Part shown: positions 1-46,698 of the stretch, one piece after another
Layout: every line of letters begins with the position of its first letter
How positions within the stretch are numbered: the stretch's first letter is position 1
Source of the DNA: an uncultured Candidatus Saccharibacteria bacterium
Lineage (GTDB): Bacteria > Patescibacteriota > Minisyncoccia > Phycocordibacterales > WO2-35-19
Assembly (NCBI GenBank): GCA_964630525.1
Contig: CAZVUY010000003.1
Span: 1 to 46,698 of the forward strand
Direction of reading: 5' to 3'
DNA: 46,698 nucleotides
Translations under genes and position numbers: made by a program
The notes under the pieces: generated by a model
The model's input: only the letters and a program-made list of their open reading frames with translations
Told to the model about the DNA's origin: nothing
The model's database searches: none

Positions 1-1208
<1,208 letters not shown>

Positions 1209-1379
1209 TAGGAAATTCGATAATCACATCACGACACCAATTACGAATGAAAAACGAATGACACGAATAAAAAATTTATTATTCGTAAATTCGTGTGAAT
1301 TCGTGGATTAGTGTCATGTAATATTTTATCCTGCCTTATGGGACTTCTCTAAAAAAGTGGTATGTTTTTTGTATATTTT

Positions 1380-1488
1380 GTTTTGGTGCCTCAACGCCGG
1401 GGTCACACCCGTTCTCATTCCGAACACGGAAGTTAAGCTCGGTAGTGGCGATGATACTCGAAAGGGGAAAGTAGCTAGGCGCCAGAAC
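1380..1488 (+). rRNA. rrf: 5S rRNA (canonical)
   Basis: Contains CCGAACACGGAAGTTAAGC (loop C / helix III region) and GGTAGTGGCGATGATACTCG. Helix I can close by pairing GTTTTGGTGCC with GGCGCCAGAAC, including G-U pairs. Confidence 0.9.
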
Positions 1489-1584
1489 AAAATACGCAAA
1501 TTTATCGCTCATGGTCCCGCCTTACAGGCGCTGTACACCTGTTCTATTTTTTTATTTCACTCTGTTCATAAAAAATTATCACAG

Positions 1585-1762
1585 GTCTTGCGGTCGGGTC
1601 CCACCCCGACCTCACCCGTTCTCACCTGCCCGCCCGTAGCTTCAGCGAAGGCGGGTTCCGAACACGGAAGCATGCCCCGTAGTCAGCTTTGCTGTACTAC
1701 TCGGGGTTAAGCTCGGTAGTGGCGATGATACTCGCAAGGGGAAAGTAGCTAGCCGCCAGCAC
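1585..1762 (+). rRNA. Second 5S-like gene carrying two internal hairpin insertions. It may be a variant 5S or a pseudogene.
   Basis: The flanks match the first 5S: CCCGTTCTCA, TCCGAACACGGAAG, and TTAAGCTCGGTAGTGGCGATGATACTCGCAAGGGGAAAGTAGCTAGCCGCCAGCAC. Extra blocks lie at 1626-1656 and 1671-1706. Helix I could still close (CTTGCGG with CCGCCAG, one mismatch). Confidence 0.6.
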
Positions 1763-1826
1763 AAAATATTTAATGCAAAAATCTCGCCAGCTTTAAACTC
1801 TTTTGTTTTTAATCTATAATTAAGTT

Positions 1827-3233
1827 ATGGAAGAGCAAAGCGATTGGGCGTCGCGTCGGAAAAGTATCTATCTATGGTTGATCGTGCTGATCCTTTCGGC
1901 AGCCACTTTTTTCATTTTCTGGCAATTTTGGTACCAGACTCCTACTTGTTTTGATGGTTTTAAAAATGGCGACGAGACAGGTGTGGATTGTGGTGGTTCT
2001 TGTACGCTGGTTTGTAGTGCGAGTGCTCTCTCACCGGTTGTTAAGTGGGACCCTCGTTTTTTTGAAATAGACCAAGGGGTGTGGAATGTTTTGGTTTACG
2101 TAGAAAATCCAAATATCGATACTGTTGCCACCTATGCCCCTTACACTTTTACTTTTTATGATGCCAACAATCAGGTTCTGGCGACCCGCGAAGGGGCCAC
2201 TATTCTACCTAAAAACAAAACAGTCGGTATTTTCGAAGGAGGGATCAAACTCGGAGATAAAATTCCTAAGAGAGCCTCTTTTGATTTTGGTAAGAGAATG
2301 GTTTGGCAAAAAGATGAAAATCCAAACCCCGATATTACGATAAGTCATAGCCCGCTACTCAGAATGGATAGCACCCCTCGAGTGGAAGCTAAGCTGGTAA
2401 ATAATGAGATTTACGATATCAAAAATATCGAACTGGTAGCCGCTGTCTTTGATGGTGCCGACAACACGATCGCTACGTCGAGAACCTTTGTTGAAGAATT
2501 GAAAAAAGATGGGAGCGCCGAAGTCTTCTTTACTTGGCCGAAACCTTTTGATTTGGGTCTAAAAGTCTGCGAGACACCATCCAATGTAGTGTTGGCGATC
2601 GATCGGTCTGGTTCGATGCAATCTCTGGGTCAAAATCCTCCAGAACCCCTGACCAGTGTCAAACAGGCTGCGGCCTACTTCGTTTCTCAGCTTGGGGGAA
2701 GTGATTCGGTTGGGCTTATCTCGTTTGCTACCAATGCCGGCAATCCTGCGCCATTTGATTTAACCAAAAATTTTAGCGAAGCGATTTCTGCCATTAACCA
2801 GATCACTATTTTGAAAGATGGTACTCAATATACCAACATTGCTGACGCCATCGTCTCGGCCATGGAGAAGTTTGGAGACGATTCTTCTAATCAAAAAATA
2901 CTGGTACTCTTGACCGATGGGGTGGCGACTCGACCTAGCAATCCCAAAGGTTCCAGATCAGAAGCAGAAGAAATCGCTTATGCCGAGGCAGTGGCCAAAT
3001 CGGTGGCCGAAATGGCCAAAAAAAGTGGCGTTATTATCTATACAATAGGGTTAGGTAAAGGCATCAACCAGCCATTCTTACAGCAAATATCAAGTAGTGC
3101 CAGCCATTATTTCAATGCGCCAGCCACCTCTACTTTGATGGCTATATACGAAAATATCTCGTCTACCATTTGCAAAGAAATGCCGGCTAGGATAGAAATA
3201 ACCTATAAAATATTTGGCAGCAAAGTACAATGA
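1827..3233 (+). CDS. Membrane-anchored von Willebrand factor A (VWA) domain protein with an N-terminal Cys-rich module
   Basis: 468 aa with an N-terminal TM segment. Cys-rich motif CFDGFKNGDETGVDCGGSCTLVC. MIDAS-type motif VLAIDRSGSM and LLTDGV. The stop overlaps the next start (ATGA at 3230-3233). Confidence 0.8.
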   Translation: MEEQSDWASRRKSIYLWLIVLILSAATFFIFWQFWYQTPTCFDGFKNGDETGVDCGGSCTLVCSASALSPVVKWDPRFFEIDQGVWNVLVYVENPNIDTVATYAPYTFTFYDANNQVLATREGATILPKNKTVGIFEGGIKLGDKIPKRASFDFGKRMVWQKDENPNPDITISHSPLLRMDSTPRVEAKLVNNEIYDIKNIELVAAVFDGADNTIATSRTFVEELKKDGSAEVFFTWPKPFDLGLKVCETPSNVVLAIDRSGSMQSLGQNPPEPLTSVKQAAAYFVSQLGGSDSVGLISFATNAGNPAPFDLTKNFSEAISAINQITILKDGTQYTNIADAIVSAMEKFGDDSSNQKILVLLTDGVATRPSNPKGSRSEAEEIAYAEAVAKSVAEMAKKSGVIIYTIGLGKGINQPFLQQISSSASHYFNAPATSTLMAIYENISSTICKEMPARIEITYKIFGSKVQ

Positions 3234-4363
3234 TTTCTATTTTTATTAAGATTTACCGGTCGATAGATTGGCTGCTTTTTGGTTCGCTGGTTCTTATCAC
3301 TATCGCCGGTATTTTAACGATGGGTTCATTTGGAGGTGAAAGTTTATTCTCCTTTCGTCAGATGATCTGGCTGCTTGTTTCATCTCTGGTACTTGGTTTG
3401 GCTAGTGTTGTCGATTGGCGATTTTTGCGCCGAACAGAATTTATTGTTTTTTTGTTTGGCTTATCTTGTTTTGTACTACTAACACTTTTCGTTCTAGGTT
3501 CAGTGTTTAAGGGTGCTAGAAGCTGGTTTGATTTCGGGTCCTTTGCTTTTCAACCGGTTGATTTTGCCAAGATTGCTATTATTGTATTGCTTGCCAAATA
3601 TTTTAGCCGACGCCATATCGAGATTGCCAACGTAAGGCATATTTTAGTTTCCGGTTTATATACCCTGATTATTTTTACGCTGGTTTTGTTGCAGCCAGAT
3701 TTTGGGTCGGCCATCATTATTTTTTTGATTTGGTTTGCCATGGTTTTGTTTTCTGGTATTTCTAAAAAACATTTGGCGGCGGTACTACTGAGCGGTATTC
3801 TAGCCTTCTCTTTACTGTGGTATTTTGTGTTCCAAGATTATCAAAAGGCCAGAATAATTTCTTTCATCAACCCACTCACCGATTTGTCAGGAGCGGGTTA
3901 CAATGCTTATCAATCTATGATTGCGGTTGGTTCGGGCGAAATAATCGGTAAGGGGATTGGTCTTGGTAGTCAGTCGAAGCTTAAATTTTTGCCAGAATAC
4001 GAAACTGATTTTATTTTTGCCGCTTTTAGCGAAGAGTGGGGTTTTGTCGGAGTGCTGATCCTGTTTGGTTTGTATGGAGTAGTTTTTTGGCGGATTATTA
4101 GTATTACCAAAAAAGGAGCGACTAATTTTGAAATTTTATACGGTCTCGGTCTGTCCTCTTTTTTGTTCTCTCATTTTGTAGTAAATGTTGGTATGAATAT
4201 CGGTCTTTTGCCGATCACTGGGATCACGATGCCTTTTATGAGCTATGGCGGGTCTCATTTGCTGGCCGAATTCCTAGGTATCGGCATTTTGATGGGGCAG
4301 GGGGTTTATGCCAGATCAGCTCAAAAACAAGAAGTAAAAAATGAAATAGTGGGGGTGGTGTGA
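3230..4363 (+). CDS. SEDS family peptidoglycan glycosyltransferase (FtsW/RodA/SpoVE)
   Basis: 377 aa and polytopic. Motifs: FQPVDFAKI, LQPDFGSA, FLPEYETDFIFAAFSEEWGFVG and PITGITMPFMSYGGSHLL. Confidence 0.9.
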   Translation: MISIFIKIYRSIDWLLFGSLVLITIAGILTMGSFGGESLFSFRQMIWLLVSSLVLGLASVVDWRFLRRTEFIVFLFGLSCFVLLTLFVLGSVFKGARSWFDFGSFAFQPVDFAKIAIIVLLAKYFSRRHIEIANVRHILVSGLYTLIIFTLVLLQPDFGSAIIIFLIWFAMVLFSGISKKHLAAVLLSGILAFSLLWYFVFQDYQKARIISFINPLTDLSGAGYNAYQSMIAVGSGEIIGKGIGLGSQSKLKFLPEYETDFIFAAFSEEWGFVGVLILFGLYGVVFWRIISITKKGATNFEILYGLGLSSFLFSHFVVNVGMNIGLLPITGITMPFMSYGGSHLLAEFLGIGILMGQGVYARSAQKQEVKNEIVGVV

Positions 4364-4369
4364 GGAATT

Positions 4370-4401
4370 GAAAGAAGGAAAGATTAAAAGATTGAAAATT
4401 A
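4370..4401. repeat. Degenerate purine-rich octamer-phased array (GAAAGAAG GAAAGATT AAAAGATT GAAAATTA)
   Basis: Read directly. Four 8-nt units lie in the convergent spacer between the SEDS stop and the GT4 stop. Confidence 0.6.
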
Positions 4402-5580
4402 AGAATAAAGAGAAATGGTCTCGGCGAGCATTTTTTCGAAAGAGAAAAAATTGGTCACGGTGTTTTTGAGTGCTTGACCAAATTCTTTTTGCTTTTCTTT
4501 ATGGTCAAGCAAGTAAATGATTGCCTCGGCTATCTCTTTTGGATTTCGAGGGTGAACCAAGATTCCGTTTTGCATATCTTTGATTATTTCCGGTATACCA
4601 CCAACGGCGGTGGCAATGGTTGGTATGCCGCAAAAACCGGCTTCTAACACCACGAAAGGCAAGTTTTCTGTTCGTGAGGGGACCAGTATTAGGTCTGTGC
4701 CCGGTAATATTTTTTTGGCATTTTCGATTTGGCCTACAAATCTCACAGATTCCCGAAGTCCTAGGTTTAAAACTAGCTCTTCGAGCTTGGCTTTTTGTTC
4801 ACCTCCACCAACGATGTAGTAGATTATTTTTTTTCTGATTTGAGTGGGGAGTAGGGCAATGCCTCGGATAGCGATATCGATCCCTTTGTTGGGGTGCAAT
4901 TCTCCGATGGTCAAGATTATTTTCTGGTCAGTCTCCTCTCTTTTTAAAATTTCTGCGGATTCTTTTTTAGTAAGTGGTTTAAATTTCTCGATCCCATTAT
5001 GGATGACGGTTATTTTTTGGTTAATAAATGGTAGCCAAGCAATGTCTCGTTTGGTTTTTTCTGAAACAGCGATGGTGAGGTCGCAAATAGCGACCGTCAA
5101 ATAATGAGCAATATAAAAAATTATTTTGGAGAGTACTGATCGGTGGTCCTCGTTGAATGCCCAACCGTGGCTTGTAAAGATACATTTAGGAATTGAAAGA
5201 TGGAAAGATGGAAAGATGGAGGATTTAATTTTGAGATAAAGTATTGCAAGGGAACCCAAAAAGCCGATCTTGGAGGAGTTGAGGTGAAGGACATTTGGTT
5301 TTTCTTCTCTTATTATTTTTATTAGTTCCTTTATTGTTTGAATATCTTTCTTTAAATTTATTTCTCTTTCAGAACTACCAAGTTCTATTGTTCTAATTTT
5401 TGCTTCTTTCAGTTTTTCAATCAAAGTATTTCCTTCTTTGGTGCCACAAGCCACCAATACTTCAAATTGGTCTTTTGGCAGTCTGGTGGCCAGGTTGTAA
5501 ACATACTTTTGGGCGCCACCGAAATTACCCTTGGTTATCAGAAAGAGGATTTTTTTTCGACTTTCCATACAGGAGATCAT
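4399..5580 (-). CDS. Glycosyltransferase family 4
   Basis: 393 aa. GT4 C-terminal motif TENLPFVVLEAGFCGIPTIATAVGGIPEII, and N-terminal KILFLITKGNFGGAQKY. Confidence 0.85.
   Translation of the reverse strand: MISCMESRKKILFLITKGNFGGAQKYVYNLATRLPKDQFEVLVACGTKEGNTLIEKLKEAKIRTIELGSSEREINLKKDIQTIKELIKIIREEKPNVLHLNSSKIGFLGSLAILYLKIKSSIFPSFHLSIPKCIFTSHGWAFNEDHRSVLSKIIFYIAHYLTVAICDLTIAVSEKTKRDIAWLPFINQKITVIHNGIEKFKPLTKKESAEILKREETDQKIILTIGELHPNKGIDIAIRGIALLPTQIRKKIIYYIVGGGEQKAKLEELVLNLGLRESVRFVGQIENAKKILPGTDLILVPSRTENLPFVVLEAGFCGIPTIATAVGGIPEIIKDMQNGILVHPRNPKEIAEAIIYLLDHKEKQKEFGQALKNTVTNFFSFEKMLAETISLYS
5195..5218. repeat. Perfect tandem octamer GAAAGATG x3 inside the GT4 CDS
   Basis: Read directly. 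It encodes SIFPSFHLS on the minus strand, and the unit length is not a multiple of 3. Confidence 0.9.
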
Positions 5581-5615
5581 TTTGCCATAAATTGATTAAA
5601 ATTGCCAGTTGTTGT

Positions 5616-6956
5616 ATGATGTTTTGGTATATGATCAGATCAGGCAAAAGAGAGACAGCCATCCTATTTTTCGGAGATATCGTACTTCTCTATTTCTCAC
5701 TTTGGTTGGCGTTGGCAGCCCGTTATTTCTCGCTACCATCGGTAGAGACTCTTTCTTTGCACCTCTATCCTTTTAGCATCATTATCGCCGTTTGGATGCT
5801 GGTATATTTTATCTCTGGTCTTTATGAGAAGCACACCCTTCTTTTGAAGAGTCGCTTACCGATAACGGTCTTTAATGCTCAGATTGCCAATATTTTTTTG
5901 GCAGTCCTCTTTTTCTACTTCATCCCTTATTTTGGGATCGCCCCCAAGACCAATCTTTTTGTTTATCTGCTCTTCTCTTTTTGTTTGGTATTGCTCTGGC
6001 GGATCTATGGCGACCGCTTCTTGCACCCACTCGTTAAACAGAAGGGGATTATTATAGGTAGCGGTGAAGAAATGAAAGAACTTTTAGAGGAAGTAAACAA
6101 CAATCCTCGCTATGGTCTCGAGTTTATATCTTCTGTCGATCTCAATCGGGTAGCTGGAGTCGATTTTAATCAAGAGATACTTTCGCGGGTCTACGCTGAA
6201 GAGGTACAGATCGTGGCGGTGGATCTTAAGAATGAAAAAGTCGAGCCGATCTTGCCGCATCTCTACAATCTGATATTTTCTAATGTGAAGTTTATCGACA
6301 TGTATAAGATTTATGAAGATTTGTTTGATCGAGTACCGCTCTCGCTAGTACGCTATAACTGGTTTTTGGAAAACATTTCTACCGAATCAAGGGTTGCGTA
6401 CGATGTGCTCAAAAGGATGATGGATATTGTACTATCGGCTTTGGTAGGAGCCGTCTCTCTTATTTTTTATCCAGTCGTTTATTTATTGATTAAATTTGAT
6501 GACAGAGGAAATGTCTTTTTTGAACAGGAGAGGATTGGTAAAAACAACAAGATTATCCGAGTGAAAAAATTTAGAAGCATGAAAGAAGATGGTAGCAAAA
6601 ATATTACCAAGACAGGAAAGTGGTTGCGCAAGCTGCGTATTGATGAGCTGCCTCAACTATGGAGTGTTTTGAAAGGTGATATGTCGATGATCGGTCCGAG
6701 ACCGGAAATTCCTTCTTTGGTTAGGCACTATGAAGACGAGATTCCTTATTACAATGTGCGGCACCTGATCAAGCCTGGGCTTTCTGGTTGGGCTCAGCTT
6801 TATCACAAAGACCCACCAAAGGTGGCTGCTGATAGTGAAAAAACTCGTCGCAAACTCTCTTATGATCTTTACTACATCAAAAATCGTTCGTTCATGCTCG
6901 ATCTCAAAATTGCCCTTAAAACCATCAAAGCGCTACTTTCAAGGAGCGGGGTTTAA
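5616..6956 (+). CDS. Polyprenyl-phosphate hexose-1-phosphate transferase (WbaP/EpsL-type bacterial sugar transferase)
   Basis: C-terminal motif KRMMDIVLSALVGAVSLIFYP...FRSM...DELPQLWSVLKGDMSMIGPRPE, preceded by N-terminal TM helices. The start was moved from the track's 5400 to ATG 5616 (5631 is also possible) because 5400-5580 overlaps the divergent GT4. Confidence 0.85.
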   Translation: MMFWYMIRSGKRETAILFFGDIVLLYFSLWLALAARYFSLPSVETLSLHLYPFSIIIAVWMLVYFISGLYEKHTLLLKSRLPITVFNAQIANIFLAVLFFYFIPYFGIAPKTNLFVYLLFSFCLVLLWRIYGDRFLHPLVKQKGIIIGSGEEMKELLEEVNNNPRYGLEFISSVDLNRVAGVDFNQEILSRVYAEEVQIVAVDLKNEKVEPILPHLYNLIFSNVKFIDMYKIYEDLFDRVPLSLVRYNWFLENISTESRVAYDVLKRMMDIVLSALVGAVSLIFYPVVYLLIKFDDRGNVFFEQERIGKNNKIIRVKKFRSMKEDGSKNITKTGKWLRKLRIDELPQLWSVLKGDMSMIGPRPEIPSLVRHYEDEIPYYNVRHLIKPGLSGWAQLYHKDPPKVAADSEKTRRKLSYDLYYIKNRSFMLDLKIALKTIKALLSRSGV

Positions 6957-6962
6957 TGTTTC

Positions 6963-7006
6963 CTAATCTCCCTCCGACTCCCTCTTTACCTTAAAGAGGG
7001 AGTGAC
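6963..7006 (-). repeat. 44-bp palindrome-containing repeat, copy A (reverse orientation)
   Basis: The reverse complement, GTCACTCCCTCTTTAAGGTAAAGAGGGAGTCGGAGGGAGATTAG, matches copies C and D. Internal 9-bp stem: CCCTCTTTA with TAAAGAGGG. Confidence 0.85.
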
Positions 7007-7063
7007 CCACTTTTGAGTTTGACATAGTTATTAAACTATGTTACCTTAATAGTGGAGGTCGAA

Positions 7064-7273
7064 ATGACTAAAGAATAAGTTGTAGCTGAACGAGAACGAT
7101 TGCAAAACAGGATTGAGCGCGCTCGCGGTGTACTTTATTACAGGGAGGAAGCACTGAAGAAGCTTCAGAGGCAAATCTGTGAACACCCTGGGGTAAAGTG
7201 GAAACCCGGATGTCGTCGGGCCAGCTTCAATTGTCCGTACTGCGGTTTGTACGAAACGGACAGTAATAATTAG
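7064..7273 (+). pseudogene. Small Cys-rich (zinc-ribbon-like) ORF with an in-frame TAA at codon 5. An alternative intact 57-aa reading starts at TTG 7100.
   Basis: GGAGG at 7054-7058 lies 5 nt before ATG 7064. The reading is ATG ACT AAA GAA TAA, and the same frame then continues as VVAERERLQNRIERARGVLYYREEALKKLQRQICEHPGVKWKPGCRRASFNCPYCGLYETDSNN to TAG 7271-7273. That TAG overlaps the RBS of the next gene. Confidence 0.3.
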
Positions 7274-7282
7274 GAGGCACGC

Positions 7283-7528
7283 ATGCAAGAATGTACGTGC
7301 AAGGGGCGAAACAAGAATTGTGTGTTTTGTGATGGTTCTGGTTTCGTGGTCAATAGAATCATGACGCCGCAAGTTCCAAGTTTTGGGGTCGAAAGAGTTC
7401 CGGAGAAGGGACCAAAGAAAGGTAGGAAAATGTTGCAGTGTCCCGAATGCAAACAGCTCATTTGGGAGTTGCGGCTCGCCAGGCACCGAAGAAAAGTGCA
7501 TGGAGTACAGATTGAGGGTGGGGGATGA
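7283..7528 (+). CDS. Small zinc-finger protein (CxxCxGxG-like plus C2H2-like motifs), function unknown
   Basis: 81 aa. A strong AGGAGG (7272-7277) lies 5 nt upstream of the ATG. Motifs CVFCDGSG and CPECKQLIWELRLARHRRKVH. It sits in a locally GC-rich segment. Confidence 0.6.
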   Translation: MQECTCKGRNKNCVFCDGSGFVVNRIMTPQVPSFGVERVPEKGPKKGRKMLQCPECKQLIWELRLARHRRKVHGVQIEGGG

Positions 7529-7563
7529 AAATTCCTCACCTTTTTGTATTTTTTAACTATTCT

Positions 7564-7601
7564 CTAATCCCCCTAACTCCTTTTATCTTAAAGGGGGAAC
7601 C
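7564..7601 (-). repeat. Divergent copy B of the palindromic repeat (reverse orientation)
   Basis: CTAATCCCCCTAACTCCTTTTATCTTAAAGGGGGAACC aligns with copy A, sharing CTAATC...CTTAAAG(A/G)GGG. Confidence 0.6.
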
Positions 7602-7639
7602 GCGCAATTCGTTGTTTGCTCGCAGAATAGTAAATGTGA

Positions 7640-7683
7640 GTCACCCTCTCTTTAAGGTAAAGAGAGGGTCGGGGAGAGATTAG
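7640..7683 (+). repeat. 44-bp palindromic repeat, copy C (forward), immediately upstream of the DUF559 gene
   Basis: Sequence GTCACCCTCTCTTTAAGGTAAAGAGAGGGTCGGGGAGAGATTAG. One frame reads HPLFKVKRGSGRD-stop, parallel to the DUF559 C-terminus. Confidence 0.85.
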
Positions 7684-7696
7684 GTATAATGAGAGG

Positions 7697-8122
7697 ATGG
7701 TGGATAATAAATTCCTCTACAACCACAAAACTCTAAAAGAAAGACGGCGAGAGCTCAGAAAAAACCAAACTCCTGCGGAAAAATTGTTATGGAAACATAT
7801 CTGCAAAGATAAAATTTTTGGGCTAAGATTTTTGCGACAATATGGAGTAGGTCCATACATCCTAGATTTTTATTGCGCCAAGATTCGACTAGGGATCGAG
7901 CTTGATGGGGAAGTTCATAAAGAAAAGGAAAGAAAAATTTACAATAAAGACAGGGAAGAATATTTAAAAACTTTAGACATACATATCATCAGATTTTGGA
8001 ATAATGAAGTTCTTAAAGATATAAAAGGTGTACTAAATAAATTACATAATAAAATTAAATCACTAATTAAAAATAGTAGTCACCCTCCCTTTAAAGTAAA
8101 GGGAGGGTCGGGGAGGGATTAG
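7697..8122 (+). CDS. DUF559 (Vsr/restriction-endonuclease-like fold) endonuclease domain protein
   Basis: 141 aa with NQTPAEKLLWKHI...FLRQYGVGPYILDFYCAKIRLGIELDGEVH...IIRFWNNEV. The last 13 codons (HPPFKVKGGSGRD) are encoded by repeat copy D. Confidence 0.85.
   Translation: MVDNKFLYNHKTLKERRRELRKNQTPAEKLLWKHICKDKIFGLRFLRQYGVGPYILDFYCAKIRLGIELDGEVHKEKERKIYNKDREEYLKTLDIHIIRFWNNEVLKDIKGVLNKLHNKIKSLIKNSSHPPFKVKGGSGRD
8079..8122 (+). repeat. 44-bp palindromic repeat, copy D (forward), forming the 3' end of the DUF559 CDS
   Basis: Sequence GTCACCCTCCCTTTAAAGTAAAGGGAGGGTCGGGGAGGGATTAG. Its terminal TAG is the stop codon. Confidence 0.85.
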
Positions 8123-8172
8123 AAAAGGAAAAGAAGAGGAGTAGTTAGAAAAAATGAGGATATTGTGCTAGG

Positions 8173-9474
8173 ATGCAGACCATGAGTAAATACAGATTCT
8201 GGTCAGTTATCATTATTGCAGCTTCGATCTGGGCCGGTTTTTTTGTTTTTAGCAATCCAAAATTAAAGTTAGGATTGGATCTTTCGGGCGGTACTCATCT
8301 GGTCTACCGAGCTGATATTGCTCAGATCCCTAGTGATCAAGTTTCTGATTCCATGGATTCCTTGCGAGACACGATCGAGCGGCGAGTCAATCTTTTTGGT
8401 GTCTCCGAACCAATTGTTCAAGTGGAGCAGGGAGGGCTTTTTGGTAGCGAAAAAGAGCAGCGATTGATAGTTGAACTGCCCGGGGTCACTGATGTAAATG
8501 AGGCGATCAAGAAAATTGGTGAGACTCCGACTCTCGAATTCAGACTACTCTCCAAAGAAGCGCAGGAAAAACTAAGCAATGGCGGTGGGTCAAGTGAGCT
8601 CGATAATCAAACAGCCGCCTCAATGTTTCTGTCAACCGGACTAACCGGCCGTATGTTGGAGAAAGCTTCAATTCAATTTGATCAAAATCTAGGCAATCGA
8701 CCGGTCATTGGTCTAAAATTCAATCAAGAAGGTTCGGATTTGTTCGCTAAGATCACTAGAGAAAATATTGGCAGTGTGCTGGGTATCTTCTTGGATGGCG
8801 ATTTGATTCAAGCACCGTTTATTCGTGAAGAAATAGATGGTGGTCAAGCGGTGATCACTGGCGACTTTACGCCCGACGAAGCCAGAGCGGTAGTGAGAGA
8901 TTTGAATTATGGTGCTTTACCGATGCCAATTTCTCTCATCAGCACCGAGACTATTGGGGCCACCTTGGGCAATGAAGCGGTAGAGGCGAGTATCAAGGCT
9001 GGTATCTATGCTTTTATTGTGATCGCCTTATTTTTGATCGGTTGGTACCGCCTACCGGGATTGGTGGCCACTTTGGCACTCGCGATTTATACGGTAGCGA
9101 ATCTCTTGCTTTTCCAGTGGTTCTCGATCACTCTCACTGCAGCGGGGATTGCTGGTTTTATCTTGTCTATTGGTATGGCGGTAGACGCCAATATTTTGAT
9201 TTTTGAACGCACCAAAGAAGAATTGAAAAAAGGCAAAGACAAGGCAGCTGCTCTTCGCGAGGGTTTTCATCGAGCCTGGAGCTCTATTCGTGATTCCAAC
9301 TTTTCTAGCATTATAACGGCTGTTATTTTGTATTACTTTGCTTCGACTCCGATGATCAAAGGTTTTGCTCTCGTTTTCTTTATCGGTGTTCTGGTATCGA
9401 TGTTTAGTGCCATCACTGCTTCCAGGACCATCTTGTTTGCGTTGAGTCGGAGTGGAATTAAAAATAATGAATAG
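8173..9474 (+). CDS. secD: Protein translocase subunit SecD
   Basis: 433 aa. Motifs LGLDLSGGTHLVY, a periplasmic domain, and C-terminal TM bundle AGIAGFILSIGMAVDANILIFER. Confidence 0.9.
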   Translation: MQTMSKYRFWSVIIIAASIWAGFFVFSNPKLKLGLDLSGGTHLVYRADIAQIPSDQVSDSMDSLRDTIERRVNLFGVSEPIVQVEQGGLFGSEKEQRLIVELPGVTDVNEAIKKIGETPTLEFRLLSKEAQEKLSNGGGSSELDNQTAASMFLSTGLTGRMLEKASIQFDQNLGNRPVIGLKFNQEGSDLFAKITRENIGSVLGIFLDGDLIQAPFIREEIDGGQAVITGDFTPDEARAVVRDLNYGALPMPISLISTETIGATLGNEAVEASIKAGIYAFIVIALFLIGWYRLPGLVATLALAIYTVANLLLFQWFSITLTAAGIAGFILSIGMAVDANILIFERTKEELKKGKDKAAALREGFHRAWSSIRDSNFSSIITAVILYYFASTPMIKGFALVFFIGVLVSMFSAITASRTILFALSRSGIKNNE

Positions 9475-9504
9475 CTTTACCCCGGAGGGGAAAATAAACT
9501 AAAC

Positions 9505-10431
9505 ATGTCAATAATAAAATACAGAAAAATATTTTATCTGATCTCCAGCTTTTTGCTTTTAGGGTCGTTGCTTTCAATTAGTATCTGGGGTCTTAAACCC
9601 GGGATTGATTTTGCTGGCGGCAGCTTGCTGAGCGTCTCTTTTGAAGAGAAGGTACCAGAGAGCCGATGGATTATCGATACACTTGAAGGTTTAAATCTTG
9701 GTGAAGTATCGGTACGATCAGGAGAAGACGGCTTCATTATCAGAACTCGCGAAATTTCCCAATCAGATAAGGATCGTATCTTGATCGCTTTAGCCGCTAC
9801 TCAAGAATATCGGCCCATTGAGAAAAATTTCAGTTCGATCGGTCCGGTTTTGGGCAAGGAAGCGGTGTATAAATCTTGGGTATCTATCGTTCTGGTTTTG
9901 TTGGCAATCGTCCTTTTCATCGCCTTTGCTTTTCGGAAAATTTCCGCTTCAACTACTAACGGGCTTAACAGAAACAACAAGCTTTCTTCCTGGACATATG
10001 GTCTGGTGACTATTTTTGCTCTCCTGCATGATGTGCTGATCCCGACTGGGGTTTTTGCTATCCTTGGACGCTTCGCTGGGTTTGAAGTCGACACTCTTTT
10101 TGTGACAGCACTTTTGGTGATCCTCGGATTTTCGGTGCACGACACGATAGTTGTTTTCGATCGAGTCAGGGAAAATTTGCTCAAAAACGAGGAGTATAAA
10201 GAGGGTAAGGATTTTGAAACAGTGGTGGGGGAGAGTGTGAGCCAGACTTTAGTGAGATCGATCAACACTTCTCTCACCACGCTCCTATCTATCACTGTCC
10301 TCTACTTCTTTGGTCCGGAAAGTGTTCAAAATTTCTCACTCACACTCTTAATCGGTGTTGCTATCGGTACCTACTCATCAATCTTCATTGGCTCACCACT
10401 TCTGGTGACGATCAATAGTTGGAAAAAATAA
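9505..10431 (+). CDS. secF: Protein translocase subunit SecF
   Basis: 308 aa. Motifs GIDFAGGSLL and LGFSVHDTIVVFDRVREN. It lies immediately downstream of secD. Confidence 0.9.
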   Translation: MSIIKYRKIFYLISSFLLLGSLLSISIWGLKPGIDFAGGSLLSVSFEEKVPESRWIIDTLEGLNLGEVSVRSGEDGFIIRTREISQSDKDRILIALAATQEYRPIEKNFSSIGPVLGKEAVYKSWVSIVLVLLAIVLFIAFAFRKISASTTNGLNRNNKLSSWTYGLVTIFALLHDVLIPTGVFAILGRFAGFEVDTLFVTALLVILGFSVHDTIVVFDRVRENLLKNEEYKEGKDFETVVGESVSQTLVRSINTSLTTLLSITVLYFFGPESVQNFSLTLLIGVAIGTYSSIFIGSPLLVTINSWKK

Positions 10432-10558
10432 CACCTCAACTGGATTTGGATCAATTGTTGGTTAAGAAAGGGAAGACGGATACCTTATTGCTTTTTTGCA
10501 ATACTTTTGCTAAAGTGTAAATAGACACAAAAAATAATAGATAAAAAAGGAGTTTTCT

Positions 10559-10747
10559 ATGCCCAAGATTATCTTTTCGGGTAGCCCTCGCAAGACACCG
10601 AGGGTTCGCAGCTTTGGTCCGAATAAATATCCTTCTCAACGAAAGGTGTTGAGCGAGGAAGAAAGAGAGAGGCTAAGGATCAAACAAGGATCATGGAAGC
10701 CCTTCGGATATTTGCCTTATTATGTAGATACTAAGCCCCATGCTTGA
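10559..10747 (+). CDS. Small basic hypothetical protein
   Basis: 62 aa. AAGGAG at 10547-10552 lies 6 nt before the ATG. Promoter-like TTGCAA-N16-TAAATA is upstream. A hairpin AGCCCCA(10734-10740)/TGGGGCT(10753-10759) plus a T-run spans the stop. Confidence 0.5.
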   Translation: MPKIIFSGSPRKTPRVRSFGPNKYPSQRKVLSEEERERLRIKQGSWKPFGYLPYYVDTKPHA

Positions 10748-10773
10748 AAGTATGGGGCTCCGTTTTTCCCCAG

Positions 10774-10803
10774 TTTGCACCTGGCGGCTCGCGACTTTAT
10801 ACT
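10774..10803 (+). promoter_or_regulatory. Sigma-70-like promoter TTTGCA-N18-TATACT placed 6 nt before ATG 10810 (leaderless arrangement)
   Basis: Hexamers read directly. No SD sequence lies between the -10 element and the ATG. Confidence 0.4.
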
Positions 10804-10809
10804 GATGGA

Positions 10810-11109
10810 ATGAAATCAAGCTTTTATATATCTTTGGGAGTGTGGATTGCGGTCGTACCATTTCTGGGTGTGCCAGGTGCTTGGCGCAATACTTTGGTCA
10901 CTCTCTCCGGCCTTTTCCTGGCTTTAGTTGCTGCCGGCCCAGATATTTTGAAAAGACTACAAAGTAAACCAAAATCAAAACCAAGGAAAAAAGCCGAACT
11001 CAAATTTTCTGATACATCAACTCTTGCGAGTTCTGATCCGCTAGGCACAACTGCACAAAGTACTCCAACTATGACTCCAGATAGTCAAGAACAAAATTCC
11101 CAAGTTTAA
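10810..11109 (+). CDS. Small membrane protein with a Lys/Pro/Ser-rich tail, hypothetical
   Basis: Two predicted TM helices (MKSSFYISLGVWIAVVPFLGVPGAW...LSGLFLALVAAG). The track's TTG start at 10744 is less likely because a terminator-like hairpin sits at 10734-10767. Confidence 0.5.
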   Translation: MKSSFYISLGVWIAVVPFLGVPGAWRNTLVTLSGLFLALVAAGPDILKRLQSKPKSKPRKKAELKFSDTSTLASSDPLGTTAQSTPTMTPDSQEQNSQV

Positions 11110-11117
11110 TAAAATTA

Positions 11118-12338
11118 ATGAGTAGGATAAGTAAAATTTTGGGTTTAGGTGTCGGTGGGACAGCCATCTTGTTTTTTATTGGCTCTTTTGGCATGTCTTC
11201 TGAAATTTCATACACCGAAGCCACTTCTACCACCACCAATCCTGTGTCGGTGCTAGAGCCCAAAGTGGTGCATTTGCCTACCCCGGAACCCCTTAAAGGT
11301 ATTTATATGACCCAGTGTGTGGCTGGGACCCCAAGTTTTAGAGAAAAGGTGGTTAAGCTGATCGAAGAGACCGAGATCAATGCGATCATCATTGATATCA
11401 AAGATTATACTGGGACGGTTTCTTTCAAAACCGGTAACAGTGCGATAGACAGTATTGGCGGTGCTGGCTGCAAAGTGGACGACATGAAAGAATTTGTTGA
11501 GAGTTTGCATGACAAAAATATTTATGTGATCGGTCGAGTGACTGTTTTCCAAGATCCACTCTATACGAAACTTCACCCGGAGCTTGCAGTGAAAAGAAAG
11601 AGTGATGGTGGTGTCTGGAAAGACCGCAAAGGCATTTCTTTCATCGATGTAGGAGCCAAGCCGTATTGGGATCATGTGGTGGCGATCGCCACTTCTTCTT
11701 ATGCAATTGGTTTCGATGAAATCAACTTCGACTACATCCGCTTTCCTTCCGATGGTAACATGCAAGATATTGCTTTCACTCACACCGGCAGTACGACCAA
11801 AAAGGAAATGTTGCGCCAATTTTTTGAGTATCTAGATCTGAAGCTGGTTGGTACCGGTATAGTCACTTCGGCTGATATTTTTGGGATGACCACTACCAAC
11901 ACTGATGATCTAAACATCGGACAGATTCTAGAGCATGCTTTGCTAAATTTCGACTACGTCTCACCAATGGTTTACCCCTCTCACTACCCGCCGAAATTTA
12001 ATGGCTGGCCAGATCCGAACAAAGTACCTTACGAAATTGTAAAGTTTAGTATGGATTCGGCGGTTGCTAGAGCAAATTTTTTGCAGAAAGAAATTTTGGC
12101 TACAACCACCATTTTGGCTGATGGCCGAGTGGCTACCACTACTCCGGATGCCAGATTGGTAAAGAGGGTTCGTCCACTTCAGCTGCGGCCTTGGCTCCAA
12201 GACAATGATTATCCGGTCCACTACACACCGGAGATGGTGCGCAAGCAGATCAAAGCCACTTATGATGCCGGCCTTACATCGTGGATGTTGTGGGATCCGG
12301 CAAATACGTATACAAGAGCTGCGCTCTTTGATAATTGA
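11118..12338 (+). CDS. Putative glycoside hydrolase, DUF4015-type TIM barrel, N-terminally anchored
   Basis: 406 aa. Motifs KGIYMTQCVAGT...INAIIIDIKDYTGTVSF, FDEINFDYIRFPSDG, and an N-terminal TM segment. Confidence 0.7.
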   Translation: MSRISKILGLGVGGTAILFFIGSFGMSSEISYTEATSTTTNPVSVLEPKVVHLPTPEPLKGIYMTQCVAGTPSFREKVVKLIEETEINAIIIDIKDYTGTVSFKTGNSAIDSIGGAGCKVDDMKEFVESLHDKNIYVIGRVTVFQDPLYTKLHPELAVKRKSDGGVWKDRKGISFIDVGAKPYWDHVVAIATSSYAIGFDEINFDYIRFPSDGNMQDIAFTHTGSTTKKEMLRQFFEYLDLKLVGTGIVTSADIFGMTTTNTDDLNIGQILEHALLNFDYVSPMVYPSHYPPKFNGWPDPNKVPYEIVKFSMDSAVARANFLQKEILATTTILADGRVATTTPDARLVKRVRPLQLRPWLQDNDYPVHYTPEMVRKQIKATYDAGLTSWMLWDPANTYTRAALFDN

Positions 12339-12471
12339 CCTAATTATTCTAATTAACCTAATTGACCTAAAAAATGACCAATGCATAAAATATTATGCAA
12401 TATTTGGATTTGGGCAATTATGGTATTTAGAACAATTAGAATAATTTAATACCATATCGTATAATTAAGAC

Positions 12472-14274
12472 ATGAGTGTTGATCCTATCACATATTTTGC
12501 CGAGACTGACGCGAGGAACAAAAAGTTGAAGTTTGGTATCAAAGATGAAGATCGTCTTCGTCATATCTATTCGATCGGTAAAACCGGAATGGGTAAGTCG
12601 ACCATGCTCGAGAATATGGCTATCCAAGATATTCAAAACGGCAATGGGATGGCTTTCCTCGATCCGCACGGCAAGACAGCGGACCTCTTGCTTGATTATA
12701 TTCCAGAACATCGTATCAAAGATGTTATTTATTTTGCTCCTTTTGATACTGAGCACCCGATTTCTTTCAATGTGATGGAGGATGTGGGTCCTGATCGCCG
12801 ACACTTGGTAGTCTCTGGGCTCATGAGTGCCTTTGAAAAAATTTGGGTTGATGCTTGGTCAGCGAGAATGGCTTATATTCTCCAAAATACCCTAGCGGCT
12901 CTCTTGGAATATCCTGGAGCGACGATGCTCGGCATCAACCGTATGCTCTCTGACAAAGCTTATCGTCAGAAAGTGGTCAACAATATTTCTGATCCAACAG
13001 TCAAATCTTTTTGGGTGGATGAGTTTGCCAAATATACCGATCGTTTTGCCGCGGAAGCGACTCCGGCTATTCAGAACAAGGTTGGACAGTTTACTTCCAA
13101 CCCGTTGATTCGCAATATTATCGGCCAACCAACGTCTTCTTTTGACATCAGAAAAGTGATGGATGAAAGAAAGATATTGATTGTGAACCTCTCGAAAGGT
13201 TTGGTTGGTGAGAACAATGCCAACTTGCTTGGTTCAATGTTGGTAACCAAAATTTATTTGGCGGCAATGAGTCGAGCTGATGCTGATCCGCGAGAACTCA
13301 AAAAATTACCAAATTTTTATTTGTATGTTGACGAGTTTCAGTCTTTTGCAAACAAATCATTCGCTGACATTCTCTCCGAAGCCAGAAAATACAAATTAAG
13401 CCTCAATATTACCCACCAATACATCGAACAAATGGCCGAAGAGGTGCGAGCGGCAGTTTTTGGTAACGTGGGCACCATGATTTCTTTTCGCGTAGGCTCC
13501 TTTGATGCCGAAATATTAGAGAAAGAATTCGCACCGGTTTTTACCATGGAAGATATCGTCAATCTTGGTTTTGCCCAAATCTACCTGAAACTAATGATCA
13601 ATAGTGTGGCATCTCAACCGTTTTCGGCGACTACGTTGCCTCCAATTGAGAAGCCAGCAGTTTCTTTTCGGGAGGATGTTATGGAAATGTCTCGCAAGGT
13701 TTATGCCAGACCAAAAGCAGAAGTCGAGCGGGTGATTAGGGAGTGGCACGCACCAGAACCTGAGCCAGCACCCAAACCAATCGCCCCCAAAAATGCTGCT
13801 ACCTTAGATCGGCCTCGATTTGAAGTCAAGAAACCTGACTTGCCAATCAGAAAAGATTTGGATAACAAGTTACCACCAAAGTTGGAGGAAAACAAAAATA
13901 TCAAAATCGGTGAGACCGCGAAAAATGGTGTTTTGGCTAAGGCAATCGAAGAGGCGATGAAGATCAAACACGACACTAGTCCACAAGTGAACTCAAACAA
14001 CACGGTTCCTAAAATAGATTTAAAAATAGGACAAAAAAAAGAAGAACCAAAAGAAGAAAACGGTTTTTCAAAATCTGAGAATAAAGTCTCTTTGCAGGAT
14101 TTGAGAAAAGATGAGAGGAACAAGAACAAAGAGGCAACACCAGAGAACAAAAATGCTCTGAAAGAAGCATTGGCAAAAGCTAAAAGCGTAGAGCTTAAAG
14201 CGCCCCAAGCTTCAAGCTCTAAGCTTCCCAAAGAAGTGCCCGAAGAAACGCTCCGGAAGATTTTGAAAGGATAA
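12472..14274 (+). CDS. VirD4/TraD/TraG-like (type IV coupling protein family) P-loop ATPase with a long disordered C-terminal tail
   Basis: 600 aa. Walker A IGKTGMGKST and Walker B-like FYLYVDEFQSF, then SLNITHQY. No N-terminal TM segment. Roughly the last 190 aa are K/E/P-rich low-complexity sequence. Confidence 0.75.
   Translation: MSVDPITYFAETDARNKKLKFGIKDEDRLRHIYSIGKTGMGKSTMLENMAIQDIQNGNGMAFLDPHGKTADLLLDYIPEHRIKDVIYFAPFDTEHPISFNVMEDVGPDRRHLVVSGLMSAFEKIWVDAWSARMAYILQNTLAALLEYPGATMLGINRMLSDKAYRQKVVNNISDPTVKSFWVDEFAKYTDRFAAEATPAIQNKVGQFTSNPLIRNIIGQPTSSFDIRKVMDERKILIVNLSKGLVGENNANLLGSMLVTKIYLAAMSRADADPRELKKLPNFYLYVDEFQSFANKSFADILSEARKYKLSLNITHQYIEQMAEEVRAAVFGNVGTMISFRVGSFDAEILEKEFAPVFTMEDIVNLGFAQIYLKLMINSVASQPFSATTLPPIEKPAVSFREDVMEMSRKVYARPKAEVERVIREWHAPEPEPAPKPIAPKNAATLDRPRFEVKKPDLPIRKDLDNKLPPKLEENKNIKIGETAKNGVLAKAIEEAMKIKHDTSPQVNSNNTVPKIDLKIGQKKEEPKEENGFSKSENKVSLQDLRKDERNKNKEATPENKNALKEALAKAKSVELKAPQASSSKLPKEVPEETLRKILKG
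14178..14225. repeat. AGCT-phased heptad array II (4 units, a 9-nt step, then 3 units)
   Basis: AGC(T/G) occurs at 14178, 14185, 14192 and 14199, and AGCT at 14208, 14215 and 14222. Confidence 0.8.
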
Positions 14275-14328
14275 TATAAATAAAGGGTGGTTTAAGTAGT
14301 CTGTTTTTGCTAGTATTCTGCTATCTTT

Positions 14329-15516
14329 ATGGCCAAGAAAATACTCATATTTTCCACCGCTTACCATCCATTTATGGCTGGGGCAGAGATCGCCGTCAAA
14401 GAAATCACTGATCGGATTGGTGAGGTGGAGTTTGATTTGATCACTGCCAAAATGGACCGAAAGCTGCCTTTTCGGGAAAGAGTGGGCAATGTGACTGTCT
14501 ATCGTTTGGGTATCGGAGTACCTCTTGTCGATAAATTGCTGCTGCCTTTTGAGGGAGTCTTATTTGTCAGACATTTGGAAAAAAAGAGTAAGTATGATTT
14601 TTATTGGTGCGTGATGGCCAGCTTTGCTTCAGGAGCGGCCTATATTGCCAATATTTTAAATTTCAAGAGTCACGTCCCAGTAATCCTAAATCTTCAAGAA
14701 GGAGATTCGGAGCAATATTTTAAGAAGAAGTGGTTTGGTCTAATCAATTTCGCTTGGCGACTGGCCTTAAACCAGACTTCTTTGCTTACGGTGATCAGCA
14801 ATTATTTGGGAGAGCGAGCCAGAAGGTTTGGATTCAGGGGCGAAATGAAGCTCATACCAAATGGGGTTGATGTTAAAAGCTTCGAGCTAAGAGATTTTAG
14901 CTTAGGGGAGAGAAATAAAATAAGAAGGGAGTGGGGGTTTGGAGAAGGGGATACGGTGTTGATAACTTCTTCAAGACTAAATATAAAAAATGGGATAGGT
15001 GATGTGATAGAAGCACTAGCGCTGCTGCCAGAGAATGTGAAATTTGTTATCTGTGGTATCGGTGAGTTGAGGGAGAGCTTAGAGCTTAGAGCCAAGAGCT
15101 TGAAGGTGGAGGATAGGGTAATTTTTGTCGGTAATATTTCTCACGATTTGCTACCAAAGTACTTGAAATCAGCGGATATTTTTATTCGACCCTCGCTGTC
15201 AGAAGGGTTTGGCCTTTCTTTTGTCGAGGCGATGGCAGCTCGACTGCCGGTTATTGCGACGAGGGTAGGGGGGATAGCTGATTTTCTCGTAGATCCCGCG
15301 AAGCTCGAGCAGAGCGAGATGCGAAGTGGGATGGAAGTGCAGACTGGGTATGTTTGTGAGCCTCAAAATCCGGAAAACGTGGCAAAAACAGTGCAAAGAG
15401 TTATCAATGACGTGGGGCGCAACAGAATAATCGAAAATGCTTATCAGATGGTCAAGGAAAAATATGATTGGGATTTGATCGCAGGAAAAATGAAAGATGT
15501 TTTTGAAGTTAATTAA
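14329..15516 (+). CDS. Glycosyltransferase family 4
   Basis: 395 aa. Motif SLSEGFGLSFVEAMAARLPVIATRVGGIADFL. Confidence 0.85.
   Translation: MAKKILIFSTAYHPFMAGAEIAVKEITDRIGEVEFDLITAKMDRKLPFRERVGNVTVYRLGIGVPLVDKLLLPFEGVLFVRHLEKKSKYDFYWCVMASFASGAAYIANILNFKSHVPVILNLQEGDSEQYFKKKWFGLINFAWRLALNQTSLLTVISNYLGERARRFGFRGEMKLIPNGVDVKSFELRDFSLGERNKIRREWGFGEGDTVLITSSRLNIKNGIGDVIEALALLPENVKFVICGIGELRESLELRAKSLKVEDRVIFVGNISHDLLPKYLKSADIFIRPSLSEGFGLSFVEAMAARLPVIATRVGGIADFLVDPAKLEQSEMRSGMEVQTGYVCEPQNPENVAKTVQRVINDVGRNRIIENAYQMVKEKYDWDLIAGKMKDVFEVN
14878..14902. repeat. AGCT-phased heptad array III
   Basis: AGCT at 14878, 14885 and 14899, with AGAT at 14892. Confidence 0.8.
15076..15107. repeat. AGCT-phased heptad array IV
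   Basis: AGCT at 15076, 15083 and 15097, AGCC at 15090, and AGGT at 15104. Confidence 0.8.
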
Positions 15517-15521
15517 ATAAG

Positions 15522-16622
15522 ATGAAAGAAAGTAAAAAAATAAAGCTTCTTTTGGTTGCTGGTATTTTCCCTCCCGAAATAGGCGGTCCGGCTACTTACG
15601 CGGCAGAGATGGTTAGAGAGTTGCCCGCGAGAGGTTTTGAGGTAGAAGTCTTAACATTTCGATCAGTTAAAAAATGGAGTAAAGTTTTAAGGCATTTCAT
15701 TTTTTTTGTGAATATAGTTTTAAAATCTTTTAGTAAAGATGTTGTTTTTGTTCAGGACACATTGAGCAGTGGTTTTCCTGCTGTTCTGGCTTCAATTTTG
15801 ACAAGGAAACCAACTGTACTCCGTGCTCCCGGTGATAATGTTTGGGAGCAATCAGTCCAAAGATTTGGTGTTAAAGAAAATATTGATATTTTCCAAAATA
15901 AAAAATACGGATTTAAAATAGAGTTTTTAAGGTTTTTACAAAAATTTGCAGTAAGGTTTGCTACAGAAGTTTATACTCCGAGCCGCTATTTTAGTCGACT
16001 GGTGTCCAGCTGGGTAGGGAGCTCTAAAAAAATTGGTACTATCTATAACGGAATTGGTCTTGATTTTAAACCGAGTGGTCAAAAGTATGAAAAGTTGACT
16101 ATGGTTACATCTGGTAGGTTGATATATTCGAAAGGAGTTGTTGGCTTAATTGAACTTTTATCAAAAATGCCTGATTTTCAATTGAAAATAGCCGGCAGTG
16201 GTCCAGAGAAAGAATACTTAGAAGAGAGAGCCAAAGAAATCGGAGTTTATGAAAGGGTTGATTTTTTGGGAACAGTGGATCGAGAAAGATTGATGGGGAT
16301 TGTTTCAAAATCTCATGTTTTTGTGCTGAACACCTACTCCGAAAGTTTTTCTTTTCAAGTTATCGAAGCTCTGGCAACTGGAACTCCGGTAATCACTACC
16401 AAGGTAGGTGCTTTACCGGAAATAATAACCAATGAAGAGAACGGAATATTAGTAACACCGGACGATCTGGTTTCTATAGAGAAGTATATTCGTAAAATAA
16501 TAGGGGAAGACATTTTTAGACAAAAACTTTCTAAAAATGGAATAGAAAGATCAAAAGATTTTTCGGTTAAAAATACTATGGATCAGTTAGATAAATTACT
16601 AAAATCTGTTATAAGAAAATGA
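15522..16622 (+). CDS. Glycosyltransferase family 4
   Basis: 366 aa. Motifs LLVAGIFPPEIGGPATY and YSESFSFQVIEALATGTPVITTKVGALPEII. The stop overlaps the next start (ATGA). Confidence 0.85.
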   Translation: MKESKKIKLLLVAGIFPPEIGGPATYAAEMVRELPARGFEVEVLTFRSVKKWSKVLRHFIFFVNIVLKSFSKDVVFVQDTLSSGFPAVLASILTRKPTVLRAPGDNVWEQSVQRFGVKENIDIFQNKKYGFKIEFLRFLQKFAVRFATEVYTPSRYFSRLVSSWVGSSKKIGTIYNGIGLDFKPSGQKYEKLTMVTSGRLIYSKGVVGLIELLSKMPDFQLKIAGSGPEKEYLEERAKEIGVYERVDFLGTVDRERLMGIVSKSHVFVLNTYSESFSFQVIEALATGTPVITTKVGALPEIITNEENGILVTPDDLVSIEKYIRKIIGEDIFRQKLSKNGIERSKDFSVKNTMDQLDKLLKSVIRK

Positions 16623-18157
16623 ACCTAATCTCAATCGGTACTGACAGGAAAGTTTTTGAAGAAGACTCGGCTGTACGGCAGAGGATTGTTGAGTACGGGA
16701 AGATTTTTGGGGAGATGCATATAGTCGTATTCTCAACCAGAATTATGAACCATGAATCTCGAATTAAGATTTCAGAAAATATATTTGCTTATCCTACCAA
16801 CTCAAAAAATAAATTTTTTTATATTTTCGATGCATTTAAAATTGGAAAAGCTCTCAGCTCTAAGCTCAAAGCCTTAAACTCGGTTATTTCTACTCAGGAT
16901 CCATTTGAAACTGGCCTAGTCGGGTTGGGTCTCAAATTGTTTTGTAAATTACCATTGCAGGTGCAAATCCACACTGATTTTACGAATAGACATTTTATTT
17001 TTCATTCCTTGCTCAATTTTTTGAGATTTCCGATCGGTTTGTTCGTGCTTAGTTTTGCCGATTCGGTCAGAGTGGTTTCGGGGCGGGTGGCAAAGAGTGT
17101 TCATTCTCTTGCTCACAATATTTCGGTTTTACCCATTTTAACGGAACACAAGTCACAAGTTACAAGCCATAAGTCACAAGTTGAAGATAAAATAACATTT
17201 CTGACAGTAGCGAGATTGGAGAAAGAAAAAGATATAGATACTGCTATTAGGGCTTTTAAAAAAGTTTTGGATAAAATAGATGTCGAAGATCCTGAGCAAA
17301 GTCGAAGGACCGAATTTGTAATAGTGGGGGATGGGAGTGAGAGAAGAAGCTTAGAGCTTTTAGCTGAAAGCTTAAAGATAGAAGATAAAGTTGAATTTGC
17401 CGGGTGGCAAAACGACCTCACCAAATACTACCAAAAAGCCGATGTGTATGTTTCAACTTCTCTTTACGAAGGGTATGGCATGTCGATAGTTGAAGCGGCT
17501 TCTTGTGGTTTAGCTTTAGTTATTTCAGACACCGGTGTCGCTGGCGGTTTGTTTAAAAATGGTGAGGCGGCCATTGTTTGTCAGCAAAAAGATGTAGCTG
17601 GTTTTGCAGATGCCATGTTTAATCTGGCATCAGATAGATCGCTCGGGTCTCGACTAGGTGAAAGGGCGAAATCGGTGGCAGACAAGCACCAAATCAATCT
17701 CGTTGATTATTTAAATAAGTATAAACAATCAGTAATTGATGCCAGTCAATTTTTTAATTCAGGGCATGGTATTTTTAAGAAAAATATTTTACTGCGTTAT
17801 TTGGTGGCGGGTATTACTGGTGCCGCTACTCAAATAGGGTTGCTTTATGTTTTTACTGATATTGTAGGGCTTTGGTATTTATATTCATCAATCTTTTCAT
17901 TTTTGGCTGCCATCATTGTCAGCTTCCTGCTCCAAAAGTTTTGGACATTTGCCGACAAAAAGACTGACAAAATGCATCACCAGTTTGGTAAATATATGGT
18001 AGTGGCCATCTTAGGGCTCCTCGTTAACACTCTTGCCATGTTTCTCTTGGTTGACCTCTTATTCTTGTGGTACATTTTGGCTCAAATTATAACTGGCGCC
18101 ATAATAGCAGTGATGAACTTTCTGATGTATAAGTTTTTTATTTTCCATAAAAATTAA
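16619..18157 (+). CDS. Fusion protein: GT4 glycosyltransferase plus a C-terminal GtrA-like four-TM domain
   Basis: 512 aa. GT4 motif SLYEGYGMSIVEAASCGLALVISDTG. The C-terminal ~130 aa, LLRYLVAGITGAATQIGLLYVFTD...FLLQKFWTF...IAVMNFLMYKFFIF, are typical of the GtrA family. Confidence 0.8.
   Translation: MNLISIGTDRKVFEEDSAVRQRIVEYGKIFGEMHIVVFSTRIMNHESRIKISENIFAYPTNSKNKFFYIFDAFKIGKALSSKLKALNSVISTQDPFETGLVGLGLKLFCKLPLQVQIHTDFTNRHFIFHSLLNFLRFPIGLFVLSFADSVRVVSGRVAKSVHSLAHNISVLPILTEHKSQVTSHKSQVEDKITFLTVARLEKEKDIDTAIRAFKKVLDKIDVEDPEQSRRTEFVIVGDGSERRSLELLAESLKIEDKVEFAGWQNDLTKYYQKADVYVSTSLYEGYGMSIVEAASCGLALVISDTGVAGGLFKNGEAAIVCQQKDVAGFADAMFNLASDRSLGSRLGERAKSVADKHQINLVDYLNKYKQSVIDASQFFNSGHGIFKKNILLRYLVAGITGAATQIGLLYVFTDIVGLWYLYSSIFSFLAAIIVSFLLQKFWTFADKKTDKMHHQFGKYMVVAILGLLVNTLAMFLLVDLLFLWYILAQIITGAIIAVMNFLMYKFFIFHKN
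16849..16880. repeat. AGCT-phased heptad array V
   Basis: AGCT at 16849, 16856 and 16863, AGCC at 16870, and AACT at 16877. Confidence 0.8.
17147..17181. repeat. Tandem heptamer array CACAAGT CACAAGT TACAAGC CATAAGT CACAAGT
   Basis: Read directly. It encodes HKSQVTSHKSQV in the interdomain region of the GT4-GtrA fusion. Confidence 0.9.
17348..17379. repeat. AGCT-phased heptad array VI
   Basis: AGCT at 17348, 17355, 17362 and 17369, with AGAT at 17376. Confidence 0.8.
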
Positions 18158-18164
18158 TCGTTCT

Positions 18165-19229
18165 ATGAAGCTTTTGGTTATAACTCAAAAAGTAGACAAA
18201 AATGATCCGGTACTCGGGTTCTTTCATAATTGGCTCTCTAAACTAGCCCCCAAATTTGAGCGTATTTCTGCAATTTGTTTACAAGAAGGGGTGTCTGATT
18301 TACCAAACAATGTTGGTGTTTATTCCCTAGGTAAAGAGTCTTTAGTTAAAAGTTTGGAGTTTGGAGCTCGGAGTTGGCAAAAAATAAAATATGTTTGGAA
18401 CTTCTATAAATATATTTGGCAGTTTAGAAGCGAGTATGATGCGGTGTTTGTCCACATGAACCAAGAATATGTTTTGCTCGGAGGTCTTTTTTGGAAGTTG
18501 CTTGGTAAAAAAATATATTTCTGGAGGAACCATCCGAAAGGGAGTTGGCTAACCGAAGTTGCTGTTTGGTTTTCCGAAAAAGTTTTTTGTACCTCGACCC
18601 ATTCTTTTACCGCTAAATTTAAGAAAACTGAAATTTTGCCGGTTGGTATTGATACCGATCTGTTTTTTATTGATAACAAAGTGCCCGTCTTGCCAAATTC
18701 GATTTTATCGCTCGGGAGGATTTCTCCCATAAAAAATATAGATAAGATGGTGGAATTGGCTTTTGCTTTAGACAAAGAAGGTGTGGATTTCGTTTTAGAT
18801 ATTGTGGGAGATCCGGTTAATCCTGAAGATTATCAATATTTGGAAAGATTGGTTGCCAGGTCAAAAACCCTCAATGATAAAGGTAAGATAAATTTTATTT
18901 CAGCAGTTTCCCAAGAAGGAGCTGCGCTTATGTTTAAAAGTCATGAAATTTTTATAAATCTGACCCCATCTGGCAGTATGGATAAGACAATTTTGGAGGC
19001 TGTGGCTTCTGGCTCTATTCCGGTCGTTATTAATAAATTTTTTAGCGGTATTTTTGAAGAAAAAATGATAACATCAGGAGAACCCGAAGATTTGCTATCA
19101 AAGATTGTTTATTGGTTAAAAACTGACCCTGTTTCTAGGAGAGACGCCTCAACAAAGATGATTGATTATGTTATCGAACAACACAGTTTGTTGGCTTTAA
19201 TTGGACAAATATCTAAAATTATAAAATGA
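18165..19229 (+). CDS. Glycosyltransferase (GT1/GT4-like GT-B fold)
   Basis: 354 aa. C-terminal motif GSMDKTILEAVASGSIPVV and N-terminal KLLVITQKVDKNDPVLGFF. The stop overlaps the next start (ATGA). Confidence 0.7.
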   Translation: MKLLVITQKVDKNDPVLGFFHNWLSKLAPKFERISAICLQEGVSDLPNNVGVYSLGKESLVKSLEFGARSWQKIKYVWNFYKYIWQFRSEYDAVFVHMNQEYVLLGGLFWKLLGKKIYFWRNHPKGSWLTEVAVWFSEKVFCTSTHSFTAKFKKTEILPVGIDTDLFFIDNKVPVLPNSILSLGRISPIKNIDKMVELAFALDKEGVDFVLDIVGDPVNPEDYQYLERLVARSKTLNDKGKINFISAVSQEGAALMFKSHEIFINLTPSGSMDKTILEAVASGSIPVVINKFFSGIFEEKMITSGEPEDLLSKIVYWLKTDPVSRRDASTKMIDYVIEQHSLLALIGQISKIIK

Positions 19230-19918
19230 ACCAAACTCTGTCTGTAGTTATACCGGTTTTCAACGAGAAGAACACCCTATATAAAGTTTTTGATAGTGTC
19301 TTGGGTGCTGATGTTGGTAATCTGAATAAAGAAATAGTAATAGTCGATGATTTTTCTCAAGACGGCACCAGGGAGATATTGAAGAGTTTTAACTCAAAAG
19401 GGTTGAAAGTTCTTTTTAATGAAAAAAATAAAGGCAAGGGTTTTTCGGTGAGACGAGGTCTAAAGGAGGCCACGGGAGATTTTATTATTATTCAGGATGC
19501 GGATTTGGAGTATGACCCTAAAGAATACAAAAAAATGTTGGCACCACTGATTTCTGGTCAAGCTGACGTTGTTTATGGATCAAGGTTTTTAGAAAGTTCT
19601 TTTATTGCAAAGCCTTATTATTTTGCAAATGTTTTTCTAACTATGCTCTCCAACATTTTCACCGGATTTTCTATTTCAGATATGGAAACTTGTTACAAGT
19701 GTTTTACAAAAGATGCTTTAGGTAAAATTTTGCCAAAACTTACATCAGATCGTTTTGATATAGAGCCAGAGATCACGGCAATGGTTTCTAAATTTAAGTT
19801 AAGAATTATGGAGGTGCCGATTGATTACCAAAGGAGAACCTATGCAGACGGCAAAAAAATAAGCTGGAAGGATGGTCTTGAGGCGATATTTGCTATCATT
19901 AAATTTGGTTTAAGATGA
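19226..19918 (+). CDS. GT2 polyprenyl-phosphate glycosyltransferase (GtrB/ArnC/DPM1-like)
   Basis: 230 aa. Motifs LSVVIPVFNE, VDDFSQDGT and IIQDADLEYDP. The stop overlaps the next start. Confidence 0.85.
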   Translation: MNQTLSVVIPVFNEKNTLYKVFDSVLGADVGNLNKEIVIVDDFSQDGTREILKSFNSKGLKVLFNEKNKGKGFSVRRGLKEATGDFIIIQDADLEYDPKEYKKMLAPLISGQADVVYGSRFLESSFIAKPYYFANVFLTMLSNIFTGFSISDMETCYKCFTKDALGKILPKLTSDRFDIEPEITAMVSKFKLRIMEVPIDYQRRTYADGKKISWKDGLEAIFAIIKFGLR

Positions 19919-20976
19919 AGATCAATTTTACATTGTTAATTTGCGTTGTTTTGTTGGCGATATCGTCTGTTCTTTTTCTGAAACCAGCCATACAAGGTGA
20001 TGGAGATACTTATTTTGAGGCCATGGAAGTACTAAAAACCGGTAGTGTACCGGATGGGTTTGTGCCTAATAGGATACTCACTACTTTTTTGGGTTTGGAA
20101 ACAGCTCTTTTTTTCATAAAATTTTTGGGAAGTATAAATGGTTGGTTGTTGATGAATGTAGTGTTTTACTTGCTATCCTCTGTCTTATTTTATAATTTGC
20201 TTATAAAAATATTTGAATCAGAAAAAGTGGCTTTAATTAGCACTATTTTGCTGGCTTCAAATTATGCAATGTTGAAATTTGGCCTGAATTTTTTAATGGA
20301 TATCGGGGGCTGGGCTTTTTATGTTATTTCTCTCTTATTTGTTTTTATTTATCTAGAGACAAAAACAAAAAAGTACATATTTTGGACCGCAATTTCAGTT
20401 GGTATTGGTGGATTATTCAAGGAGTACGCTTTCTTAGGTGCCATACCATTGTTCGTTGCTTTGTTATACGAAAACAGAAAAGATTTTAAGCTTTTAATTA
20501 GAAATAATCTTTTACCGTTTACAATAATTACAGTACCAACTCTATTGCTTCATGTTTTTGTTTATCGCAAGTTTGGCTACACTTATTTTGATTGGTTGGA
20601 TATGAATCAAGATATTTATGTCTACACTTCCCGATTGACGGAGTATGTAAAAAGTTTAGGATCTTTATTGAATCTGACTGGTCTTATTTTTTGTTTTGGC
20701 GCTTGGTTTTTATACAAGGAGTGGGGAGTAATTGACGAAAAAAGAAAATTATTTTTAATCTCTGTTGGAATGTCTGTTTTACCAATATTTTTGTGGCCAG
20801 CCATCACCCAGAGAGTTTTGTTTGTTATATTACCTTTTATTATTATCGTGTCAGGATTTTTTATTAAAAAACACGAAGAAAAATGGTATTTATTTTTACC
20901 TTTTTTGGTTCTGTACATCCTAATTAACTTCACAATGGACTCATTTATTCTCCAAGCAGTTAATTTGCCTTTCTGA
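19915..20976 (+). CDS. Polytopic membrane protein, putative GT-C fold glycosyltransferase (ArnT/PMT-like)
   Basis: 353 aa with about 10 hydrophobic segments. It is translationally coupled to the GtrB-like GT2. The family assignment is by context and topology only. Confidence 0.55.
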   Translation: MKINFTLLICVVLLAISSVLFLKPAIQGDGDTYFEAMEVLKTGSVPDGFVPNRILTTFLGLETALFFIKFLGSINGWLLMNVVFYLLSSVLFYNLLIKIFESEKVALISTILLASNYAMLKFGLNFLMDIGGWAFYVISLLFVFIYLETKTKKYIFWTAISVGIGGLFKEYAFLGAIPLFVALLYENRKDFKLLIRNNLLPFTIITVPTLLLHVFVYRKFGYTYFDWLDMNQDIYVYTSRLTEYVKSLGSLLNLTGLIFCFGAWFLYKEWGVIDEKRKLFLISVGMSVLPIFLWPAITQRVLFVILPFIIIVSGFFIKKHEEKWYLFLPFLVLYILINFTMDSFILQAVNLPF

Positions 20977-21001
20977 TGCTGATCTAATAACCTTCAATAA
21001 A

Positions 21002-21715
21002 ATGTATAAAAACAAAAAAGTGAGCGTTGTTATTCCGACCTACAATGAAGCCGAGAGTATCCGGGGGGTGATAGAAGGACTTTTTGCCACCAATCTGATC
21101 GATGAGGTGGTGGTGGTCGATAACAATGCCTTGGGTAACACCAAAGAAGAGGTGCGAAAAACAAAGGCCACTTTGGTTCATGAGCCTAGGCAAGGTTATG
21201 GTCACGCCATTATGAGGGGCTTGATTGAAGCTAAAGGTGATTTGATAATAATGACAGAGGCTGATGGTACTTTTCAGTCTCGGGATGTTGAAAAACTATT
21301 GTCATACAGTGAGGATTTTGATGCAGTTTTGGGTACACGCACTTCCAGGGCGGCAATCTATTCTGGCGCTTTTATGCCTTTTCCAGTCAGATTCGGCAAT
21401 TGGCTTTGGGCCAAGATTATCGAAGTGCTTTTCAATGGTCCGGTTTTGACGGATGTTGGCTGTACCTATAAATTGGTTAACAGGAAGCTACTTGAAGAAA
21501 TCAAAGGGTATTTTAAATACTCAAAAGGGGATGGGACATTTAGCCCCGAGCTTATGATCTGGCTTCTGAAAAAGGAGAAGAAAATAATAGAGATCCCTGT
21601 CATTTATCAGGAAAGAGTAGGGAAGTCTGGGTACACAGGCAGTATTTGGAAGGCGGCAAAGTTGGGTGTAAAGATGTTGCCAGTGATCGCTAGGTACAGG
21701 TTTAAGAGTATTTAA
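21002..21715 (+). CDS. GT2 polyprenyl-phosphate glycosyltransferase (second GtrB/DPM1-like copy)
   Basis: 237 aa. Motifs VSVVIPTYNE, VVVDNNALGNT and IIMTEADGT. Confidence 0.85.
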   Translation: MYKNKKVSVVIPTYNEAESIRGVIEGLFATNLIDEVVVVDNNALGNTKEEVRKTKATLVHEPRQGYGHAIMRGLIEAKGDLIIMTEADGTFQSRDVEKLLSYSEDFDAVLGTRTSRAAIYSGAFMPFPVRFGNWLWAKIIEVLFNGPVLTDVGCTYKLVNRKLLEEIKGYFKYSKGDGTFSPELMIWLLKKEKKIIEIPVIYQERVGKSGYTGSIWKAAKLGVKMLPVIARYRFKSI

Positions 21716-21724
21716 ACAAATAAT

Positions 21725-22372
21725 ATGGAAGATAAATATTACAAATCAAGGTATGTTTTCGATCCAAGAAGAAGCATTGTCTGGCAAGAGATCGTAAAGT
21801 TTGAATCAAAATTTATTCCCAAAAACGGAACAGTGATTGATCTGGGTGCTGGTTATTGTGATTTCATAAACAACGCTGTGGCGGAAAAAAGGTACGCCGT
21901 TGATTCTTCTCCAGAACTCTCAAACTTTGCTTCAAAAGAGGTATTTCAGATAAACAAAGAAGCTTGGGAACTCTCTGAAATAGGGGACGGCTCTGTTGAT
22001 GTGGTGCATGCCAGCAATTTGTTTGAACACTTTAGTGATGAGGAGCTCTCTAGAGTGATGAGAGAAGTCAAGAGAGTTTTAAAAAAAGGTGGCAAACTGA
22101 TTTTGATGCAGCCAAACTACAGACTAAACCCACACCACTATTTTGACGATCCTACTCATAAAAAAGTTTTTAGTGATGCTGCCCTGGAAAGTTTCCTTCT
22201 TTCTCACGATATGAAAATTGTTTTGAAGATGCCCCGATTCCTACCTTTTTCGATGAAGTCAAATTCTTCTATTATTTCAAACTCACTTTTACCACTCATT
22301 GTCCGTGCTTATATTCATTCTCCGTTCAAACCCTTTGCAGGTCAAATGCTTTTTGTGGCTGAAAAAATATAA
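21725..22372 (+). CDS. Class I SAM-dependent methyltransferase
   Basis: 215 aa. Motif I VIDLGAGYCDF, plus VDVVHASNLFEHF and KKGGKLILMQPN. Confidence 0.8.
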   Translation: MEDKYYKSRYVFDPRRSIVWQEIVKFESKFIPKNGTVIDLGAGYCDFINNAVAEKRYAVDSSPELSNFASKEVFQINKEAWELSEIGDGSVDVVHASNLFEHFSDEELSRVMREVKRVLKKGGKLILMQPNYRLNPHHYFDDPTHKKVFSDAALESFLLSHDMKIVLKMPRFLPFSMKSNSSIISNSLLPLIVRAYIHSPFKPFAGQMLFVAEKI

Positions 22373-22378
22373 TTAAGA

Positions 22379-22422
22379 AACCCCACACCACCTGGTTTCG
22401 TTAAAGGTTTTGGTGTGGGGTT
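22379..22422. terminator. Bidirectional-looking hairpin between convergent genes
   Basis: AACCCCACACCA (22379-22390) pairs with TGGTGTGGGGTT (22411-22422), giving a 12-bp stem. Confidence 0.6.
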
Positions 22423-22426
22423 AATA

Positions 22427-22570
22427 CTAAATGCCTGCAGTGGTCAAGATGCCGCCCAACCCGATTAGGCCCAAGCTTAGGAATAGCTTGAGTCCCTGGT
22501 TTTTGGGGGTTTTGAAATACAACCTAACACCCACAAACAAGGCCAATATACCGATTATTGGTATTGACAT
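22427..22570 (-). CDS. Unlisted 47-aa two-TM mini-protein
   Basis: My own translation: MSIPIIGILALFVGVRLYFKTPKNQGLKLFLSLGLIGLGGILTTAGI. A GGAAGGAGAG RBS lies upstream (reverse complement of 22578-22587). The hairpin above follows the stop. It is below the 60-aa track cutoff. Confidence 0.45.
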   Translation of the reverse strand: MSIPIIGILALFVGVRLYFKTPKNQGLKLFLSLGLIGLGGILTTAGI

Positions 22571-22661
22571 ATCGCTGCTCTCCTTCCTGTTTTGATTATA
22601 CAATGTATATGTAAATAATGCAAATTTTGGTCAATTCTCGATTCATGTTAAATTCATTGTA

Positions 22662-24305
22662 ATGAAAAGGGGCGAAAAAATTATTTTTGCTGGAATTGTC
22701 GCGGTTTTTATAGTTCTCCATATTTTTGGTTTAAGTCAGCCTTACCATCAAGACGAATACAAATGGCCGATTATTGTAAACCCACAGCTTACCGAGCCGG
22801 GTGGCATACCACATCCACCAGTAGGGGAGTTTATCTACCGACAAGCAGGGTTTTTGGTTGGGTATGACAACTTTCGTCTCATACCAGCCTTTTTTGGTCT
22901 TCTAAACTTATTACTTCTGTTTTATTTGGTAAAAAATATTTTTGACACCAGGACGGCTCTTTGGAGCACGGGTATTTTTGCTCTTTCTTTTTATTCTCTC
23001 CTCGCTTCTCTCATGGTTGATACCGATGGGGCGATCATGCCATTTTTCTTTCTTCTCATGGCGGTTGGGTACATGAAGCTTAGAGCTAAAAGCTTTGAGC
23101 TTAGAGATGGGGGATTCAAATGGCTGATTCTCTTAGGATCAGCTGCTATTTTAGGGTTTTTAGTTAAAGCAAGTTTTATTATAGGGATTGGTGCTCTGGT
23201 CTTGGATTTTATATTTGAGAAGGGTGTGTTTGGTGACAAGAAGAAGGTTTTAAAATATATTGTTTTAGGCTTAGGTATTTTTGCTTTGTTGATTATATTG
23301 CTGTTTCTTTCTAAATTAATCTTTCCTTTTTTCAATCTGCAATCTTCAATTTCATATTGGAGTCACTTTATTAAGTTTTCTGGTAGAGGCTGGATGCAGA
23401 CTTTTATACAATTTGTGAAAGGTCTTTTATACCTTTCTCCTTTGTTAGTCTTAACGCCTTTTCTGGTGACAAAAGAAGATTTTAAAAAAGTAAGACCTTT
23501 TATATTTTTCATTGTTCTTGGTTTGTTTTTTTACATTATTCTTTTTGATTTTTCAGCAGGTGCTTTGGACCGCTATTTGCAGTTTTTGGTAGTACCACTT
23601 TGTGTGATTTCCGGAGCGGTGATTGTTAAGGCCTCACTCCAGAGGTGTGAGGCGGTTTTTCCAATAATTTTATCTATCGCTGTTTTTTCTCTCCAATTTT
23701 TTAACCATCACGTTCCTCCTCTATACCCGAAGAGTGAATGGGTGAGCAGGGTATTTTCATTGAAGTGGAATTTTTTGTACCCGTTTAGCGGTGGGTCAGG
23801 TCCTTTGGGTTTCTATATTTCTTTTATGGCGATTGGAATTTTTTGGATTATTGGGGTGATACTAGTTATTACTTATTTTAAAAATAAAAACTTAAAGAGT
23901 GGAGTGGTAGTCGGTCTCTTGGTCATCGGCATCTTTTACAACGGAATCTTTATTGAAGAATATCTTTTTGGTCAGATCAATGGCTCAGCTAAAAAGCTGG
24001 TAAATGAGTCCGTAGCTTTTATTAAAGAAAATCCTGATATAGAGCGGGTAGTCGTTTACAATGACAACGGCGGGTTTGAGGTGATGAAAACAGGTAAGTA
24101 TGTCAGGCGTCTCTATGCTACCCCTCAATTTGAAGGAACCTATCGAGATTTTTTCAAGAACTTTTCCGGGCATGTTTTTTATCTAGATATTCCAAGAATA
24201 GGGGAAAATAATTTTTACTCTGAGTACTTAAATTCTTGCTTACATGTATATAAAAGTGAAGACGAATACATGACGTCTTGGATTTTATATTGCGATCGCG
24301 TGTAA
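22662..24305 (+). CDS. GT-C fold membrane glycosyltransferase (ArnT/PMT, GT39/GT83-like)
   Basis: 547 aa. N-terminal region HQDEYKWP...PHPPVGEFIY, about 12 TM segments, and a soluble C-terminal domain. Confidence 0.7.
   Translation: MKRGEKIIFAGIVAVFIVLHIFGLSQPYHQDEYKWPIIVNPQLTEPGGIPHPPVGEFIYRQAGFLVGYDNFRLIPAFFGLLNLLLLFYLVKNIFDTRTALWSTGIFALSFYSLLASLMVDTDGAIMPFFFLLMAVGYMKLRAKSFELRDGGFKWLILLGSAAILGFLVKASFIIGIGALVLDFIFEKGVFGDKKKVLKYIVLGLGIFALLIILLFLSKLIFPFFNLQSSISYWSHFIKFSGRGWMQTFIQFVKGLLYLSPLLVLTPFLVTKEDFKKVRPFIFFIVLGLFFYIILFDFSAGALDRYLQFLVVPLCVISGAVIVKASLQRCEAVFPIILSIAVFSLQFFNHHVPPLYPKSEWVSRVFSLKWNFLYPFSGGSGPLGFYISFMAIGIFWIIGVILVITYFKNKNLKSGVVVGLLVIGIFYNGIFIEEYLFGQINGSAKKLVNESVAFIKENPDIERVVVYNDNGGFEVMKTGKYVRRLYATPQFEGTYRDFFKNFSGHVFYLDIPRIGENNFYSEYLNSCLHVYKSEDEYMTSWILYCDRV
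23077..23108. repeat. AGCT-phased heptad array VII
   Basis: AGCT at 23077, 23084, 23091 and 23098, with AGAT at 23105. Confidence 0.8.
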
Positions 24306-24314
24306 GTTTTAAGC

Positions 24315-24342
24315 TTGCATAATTTTTAATTAGTGGTATAGT
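24315..24342 (+). promoter_or_regulatory. Sigma-70-like promoter TTGCAT-N16-TATAGT
   Basis: Hexamers at 24315-24320 and 24337-24342. GGAGG (24349-24353) lies 5 nt before ATG 24359. Confidence 0.5.
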
Positions 24343-24358
24343 TGTAATGGAGGCAAAA

Positions 24359-24730
24359 ATGGAGTACCTTTTCAAGGGGAGTATTTGTTTTTCGCGGGGT
24401 GTCCGGGTAACCATCTTCTTGCGAGATATCACTGATGGATGCTGGGAACCTGTATGCCGTGTGCCTGGTGAGGGGGGTTACTGGCCCTACCACAAATTGG
24501 TAGACAGTGCCTTCGATCGGTGGGTGACAAAGGGTCGTTTCAAGAGGATCAAGGATTCGTCCCTGCTCTCAGTTCTACGGACGGTCAGGTCAGAAAGACA
24601 AGAGGGTATAGATCCCCACTCAAGGACCTACCGTTTTTTACCAAGAGGTTACAGTATGGATCAACTGGATCAACCAGTCTTCATACTGACTGATGACAAG
24701 AGTGATCTCAGTGGGTCCATTCGTGTGTAG
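24359..24730 (+). CDS. Hypothetical protein, GC-rich orphan
   Basis: 123 aa from ATG 24359 (the track start 24347 sits inside the RBS). It has its own promoter and a strong terminator. I recognise no family. Confidence 0.55.
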   Translation: MEYLFKGSICFSRGVRVTIFLRDITDGCWEPVCRVPGEGGYWPYHKLVDSAFDRWVTKGRFKRIKDSSLLSVLRTVRSERQEGIDPHSRTYRFLPRGYSMDQLDQPVFILTDDKSDLSGSIRV

Positions 24731-24735
24731 ACTTA

Positions 24736-24769
24736 CAGAGGTTGGTTGTTGCAGCCAACCTCTGTTTCT
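24736..24769 (+). terminator. Rho-independent terminator
   Basis: CAGAGGTTGG (24736-24745) pairs with CCAACCTCTG (24755-24764), followed by TTTCT. Confidence 0.8.
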
Positions 24770-24793
24770 GTACTATAATTTAAGGAGAAAATC

Positions 24794-25132
24794 ATGAAAA
24801 GAATTCACTCGGTTATAGGTCTAAAAAAAGACAAAATGAATGAGTACTGGAGTCTTCACCGGAGAGTCTGGCCGTCCGTGCTGAAACGGATTAAAGATTC
24901 AAATATTCAAAATTACTCCATAGCCTTGTATCTACGGGAAAGTGGAGAGATGCTGCTAGTTTCCTATTTTGAATATGTCGGCTCTGATTATGCTGCTGAC
25001 ATGAAAAAGATAGGAGATGATCCGGAGACTCAAAGGTGGTGGGAGCTTACCGCTCCACTGCAAGAGCGGGTGTCAGAGGCTAAAGAAGGTGAGTGGTGGC
25101 ATGAACTGCTAGAGGTTTTCCATGCTGATTAA
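24794..25132 (+). CDS. rhaM: L-rhamnose mutarotase family protein
   Basis: 112 aa. Resembles RhaM: EYWSLHRRVWPSVLKRIKDSNIQNYSIALY...ETQRWWELTAP. AAGGAG RBS with TATAAT upstream. Confidence 0.75.
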   Translation: MKRIHSVIGLKKDKMNEYWSLHRRVWPSVLKRIKDSNIQNYSIALYLRESGEMLLVSYFEYVGSDYAADMKKIGDDPETQRWWELTAPLQERVSEAKEGEWWHELLEVFHAD

Positions 25133-25138
25133 AAAATG

Positions 25139-25157
25139 CCCCGGTGAAGAATCGGGG
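25139..25157. terminator. Bidirectional terminator hairpin between convergent genes
   Basis: CCCCGGT pairs with ATCGGGG. An A-run lies upstream and T8 downstream. Confidence 0.7.
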
Positions 25158-25685
25158 TTATTTTTTTTGATTTTTTGCCAAAATCATTTTTTCTATATAA
25201 GTAGAAGAGATTGGTATAAAATCTTTCGCCGATAAGTCTATAAGTTTTAATTTGGCCCCGTATTTTTTAGCAAGCAATCGTTTTTCTTTGATTGACTTAT
25301 CTTTGTTACCCAAAGCAAATATATGCGGTTTTATTTTTGATAGAAGCTTCTCAAAATCTATTCGGCTTGGCATCTGCACTTTTTCCTTGGCTATAATTAC
25401 GAAATCAACCACCTCTAGTCCGGCTAGGGTGCTCGCCCGCAAATCTTCAGTTATGATTGGTCTAGTCTTTCCTTTGATGGTTTGCACTGTTTTATCAGAA
25501 CCAAGGGAAACAAATAAAACATCACCCATCTGTCTGGCTTTGGTAAGGGTCATTATGTGCCCAATGTGAAATATATCGAAAACTCCAGAAAGCATTACCA
25601 ATTTTTTGCCTTGTTTTTTAAGGATCCCAGCCCTTTTTTCTGCTTGTTGATAATTAATAATTTTGTGTTTTGGATCAAAAATCAT
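25158..25685 (-). CDS. Cytidylyltransferase-fold sugar-phosphate nucleotidyltransferase (HldC/RfaE domain II-like)
   Basis: Motifs MLSGVFDIFHIGH (HxGH), GDVLFVSLGSDKTVQTIKGKTRPI and LEVVDFVII. The start was set at ATG 25685 (MIFDPKH). The track extension to 25778 overlaps the upstream kinase gene and a hairpin at 25709-25732. Confidence 0.75.
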   Translation of the reverse strand: MIFDPKHKIINYQQAEKRAGILKKQGKKLVMLSGVFDIFHIGHIMTLTKARQMGDVLFVSLGSDKTVQTIKGKTRPIITEDLRASTLAGLEVVDFVIIAKEKVQMPSRIDFEKLLSKIKPHIFALGNKDKSIKEKRLLAKKYGAKLKLIDLSAKDFIPISSTYIEKMILAKNQKK

Positions 25686-25735
25686 GACATTTTGGATAAT
25701 AACAAACAACCCCCTGTTATTCCAGGGGGTTGGGT

Positions 25736-26869
25736 CTAGGATACCGATACTCGCAGACCGGAAGTATTCAATTTCCAATCAACCAGTCGGGAGTTGCCGT
25801 ATACTCTGTTTTTAAGCTTGGCTCTGAGCTGGTCTCCTTGCTCAGGGTCCTTGGAAACAAAAAGACAGTAGCCCCCTCCTCCGGCGCCCAGCAATTTTGC
25901 TGAACCATAAAGATCGCTAGTTTCCTGGAGGAGTGTTCTAATATCTCCATTAGTGACACTTGGATCTATCCTCTGGTTGGCTTCCCACGACTCTGCAACT
26001 ATCGAGATCAACTTTTCCAGGTTTCTTTGCGAAATGGCCAACCTGGCCTCATTTGCTAGGTTTCCAATCTCCTGGTGCAATCGCAAATATTCAGCATCTC
26101 CTTGGTTGACTCGCTGGACGACCTTTTTAAGGATGTCGTGCGCCAGCCTACTGATCCCGGTGTAGTAGAGGGTAAAGCATCTACGGTATTCTGGATCCGT
26201 GAACAGGTAATCATCCAGTTTTTCCACTACCGGGTTGACTTGGTCTTCAGCAGGTTGGCTTATGGCGTATTTTACTCCACCAATCATGCCGCCAATCTGA
26301 TCTTGCCAACCACCGCCAGTGGTCAGCATTTGTTCGACCGCCAATACCTCATTGCAGAGGATATCGGCAGTTGTTTTGAGACCTAGCAGACGGTGGAATG
26401 CTCCTAAGACCGTAGCGGTCAGTATTGACGAAACTCCCAAGCCCGACCCTTTTGGGACCGAGACGAAAGTGGTGATATCAAACCCACCGCCAATTTCTGT
26501 CAAGCACGACCTCAATCTTCCGTATCTTCCGTAGTTAAAACCTAGAAAATGAAGAGACGCTCGAATGATCCCAAAAGGCGATTTAGGATCACGATGGTTA
26601 TCCAATTGGGCCAACGTATTGACCTCTTCTGTGACCCCAAGATCGATGGAAGAAATCTTTATTCTGTTTTTAGTGTCCCTCCTAATGTAGGTTTGGACTG
26701 GCAGCTCATCATTGAGTTCTACCGCCAGGTTGACTACCTTGCCTCCGTATTTGAAAGTATACGGAGGAGTATCTGTCCAGCCACCAGCGAGGTCTAGCCT
26801 CACCGGAGATCTAGACCAAATGTACTGGTCTTCTAGTATGTTAATGTGCAAGTTAATTCTCCTTAGCAA
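25736..26869 (-). CDS. GHMP-family sugar kinase, L-fucokinase-like
   Basis: 377 aa. Motifs SRSPVRLDLAGGWTDTPPY (fucokinase-type), GHMP motif PKGSGLGVSSILTA, and C-terminal LLGAGGGGY. Confidence 0.8.
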   Translation of the reverse strand: MLRRINLHINILEDQYIWSRSPVRLDLAGGWTDTPPYTFKYGGKVVNLAVELNDELPVQTYIRRDTKNRIKISSIDLGVTEEVNTLAQLDNHRDPKSPFGIIRASLHFLGFNYGRYGRLRSCLTEIGGGFDITTFVSVPKGSGLGVSSILTATVLGAFHRLLGLKTTADILCNEVLAVEQMLTTGGGWQDQIGGMIGGVKYAISQPAEDQVNPVVEKLDDYLFTDPEYRRCFTLYYTGISRLAHDILKKVVQRVNQGDAEYLRLHQEIGNLANEARLAISQRNLEKLISIVAESWEANQRIDPSVTNGDIRTLLQETSDLYGSAKLLGAGGGGYCLFVSKDPEQGDQLRAKLKNRVYGNSRLVDWKLNTSGLRVSVS

Positions 26870-26926
26870 TTTTTAGCATCTCTTAAATTGAATTACAAGG
26901 ACGTTTATGTCATTATCTATTGCATT

Positions 26927-27991
26927 ATGAAAATCTGTTGGTTTGGCATATATAAGCCTGACTTCTCGAGGAATCGGATTTACATCAAGGGATTAAAAAA
27001 ACTTGGGGTACAAATCATGGAGTGTCGCGATGATTCTGTAGGTTTTCTTAAATATCTTAAATTATTTTGGAAGCACTGGCAGTTGAGAGATGATTATGAT
27101 TTTTTAGTGGTGGGCTACCCGGGGCATCCGACAGTTTGGTTGGCGAAACTGATTTCAAATAGGCCAGTGATTTTTGATGCTCTCTGTACTATGGAAGAAG
27201 GGGTTGTTATTTCCCGATCTCAAGCTGGATTTTTGGGTTTGTATGCGACCTACATTCGTTTTATCGATTGGTTGGCGGTAAGGTGTGCTGACATTATTTT
27301 AGTTGAAACCGAAGCTCAAAGAGATTTTTTTATAAAAAAATTTAAAGGTACTCATAATAAAACAAAAGTTTTGTATATAGGGGCCGATAACGATGTTTTT
27401 TATCCGGATCAATCAATTAAAAATAAATCCGAATTTACAGTAGTTTTTAGAGGTCAGTTTTTGCCGGAAGCGGGCGTGAATCATATTATTGAGGCCGCTA
27501 AAATTTTAGAAAATAATAAAATAAATTTTTTGCTGATCGGGCAAGGATTTTTAAAGGAGCAGATTGTACATCTAATAAATATATTACGATTGTCGAATTT
27601 GGAAATGATTCTGTCTGAAGGTGTGGCGCTAGATGATTTCAGAAAAATCATGTCTACTTGCCATCTCTCGCTTGGGCAACTTGAAAATCATGAGCGCTTA
27701 GCTAGAACTGTTCCCCACAAATGCTACGAAAGCATGGCTATGAAGTTGCCTTACGTGACTGCCCGAACTAGGCCAGTCGCTGAAATTTTGAAAGAGGGGG
27801 AAAGTGTGGTGTTTGTAAACCCAGCTGATCCGCAGGATTTGGCGGAGAAGATTTTGTATTTGAAAAACAACCCCGAGGTTGCCAAAAAGATAGGGGAGAA
27901 AGGGTACCAGGTTTACCTAGAGAAGTTTACTCCAGAAAAACTGGCGCAAGACATTTTGGCTATCTTAAAAACATTGAATCCTCGGAAATAA
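26927..27991 (+). CDS. Glycosyltransferase (GT-B, GT4-like)
   Basis: MKICWFGIY..., then C-terminal VPHKCYESMAMKLPYVTA and NPADPQDLAEKILYL. The start was set at ATG 26927 instead of TTG 26888. The 3' end overlaps the convergent gene by 32 nt. Confidence 0.65.
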   Translation: MKICWFGIYKPDFSRNRIYIKGLKKLGVQIMECRDDSVGFLKYLKLFWKHWQLRDDYDFLVVGYPGHPTVWLAKLISNRPVIFDALCTMEEGVVISRSQAGFLGLYATYIRFIDWLAVRCADIILVETEAQRDFFIKKFKGTHNKTKVLYIGADNDVFYPDQSIKNKSEFTVVFRGQFLPEAGVNHIIEAAKILENNKINFLLIGQGFLKEQIVHLINILRLSNLEMILSEGVALDDFRKIMSTCHLSLGQLENHERLARTVPHKCYESMAMKLPYVTARTRPVAEILKEGESVVFVNPADPQDLAEKILYLKNNPEVAKKIGEKGYQVYLEKFTPEKLAQDILAILKTLNPRK

Positions 27992-28667
27992 TAGCCCCTG
28001 TATGTTTGTCTAGCTTTTGTTGGAGGGAGCCCGAATATTTGAAGCCAAGAGACTTCAATTTTTCGTAAATAGAATCAAATGAAGGTTGGTTTTCGTAGAG
28101 CTCGGTAAATGAGGTTTCTATAATTACGGCTCGAGCTTTTTTAAAAGTTTGTTCGCCGCCAGCTATTACTTTATCTTCAAAACCTTGAACATCGACTTTG
28201 ATTAAAATTTCTTTTTCTAATCCCAAAGAATCGGTTATATCGTCTAGTCTTTTTATTTCTATTTTTTCTGTAGAGTGTTCTTTGGTGTGAGGGAAAAGTT
28301 CTTTGTGTGTTAACGACATATTCAGAATTGAAGAGCTCGGAGAATAAGCGCTTTTGTGTATAATTGTCTGGCTAGCCTTTTCTCCGAGCGCGTAATTAAA
28401 CGCTTTAAATTTAGTGTCGGCTTCAAACTCTTTTGCTAGAACAGTAAAACATTCTTTTAGTGGTTCAAACGAGTATATTTGACTCTCGGGTAGTGAAGAG
28501 CGAATTTCTTTGGCAAATTGACCTACGTTAGCACCAATATCTAAAACTGTTTTTATGCCGAGTTTTTTCCAAAGTCTAGCTATGTCGGGTTTTGGTCGAT
28601 GTCGATGAAAATCAAAACCAGTTTTTTGGATTATTTTTCTAATGGGGTTCATGCTAAAAGCATACAT
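27960..28667 (-). CDS. FkbM-family methyltransferase
   Basis: 235 aa. Motifs VLDIGANVGQF and LIKVDVQGFEDKVIAG. Confidence 0.8.
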   Translation of the reverse strand: MYAFSMNPIRKIIQKTGFDFHRHRPKPDIARLWKKLGIKTVLDIGANVGQFAKEIRSSLPESQIYSFEPLKECFTVLAKEFEADTKFKAFNYALGEKASQTIIHKSAYSPSSSILNMSLTHKELFPHTKEHSTEKIEIKRLDDITDSLGLEKEILIKVDVQGFEDKVIAGGEQTFKKARAVIIETSFTELYENQPSFDSIYEKLKSLGFKYSGSLQQKLDKHTGAIISEDSMFLR

Positions 28668-28683
28668 TAAATCTAAAATAAGT

Positions 28684-28713
28684 CAGCCCCGCCTGAGTGT
28701 TCAGACGGGGCTG
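28684..28713 (-). terminator. Strong hairpin terminator after the small minus-strand gene
   Basis: CAGCCCCG pairs with CGGGGCTG, with an inner CTGA/TCAG stem. T-runs flank both sides. Confidence 0.75.
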
Positions 28714-28718
28714 GTGTT

Positions 28719-28907
28719 TTAGTATGGCAACTCCAATTGTTCCGGAGCTTCCAAAAAGTGAGGTTGGGGTACGATGGGCTTGTCAGGTACATGGGTGAGC
28801 AGAGGACCGAGTACCTCCTTTGTCCTTACTGCTAAATTTCCGTTCAAATCTCCCTCTACGGCATTTTTCAGCCGCTCAAGGCAACCGTAAAGAGTACAAG
28901 TGCACAT
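28719..28907 (-). CDS. Small hypothetical protein (62 aa)
   Basis: An AGGAG RBS (reverse complement of 28915-28919) lies 7 nt upstream of the ATG, and the terminator sits just downstream. No family recognised. Confidence 0.5.
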   Translation of the reverse strand: MCTCTLYGCLERLKNAVEGDLNGNLAVRTKEVLGPLLTHVPDKPIVPQPHFLEAPEQLELPY

Positions 28908-28980
28908 TTTGTTCTCCTGTTAAAAATGGTATAACATTAAGAATCACATATCAATTTGGCTTAGTATCACAGCATAGTAA

Positions 28981-29511
28981 ATGAATAATGTAAAACTAAC
29001 GGAAGCAGAGACTCAGCAATTAGTTGATCTAATGAACAAGGTCACTTTTCCGGCACCACTACCTGTATTTGAAGCTTGGTGTCGTGTTTTCGGAGCCGCT
29101 TGTGCTGAGGTGGCAGTTGTGAGGCAAGGAGAGGTGGGGCCAGAACTATTTTTAGTTTATCGAGAGGATAAATTTTTTAAGGGCTGGCATATCCCTGGCT
29201 GTATTCACATGCCACACCAGGAATTCGACTTAACTTTAAAGAGGGTACTCGATAATGAGATCAAAATGGATACGGAGACACCAGTTTTTTTTGATTGGTT
29301 TGAGCGTCCGTACGGTCACCAAAATGGCCACTCTGCTCGAGGACATGAATTTTCTTTTGTTTACACTGCTTATCTGAAAGGAGGGGCTCGAGAAAATGAA
29401 AATGAAAAATTTTTTCCACTTCATAAATTACCGGAAGGTATTATGCACCATCAAATACTGATTGTTGATAAATTAGCCAAATATTTTAGCTCCGATGAAG
29501 CCAAACAATAA
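28981..29511 (+). CDS. Nudix-fold protein with a degenerate Nudix box (paralogue 1)
   Basis: 176 aa. LFLVYREDKFFKGWHIPGCIHMPHQEFDLTLKRVLDNEI resembles GX5EX7REUXEEXGU with the catalytic Glu residues replaced. Paralogous to 30577-31131. Confidence 0.55.
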   Translation: MNNVKLTEAETQQLVDLMNKVTFPAPLPVFEAWCRVFGAACAEVAVVRQGEVGPELFLVYREDKFFKGWHIPGCIHMPHQEFDLTLKRVLDNEIKMDTETPVFFDWFERPYGHQNGHSARGHEFSFVYTAYLKGGARENENEKFFPLHKLPEGIMHHQILIVDKLAKYFSSDEAKQ

Positions 29512-30517
29512 ATTAAAAGTAGGAATATTGGGCTGTGCCAATATCGCCAGGCGCTACTCAATCAAAGCTTTTCAGGCACTCGATAATGTTGAGGTCGCTT
29601 TTATAGCGAGTCGAGAGGTGAAAAAAGCTGAAGCTTGGGCTCTGGAATTTGGGATTCCAAATTTCGGTACTTATGAAGAATTGATCAACAATGGTCAGGT
29701 TGAGGCGGTCTATATACCACTACCGATTGGCTTGCATAAAGAATGGATTTTGAAAGCGGCCGAATCAAACAAACACATTATTTCAGAAAAATCCTTGGCA
29801 CCTGATTTAGAATCAGTGAAGGAAATTATAGCTGTCTGCAAGAAGAACGGAGTGGTTCTGTTTGAAAATTTTACTTGCGACTACCACCCTCAGCATCATC
29901 AAGTAGTGAAGATGATCCAAGGAGGTCAGATTGGGGAAGCGCATTCATTTTTAAGTGTCTACGGGTTCCCAATTATTGCTGATGATAATTTTAGATACAA
30001 AAAAGAATTGGGTGGCAGTGCCTTAAATGAGAGTGGAGCCTACCAAGTTTACACCGCAAGGAAACTTTTTGCCAGAGAACCTGTTTCGGTGATGGCCAAT
30101 CTAGTCTTTGATTCGAAAAGTGGGGTAGATATGTCGGGTATGGTGGTGATGGATTTTGGTAACAATCTTTCAGCGGAGTTTGTGTTTAACATGAATGCTG
30201 TTTACCAAAATCATTATTCGGTTTGGGGTACTAAGGGTTTGATTAAAGTAGGGAGAGCGTATGCGATACCACCTGATCTGAAGCCGCTTGTTGAAGTGGT
30301 CAAAAATGAAAATAGGCAAGAGACCATCACTCCGATCGAGGTGCCGGCAAGCAACCATTTTCAAGCTATTTTTGCCGATTTTGTGTCGACCATCATTTCT
30401 GCTGATAACCAAAAAATCCAATCTGTTTATGAAAGCGTCCTCAATCAGGCACGAGCGCTGGAAGCTATTAGGGTTGCAAATAAGGAAAGCAGAAAAGTAA
30501 ACTTATCGGAAATATAA
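29495..30517 (+). CDS. Gfo/Idh/MocA-family NAD(P)-dependent oxidoreductase (candidate NDP-hexose 3-ketoreductase)
   Basis: 340 aa. Rossmann motif KVGILGCANIARRY, and HIISEKSLA (an EKP-motif variant). Confidence 0.8.
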   Translation: MKPNNKLKVGILGCANIARRYSIKAFQALDNVEVAFIASREVKKAEAWALEFGIPNFGTYEELINNGQVEAVYIPLPIGLHKEWILKAAESNKHIISEKSLAPDLESVKEIIAVCKKNGVVLFENFTCDYHPQHHQVVKMIQGGQIGEAHSFLSVYGFPIIADDNFRYKKELGGSALNESGAYQVYTARKLFAREPVSVMANLVFDSKSGVDMSGMVVMDFGNNLSAEFVFNMNAVYQNHYSVWGTKGLIKVGRAYAIPPDLKPLVEVVKNENRQETITPIEVPASNHFQAIFADFVSTIISADNQKIQSVYESVLNQARALEAIRVANKESRKVNLSEI

Positions 30518-30546
30518 GAAATATGTGAGTTTGGATCAGATACGAG

Positions 30547-30570
30547 AAAGGCCTGGTTTCCCAGGCCTTT
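30547..30570. terminator. Convergent-gene terminator hairpin
   Basis: AAAGGCCTGG, loop TTTC, then CCAGGCCTTT: a perfect 10-bp stem. Confidence 0.75.
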
Positions 30571-30576
30571 GCAATG

Positions 30577-31131
30577 TTATTGATAAAGGAACAAAGAGAT
30601 GTGGGGCCAGTAACAGGCGTGGGTGGGCAGGATATCCGATGGCATTTCAGAAAACCATCCTCCTTTTTTGCCTTCTCTGGCTACTGGTTCCCCTTCAAAC
30701 TCCACTTTGTACAACGCACTAGCCAGGTGGAACCGAGGATCCTGGGGCTGATCAAAGACGTATAGCTGATCTCCCATACCGGTGATCTGGAAATTCGATC
30801 CTAGTTCTCTTGCGGTCCCGATTTGGCAGTTGTCGAGCATTTCTGTACGCGGGTAGCGAAAGAATCCTGGAAAATGCCAACCCTTGTAATACTGGTCGTC
30901 CCGATAGGTCAGGAATACCTTGCCTTCTTGGATGATGGCCAAATCAACAAAGAAGGGAACTCCTTTTACTGCCCAAGCGCAAAATACATCAAGCCCGGGG
31001 AGGTTTGGAGCTGCCGGCAAAAGCCCGAGGATCTCAATAAACGCCTTTTGAGCGAACTCGCTCTTAGGGCCTTCGCTTTTTATGCCAGCTAGCACTGCTT
31101 CCAATGCTTCGTTACATTTGTCTGTGACCAA
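30577..31131 (-). CDS. Nudix-fold protein with a degenerate Nudix box (paralogue 2)
   Basis: 184 aa. The sequence VFLTYRDDQYYKGWHFPGFFRYPRTEMLDNCQIGTARELGSN parallels paralogue 1. TTG start with AGGAGA 5 nt upstream. Confidence 0.55.
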   Translation of the reverse strand: MVTDKCNEALEAVLAGIKSEGPKSEFAQKAFIEILGLLPAAPNLPGLDVFCAWAVKGVPFFVDLAIIQEGKVFLTYRDDQYYKGWHFPGFFRYPRTEMLDNCQIGTARELGSNFQITGMGDQLYVFDQPQDPRFHLASALYKVEFEGEPVAREGKKGGWFSEMPSDILPTHACYWPHISLFLYQ

Positions 31132-31216
31132 AATGGTCTCCTTTCTGCCTTATACAATATCAGACTTATTGGTATTTGTAAAGATTTCAGATTGCTATCG
31201 GGTACCAGAACTAATC

Positions 31217-31255
31217 CAGCTCCGATCCGGGCGAAGCCGGATCAGAGCTGTTTTT
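31217..31255. terminator. 13-bp hairpin downstream of the 31268 gene, with the T5 run on the plus side
   Basis: CAGCTC-CGATCCGG, loop GCGAAG, CCGGATC-AGAGCTG, then TTTTT. Confidence 0.4.
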
Positions 31256-31267
31256 GGTCGGGATCGT

Positions 31268-31645
31268 TTACTGAGGGTCTTTGGTCCACACTTGGTTGGG
31301 TCTGTCCTGGCCACGAGTTGTAAAAAAGAAAACGACTCTCGATTGAGTCAGATTGGCCAAGGCCTGCGCCGACTCTTGAGCTATCGGAATCCCGACGCCT
31401 ATCTTCGCATCTTCCCAGCTCGATGCTGGGCGGAACTCTGTGGTAAGCAACAAATGTCCCTTGGTGAATGGTTGAAAGATTTCCCGGACGGTCTGGATAG
31501 ACACACCCCTTCTTTGGAAGAATTCGGATGTGCCCTCCGCACCTTCCTTGCCCAACTTTTCGAGATCGATATCTCCATCGAACTCGCGATACCAGGACAT
31601 GTCATGCATTGGCTTCACATAAAAAACGATAGCGATAGTTCGCAT
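31268..31645 (-). CDS. Hypothetical protein (125 aa)
   Basis: An AGAGGTGA RBS lies upstream. It is co-oriented with its neighbours. The antisense 200-aa ORF looks like R/S/L-rich noise. Confidence 0.5.
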   Translation of the reverse strand: MRTIAIVFYVKPMHDMSWYREFDGDIDLEKLGKEGAEGTSEFFQRRGVSIQTVREIFQPFTKGHLLLTTEFRPASSWEDAKIGVGIPIAQESAQALANLTQSRVVFFFTTRGQDRPNQVWTKDPQ

Positions 31646-31705
31646 TGGTCACCTCTTTCTGCACTATATCATATCGTATCTTAAAAAGCAAGTACGGAGC
31701 AAGAA

Positions 31706-32443
31706 TTATATGCTTCCAAAAACAGAGCGGGCGAGGGCGTTGATGGCGAGGTCGAGTTTAAGTAATTTTTTTATTTGAGGCAGAGTAAGCCAGATAAAAT
31801 CCTCAGGATGATCGATGGTATCGGTTTCTGGTACTTCGACGATCATACAGCGGTTGGTTTTCAAATAGAAGCGACTTGGATCCTCGACGTGTTCTACATT
31901 GGTAATGATCCTGCCTTTACCACCTTCTTCAAAATATTCGGCAAACAAAGGTTTGTTGCCCCCGTGCGCTCTGGCCAAATTGCTGGCAGTGGCTTGGAGA
32001 GTCGGAGAGAGTTGTGGGTTGACGATCGCTCCTGGTTCTGATTTTGCATATAGTAAATAGTGCATTATGCCATCTCGTTTTTGACACAAGATACCCAATA
32101 TTCCACATTCATTTTGCTTTAAGATGGGCTGGCTCCAAGAAGTGACTTCTCGGCCACTGGCACCTTCAACCTTGATCCCAAGGACGGTGAAAAACTTACC
32201 AGACTCATGCATAACATTGCCAGTTTCTGGATGGGACAACCATTTGCCAACTTCTTTTAGAGGTATTTCGGAGACTTTGACTGAATAAGCCTTGCGCTTG
32301 TTTTCAAGCCAATCGATTACTTTGGTAATATCAGACTTGTCTTGAGCCTCTAAAACTTGGGATAGTTGTTCTACCTCTACCTCTATTTCGGGGGTTATTT
32401 TGTAGCCCTTGGCTTTGATTAGTTTTAGTATTTCCTCGTACAT
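31706..32443 (-). CDS. NDP-hexose 2,3-dehydratase family protein (EvaA/TylX3-like), single-domain form
   Basis: 245 aa. GKFFTVLGIKV...WSQPILKQNECGILGILCQKRDGIMHYLLYAKSEPGAIVNPQLSPTLQATASNL matches the Hexose_dehydrat repeat as I recall it. Canonical enzymes carry two such repeats. Confidence 0.7.
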   Translation of the reverse strand: MYEEILKLIKAKGYKITPEIEVEVEQLSQVLEAQDKSDITKVIDWLENKRKAYSVKVSEIPLKEVGKWLSHPETGNVMHESGKFFTVLGIKVEGASGREVTSWSQPILKQNECGILGILCQKRDGIMHYLLYAKSEPGAIVNPQLSPTLQATASNLARAHGGNKPLFAEYFEEGGKGRIITNVEHVEDPSRFYLKTNRCMIVEVPETDTIDHPEDFIWLTLPQIKKLLKLDLAINALARSVFGSI

Positions 32444-32444
32444 T

Positions 32445-33407
32445 TTATTCTTCGATGGCTACTCCTTTCAAGTTTCTAATAAATACGGTAATTTTTTGTT
32501 TTATTAATCTTGGTAAGATTGGTTTGTCGATGAAGCCGTGGGTCCAACTACCTTTAAGGCTGGTCATTCTCTTCCAGCCGGTTTGCAGTAAATTGCTGTA
32601 AATTTTATAAAGGTCTTGCCTGAATACATAGATTGGTAGTGGCTTGATCTGATCGCCATCTATATAAAACTTTATGCGATGAAAATGGTAGCATATCAAC
32701 GGGTCTTTATCAATGTAAAAATTGCCATTTTTATCTTTAGAAATAACCCAATTATTAATATTCCAACTGCCGGTGTTGATGCCTTTTTCGGTAATTTCAT
32801 AAACGCCCCGGTATCGAGTGGGCCATTTCATAATGTATTTTTGGTCACCAAATCTTTCTTTTTCGTAGATTAAATAACACCATTCTATGCAGTCCTTTCG
32901 CCAATCATCGATACACTGTCTTGAATTTGAATCCAAAATAAAATACAAGAGTCCAGCATTATATTTGCCAACCTTTTCGTTCATTTCGATTTTGCTTGGC
33001 GGAAAATGGTGAGGAGAAATACCAATTGTCTGACTGTTGGCTCTCATCTTCCCAAACAAGCCTTCTGGCGATTGGAAATAAATAACATCATTGTCAGCAA
33101 AGATTAAATTTTCACCATCTGGCAATTTATCAGCTATAAATTTTACGAAAGCCGATTTGGTTGTAAAAGCAAATTCAGCCACACTACGGTTGCTCCTGGT
33201 GGCTTCCAGTTCAGTATCTTTCATTTCCGGTATTGATACCAAGCTGGTGTTTGGTAGCTTTAATTCGCTCATAATATCTTTGGTTTCTTGATCGAGACAG
33301 AGGAACCAAAAATGAAGATCGGCTCTCGTATTAAGGAGGGCATTATAAAAAGCCAGAGTTCTGACTATATAATTTTTATCAAAAATGGTGGCGACATTTA
33401 CTTTCAT
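32445..33407 (-). CDS. Putative nucleotide-diphospho-sugar transferase (GT-A, GT8-like)
   Basis: 320 aa. Motifs VATIFDKNYIVRTLAFYNAL and FADNDVIYF (DxD-like). Confidence 0.5.
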   Translation of the reverse strand: MKVNVATIFDKNYIVRTLAFYNALLNTRADLHFWFLCLDQETKDIMSELKLPNTSLVSIPEMKDTELEATRSNRSVAEFAFTTKSAFVKFIADKLPDGENLIFADNDVIYFQSPEGLFGKMRANSQTIGISPHHFPPSKIEMNEKVGKYNAGLLYFILDSNSRQCIDDWRKDCIEWCYLIYEKERFGDQKYIMKWPTRYRGVYEITEKGINTGSWNINNWVISKDKNGNFYIDKDPLICYHFHRIKFYIDGDQIKPLPIYVFRQDLYKIYSNLLQTGWKRMTSLKGSWTHGFIDKPILPRLIKQKITVFIRNLKGVAIEE

Positions 33408-33409
33408 AA

Positions 33410-34138
33410 TTAACGATAGAAAAGAAAGTCATGATTATCTAAAGTAAAAGCTCGGAAACCAAAGTTTTTGATTTTGGTCACCATGGCCAAAGTGTCTTGT
33501 TTTGAGTATTGAGGCAGGGCGTGGTGGTGAAATTCGATAAAGATTTCATCATATTTTTCTAAATCTGATTGTTTTAAGTTTTTGATCAACTCATATTCGG
33601 CGCCTTCAATGTCGAGTTTGAGGTATTTTATTTTGGTCAAATTTAATTTAGCAGGCAATTCTTTCAGGGTGACAGACTCGACTTCGTATTCGACCGTTTT
33701 TTTGTCTCTGATGTTAATGTGTTCTTTCATTATTGAGCCGCTGACGCTAGCCACACTTTCATTGAATTTTATTTTGCCGGCAAAATTGCTTACTGCCCAC
33801 ATCTGGTGGCTAAATTTTTTATCTGATTTTTTCGAAAGTTCGGCCAAGCTTTTCTGGTGTTTTAAGGTTGGGTCGATACCGATAGCGTGCAGCCCATAAT
33901 GTTTGATCATATAAAAAGAAAAATCAGCATCATAACCACACCCCACATCGACTATTGTATCTTCTGGCGAGAACTCGCTTTTATAGATGTATAAATTTGG
34001 TAATTTAAGATCAGGCTGTACTATATGGATCCCTAAAAACCAAGCTCTTAAAGCTCGTACTTTTTTGAATAAGTTAGGAAAAAAGGAAAAGACAAAAATC
34101 TTAATTTTAACGGGAATGATTTTTTTGAATAACTGCAT
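33410..34138 (-). CDS. FkbM-family methyltransferase
   Basis: 242 aa. Motifs IVDVGCGYDADFS and YLKLDIEGAEYELI. Confidence 0.75.
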   Translation of the reverse strand: MQLFKKIIPVKIKIFVFSFFPNLFKKVRALRAWFLGIHIVQPDLKLPNLYIYKSEFSPEDTIVDVGCGYDADFSFYMIKHYGLHAIGIDPTLKHQKSLAELSKKSDKKFSHQMWAVSNFAGKIKFNESVASVSGSIMKEHINIRDKKTVEYEVESVTLKELPAKLNLTKIKYLKLDIEGAEYELIKNLKQSDLEKYDEIFIEFHHHALPQYSKQDTLAMVTKIKNFGFRAFTLDNHDFLFYR

Positions 34139-34163
34139 TTTCTGGAGTATACAGTCTTTTCAC

Positions 34164-35570
34164 TTATTTTCCAATACAAACATAATCGATCTTACTGTTT
34201 CCAAGAGTTTGTTGACTGAGAACTATTTGAGTTGCACTAACTGTGTAAGTGAATGCCTTGTTGGCAATTGCGTTTTGATTCGAGACTACACAATGAGGTG
34301 TTGCAACTCTAGATGTTGCAAAATTTAGGGTGCAAGAATCAGTGGTTGAACCCACAGTAATAGTGCCTCCAGTATCATCACCAATAACGGATGGAGAAGT
34401 TCCACAGGATGAAACTGTTGTACTATAACCATCGGCTCCTATGTGCCCCTTATTGTCAATAATGAATAAAGTGGTAGAAGAACCGATTATAAATGGAATT
34501 GAACTTGTAGCTTGAATGCTAAATGTTGCTACTGGCGAAGTAGTACCTATGCCAATTTTATTGTAGAAGACTGTTGAGCTGGCAGGTGTTAAAATGATGT
34601 TTCGGCTAGCTTCAAAATTAATATCGCCCGAAGTGTTGTTAAAGCTTATACGCCCTAAGAAATCGCTCAATGGTTTAGTGAAATCTATATACCCAGTACC
34701 AGTAGAAGGGGCTACTATTTCTATTTTCTGATTTGTATTCGATGCATCTTTTCCGAGAAAAACACCAGCGGTTGATGTGGAATTGCCCACAGATCCGTTT
34801 CCAAAGATACCAAAATCAGTAAAGAATAAAGTTGGAGCAGCTGTACATGTAAATGGAGTATCTGAGGTAAAAGTGGCGGAGTTGTTATTGGTCAATGTGT
34901 TACCATTGCCAGAATCATCCGTTCCGTTATTTTCGAATTTCCACCAACCTTGAAGATCTGATCCGTTACTAAAACTGCAAGGATTATTTTTTAAATTACT
35001 TATTTCAGTTCCTGATAACTGGCGAGACCAAATGCGAACATCGTCAATTAGACCATCGTACTGTCTTCCAGAAGTGTCTCTGCCTACCACAAAGTTTTCT
35101 GAGATATTTTGTATTGAAGATTCAACGCTTGTAGTTAGTTGTTTGTCTTGAGACCCGTCAACATACAGGGCGAGGGAAGTTGATGGGTTAAATACTATAG
35201 CGACATGGTGCCAAGCCCCATCATTGAGTGCATTTGTACTTTCATCAGTTATATCAAACGAAGATCCATTACTTGTTATTCCTCTAACTTTACCGTTGGT
35301 GTTTGCTCCAATTTGTATACCATACGCTACGTCAGTTGCTGCATCAAAGTGCCCTTTTACAACAAGTCCTCTCCCATCAGAAGTTTGCGAGGTTTTAACC
35401 CATAAAGCTAGGGTAAGGCTACTAGTAACGTCTAAACCAGTTTGCGACCCATCTGCTATAGACCAATATTGATTAGATCCGGAGTCTAGATCAGTTGAAT
35501 AATCAGCTAGCGCTGAAAGGGGAGAAGAAAATAGAAGAATCACTCCTATAATCGATGAAATTGTTTTCAT
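34164..35570 (-). CDS. Secreted LamG/concanavalin-A-like lectin domain protein with a Gly/Ser/Thr-rich, fibre-like C-terminal region
   Basis: 468 aa. Signal peptide MKTISSIIGVILLFSSPLSALA. LamG motifs LTLALWVK, WHHVAIVF and DDVRIWSRQLS. The C-terminal IGIGTTSPVATFSIQ resembles tail-fibre-type repeats. Confidence 0.7.
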   Translation of the reverse strand: MKTISSIIGVILLFSSPLSALADYSTDLDSGSNQYWSIADGSQTGLDVTSSLTLALWVKTSQTSDGRGLVVKGHFDAATDVAYGIQIGANTNGKVRGITSNGSSFDITDESTNALNDGAWHHVAIVFNPSTSLALYVDGSQDKQLTTSVESSIQNISENFVVGRDTSGRQYDGLIDDVRIWSRQLSGTEISNLKNNPCSFSNGSDLQGWWKFENNGTDDSGNGNTLTNNNSATFTSDTPFTCTAAPTLFFTDFGIFGNGSVGNSTSTAGVFLGKDASNTNQKIEIVAPSTGTGYIDFTKPLSDFLGRISFNNTSGDINFEASRNIILTPASSTVFYNKIGIGTTSPVATFSIQATSSIPFIIGSSTTLFIIDNKGHIGADGYSTTVSSCGTSPSVIGDDTGGTITVGSTTDSCTLNFATSRVATPHCVVSNQNAIANKAFTYTVSATQIVLSQQTLGNSKIDYVCIGK

Positions 35571-35744
35571 TTTTTAGATTAACAATTAATTAATATTAAT
35601 ACTACCAATTTTTTCTATACAATACAAAGTTATCACCACTTAATAGCAACGACAGAATTTGGAAAATTAATTCTTCAGCACTGGTATTTCGATTGTTTTA
35701 ATGAGATATACAATAGCTAAATATCTAGATATAAAATTTATTTA

Positions 35745-35774
35745 CAAAAAAGCCACTGAAATTTTCCAGTGGCT
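35745..35774 (-). terminator. Rho-independent terminator after the formyltransferase gene
   Basis: On the minus strand, AGCCACTGG pairs with TCAGTGGCT, followed by TTTTTT. Confidence 0.8.
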
Positions 35775-35783
35775 CCCTACTCA

Positions 35784-36527
35784 TTATTCGTCAAAGTGCA
35801 ACGAAATTCTTTTGCCATTTATTTCTATATAGGGGCCGGCAAAACCTGGCATAGAGGTAGCTCGGATGTGCCTTTCTATTTTTTCCTTGGGCCACGAAAG
35901 ATCAATTTTTTTCAGAAGATCGATCTCGTCTCTTTTATGAAAAGAAACCGATCTTTCTCCTGATTTTATATATTTTTCCTGCGGTACCGGAGTATAATCG
36001 CCCCGGATAATTGTCTCGATACATTCTCTAAAGAGAATGAAAGATTCAGCAACAGTGAGATCGAGCAGTTCTTTTACAAAGCACCCTTCAGGAATCGGGA
36101 AGCGCCTTTCGGCTATTATGTCTCCAGAATCTACGCCTTCATTCATCATATGCAGGGTGGTGCCAAAGATGGTGCTCCCATCTACAATCGCAAAAGAAAA
36201 TTGATTACAACCTCGATACTCGGGCAAGGGAGCCATATGAAGGTTGATCGCCGCCTTTGCGCTTTTTAGGTGCCGAGTTTTAAGTATTTGGTTGTATTGA
36301 ATTGACAGCAATACATCTAGCTCTCCAACGCTCGCCAGATCGTCTAGGGCAGGCAAAATATGAATTTTCTCCCGCTTGGCAAGATCTTCGATTTCTTGGC
36401 TGCAAGGAGCCTTTTCGTTAAAAAGGATTGCGGGCACTTCAATATCCAGCATGTCTCTTAGTGAGAGGAGATGCTCTAAGCATTGGTAACCAATTTGTTT
36501 GGCAATTAAAGGTACTATTTTTTTCAT
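35784..36527 (-). CDS. Formyltransferase-family protein (candidate sugar N-formyltransferase)
   Basis: 247 aa. Motifs INLHMAPLPEYRGCN and HMMNEGVDSGDII (formyl_trans_N). The short length argues against Fmt. Confidence 0.75.
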   Translation of the reverse strand: MKKIVPLIAKQIGYQCLEHLLSLRDMLDIEVPAILFNEKAPCSQEIEDLAKREKIHILPALDDLASVGELDVLLSIQYNQILKTRHLKSAKAAINLHMAPLPEYRGCNQFSFAIVDGSTIFGTTLHMMNEGVDSGDIIAERRFPIPEGCFVKELLDLTVAESFILFRECIETIIRGDYTPVPQEKYIKSGERSVSFHKRDEIDLLKKIDLSWPKEKIERHIRATSMPGFAGPYIEINGKRISLHFDE

Positions 36528-36594
36528 TTTTTACTCCGCGTTAATGTTACAGGCCGTTTATGATATGTCAAAGTTAAAACTAGAATGTGTTGTT

Positions 36595-37746
36595 TTATAA
36601 TGTAGATAAGAAATCTGAAAATTTAGACATTGTTTTTTCAAAATTGTAGTCTCGCAGGGTGCGGGCTTGTCCCGCTGCTGCAATAGCTGCTCGTTCTTTC
36701 TCGTGCTCAAGATAATACTTTATTTTTTCAACCGCCTCCTCTTTGGTTTTGTAAGCGACCACTTCTTTATCCATTTGAAACAAATCATTCAAATTTTCTT
36801 TAAAATCAGTCAAAAGCAAGGTTCCGGTGCCCGTCGCTTCCAATAAGCGCATATTGGCCGCTTTGTTGCCGGCGGCTCCTATGTGCGAGTTGAAGGTGAT
36901 TTTTGAATCGGCAAGCAGTTGATACATCTGGATTCCGTAAGCGGCCGTTCCGTTTTTTATTTTCAATTCTAATAAATCCAAAATTTCTTCAAAACCAAAA
37001 ACTCTCTTGTCGCTTCCCAAAATATTTTTCACAAATTCTTTGCCCAAGTGTTTATAGTCTGGCAAATGAGGGATAAAAGGAGAAAGATTTGTTTTGCGCG
37101 ACAAATGAGAGACTAAACGAAGCCGTTCATTGTGTCTGTCTTCGCCGCCCAAAATCGATCCCACAAAAGAACAGTTGATTGTAGGTTGTCTTTTTTCTAT
37201 TTTGTTTAATATACTTGCATCGAATCCTGATAGCATGTAAAGAGTTTTAAAACCCTTAGAATGATAATAATCAGCGACACTTTCTAAAGATGAGAGGACC
37301 ATATCACATCCAGCCAGCAACTTTTCATCATTTTTGGCGACACCATCCCAAGCAATGATCTTTAGCTTCGGATATTTTTGTTTCAATCTAAATCTAAATT
37401 CTGGAGTAATATTGACCAGGTCGTGAGCAAAAAAGACGTCTGGCTCAAATTGATCTATTTGGGCTTCCAATATATCTAATTTCCAATTTTCTTCCGAAAA
37501 TTTTAAGCCGTGCTCTCTAGCCCAAGCTTTTTGCATTGGCTCAGCATTAGTAACTATTTCCTGACCTTCAAACGGGCCAATTTTGGTTAGGTTTCTAGTC
37601 CAAGAGTCAGATGAAGCAAAACAATCACCAATGATGGCGTCGTAATTTTTCTTATAAGGAGCTTCGGTTAAGTTTGGTCTTTTTGCATAAAATTGTCGTA
37701 GGTAGTCAGTGTAATAAGAGCTTGCTTTTAGGAATTTAATTTTCAT
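36595..37746 (-). CDS. CgeB-like glycosyltransferase (DUF3880 plus Glyco_trans_1_2)
   Basis: 383 aa. NMRLLEATGTGTLLLTDFKENLNDLF...AYKTKEEAVEKIKYYLEHEKERAAIAAAGQ. Confidence 0.65.
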   Translation of the reverse strand: MKIKFLKASSYYTDYLRQFYAKRPNLTEAPYKKNYDAIIGDCFASSDSWTRNLTKIGPFEGQEIVTNAEPMQKAWAREHGLKFSEENWKLDILEAQIDQFEPDVFFAHDLVNITPEFRFRLKQKYPKLKIIAWDGVAKNDEKLLAGCDMVLSSLESVADYYHSKGFKTLYMLSGFDASILNKIEKRQPTINCSFVGSILGGEDRHNERLRLVSHLSRKTNLSPFIPHLPDYKHLGKEFVKNILGSDKRVFGFEEILDLLELKIKNGTAAYGIQMYQLLADSKITFNSHIGAAGNKAANMRLLEATGTGTLLLTDFKENLNDLFQMDKEVVAYKTKEEAVEKIKYYLEHEKERAAIAAAGQARTLRDYNFEKTMSKFSDFLSTL

Positions 37747-38845
37747 TATTGATAATTTTAGTTACGCATTTTATTTGCTCTTCTGTGAGTTCTGGAAACA
37801 TTGGTAACGATAGAATTTTTTTGCTTAACGAGTAAGCGATTGGGAAGTCTTTCTCGGTATACCTAAGATGTTGATAGCATTTCAGGTAAGGAAGGGCGGT
37901 TGGGTAGTGAATAGAAGCTTCTATTTCTTCCTCCTTTAATTTTTCTTTCAATCTATCTCTATTTTGTGATTGGATCACATATAGGTGATAAACATGTTTG
38001 TGATGGTCTGGTGTTTTTGGTGTAATTATATTTGAAATTATATATTTATCATACAATGCGGCATTTTTTATCCGGTTATTGTTCCATTTATCCAAATGTT
38101 TTAATTTTACAGATAGAATTGCTGCCTGCAGACCATCAAGACGACTATTGCGACCTTCAAATTCGTGCTCGTGACGTTTAAGCATTCCATGGTTGGCTAG
38201 CATCCTTGTTTTTATGGCCAACCCCTCATCGTTGGTCACAATAGCTCCAGCGTCTCCATAGCCTCCTAAATTTTTTCCTGGAAAAAAACTAAAAGTGGCG
38301 GCTACTCCAAAAGTGCCGACTTTTTTGCCTTTATACTCTGCTCCGTGGGCTTGGGCACAATCCTCAATGATTAAAAGGCTATGTGTTTTGGCAATCTTTG
38401 TGATTTCGTCCATGTCGGCCGGCAAGCCATACAAATGTACTGGTATAATAGCTTTAGTTTTTGTGGTGATAGCTCGCTTTATTTTCTTGGTATCGATGGT
38501 GTAGGTGGTTTGGTCTACATCAACAAAGACAGGGGTAGCTCCACAGCTGGAAACGGCTTCTGAGGTGGCAATCCAGGTGAGGGCTGGCACAATCACTTCA
38601 TCCCCGGGCCCCAAACCTAAAGCCTTAACAATAATTTCAATGGCGTCGGTACCATTACCACAACCAACGCAATATTTTGTTCCTATGTAGGCAGCAAATA
38701 CCTTTTCAAATTCTTGGTTATATTTATTACCTGAACCTCCTACAAATGCGGTGTCTCTGATGACGTTTTCAATTGCATTATCAATTTCTTTTTTTATCGA
38801 GACGTATTGAGCTTTAAGATCAACAAAAGGTATCATTATTTTCAT
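37736..38845 (-). CDS. DegT/DnrJ/EryC1/StrS-family PLP-dependent sugar aminotransferase
   Basis: 369 aa. Motifs CGNGTDAIEI, IIEDCAQAHGA and FSFFPGKNLGGYGDAGAIVT (PLP lysine). Confidence 0.9.
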   Translation of the reverse strand: MKIMIPFVDLKAQYVSIKKEIDNAIENVIRDTAFVGGSGNKYNQEFEKVFAAYIGTKYCVGCGNGTDAIEIIVKALGLGPGDEVIVPALTWIATSEAVSSCGATPVFVDVDQTTYTIDTKKIKRAITTKTKAIIPVHLYGLPADMDEITKIAKTHSLLIIEDCAQAHGAEYKGKKVGTFGVAATFSFFPGKNLGGYGDAGAIVTNDEGLAIKTRMLANHGMLKRHEHEFEGRNSRLDGLQAAILSVKLKHLDKWNNNRIKNAALYDKYIISNIITPKTPDHHKHVYHLYVIQSQNRDRLKEKLKEEEIEASIHYPTALPYLKCYQHLRYTEKDFPIAYSLSKKILSLPMFPELTEEQIKCVTKIINNEN

Positions 38846-38850
38846 ATTTT

Positions 38851-39864
38851 TTATAACAATGCACCACTGTATATTTTTTCGATCAAAGCTGTAGACTTCA
38901 TCCCTTCTGTTCCTGTCACTACAGTGTTCTTTTTATTATTCAAAAATAAAATTATATCCTTTATAACTTTATCGTGATTAGAGCTTGTCCCTTGGTAGTT
39001 GTGGTAAGTATTTGGTTTGTCGGTGAAATCTATATTTTGAGGAAGTGGGTAGTTTTTTATATCCCAATATTCAACTTCGTTTAGGTACTTGCCCCCAACC
39101 TTAACAGTCCCATGCTCACCCACCACAAGAATACTACCTTCGTAATTTTTATTGTATAGTGCGGTAGTCCAAGATATTGAACCCATAGCCCCATTTTTAA
39201 AGTTAAGTATAGTTTCCCCAGTATCCTCTATACCCAGCTTTTTATGACGTAAATTAGCTACTTTTGTTATGGTATTTTTTACATCCCCCATAAACCATAT
39301 AATTAAATCAATAAAATGACTTACTTGGGTAAATAACACTCCACCTTCCTGCTCTTTAGTACCTCTCCAGTCTGAATCTGTATAGTATCCCAAGTGTCTA
39401 TTCCAAAGAACGTTGCATTTGATCATTAGTATTTTTCCAAGTCGACCCTTATCGATAGCCTCTTTAAGTAATTTTATTGGTATATTGTGGCGATTTTGTT
39501 TTACTATAAACAAATTTACACCATTTGCATTTGCTGTGGAGATCATCTTTTTACACCCTCTTGTGGTGAGGGCCATTGGTTTTTCACACAGGATATGTTT
39601 CTTTTTTCTCGCTGCTACTATGGTCATTGGTTCGTGTAATAAATGTGGAGTACATATATTTACAACATCAATATCATTACGTTCGAGCATTTTTGTAAAA
39701 TCAGTGTAACAGTCGACCTTATAAGTGGTAGACACTTTATCCAAAACATCTTTTTTTATGTCACAGGCAGCAACTAATTTAGCATTAGGTTCAGCGTCAA
39801 TTACAGCTAAGTGTCTCATTCCTATATTTCCGCAACCAACGACAGCAAATCTTATCTTTTTCAT
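38851..39864 (-). CDS. Gfo/Idh/MocA oxidoreductase (WbpB/WlbA-like sugar 3-dehydrogenase candidate)
   Basis: 337 aa. Motifs IRFAVVGCGNIGMRH and HILCEKPMAL. Confidence 0.8.
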   Translation of the reverse strand: MKKIRFAVVGCGNIGMRHLAVIDAEPNAKLVAACDIKKDVLDKVSTTYKVDCYTDFTKMLERNDIDVVNICTPHLLHEPMTIVAARKKKHILCEKPMALTTRGCKKMISTANANGVNLFIVKQNRHNIPIKLLKEAIDKGRLGKILMIKCNVLWNRHLGYYTDSDWRGTKEQEGGVLFTQVSHFIDLIIWFMGDVKNTITKVANLRHKKLGIEDTGETILNFKNGAMGSISWTTALYNKNYEGSILVVGEHGTVKVGGKYLNEVEYWDIKNYPLPQNIDFTDKPNTYHNYQGTSSNHDKVIKDIILFLNNKKNTVVTGTEGMKSTALIEKIYSGALL

Positions 39865-39865
39865 A

Positions 39866-41764
39866 CTATTTGTTCCTATTTAATATTAATGTCACATTTA
39901 TATATGGCCAGAGAGTCGCACAATCCTGCCAGGTCCAAGAGTCGTTTGCCAAGTTAACTTCTACCATTTTTTTGATTTTTTGAAAATCTGTACCGGCGGC
40001 TTCCTGGAATTTTATCGAGTTTGTAATGCCTATTAAGAAAGGCTTTAGTGGGCCCTTGAACCATTCTATCATCGGAGCATTTAGTCCGATTTTTAATTTT
40101 CTGGTTCTGATCTCTTCCGGCATAATATTTTTCATACTGTCTCTCAAAATTCTCTTACTAAATCCGTCATATATTTTGTCTTCAAGTGGCAACGAAAATA
40201 TAAAGGTGACAAGTCGCCAGTCCATAAAAGGCATCCTAACTTCGGTGCCACTTTGCATTGACGCTCGATCAAAATTTCTTAGTATTGTAGGCAGAGTTCT
40301 TTTGTGAAAAGTATCGTAAACGATTTTTTCTAAATGATTTAGATTATTTTCTTTTGGATCCGGCTCTCCTAAGTAGGGGAGTGGATTGACGTAATCTTTC
40401 TTGTTTAATAATTTTCTAAATAACGCTACGCTATCAGTGGAAAGTTTGCTTTTTATTTGTTTTTTTATTTTTGAAATCAGGTTTTCTTCGTTCTGATTGG
40501 TAAAAGTTGATCCGTTTTCACTAAATATTTCATCAATATTAAATCTGCTTGGGTTCGCTGCAACGAATTTCCTGGCTTCTTCATATAATGATCGGTATCC
40601 AAACAGCATCTCATCAACTCCGTGGCCATCTAGAGAAACTTTTACGCCATTTTCTCTCATTGCTCTGTAAATATTGGCAACAACTGAAATTGGAGAAACG
40701 TAGATATTGTCAAATTGCTTGGTTGATCGGATGATCTCGTCAGTGATCTTGGAAAAATCTTGTTCAATGTATACGGCCCGACCCTTGGTGTGCTCTATGA
40801 CCAGGTCGGCATATTTCTTTTCATCGTACTCGGTATTTTCGAATACGCCGGTAAATGCCTGCTGCCAATTTTGAGGAGATCGTTCCACTTGAGCCTCTCT
40901 CATTATTTTGCTTATCGTTGAATAGACAGCAGATGAATCGATCCCACCAGATAGGGCGGTACCTATCGGTACATCGCTCCGCATCCTCAGTTTGCAAGAA
41001 TCTTCGAATATTGAAAGGAATTCTTTCACTCGATCAGTATATTTTTCTGGCAGATTCTCCCTTAAATTATTTAAAGTGCTCCACCATCTCCTCTGTTTGG
41101 GATATTGGTCGCTGGCTTGTAATTTTAAAAAATGTCCAGGCAACAATTGGTTGATATTTTTATAAATAGTATGGCCGTAACCTTCTAATGAGAAAGGGTC
41201 TTTGATGGCCAATCCCAATGTTTTCTGATCAAGCTCTCTTTTGTAGCCGTCTAAATATTTGAAAGCGATTGTTTCCGAAGCGAAGGCAAATATTTTATTA
41301 GGGATAAATAAATAATACAAAGGTTTAATGCCAAATCTGTCTCTAGCAAGAAAAATATTTTTTTTCTTAGTATCCCAAATAGCAAAAGCCCACATACCGT
41401 TGAAATGCTCAACACACTTCTCACCCCACTTATCGAAAGCGGCGAGGATCACTTCGGTGTCAGTGTCTGTTTTAAATTTATAACCGAAACTAATCAATTT
41501 TTGCCTTAGTTCCAAAAAATTATAAATTTCACCATTGAACACGATCCAATATTGATTGTTTAGATAGGACATCGGCTGGGTACCCATGTCGCTCAAATCC
41601 AGGATCGACAATCTTCGGTGTCCGAGTCCCAGATTTACACTATTTTCAATAAATAGCTCTGAACCATCTGGACCACGATGAGACAACGAGTTGTTAAAAC
41701 GCGACAATTTCTCTCGTGAAATTTTGGTGTGATCTAGTTGCCAAATACCGGTAATGCCACACAT
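39866..41764 (-). CDS. Asparagine synthase (glutamine-hydrolysing) family amidotransferase
   Basis: 632 aa. MCGITGIW (Cys2 Ntn nucleophile), PP-loop LSGGIDSSAV, and RMPFMDWRL. Confidence 0.85.
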   Translation of the reverse strand: MCGITGIWQLDHTKISREKLSRFNNSLSHRGPDGSELFIENSVNLGLGHRRLSILDLSDMGTQPMSYLNNQYWIVFNGEIYNFLELRQKLISFGYKFKTDTDTEVILAAFDKWGEKCVEHFNGMWAFAIWDTKKKNIFLARDRFGIKPLYYLFIPNKIFAFASETIAFKYLDGYKRELDQKTLGLAIKDPFSLEGYGHTIYKNINQLLPGHFLKLQASDQYPKQRRWWSTLNNLRENLPEKYTDRVKEFLSIFEDSCKLRMRSDVPIGTALSGGIDSSAVYSTISKIMREAQVERSPQNWQQAFTGVFENTEYDEKKYADLVIEHTKGRAVYIEQDFSKITDEIIRSTKQFDNIYVSPISVVANIYRAMRENGVKVSLDGHGVDEMLFGYRSLYEEARKFVAANPSRFNIDEIFSENGSTFTNQNEENLISKIKKQIKSKLSTDSVALFRKLLNKKDYVNPLPYLGEPDPKENNLNHLEKIVYDTFHKRTLPTILRNFDRASMQSGTEVRMPFMDWRLVTFIFSLPLEDKIYDGFSKRILRDSMKNIMPEEIRTRKLKIGLNAPMIEWFKGPLKPFLIGITNSIKFQEAAGTDFQKIKKMVEVNLANDSWTWQDCATLWPYINVTLILNRNK

Positions 41765-41770
41765 AAACTA

Positions 41771-43030
41771 TCAATTGGTTAGCTTCCAATCCTGTTTTAA
41801 TAAAATCTTACTTTGGGTGGGATCTGGCAGTTTGCCTGTTCCGAAAAAATCTCCAAAAATTACTTCAAAAATCGCAGCCTCTTTTATCCAGGTAGACATA
41901 AAACCATTTATTCTTATGGCTATATTGAATCCGTATATCCCTACGTTTAGTGGTAAATTATGTATTTTGCAAACCGCCTTTCCTTCGCTAGGGAAGTTTT
42001 CCCACGGTTGCTCTGGAGAAAGATCGGCCAATTGAGTATGAGAAGAAATATCCGTTAGAGCAAAGGCAAATTTGATTGATTTGTTTTGAACACTCGTTTT
42101 GTATTTAACTACAAGGTTTATATCTTCTCCGGCATTAACCATCGAAACTTTTTTACCAGCGCTGTTTTCTACCCAAGCCTCGGTGACACTGATTTCGCCT
42201 GTATCAGTCATTGTCTCCTTGCGTGCCCTTAGATCATTTTGTTGATTTCTACTGCCGGTATAGTGAAGGATCGCTTCTTCTGTTTTGCCCAAAAAAGATA
42301 TTTGACCATTGGTTAAGACAAGGCATTTGTTGCATAAGTCTCTAATCGCTTCTAGGTTGTGGCTCACAAACAAAATGGTGCGGTCTTCTTGTTTGGTTAT
42401 CTCATCCATTTTACCCAAACACTTTTTCTGGAATTCTGCATCGCCGACCGCCAATACTTCGTCTACAATCAAAATGTCAGGCTCCATATGGGCGGCTACC
42501 GAGAAAGCCAATCGGACATACATGCCGCTTGAATAATGCTTCACGGGAGTGTCTAAAAATTTTTCAATTCCAGCAAAATCTACAATTTGATCAAATTTTT
42601 TTTCTATTTCTCTTTTTTTCATGCCCAGGATGGCCCCATTTAAGAATATATTTTCTCGGCCGGATAATTCTGGGTGGAAACCGGTGCCAACCTCAAGTAG
42701 AGAGCCCACTCTGCCCCGCAAAACCACCTCACCTTCAGTTGGTGGGGTGATTTGGGACAGGATTTTTAGCAAAGTTGATTTGCCGGCACCATTGGAACCT
42801 ATTATTCCTACCACCTCTCCTCTTTCTATTTTTAGATCTATATTTTTGAGTGCCCAAAATTCCTCCTTTTTTTCTAGACCAGTGGCTTGTTTGAATTTGG
42901 ATTTAAGAAACAAGAAAGGATATTTTGCCACATTTGTGATCACATCGCGTAAGGCAATATATTTACCTTTGGCACGGTTGATCTCATATTTTTTCCCTAG
43001 CCCCCTTATTTCTATAATCGGTTTATTCAT
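41771..43030 (-). CDS. wzt: Glycan-export ABC transporter ATP-binding protein (Wzt/TagH type) with a C-terminal Wzt_C-like beta-sandwich extension
   Basis: Walker A GIIGSNGAGKST, signature YSSGMYVRLAF, and Walker B ILIVDE. About 170 extra C-terminal aa. The start was set at ATG 43030 (MNKPIIEI), 1 nt after the wzm stop. The track start is 43060. Confidence 0.85.
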   Translation of the reverse strand: MNKPIIEIRGLGKKYEINRAKGKYIALRDVITNVAKYPFLFLKSKFKQATGLEKKEEFWALKNIDLKIERGEVVGIIGSNGAGKSTLLKILSQITPPTEGEVVLRGRVGSLLEVGTGFHPELSGRENIFLNGAILGMKKREIEKKFDQIVDFAGIEKFLDTPVKHYSSGMYVRLAFSVAAHMEPDILIVDEVLAVGDAEFQKKCLGKMDEITKQEDRTILFVSHNLEAIRDLCNKCLVLTNGQISFLGKTEEAILHYTGSRNQQNDLRARKETMTDTGEISVTEAWVENSAGKKVSMVNAGEDINLVVKYKTSVQNKSIKFAFALTDISSHTQLADLSPEQPWENFPSEGKAVCKIHNLPLNVGIYGFNIAIRINGFMSTWIKEAAIFEVIFGDFFGTGKLPDPTQSKILLKQDWKLTN

Positions 43031-43031
43031 T

Positions 43032-43850
43032 TTAAATAATGTCAGCGAAATATCTCTCAACTTTTTTGAAATAAACTATACCGACTACCAACATCAAAAA
43101 GCAGGCTAGCGCTGAAATGCCGATCAGTGTCCAGTTGATCACCGTCGCTCCAAGTATGGCGGCTCTGGCAGTTTGGATAACCCCTGTCATTGGGTTTAAG
43201 GCAAGTATCCAGGAATATTTACCGGCGATGCTAGCGGGGTAAATGACGGGTGTTAAAAACAGTAATATTTGGATAAAAAATGGTAAGGCATAACGCACGT
43301 CTCTATACTTCACATTTAGAGCAGAGAGGAAAAATCCAAGGCCAGTTGAAGCCATAAAGGTGATCAAAAGAAGAAGGGGGATAATCAAAAGCCCGCCGAG
43401 ATAAGGAGTGTAATTGTAATAAAACATCATTAAAACCAAGATCGAAGCGGCGATCAAAAAATCTATAAATTTGGTAACAACAGAGGAGATGGGCAGGATT
43501 AATCTAGGAAAATATACCTTGGTAATAATCGATTGGTTGCCGATCAAGGAGTTGCTCGTTTCGGCTAGTGCACCAGAAAAAAATTGCCAGAATAATAGTC
43601 CAGTGTAAACAAAAATAGGATAAGGGACCCCGTCTGATGGTAAGCCGGCCAGTTTGCCGAAAAATATAGTGAAAACAACCATAGTGATAAAAGGTTGCAG
43701 AATAGCCCAAAGGATACCGATGGCGGTTTGTTTGTATCTAACCTTTAAGTCTTTCCAGCTAAAAAAATAAAGGAGCTCTCGATATTGCCAGAGTTCTTTT
43801 ATATCTCTAAGGCTGAAAGTTTTGCGTGGCCTGATGACCGTGGTCTCCAT
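43032..43850 (-). CDS. wzm: ABC-2 type glycan-export permease (Wzm/TagG type)
   Basis: 272 aa with 6 TM segments. WQYRELLYFFSWKDLKVRYKQTAIGILWAILQP is typical of the ABC-2 family. Confidence 0.85.
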   Translation of the reverse strand: METTVIRPRKTFSLRDIKELWQYRELLYFFSWKDLKVRYKQTAIGILWAILQPFITMVVFTIFFGKLAGLPSDGVPYPIFVYTGLLFWQFFSGALAETSNSLIGNQSIITKVYFPRLILPISSVVTKFIDFLIAASILVLMMFYYNYTPYLGGLLIIPLLLLITFMASTGLGFFLSALNVKYRDVRYALPFFIQILLFLTPVIYPASIAGKYSWILALNPMTGVIQTARAAILGATVINWTLIGISALACFLMLVVGIVYFKKVERYFADII

Positions 43851-43931
43851 AGTTATTCACCATATAATAGCAAGAAGAAAGGCTTTTTTAAAGCCTTTCT
43901 AATCTCGATCTCATCGTGTATTATAAACGCT

Positions 43932-46127
43932 ATGTCAAACAATCAACTTAGGTATGTGATATTGGCAGGGATTTTCGCGATCCCTTTTGTACCTCTTATT
44001 ATAAGTTCCTCCCTCTTTTTCCCTTTTATTACTGGTAAAGCCTTTGCTTTTCGGTTGATTGTCGAGATTATCCTTGCTTGCTATTTGATTTTGGCTGTTC
44101 GGGAACCCCTTTATCGGCCCAAGTTTTCTTGGGTTCTCGGTGCTCTAGCGGTATTTCTGATTGCGATCGGTTTGGCCGACCTTTTGGCCGTAAACCCTTA
44201 CAAAGCTTTCTGGAGCAATTTTGAGAGAATGGAGGGTTACATCACCCTCTTGCATCTCGGAGCTTACTTTTTGGTAATGGGGACGATGCTTAAGACTCAA
44301 GAAATTTGGAACAAACTTTTGGCGACTAGTCTTGGCGCATCTCTTATTATGGCTATCTATTCTTTCTTGCAAATTGGAGGCAAGATCGCCATCAATCAGG
44401 GTGGGGTGCGTGTAGACGGTACTCTGGGTAACGCTGCCTACCTCGGTATTTATATGGTTTTCCATATTTTCTTTGCCGCCCTGCTTTATATGCGCTTCAA
44501 ACAAGGTTGGCAGAGGATACTTTTGGCCGTAGTCGCTCTTCTAGATTTGATCGTTCTTTATTTTACCGCTACCAGAGGTGCGATTTTGGGTTTGATCGGT
44601 GGAGCGATCATCGCCTTCATTTTATTGGTGCGCAATTCGGAAAAAGGGGATCAGGTAAGGCACTTTGCTAAGGTCGGTCTGATTTCTTTCCTGATATTTG
44701 TGGGTGGGTTCTTGTTGCTCCGCAATACTCCAGTGGTTCAAAACAGTCCCGTCTTGAGCCGCTTCGCTTCACTCTCGTTTAGTGAGGTAAAAACTCAGGG
44801 GCGTTATTTTGTTTGGCCGATGGCGATCAAAGGTTTTGCAGAGAACCCTATTTTTGGTTGGGGTCAGGAGGGTTTCAATTTCGTTTTCAACAAATATTAT
44901 GATCCGCGGATGTATACCCAAGAACCTTGGTTTGATCGGGCGCACAACACTTTTCTTGATTGGTTGGTGGCTGGTGGCATACTCGGATTTTTATCCTACC
45001 TGTCAATCATAGCTGCAGTTTTTTACTATACTTTGCGAGCGAAAGGCGATTTTCTAACCAAAGAAGATAAGGCGATTGTCTTTGGTCTTCTCTCTGCTTA
45101 CCTGTTCAACAACCTCTTTGTTTTCGACCAGATCGCAAGCTATATTTTCTTTTTTATTCTCATTGCTTATGTTCACGCCCATGCACCAGAAACCAACGTC
45201 TCTTGGTGGGAGAAATTTGCGAATCGCATCAAAAACATTGTAGAACACGAAAAGCGGCGACCCATATTTGAAGCAGGAGTACTCATATTGCTAGTGCTGG
45301 CTCTTTATTTCATCAATTTTGTTCCTTGGCGGCAGAATAAAAGCTTGCTTGAAGTATTAAGACTCGGCAATCAAGGTGTGGTCGGCGCTCTCGAGGTCTA
45401 CCAGAAACCGATCGATCAAAAAGGGATCGGTTTTGGAGAGAGTATCGAACACATCTCTCAAGCGGCGATCGCTCTTGGCATGAACCCGAGCGCCTCATCG
45501 GAAATTAGACAGAATGTTTTTAAGTTGGTAGATGAATCTTTTGTAAAATACTTAGAAAGAGTACCCAATGATGCTCGCTACCGATTGTTTTATGGAGTTT
45601 TTCTCTCTCGATTTGGTTGGTACGGCAGGGCAGTCGAACAACTGCAAGAGGCGATAAAACTCTCTCCCCAGAAACAACAGATTTACTTTGAATTGGTGAG
45701 CAACTTATTGCTTGATGGTAAGGTCAAAGAAGCAGCAGCTGCCGCCAAGATCGCCTATGAGCTTGCTCCTCAATACGAAGAAGCCAGATTTATTTACGGA
45801 TTAAGCCTGCTTGGAGCCGGAGACGCAGCACTTTCTAACCAAGTGCTCGCCGGACTCTCAGAACAAAAAATAATCTTCGACGATCGTTACTTGAGTGTTT
45901 TGGCGGCAATGCAAAAGTATGATGATGTTCTGCAATTGGTAAAAAGAAGGATCGCTCTTGATCCAAGCAATTTACAGCATCGTCTGACGTTGGCAGCCGC
46001 CTATTTGGAGACGGGTCGGAATGCTGAGGCGATAAAGGTTTTGGAAGAAATGATCACTCTCGATCCTTCGTTTAAAGAGAGAGGGGAATACTATATTTCT
46101 GAAATAAAGGCTGGTCGTAGACCTTAA
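43932..46127 (+). CDS. O-antigen ligase/polymerase-like (Wzy_C) polytopic protein fused to C-terminal TPR repeats
   Basis: About 12 TM segments. YFTATRGAILGL lies in the Wzy_C-like region, and NPIFGWGQEGF is also present. The C-terminal ~230 aa are TPR-like (AIKLSPQKQQIYFELV..., ALDPSNLQHRLTLAAAYLETGRNAEAIKVLEE). The start was set at ATG 43932, since the track start 43785 overlaps wzm. Confidence 0.8.
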   Translation: MSNNQLRYVILAGIFAIPFVPLIISSSLFFPFITGKAFAFRLIVEIILACYLILAVREPLYRPKFSWVLGALAVFLIAIGLADLLAVNPYKAFWSNFERMEGYITLLHLGAYFLVMGTMLKTQEIWNKLLATSLGASLIMAIYSFLQIGGKIAINQGGVRVDGTLGNAAYLGIYMVFHIFFAALLYMRFKQGWQRILLAVVALLDLIVLYFTATRGAILGLIGGAIIAFILLVRNSEKGDQVRHFAKVGLISFLIFVGGFLLLRNTPVVQNSPVLSRFASLSFSEVKTQGRYFVWPMAIKGFAENPIFGWGQEGFNFVFNKYYDPRMYTQEPWFDRAHNTFLDWLVAGGILGFLSYLSIIAAVFYYTLRAKGDFLTKEDKAIVFGLLSAYLFNNLFVFDQIASYIFFFILIAYVHAHAPETNVSWWEKFANRIKNIVEHEKRRPIFEAGVLILLVLALYFINFVPWRQNKSLLEVLRLGNQGVVGALEVYQKPIDQKGIGFGESIEHISQAAIALGMNPSASSEIRQNVFKLVDESFVKYLERVPNDARYRLFYGVFLSRFGWYGRAVEQLQEAIKLSPQKQQIYFELVSNLLLDGKVKEAAAAAKIAYELAPQYEEARFIYGLSLLGAGDAALSNQVLAGLSEQKIIFDDRYLSVLAAMQKYDDVLQLVKRRIALDPSNLQHRLTLAAAYLETGRNAEAIKVLEEMITLDPSFKERGEYYISEIKAGRRP

Positions 46128-46164
46128 CCTCGGCTAGGCTTGGGACAGGTAATCCACAGCCAGC

Positions 46165-46193
46165 TTGCATAAAATTGGCAAGTATGCTATACT
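46165..46193 (+). promoter_or_regulatory. Near-consensus promoter TTGCAT-N17-TATACT
   Basis: Hexamers at 46165-46170 and 46188-46193. A DnaA-box-like TAATCCACA lies at 46150-46158 just upstream. Confidence 0.5.
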
Positions 46194-46199
46194 GAGCCG

Positions 46200-46268
46200 G
46201 TATGAGTGTTAGGAGTGTCTTCTAACAATAATGAATGTCTGCGAAAGGCCCCGCTTTGCGGGGTTTTT
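46200..46268 (+). ncRNA. Candidate ~70-nt small transcript (sRNA or leaderless mini-ORF) between the promoter and an intrinsic terminator
   Basis: A terminator stem CCCCGC (46249-46254) with GCGGGG (46258-46263) plus T5 (46264-46268) lies about 60 nt after the -10 element. Only a 7-codon ORF (ATG 46202) fits inside. Confidence 0.35.
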
Positions 46269-46297
46269 CGTTGGAAATAAACCTTTTTAAGGCAAGA

Positions 46298-46379
46298 TCA
46301 AAAACCCAAAACAAAAATTCCGACTGCTCCTCCCTAAAGGGTGCCCACGCAGATCGGAATTTTTGTTTTGGGTTTTTGA
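46298..46379. repeat. Perfect 26-bp inverted repeat (long hairpin) with a 30-nt spacer
   Basis: TCAAAAACCCAAAACAAAAATTCCGA (46298-46323) is the exact reverse complement of 46354-46379. The stem extends by CTGC/GCAG. The loop contains CTCCTCCCT. Confidence 0.9.
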
Positions 46380-46686
46380 CGTTGTCAGTTTGGGAGCAGT
46401 GAGCTATTATTTTAGAAGTGTTTTGGCGCGGGCGACGGCTTGCACTCATAATAGACATTTGTTTTGGAGATCGCTCCCGTCGCCCACGCCAGAGCATAAA
46501 ATCTAAAATACAAAATTAAAAAAGAAAATACTAAAACAAAAAGAACTCCTTAATCGGGGCTCTTTTTTTTAGTAAAATTTTCTTATCTCTATTAAATTAA
46601 AATTAAATTAAATTTTTCTGTTTCAAATTTTTTAATATTTTTGATTTTATTTTTTTTGAAATAAAATTTTTTGAAAATTTTTAAAG

Positions 46687-46695
46687 TTATCCACA
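46687..46695 (+). promoter_or_regulatory. Perfect DnaA box TTATCCACA at the edge of a very AT-rich tract (possible oriC border)
   Basis: 9/9 match to the consensus. The segment from about 46500 to 46698 is almost pure A/T, with AAATT-type repeats. The window ends 3 nt later. Confidence 0.4.
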
Positions 46696-46698
46696 ATT

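Follow-up and report, generated by a model that had tools for sequence, protein, structure and literature searches.

Expanded forms of 5S rRNA are better documented than is often assumed. The catalogue of Stepanov and Fox (2021) holds 89 of them at 17 insertion sites, the 108-nt insert of Halococcus included (PMC7812874). The sites that tolerate an insertion include positions 34-37 of loop C and the region between loop B and helix III; expanded 5S rRNAs keep a complete core with its two ends, and some species have no other 5S (PMC7812874). The same work describes a second kind of sequence, insert-bearing 5S remnants that lack terminal parts and follow a normal 5S gene, distally in the rRNA operon. 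Remnants of this kind are known from Peptococcaceae and Pseudoalteromonas, where they were judged to be pseudogenes and possible donors in recombination; they turn up sporadically and are suspected of having been transferred horizontally (PMC7812874). A preliminary description of the DNA studied here had regarded 5S rRNAs with insertions as very rare, with Halococcus as the classic case, but expanded 5S rRNAs and remnants have been catalogued well past that genus.

A survey of 645 CPR 5S genes reported no insertion of 100 bp or more (PMC11270868). Insertions are known from the 16S and 23S genes of these bacteria, sporadic among relatives and with horizontal spread probable (PMC11270868), and the inserts described below resemble them in both respects. 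They also resemble these insertions, and the 23S intervening sequences cut by RNase III, in being short, without ORFs and placed at the tips or bases of helices (PMC11270868).

The DNA analysed here is a stretch of 46,698 nt, called the window throughout, which begins in an rRNA operon. Behind a canonical 5S gene it holds a second, insert-laden copy of 5S sequence. We consider, with a probability of roughly 70%, that positions 1613-1762 are a non-working leftover of a 5S gene that has no 5' end, carries two hairpin inserts and is fused to an inverted structured module, here named M3, while the canonical copy does the work. With the described remnants the leftover shares the missing terminus, the inserts inside the core and the position behind a normal 5S (PMC7812874). 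It differs from them in two ways: some inserts of the described remnants are expansion segments of a working oversized 5S of the same genome, whereas no working 5S with the present inserts was seen in the window or in the loci of its relatives, and here one module also lies beside tRNA and tmRNA genes (PMC7812874). With expanded 5S rRNAs the copy agrees in the sites of its inserts and in their self-pairing, but its 5' terminus is missing. The CPR survey relied on a 5S model that is blind to such copies (PMC11270868).

The end of the rRNA operon and the working 5S gene

The order of genes is 23S rRNA, canonical 5S (copy 1), 5S leftover and first protein gene, with the following features outside the leftover.

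1-1215, plus strand: 3' part of the 23S rRNA gene, at the start of the window (Rfam RF02541, 460.9 bits, model positions 2329-2925)
about 293-925: 633-nt insertion without ORFs that splits the 23S rRNA gene in domain V
436-877: group I intron match inside this insertion, below threshold (46 bits against a gathering score of 50, E 1.8e-10)
1382-1487, plus strand: copy 1, a canonical short 5S of the Parcubacteria type, 106 nt (RF00001, 72.3 bits, full model 1-120)
1792-1820, plus strand: promoter-like site of the first protein gene, outside the leftover (10 of 12 consensus matches)
1827-3233: first protein gene, encoding a protein with a vWA domain

Copy 1 is the working 5S of the cell. It is enclosed by an extended processing stem, in which 1368-1391 pairs with 1477-1500 (inverted repeat I1), and it folds into a three-way junction (z -2.41). 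A short type of 5S has been reported for Parcubacteria (PMC9297842). The group I intron-like insert gives the 23S gene of the window a further likeness to the rRNA insertions of other CPR bacteria (PMC11270868), for whose rRNA genes an insertion such as that at 293-925 is typical.

No tRNA genes were found in the window. Homologues of the vWA protein are labelled Candidatus Paceibacterota, Zambryskibacteria or Patescibacteria by their sources. A Pfam scan of the 42 long ORFs of the window revealed mostly a cell-envelope glycan cluster, plus SecDF, and among these ORFs no transposase, integrase or reverse transcriptase. The sole nuclease-like gene found is a DUF559 endonuclease-like ORF (7697-8122) between a sugar transferase gene and the secD gene.

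A 5S copy without its 5' end

Three blocks of copy 1 recur 207-274 nt downstream and match far beyond chance; two hairpins separate them.

1613-1624, plus strand: 5S block 1, CACCCGTTCTCA, 5' strand of helix III and start of loop C (12 of 12 identical to 1406-1417; repeat D6)
1625-1655, plus strand: insert 1, 31-nt hairpin in loop C, between CTCA and TTCCGAAC (-15.3 kcal/mol, z -2.2)
1656-1670, plus strand: 5S block 2, TTCCGAACACGGAAG, 3' part of loop C and 3' strand of helix III (15 of 15 against 1418 onward; repeat D3)
1671-1705, plus strand: insert 2, 35-nt hairpin between GGAAG and TTAAGC (-17.9 kcal/mol, z -3.9)
1706-1768, plus strand: 5S block 3, the 63-nt 3' half (95% against 1432 onward; repeat D1)

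Block 3 comprises the 3' strand of helix II, the gamma domain, the 3' strand of helix I and the first bases of the flank. Once the inserts are taken out, the copy shares 96.3% identity with copy 1, counted from CACCC, and it retains the conserved sequence of loop C, loop E and the gamma domain. The preliminary description, which had taken 1585-1762 for a second 5S with its conserved blocks intact, was thus right about the repeated blocks, intact from about 5S position 27 onward, and wrong about what they make up. Homology to 5S begins only at 1613; helices I and II lack their 5' strands, and the 5' quarter of the molecule is gone. Positions 1585-1612, which have no 5S homology, are the antisense of a linker (CGCAAGAC) and of the P-a hairpin of M3, a separate inverted module in the 5' part that had gone unnoticed. 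A search of 1490-1830 with the 5S model RF00001, suggested at the time as a check, gave no match even at E<=10 (the gathering threshold is 38 bits). In the minimum-energy fold of 1585-1762 the 5S three-way junction is absent, and the stability of the stretch does not exceed that of shuffled sequences (z -1.26).

It had also been proposed that helix I can still pair. A pairing of CUUGCGGU with GCCGCCAG can indeed be drawn with seven of eight pairs, but it uses the M3 linker and is therefore read as coincidental. Both hairpin inserts are real and both fold, although they had been placed one base off and the second had been counted as 36 nt. Their beginnings show some likeness, once offered as a sign of common origin, but it is modest, being reached by 76 of 5000 shuffles.

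Simple scans found neither a promoter nor a terminator between copy 1 and the leftover, so that the leftover may well be co-transcribed with the rRNA operon. An ACAGG/CCTGT hairpin with a 9-nt loop, followed by TCTATTTTTTT (1525-1555), belongs to M3, and the terminator scan makes no call there. A spacer motif after copy 1, GGTCCCGCCTTACAGGCG, considered as a terminator or processing signal, was dropped when it proved to be the P-d hairpin of M3.

M3, a four-helix module

M3 came to light through a 23-nt probe, taken from an insertion common to three related loci (L003, L010 and L015) and run against GTDB genomes, which matched four Patescibacteria-type contigs and one contig binned as Segetibacter. 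A covariance model (R1) built on nine copies finds 13 copies at 11 loci, in Paceibacteria-type CPR bacteria. The window has a complete copy; read on the minus strand, it consists of GGGTGAG, hairpin P-a, CGCAAGAC, the long hairpin P-b/P-c, G(G/T)ACAG and hairpin P-d with the loop TGTAA.

1515-1621, minus strand: M3, 107 nt, four helices (model R1, 113.9 bits, E ~6e-26; blastn match to the L024 copy)
1593-1598 with 1605-1610, minus strand: hairpin P-a (covariation)
1587-1594, minus strand: linker CGCAAGAC, invariant among copies
1536-1541 with 1581-1586, minus strand: long hairpin P-b/P-c (covariance model)
1518-1530, minus strand: hairpin P-d, CGCC-TGTAA-GGCG (covariance model)

In the window copy the sequence between P-b/P-c and P-d is GTACAG. 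No copy shows a change in the linkers CGCAAGAC and ACAG or in the loop TGTAA, and the stems covary. An independent MAFFT alignment shows compensatory double changes in 9 of the 26 predicted pairs; in the alignment fitted to the model, which leans towards that model, 98.4% of cells are paired and 15 of 26 pairs change on both sides (46 cells), a value that none of 500 shuffles reaches. When the partners are slid by 1-3 columns the paired share drops to 38-57%. Of 316 paired cells only 2 are G-U, a scarcity that an RNA structure would not usually show and that suggests a constraint on M3 that acts at the level of DNA or on both strands. On the other hand, in each of 12 copies the forward strand gives a more stable fold than its reverse complement.

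Copies of M3 are about 72-74% identical regardless of the distance between the organisms, a value close to the nucleotide identity of the vWA gene (63-72%), so that M3 is old and constrained and not a young repeat. The 46-kb window contains one copy, L003 has two, and two contigs of a single MAG have three between them.

Rfam 15 yielded no match for M3 in 1490-1830 on either strand at E<=10, save two chance matches, and at gathering thresholds none in any M3-bearing locus. Group I and group II introns, self-cleaving ribozymes, bridge RNAs, TnpB guide RNAs and retron RNAs were considered as its identity and dropped, since there was no Rfam match, no adjacent enzyme gene, and a misfit in size or layout.

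Leftovers in related lineages

Loci of relatives, fetched through homologues of the vWA gene, place the window copy in a family. At the distal end of the rRNA operon, several Paceibacteria lineages carry a 5S copy split by M3, by insert 2 and by a second recurrent module, M4. A homologous insert-laden leftover is present in five of the ten lineages with the same gene order, in a patchy pattern, and homologous leftovers also occur at four other loci (L010, L022, L023 and L025). Every lineage examined retains a clean 5S, and the 5S genes above the Rfam threshold in these loci are all clean and 106-107 nt long.

In the relative L002 (98% amino acid identity in the vWA protein) a single clean 5S stands directly before the vWA gene, and only one mismatch separates its 3' half and downstream flank from those of copy 2. 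In the strands of helix I, copy 1 and this L002 5S are distinguished by two compensatory pairs, which argues for replacement of a whole block and not for point mutation. A single clean 5S is also found in L004, L006 and L008 (62-64%) and in L028 and L029 (59%). The L002 locus has in addition a 173-nt insertion in its 23S-5S spacer (262-434), seen again in wastewater runs, which holds an 81-nt tRNA-like gene, read by ARAGORN as tRNA-Tyr with the unusual anticodon ATA (Rfam tRNA, 49 bits).

The tandem arrangement recurs in L003 (75%), with the same insert 2 but without insert 1 and with an additional insertion of about 100 nt in the gamma domain. L015 (55%), L027 (57%) and L030 (55%) have the same gene order and homologous leftovers; the inserts in the leftovers of relatives measure 100-330 nt. 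Insert 1, present once in the window, is otherwise seen only in a near-identical groundwater strain and is missing from L003, L010, L015 and L027. Insert 2, by comparison, is kept in all four. In L027 it reads CATGCCCCGTACCGAGCTTTGCTCTGGTACTGGGG, with the fold preserved by three compensatory pair changes, and between organisms whose neighbouring protein is 55% identical it agrees in 33 of 35 positions, the level of conservation of a real 5S. Searched for together with its 5S flanks, insert 2 was not found in GTDB representative genomes; a comparable pattern, run on JGI metagenomes, yielded 13 loci: L010 and L015 are real, and the other 11 are chance matches or protein-coding repeats.

The 5S-derived parts fare differently. 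Lesions lie at otherwise invariant positions: L003 has deletions in loop C, in L010 CCGAAC has become TCGAAC, and the L027 copy is truncated. Damage of this kind in related genomes had been named beforehand as a finding that would refute a functional copy. The search for compensatory changes across relatives, also proposed then, divides the locus in two, for such changes are found in insert 2 (L027) and in the M3 stems, while the parts derived from 5S decay. Among the options of the preliminary description, a decaying pseudogene colonised by mini-hairpins comes closest, as the 5S parts decay and the hairpin modules are conserved and covary; an expanded 5S isoform is not supported, and a 5S-derived regulatory RNA is conceivable.

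In some lineages the older copy encloses an intact gene, at positions of the older copy that differ between lineages. In L030 (1820-2300) an outer 5S that retains the 5' strand of helix I is split into four consecutive pieces, which together equal the single 5S of L028; the separators are M4, a segment with an intact 5S and its own processing stem, and M3. In L027 (1960-2440) an intact 5S is nested in loop C of the outer copy. The old 5S is thus split in L027 and L030 also by a segment that brings an intact 5S, and probably so in L015, where GTGTT is all that is left upstream of the older 5' end. A PF05635 gene, of the 23S rRNA intervening-sequence protein family, lies on the minus strand of L030 (5583-5951), a few kb from the nested 5S.

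The leftovers of L010, L015, L022, L023 and L025 begin at (G)GTCACACC, with the first ~20 nt of 5S missing. The distance back to the clean 5S is 340-1100 nt, a space that in some cases contains unrelated ORFs; those of L015 and L022 matched no Pfam family. In L023 the intervening ORF is, judged from its sequence, probably glutamine amidotransferase-like. In L015, L023 and L025 the rRNA-operon terminator stands after the leftover. L023 has a leftover that, together with its 3' flank (CGAGTACTTGATTCTA), agrees with the 5S of the L022/L025 lineage and not with that of L023 itself (126-232 and 1349-1705), which suggests horizontal transfer of the leftover.

M3 and M4 at other sites

Within 5S leftovers M3 occurs in either orientation, always directly after a GGG run and before AA(A)G. 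It is not confined to them: a Zambryskiibacteriota MAG has copies behind its tmRNA and tRNA-Met genes and a weaker one behind tRNA-Arg. The M3 or M3-like modules of this MAG, whose adjoining genes are tmRNA, tRNA-Arg(CCT) and tRNA-Met, are as follows.

L024 1000-1470, minus strand
L024 4894-5072, plus strand
L026 780-1058, minus strand

A partial sense copy of the adjoining gene's 3' end bounds each of these units, which also contain an antisense copy of that end, and in both the tRNA and the tmRNA contexts the sense and antisense copies build a closing helix around M3. Behind the tmRNA gene stand two tandem units, plus a further displaced fragment of the tmRNA 3' end.

M4 consists of GTCACGCATAATTTT..AAAATTTGCGCGAC, then CCCGCCTCGCACCGTCGTG.TCCGG, then a hairpin CTCTGAAATGC..GCATTTCAG. 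Its insertion point in the 5S leftover follows CACCCG. L023 and L025 also have part of it in inverted form, and part of it is found in DNA and RNA contigs (X5 and X32).

L010 ~300-220, minus strand: M4
L015: M4
L025 4936-5020: M4
L023 1365-1450: M4
L030 1852-1950: M4

Two kinds of mobile DNA offer a comparison. Small non-autonomous hairpin elements are represented by REP sequences and by the MITE- and PATE-type derivatives of IS200/IS605. M3 and the inserts resemble them in their conserved short motifs, in their covarying stems of nearly pure Watson-Crick pairs and in their occurrence in either orientation; M3 has a recurrent insertion point, too. They differ in that no Y1 transposase was seen, and, while young copies of a MITE are near-identical, copies of M3 are not. 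Integrases, in turn, leave partial 3' duplications of tRNA and tmRNA genes. The partial gene-end copies that bound the M3 units of L024 and L026 look like such scars, but the units are only 160-270 nt long, lack an integrase and contain the antisense copy of the same gene end.

No integrase, transposase or reverse transcriptase was found adjoining the other copies of M3, and the ORFs beside the copies of L022, L024 and L026 share no protein. Since no such gene was found among the 42 scanned ORFs of the window or beside the other copies, no mechanism of mobility is in evidence. Viral contigs held neither insert 2 nor M3, and phage and plasmid collections gave no match.

Interpretation and alternative explanations

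Under the preferred reading, a non-working leftover behind a working 5S, the lasting units would be the modules, whether selfish structured insertion elements or small structured RNAs, and the pieces derived from 5S would be their passive, decaying carriers. These carriers may sometimes be refreshed by recombination with the working 5S, from which the intact look of the 5S blocks in the window would follow. Presence and absence of the leftover could be swapped between strains by homologous recombination across the conserved 23S and 5S sequences; the difference from L002 may have arisen by such an exchange. Two things are not expected under this reading: 180-400 nt of junk in streamlined genomes of about 1 Mb, and the conservation of insert 2 at the level of a real 5S. 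A selected function fits both at least as well. The lack of evidence for a mobility mechanism, the possible co-transcription with the rRNA operon and the related modules in metatranscriptome contigs also count against the preferred reading.

An integration scar, although a rather doubtful explanation, accounts for several of the observations. Foreign DNA would have entered the 5S gene, site-specifically or through homology, restoring or bringing a 5S, while the displaced native 3' part stayed behind; M3 and the hairpins would then be end sequences of the element. The 3' half of copy 2 and its flank are native to the locus, the cargo between clean 5S and leftover varies (L015, L022 and L023), the L023 leftover resembles the 5S of another lineage, and the direct partial copies of gene 3' ends around the M3 units of L024 and L026 are the usual mark of an integrase. 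Nevertheless, an integrase is seen at no copy, the 5S pieces of L030 are consecutive and not duplicated, with M3 and M4 as plain insertions, and the two helix I strands of copy 1 match each other, where a simple single crossover predicts otherwise.

That the leftover with M3, or M3 alone (minus strand), is a transcribed and structured non-coding RNA under selection we regard as unlikely, yet deserving of weight. M3 could, for example, be stabilised in 5S, tRNA or tmRNA scaffolds, or act as an antisense or decoy for 5S or for 5S-binding proteins. Such a role agrees with stems that covary around single-stranded linkers and loops that never vary, with an identity that is independent of distance and similar to that of a neighbouring coding gene, with the better fold of the forward strand, with the closing helix at tRNA and tmRNA genes and with the rRNA-operon terminators behind three of the leftovers. 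It agrees less with the occurrence of M3 in either orientation relative to the 5S pieces, with the scarcity of G-U pairs and with the absence of the whole leftover from L002, a relative 98% identical in the vWA protein. The RNA data can be read both ways. Related M3-bearing leftover contigs appear at modest depth in two RNA libraries (X26, 151 nt; X30, 207 nt), as contigs that carry neither strand nor end information, but none of the indexed RNA runs holds words specific to the window copy. The wastewater metatranscriptomes, which carry a strain of the L002 type, look contaminated with DNA, as an 11.6-kb contig has a flat depth of ~72. The metatranscriptome runs X8, X10 and X12 (window 1200-2000) give contigs of up to 8-11 kb at a flat depth of 65-78 across genes on both strands of a CPR genome, so that they probably contain much DNA and their depth is no measure of expression.

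A functional expanded 5S isoform, with the inserts as ribosomal expansion segments or as excised intervening sequences, is close to refuted. Both insert sites are among the tolerated ones, loop C 34-37 and loop B-helix III (PMC7812874), the inserts fold on themselves and a helix I can be drawn. Against this, the place of the missing helix I and II 5' strands is taken by M3, whose P-a covaries as a hairpin, the 5S model is blank, the overall fold is no better than that of shuffles, the copies of relatives are damaged at invariant positions, and a clean 5S, as in every lineage, stands 98 nt upstream.

An assembly chimera of two 5S-bearing strains is hardly credible: it is true that de Bruijn graphs break at 5S sequences and that many Logan contigs stop within one, but a 43-kb contig at even depth covers 1411 onward without mismatch, three runs of a single study carry the stretch whole and unchanged, 1200-2000 lies within an independent groundwater contig, and homologous arrangements occur in JGI, ENA and NCBI assemblies. 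The three identical runs and the groundwater contig together exclude an assembly error. A groundwater contig from run X4 is identical to the window over 1200-1725, both inserts included, and differs in 1726-1782.

Conclusions

Insert-bearing 5S remnants are a known kind of sequence, but they are new for CPR bacteria, and their range now reaches beyond Firmicutes and Pseudoalteromonas. They escape detection because the standard 5S model is blind to them. Where an "extra 5S" is called in tandem in a CPR genome, it should not be taken as evidence of ribosome heterogeneity.

As to M3, we tentatively propose that it is an undescribed four-helix element of about 105 nt of Patescibacteria, which lives in or beside copies of stable-RNA genes and is either a mobile element or a small RNA that borrows the ends of these genes. 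It combines invariant linkers with covarying stems and is found beside relics of three types of stable-RNA gene; it is thus either a selfish element with a taste for such genes or an uncatalogued structured RNA, and its covariance model allows public genomes to be searched directly. If the proposal is true, a mobile M3 would target 5S, tRNA and tmRNA genes, an RNA would use their ends for processing and stability, and the insert-laden 5S leftovers would be carriers of M3 and not mere debris.

Follow-up and report, generated by a model that had tools for sequence, protein, structure and literature searches.

What occupies the 1.2 kb between a sugar-transferase gene and secD in this Zambryskibacteria-type (Patescibacteria) genome, and what ties the DUF559 nuclease gene found there to the short repeats that frame it? 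The window analysed here is a stretch of 46,698 nucleotides, in which an earlier reading made from the letters alone (the sequence-only reading) had seen four related palindromic repeats around two small Cys-rich genes and a DUF559 gene, and had taken the whole for a small selfish or mobile cassette. The features that we could delimit are listed in Table 1. The four repeats lie where that reading had placed them, A and B reversed and C and D forward, with A and B around the two Cys-rich open reading frames (7100-7273 and 7283-7528) and C and D around the DUF559 frame (7697-8122). C and D are 87-91% identical, A is 85% complementary to C, and searches for repeat matches at the locus returned none in 100 shuffles. 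The 1.2 kb between the two genes consists of two kinds of part, namely copies of a dispersed repeat and genes lodged between the copies.

Table 1. Features of the insert and its flanks (positions in the window)
Feature	Coordinates	Strand	Remarks
Left flank, sugar transferase (Bac_transf)	5400-6956	+	Pfam PF02397, E 1.4e-54
Whole insert	6957-8126		1.2 kb, in the spacer between the sugar-transferase gene and secD
Repeat A	6956-7019 (core 6963-7006)	-	Type T1, outer left insert end; nhmmer E 1e-16
Promoter-like elements and RBS	7019-7058	+	TTGACA 7019-7024, 17 nt, TGnTACCTT 7039-7047, RBS GGAGG 7054-7058; putative, read by eye
ZnF1	7064-7273	+	Cys-rich, zinc-ribbon-like; in-frame TAA 7076-7078, open frame restarts at TTG 7100 (57 aa)
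ZnF2	7283-7528	+	81 aa; CxCx5CxxCxGxG and CxxC...HxxxxH zinc finger; strong AGGAGG upstream
Intrinsic terminator of cargo operon	7514-7553	+	13-bp stem and T run; terminator scan
Repeat B	7558-7616	-	Type T2, decayed, purine arm mutated; nhmmer E 2.5e-11
Repeat C	7627-7689 (core 7640-7683)	+	Type T1; nhmmer E 2e-16
-10 box TATAAT	7685-7690	+	In orthologues of G009, G017, G018 and L053, 6-8 nt before ATG
DUF559 gene	7697-8122	+	141 aa, core ending near 8077; Vsr-fold PD-(D/E)XK; PF04480, E 3e-30
Repeat D	8066-8126 (core 8079-8122)	+	Type T1, outer right insert end; nhmmer E 1.4e-15
secD extended -10 TGcTAGGAT	8166-8174	+	Part of right flank 8166-9474
secD	8166-9474 (right flank)	+	Pfam SecD families; likely start ATG 8182 (MSKYRFW), from orthologue comparison

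Comparison with relatives shows that the segment 6957-8126 is a strain-variable insert, present or absent as a whole, whose left edge is the stop codon of the sugar-transferase gene. Of the 19 related genomes examined, 12 lack both insert and repeats; in these the sugar-transferase stop is followed by secD after 7-90 nt and no repeat remnants were found in the empty sites. The sequence-only reading had named syntenic conservation in all relatives as grounds for abandoning the cassette, and these 12 clean, repeat-free sites show the opposite. The site is occupied, with differing cargo, in five genera (genomes G000, G018, G009, G017 and G002), both states occur within one genus (G018 occupied, G005 empty), and the occupied genomes are dispersed over the SecD tree. 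As this tree is poorly resolved, with five changes on the best tree of which only one is forced by well-supported branches, a single gain followed by several losses is also compatible with the distribution. Four occupied loci showed no target-site duplication, and no conserved target sequence was recognisable in the empty sites, whose spacers cannot be aligned; given the lack of a duplication and the non-identity of the flanking copies (87-91% for A/D and C/D), recent transposition is not evident. A MITE or IS element was rejected, for the copies do carry CTAATC...GATTAG termini but lack a target-site duplication, and their stems differ from one another. Rfam gave no match at the locus or in the cargo segments of the relatives.

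The repeat itself proved to be more structured than the internal palindrome that had been described. The hairpin arms are real (up to 12 bp around a 3-nt loop), but a third, purine-rich segment mirrors the purine arm, so that a full copy reads as a pyrimidine arm, a 3-nt loop, the complementary purine arm, a linker of 2-5 nt, the mirror copy of the purine arm and a GATTAG end. In repeat C the purine arm AGAGAGGG has its mirror match in the third strand GGGAGAGA, and the GATTAG end adjoins the -10 box of the DUF559 gene; repeat A, being reversed, runs from CTAATC through the mirror strand, the linker and the Y arm CTCCCTCTTTA to the loop and the R arm. The 12-bp hairpins of A, C and D have folding z values of -4.6, -5.0 and -4.2, respectively, while the decayed B, whose orthologue in the close relative L053 is intact, has a z of -1.0. 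B and C together form a head-to-head doublet with a conserved spacer of ~45 nt.

Searching the genome with an exact 27-nt pattern recovered C and D alone; a profile search (nhmmer) revealed the whole family, which numbers ~21 copies in 727 kb, falls into two subtypes (T1 and T2), and includes solo copies, head-to-head doublets and copies read in frame within genes. The doublet architecture of B and C recurs at contig positions C5:67749/67820, C3:122240/122308, C4:42378/42453, C4:57525/57601 and C1:179028/179092. Across 44 copies and an 11-pair hairpin model, double changes were found in 8 of the 11 pairs; the compensatory cells number 71, where shuffles give 23 +/- 5.6 (0 of 500 as high), and 92.6% of cells are paired, as opposed to 50-67% when the arms were slid against each other. 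The third strand follows suit: mirror strands match their own purine arm with a mean of 6.61 against 5.07 +/- 0.24 when permuted (0 of 10,000), and the mirror match exceeds the direct one in 14 of 18 informative cases, the reverse being true in 2. A strict triplex-motif scan gave 23 matches in the genome and none in 5 shuffles, and also present is a third triplex-motif family (CCTCTCC type, 6 copies) that has no DUF559 partner. The repeat is a structured, covarying three-strand element that spreads.

BoxC/PIT elements, reportedly described by Bergler in 1992 and by Hoyne and colleagues in 2000, belong to a class of repeats (BoxC/PIT/TM) that has been known since the 1990s, is found in hundreds of genomes and marks unstable loci; to our knowledge neither a protein partner nor a mechanism of spread is known for them. 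The BoxC/PIT/TM(ECO) motif is built of a C/T-rich arm, a 3-6-nt loop, a complementary G/A-rich arm, a second loop of ~3 nt and a mirror G/A-rich block (a class II purine motif), triplex formation has been demonstrated for TMECO, and triplex-motif loci are described as unstable and recombination-prone with no mobility protein known (Holder et al. 2015, PMC4666352). That paper also cites Hoyne and Maher for PIT elements having no in vivo effect on replication, transcription or conjugation and, in its summary of the earlier work, no promoter or terminator activity (cited in PMC4666352). Our repeat shares with this class the three-block architecture, the tens of dispersed copies, the variation in number between close relatives and the unstable loci, and we conclude that the ~45-nt element is the Patescibacterial (Zambryskibacteria) version of the BoxC/PIT/TM intrastrand-triplex motif, with the triplex itself, for which G.G-C and A.A-T triplets would be available, predicted from sequence. 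The likeness is one of architecture and not of sequence family: the window repeat reads CCCTCTCTTTA-nnn-TAAAGAGAGGG-TCG-GGGAGAGA-TTAG where TMECO has CCCTCNCCC...GGGNGAGGG, and the T1 and T2 stems, with their A/T-extended arms, depart from the TMECO consensus (CCCTCNCCC N3-6 GGGNGAGGG N3 GGGNGAGGG), which is approached more nearly by further repeat families of this genome and by those next to other DUF559 paralogues. Further differences are an invariant TTTA/TAAA stem extension, the end motifs GTCAC... and ...GATTAG, the two subtypes that combine into ~125-nt doublets, copies within coding genes (TMECO being described as always intergenic) and a physical and numerical tie to DUF559 genes, for which we found no precedent in print.

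In-frame copies were found inside LigA, UvrB, SecA and other genes, adding 14 aa to LigA and, as a doublet, 40 aa to UvrB relative to their PDB homologues. Palindromic repeats that lie in frame in housekeeping genes and are translated are reportedly known as Rickettsia palindromic elements (RPEs; Ogata and colleagues, in 2000), and ours resemble them in being absent from homologues and translated as extra surface loops (LigA, UvrB). They differ from RPEs in sequence and host phylum, in that members of this repeat family frame a nuclease gene as well, and in that one protein site (UvrB, between VRPI and GQI, compared in 27 genomes) holds different triplex-motif families in different genomes. 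Turnover is visible on a shorter scale as well, since three close strains each have a different stem in the orthologous copy A, every stem being altered concertedly in all three strands, and L053 carries an extra T1 forward plus T2 reverse doublet between the DUF559 gene and copy D (a doublet indel).

DUF559 is one of the larger nuclease families annotated as being of unknown function. The window protein matches PF04480, which belongs to the Vsr/DUF559/DUF2726 clade of PD-(D/E)XK nucleases, over residues 13-120 with 104.7 bits against a cut-off of 20.6, and PDB 3HRL with an E-value of 7.6e-17. A second paralogue of the same genome lies at C1:154530-154868. Residues D57, E68, D70, H74, R86 and R99 are invariant across 20 DUF559 paralogues; we infer catalytic roles for them, and nuclease activity is predicted. 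All DUF559 copies are intact with their active-site residues conserved, at up to 8 paralogues per 0.7-Mb genome, and DUF559 and SecD show similar divergence between genera. The core of the gene has 31% G+C, which is more atypical than the zinc-finger segment. DUF559 has been grouped with the repair enzyme Vsr and with I-Bth0305I (PDB 3R3P) (PMC3424549), and weak PHROG matches to homing/HNH endonuclease families were also obtained. The resemblance to Vsr-like (EDxHD) homing endonucleases extends to fold clade, presence or absence at a fixed site and atypical base composition; the window gene, however, stands free in an intergenic spacer and not in an intron or intein, and structured repeats flank it. 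A homing endonuclease gene was accordingly rejected, given this intergenic position and empty spacers that do not align with one another.

Copy D does contribute the 13 final codons of the DUF559 frame together with its TAG stop (HPPFKVKGGSGRD before the stop), and direct reading of the same frame gives HPLFKVKRGSGRD in C and HSLFKVKRESEGD in the reversed A, each likewise closed by a stop. These tails had been taken for possible relics of other DUF559 C-termini, an interpretation that fails on the orthologues: four of them, from other genera, stop at the TAG of TAGTCAC, at the 5' edge of the repeat, so the 13-codon tail is a lineage-specific read-through. The companion idea of a portable coding module holds only in another sense, in that copies are read in frame inside housekeeping genes. 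At the other end of the gene, the TATAAT was confirmed 6 nt ahead of the ATG, from which we infer a leaderless mRNA.

The two zinc-finger frames form a separate cargo operon with a promoter-like sequence, ribosome-binding site and terminator of its own. TTGAC follows the reversed T1 copy at the matching place in L053, L052, G018 and G017; a strict sigma-70 scan found no full promoter at the locus, and the promoter calls, made by eye, are backed by this conservation alone. The premature TAA of ZnF1 reads GAA in L053, whose orthologue is an intact 69 aa. Among 5.8 billion proteins ZnF2 has three homologues (74-93% identity), all at this same locus, and its sole family match is a weak one to Mut7-C below cut-off; ZnF1 had no match in Pfam, PADLOC or PHROG, and PADLOC and PHROGs returned nothing for the cargo frames. 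Because the operon has its own terminator, the triplex repeats are not needed as one here. The G+C counts that had singled out 7046-7540 as GC-rich are right (31/60 and 33/60, with 17/60 for comparison), but the zinc-finger segment is no outlier: its 48% G+C compares with 43 +/- 5% for the genome on average, and 12% of genome windows are as high. A GC island as a sign of foreign origin was therefore rejected.

To what extent the repeat belongs with DUF559 genes can be judged across genomes, counting as adjacent any triplex-type motif within 130 nt of a DUF559 gene. The enrichment that the sequence-only reading had asked for is pronounced: 35 of 40 DUF559 genes in the family and 71 of 80 across phyla have such a neighbour, against a background of ~2% (17-18 of 732 own-genome genes in the family test, and 16 of 816 control windows in the 80-locus, many-phyla test). 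Of the 40 family genes, 25 have a reversed copy upstream, 24 a forward copy downstream and 21 a copy on both sides, and the mirror strands of the flanking repeats usually face outward. At the present locus the direct flanks of the gene, C and D, are in direct orientation, the inverted partners being B or A versus D.

Repeat number also tracks DUF559 number, with a Spearman rho of 0.85 (p 1e-11) over 39 family genomes and of 0.88 within one genus (17 genomes), a correlation that is partly built in because every DUF559 gene brings 1-3 flanking copies; the 4-10 repeats found per DUF559 gene are above that figure, and a shared 'mobile-DNA load' may confound the relation. Genomes lacking DUF559 have 0-2 repeats in six of seven cases. 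The exceptions are G033, with 13 repeats and no DUF559, G036, with a triplex-motif insert in UvrB and no DUF559, and G012, which has 35 T1/T2 repeats of which, among the matches listed, none shares a contig with its standalone DUF559 genes; the one of these genes that was inspected (L011) is flanked by another repeat type. Nuclease clade and repeat type go together, since on the DUF559 tree the repeat types need 10 label changes and shuffled labels 21.6 (0 of 200 as low), and the site upstream of yebC holds different DUF559 clades in G000 and G002. In published data DUF559 is enriched among inverted-repeat-flanked genes (odds ratio 14.3; PMC9881135). Our literature search for DUF559 together with repeats found no paper describing a link, the nearest being a table row in that study (PMC9881135) and the work on the triplex motif (PMC4666352). 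The proposal of a selfish or mobile cassette is thus largely supported by the patchy locus, the DUF559 enrichment and the tracking of counts, save that the repeat is not special to this locus. We regard the DUF559 nuclease as a candidate partner of the triplex-hairpin repeat class.

How might such a partnership work? The closest parallel is offered by the REP/REPIN-RAYT systems, or REPtrons, reportedly described by Nunvar in 2010 and by Bertels and Rainey in 2011, in which short hairpin repeats bracket a nuclease gene and are also scattered elsewhere, singly or in head-to-head doublets, repeat families are associated with enzyme clades, and the whole is vertically persistent yet patchy. Our locus resembles them in each of these respects, namely the bracketed nuclease gene, the dispersed singlets and doublets, the pairing of clade with type and the persistent yet patchy distribution. 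The enzyme is another one, a ~120-aa Vsr-fold PD-(D/E)XK protein where RAYT is an IS200/IS605-type Y1 (HUH) transposase, so that the system is an analogue of REPtrons and not a member; it further differs in the third mirror strand, in having several paralogous gene-repeat pairs per genome and in the cargo between copies. Tentatively, and with somewhat less than even confidence, we favour a REPtron-like partnership of nuclease and repeats, by analogy with RAYT and REP/REPIN. The target of the DUF559 protein would be the repeat in its folded form, a hairpin or triplex that supercoiled or single-stranded DNA extrudes, and the protein would nick or cut there, whereupon host recombination repair may copy repeats, doublets and gene-plus-repeat units into the broken sites. 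Such copying would explain how the repeats spread, why orthologous copies exchange stems and how small cargo genes come to be caught between copies, and the 13-codon tail of the window protein would be a by-product of reading into copy D. It should be said against this model that a nuclease of 115-140 aa is unlikely, alone, to be a complete transposase.

If the repeats were instead mobile or recombinogenic in themselves, through host recombination or another enzyme, DUF559 could be simply the commonest trapped cargo and inactive on them. Unrelated cargo frames (zinc-finger, coiled-coil and other small ones), none with a family match, do lie between copies when this locus is compared across genomes, solos and doublets far outnumber DUF559 genes, triplex-motif copies occur without DUF559 in G033 and G036 and as a whole family in the own genome, and triplex-motif loci are recombination-prone with no known protein (PMC4666352). 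We nevertheless consider this account doubtful, as it leaves unexplained why repeats bracket this one protein family at 71 of 80 loci from many phyla, why nuclease clade matches repeat type, why repeats are nearly absent from DUF559-less genomes, and why a 0.7-Mb genome with as many as 8 paralogues keeps the catalytic-type residues unchanged in them.

The dose relation between repeats and DUF559 genes, the intactness and conserved active-site residues of all DUF559 copies, the inclusion of the repair enzyme Vsr in the fold family (PMC3424549) and the instability that triplex motifs cause (PMC4666352) could also be accommodated if the DUF559 proteins were Vsr-related host repair nucleases that process the repeat hairpins or triplexes, their adjacency reflecting regulatory coupling; repeat-rich genomes, needing more structure processing, would then keep more DUF559 copies. 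We think this unlikely. A protein acting in trans needs neither bracketing by inverted copies of the matching repeat type nor the joint presence or absence of gene and flanks at one site, the existence of several divergent paralogues, each paired with a repeat type of its own, suits cognate pairs more than it does a single repair function, and the DUF559 core is compositionally atypical.

A quite improbable reading is that the copies are regulatory hairpins, that is, REP-like terminators, mRNA stabilisers or promoter carriers in a cassette that is old, vertically inherited, lost several times and now immobile. Copies at every gene boundary of the locus would suit it, as would the -10 boxes adjoining forward copies and the TTGAC adjoining reversed T1 copies, the compatibility of a single gain with the SecD tree and the similar DUF559 and SecD divergence between genera. 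The cargo operon, however, carries a canonical terminator of its own immediately ahead of copy B, no T run is present in the forward copies, and copies inside LigA, UvrB, SecA and other genes cannot be terminators. PIT elements, as summarised in PMC4666352, have neither promoter nor terminator activity; the mirror third strand would be useless in a terminator and yet covaries, and stem swapping between close strains and empty sites without repeat remnants speak against the reading too. Finally, we give next to no credence to an invertible switch in which the nested inverted copies (A/D, B/C) are programmed-inversion sites toggling DUF559 or the cargo genes, for although the arrangement is nested and DUF559 is among predicted inversion targets (PMC9881135), there is no recombinase gene at or near the locus, the arms are 85-91% alike with differing stems, and the orientation is identical in all five orthologous loci and two close strains.

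Returning to the REPtron-like partnership, a bolder and rather doubtful extension of it is that DUF559 proteins are structure-specific nucleases for the folded triplex of their own repeat and drive break-induced gene conversion, and that in Patescibacteria the doublets would serve as docking points at which gene cassettes (the zinc-finger pair, a coiled-coil protein and others) and translated loops are swapped. If true, this would be a second nuclease-repeat symbiosis, evolutionarily independent of REPIN/RAYT, which would explain the orphan BoxC/PIT/TM repeats, and the doublets would amount to a miniature, integrase-free cassette platform. The 39-genome family offers a natural experiment on the matter, with its tiny syntenic genomes, empty and occupied alleles, dose relation and clade-type matching. 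Should the link prove enzymatic, it would provide a function for DUF559, E. coli YcjD included, and would explain both the translated loops in essential proteins of CPR bacteria and the shuffling of their small accessory genes.

Region 6700-8400, which holds the insert between the sugar-transferase gene and secD, has the layout described in the sequence-only reading: two reversed repeat copies (A and B) enclose two Cys-rich zinc-finger cargo ORFs (ZnF1 and ZnF2), and two forward copies (C and D) enclose the DUF559 gene. In a repeat search of the window, C matched D directly over 52 nt (87% identity) and A matched C in inverted orientation over 53 nt (85% identity), and a profile built from A-D rescored its own four copies with E values of 1e-16 to 2.5e-11. 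Hairpins of 12 bp are predicted for three of the copies, A, C and D (z -4.2 to -5.0); in B the purine arm is mutated, and this copy does not fold (z -1.0). The DUF559 ORF draws its final 13 codons and TAG stop from copy D, the frames quoted earlier for C and A are correct, and a TATAAT (7685-7690) lies 6 nt 5' of the DUF559 ATG. The proposal of a GC-rich ZnF segment fared less well: the base counts were right, but at 48% G+C the segment is no outlier in a genome at 43 ± 5%, where 12% of windows are equally high. The compositionally odd part of the locus is the DUF559 core (31% G+C).

Features of the window, of the corresponding loci in related genomes (G- and L-numbers) and of other contigs (C-numbers) of the window's own genome; rev and fwd, reversed and forward copies of repeat subtypes T1 and T2
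Feature	Position	Evidence or content
23S rRNA, 3' portion (window start)	1-1215	3' 600 positions
5S rRNA gene	1382-1487	
Sugar transferase	5400-6956	PF02397
Two Cys-rich ORFs (ZnF1, ZnF2)	7100-7273, 7283-7528	ORF calls
DUF559 ORF	7697-8122	PF04480, 3e-30
SecD	from 8173/8182	Pfam match
G009 locus		T1rev, T2fwd, TATAAT, DUF559, T1fwd
G018 locus		G009 order plus a coiled-coil ORF between T1rev and T2fwd
G017 locus		G009 order plus a GC-rich 88-aa ORF and extra copies
G002 locus		interrupted by contig end
131-aa Cys-containing ORF, opposite strand	L038 (G008) 4553-4948	in sugar-transferase/secD spacer without repeats
70-aa membrane ORF	L047 (G021) 4745-4957	in sugar-transferase/secD spacer without repeats
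~220-nt GC-rich segment	L039 (G009) 4720-4935	local inverted repeats; between DUF559 cassette and secD
In-frame T1/T2-type copies	C1:32461, C1:131325, C1:191016, C3:49392, C5:7840 (outside window)	in LigA, RsmA/KsgA-like, RluD-like, SecA (C-terminal tail) and TruB-like ORFs; peptides e.g. LIPPxPFTLKGE, NPPNPLYFKGG
UvrB insert	C2:140090-140200 (outside window)	compared with loci L160-L189
Reverse-transcriptase-like ORF (YADD motif)	C1:193083-194192	terminates within a T1 copy (tail ...ELPPLYRKEETGRRLEKTGEN)
T2rev/T1fwd doublet	C5:67749-67880	occupies divergent spacer of DnaE/PolC-like and RNase HII-like genes

The ZnF pair is cargo of the window's lineage, and the ZnF2 homologues, three among 5.8 billion proteins, all sit at the sugar-transferase/secD locus. 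The cargo operon carries promoter-like TTGACA/TGnTACCTT sequences (assigned by eye) along with GGAGG ribosome-binding sites, and its canonical terminator lies at about 7514-7543. An in-frame TAA (7076-7078) lies in ZnF1 five codons 3' of a well-placed ATG and GGAGG (window 7064-7100), at a codon that reads GAA in L053, the locus of a close relative; either ZnF1 has only recently become a pseudogene or its translation begins again at TTG 7100.

A profile search located about 21 repeat copies over five contigs of the own genome (727 kb, 9 contigs, ~43% G+C), in two subtypes. T1 runs ...AGTCAC, Y arm, TTTA-nnn-TAAA, R arm, TC/CT, G plus mirror, ATTAG, and T2 runs ...TGCGCGGTT, CCCCCTTTA-nnn-TAAAGGGGG, TTAG, GGGGG, ATTA. 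Head-to-head doublets, in which a partly conserved ~45-nt spacer joins a reversed T2 to a forward T1, are frequent; B and C form one, and five others lie elsewhere in the genome. The arms vary among copies yet remain complementary: across 44 distinct copies from the own genome and relatives, 8 of 11 pairs have changed on both sides, compensatory cells number 71 versus 23 ± 5.6 in shuffled data (0/500), and 92.6% of cells are paired in the hairpin model versus 50-67% with the partner slid. The purine block 3' of the hairpin is a mirror image of the purine arm and neither a direct nor an inverted repeat of it (e.g. AGAGAGGG-tcg-GGGAGAGA). This third block covaries with its own purine arm (mean longest mirror match 6.61 versus 5.07 ± 0.24 when permuted among copies, 0/10,000), and the mirror match is better than the direct one in 14 of 18 informative combinations and worse in 2. 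Replication-type processes yield direct or inverted repeats, not mirror repeats. To our knowledge a Y arm, an R arm and a mirrored R arm on a single strand have one structural reading, an intrastrand purine-motif triplex, in which the repeat strand would form the triplex and the other strand its pyrimidine-motif equivalent. A strict scan for the three-block motif gave 23 hits in the own genome and 0 in five shuffled genomes, and included at least two further own-genome families near the TMECO consensus. TMECO belongs to the BoxC/PIT/TM intrastrand-triplex repeats, which are present in hundreds of genomes and tied to genomic instability, and a mobility function has never been found at triplex-motif sites (PMC4666352).

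We compared the sugar-transferase-to-secD interval across 19 related genomes, calling genes by our own ORF rules. The presence of the proposed cassette is indeed variable: in 12 of the 19 the site is empty, the stop codon and the secD start lying within 7-90 nt of each other with no repeat and no DUF559. Two genomes have another small ORF there without repeats, and small accessory genes in general settle in this spacer. A DUF559 orthologue (65-76% identity) framed by repeats occupies it in four other genera (G009, G018, G017 and G002). The insert always begins at its left end with reversed T1 and closes at its right end with forward T1, and the slot 3' of the left copy holds unrelated cargo in different genomes. 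One genus shows both states (G018 occupied, G005 empty), and occupied genomes are scattered on the SecD tree with 5 changes, the tree being weakly resolved and compatible with one gain and several losses. The 13-codon DUF559 tail, common to the window and L053, is not a relic of other DUF559 C-termini: since the ORF in the four orthologues from other genera ends at the TAG of 'TAGTCAC', the repeat's edge, the tail is a lineage-specific read-through. The TATAAT is kept 6-8 nt 5' of the ATG in all DUF559 orthologues compared, from which we infer that the mRNA is probably leaderless. The ~220-nt segment of G009 contains no notable ORF and matches nothing in Rfam, and could be a small structured RNA or other cargo.

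The suspected association between repeat and nuclease gene extends well beyond this site. We collected 40 free-standing DUF559 genes in 16 family genomes. Of these, 35 have the three-block motif no more than 130 nt away on one or both sides, and 21 have it on both. A reversed copy stands upstream of 25 of the 40 and a forward copy downstream of 24, an arrangement in which the mirror strands face outward. As background, the motif is upstream of 17 and downstream of 18 of the 732 other own-genome genes. In a cross-phylum set of 80 DUF559 loci (Patescibacteria, Nitrospirota, Thermodesulfobacteriota, Bacteroidota, Chloroflexota, Gammaproteobacteria and others) it occurs within 130 nt in 71, versus 16 of 816 control windows at least 400 nt away in the same loci. 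Around the second own-genome DUF559 gene (C1:154530-154868) lies an inverted pair of another type (T3), which is TMECO-like and has at least two further copies in the genome.

Counts of T1/T2-type hairpins, made with one IUPAC pattern that does not enforce complementarity (reversed control 0-3), follow the number of DUF559 matches across all 39 family genomes (Spearman rho 0.85, p 1e-11), within one genus (rho 0.88, 17 genomes) and at genus level (rho 0.83). This correlation is partly built in, since each DUF559 gene brings its flanks; the 4-10 hairpins per gene exceed that contribution. Six of the seven family genomes lacking DUF559 have 0-2 hairpins and the seventh, G033, has 13. In twelve genomes that represent other families of the order the count is 0-1, with DUF559 absent from eleven and present once in G025. 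The type of flanking repeat is strongly clustered on the DUF559 tree (10 changes versus 21.6 with shuffled labels, 0/200), and one supported clade (95/90) contains all TTAnnnTAA and TTACAACAA types; in G002 this window clade is represented by at least four genes on four different contigs, with T1/T2 flanks. In the spacer just 5' of a gene beginning MSGHNKWS, presumably YebC-like, the own genome has a T3-type DUF559 (C1:154400-154960) and G002 a T1-type one (L003, G002:C69); the two belong to different clades, their proteins being 44% and 70% identical to that of the window, and the G002 gene falls in the window's clade.

The copies themselves also turn over. Orthologous copy A has the stems CTCCCTC (window), CCCTCTC (L053) and CCCCTTC (L052, a second close relative), each matched in purine arm and mirror strand within unchanged conserved letters. 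That all three strands differ together in constant surroundings points away from point mutation and to replacement, or to gene conversion with other copies as donors. An additional doublet adjoins D in L053. Between the window and L053 the 3' 313 nt of DUF559 are identical, and neighbouring segments are 76-98% identical. Over 7765-8190, these 313 nt and copy D are 99-100% identical to this metagenomic relative, versus 79-86% for the first 70 nt of DUF559 and the B-C doublet and ~96% for secD; the mosaic suggests that a recombination tract of recent date ends within the nuclease gene.

Long ORFs of the own genome contain seven of the copies. Homologue comparison covered LigA and UvrB: aligned to solved structures, the LigA copy is a 14-residue insertion and the UvrB copies, a reversed and forward doublet, a 40-residue insertion between VRPI and GQI. 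Among 27 family genomes this UvrB site holds a 7-residue linker in six, in-frame triplex-type doublets or singlets of differing families in eight and other, unrelated hairpin inserts (76-193 nt) in ten, and is an insertion hot spot; G036 has a triplex-type insert there without any DUF559 gene. The in-gene copies and the variation at this site show that the repeats enter new places and tolerate read-through, as Rickettsia palindromic elements do. At the C5 doublet, copy ends abut or supply start codons (GATTATG), which suggests that the elements carry or displace promoter sequences of leaderless mRNAs.

Gene and repeats are thus gained or lost as a whole unit, the repeat family also spreads alone, and the tie between them is quantitative and clade-specific. 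DUF559 might be a passenger, the commonest cargo of self-recombining repeats, which we think fairly unlikely, or a caretaker, a repair nuclease needed where repeats abound, which we regard as unlikely. Both models are kept alive by the repeats without DUF559 in G033 and G036, by G012, where T1/T2 repeats are many and the cognate gene type is absent among the matches listed, and by one own-genome repeat family without a DUF559 partner. That the repeats are ordinary regulatory or terminator hairpins with vertical loss is improbable: the cargo operon has its own terminator, copies lie inside genes, the mirror strand covaries, and published PIT-element assays, as cited in PMC4666352, were negative. 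An inversion switch is very improbable.

Both the BoxC/PIT/TM repeat architecture and the nesting of a nuclease gene in its own repeat (RAYT/REPIN) are already known. In REPtrons a RAYT gene is flanked by REPs, and REPIN doublets are dispersed. This is the closest working analogy to our locus; the enzyme here differs, being a ~120-aa Vsr-fold PD-(D/E)XK protein (PDB 3HRL match). Across 20 paralogues the acidic and His residues of this protein do not vary, and DUF559 has been placed in one group with Vsr and the homing endonuclease I-Bth0305I (PMC3424549). Our literature search found no paper linking DUF559 with BoxC/PIT/TM-type repeats; the nearest in print are a table row in which DUF559 is enriched among predicted inversion targets (PMC9881135) and the statement on mobility function (PMC4666352). 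Given whole-unit gain and loss, repeat spread, the tie, the REPtron analogy, the fold and the invariant residues, we tentatively favour, at a little short of even confidence, a reading in which the DUF559 protein would act on the folded repeat by nicking or cutting it, and host repair would do the copying.
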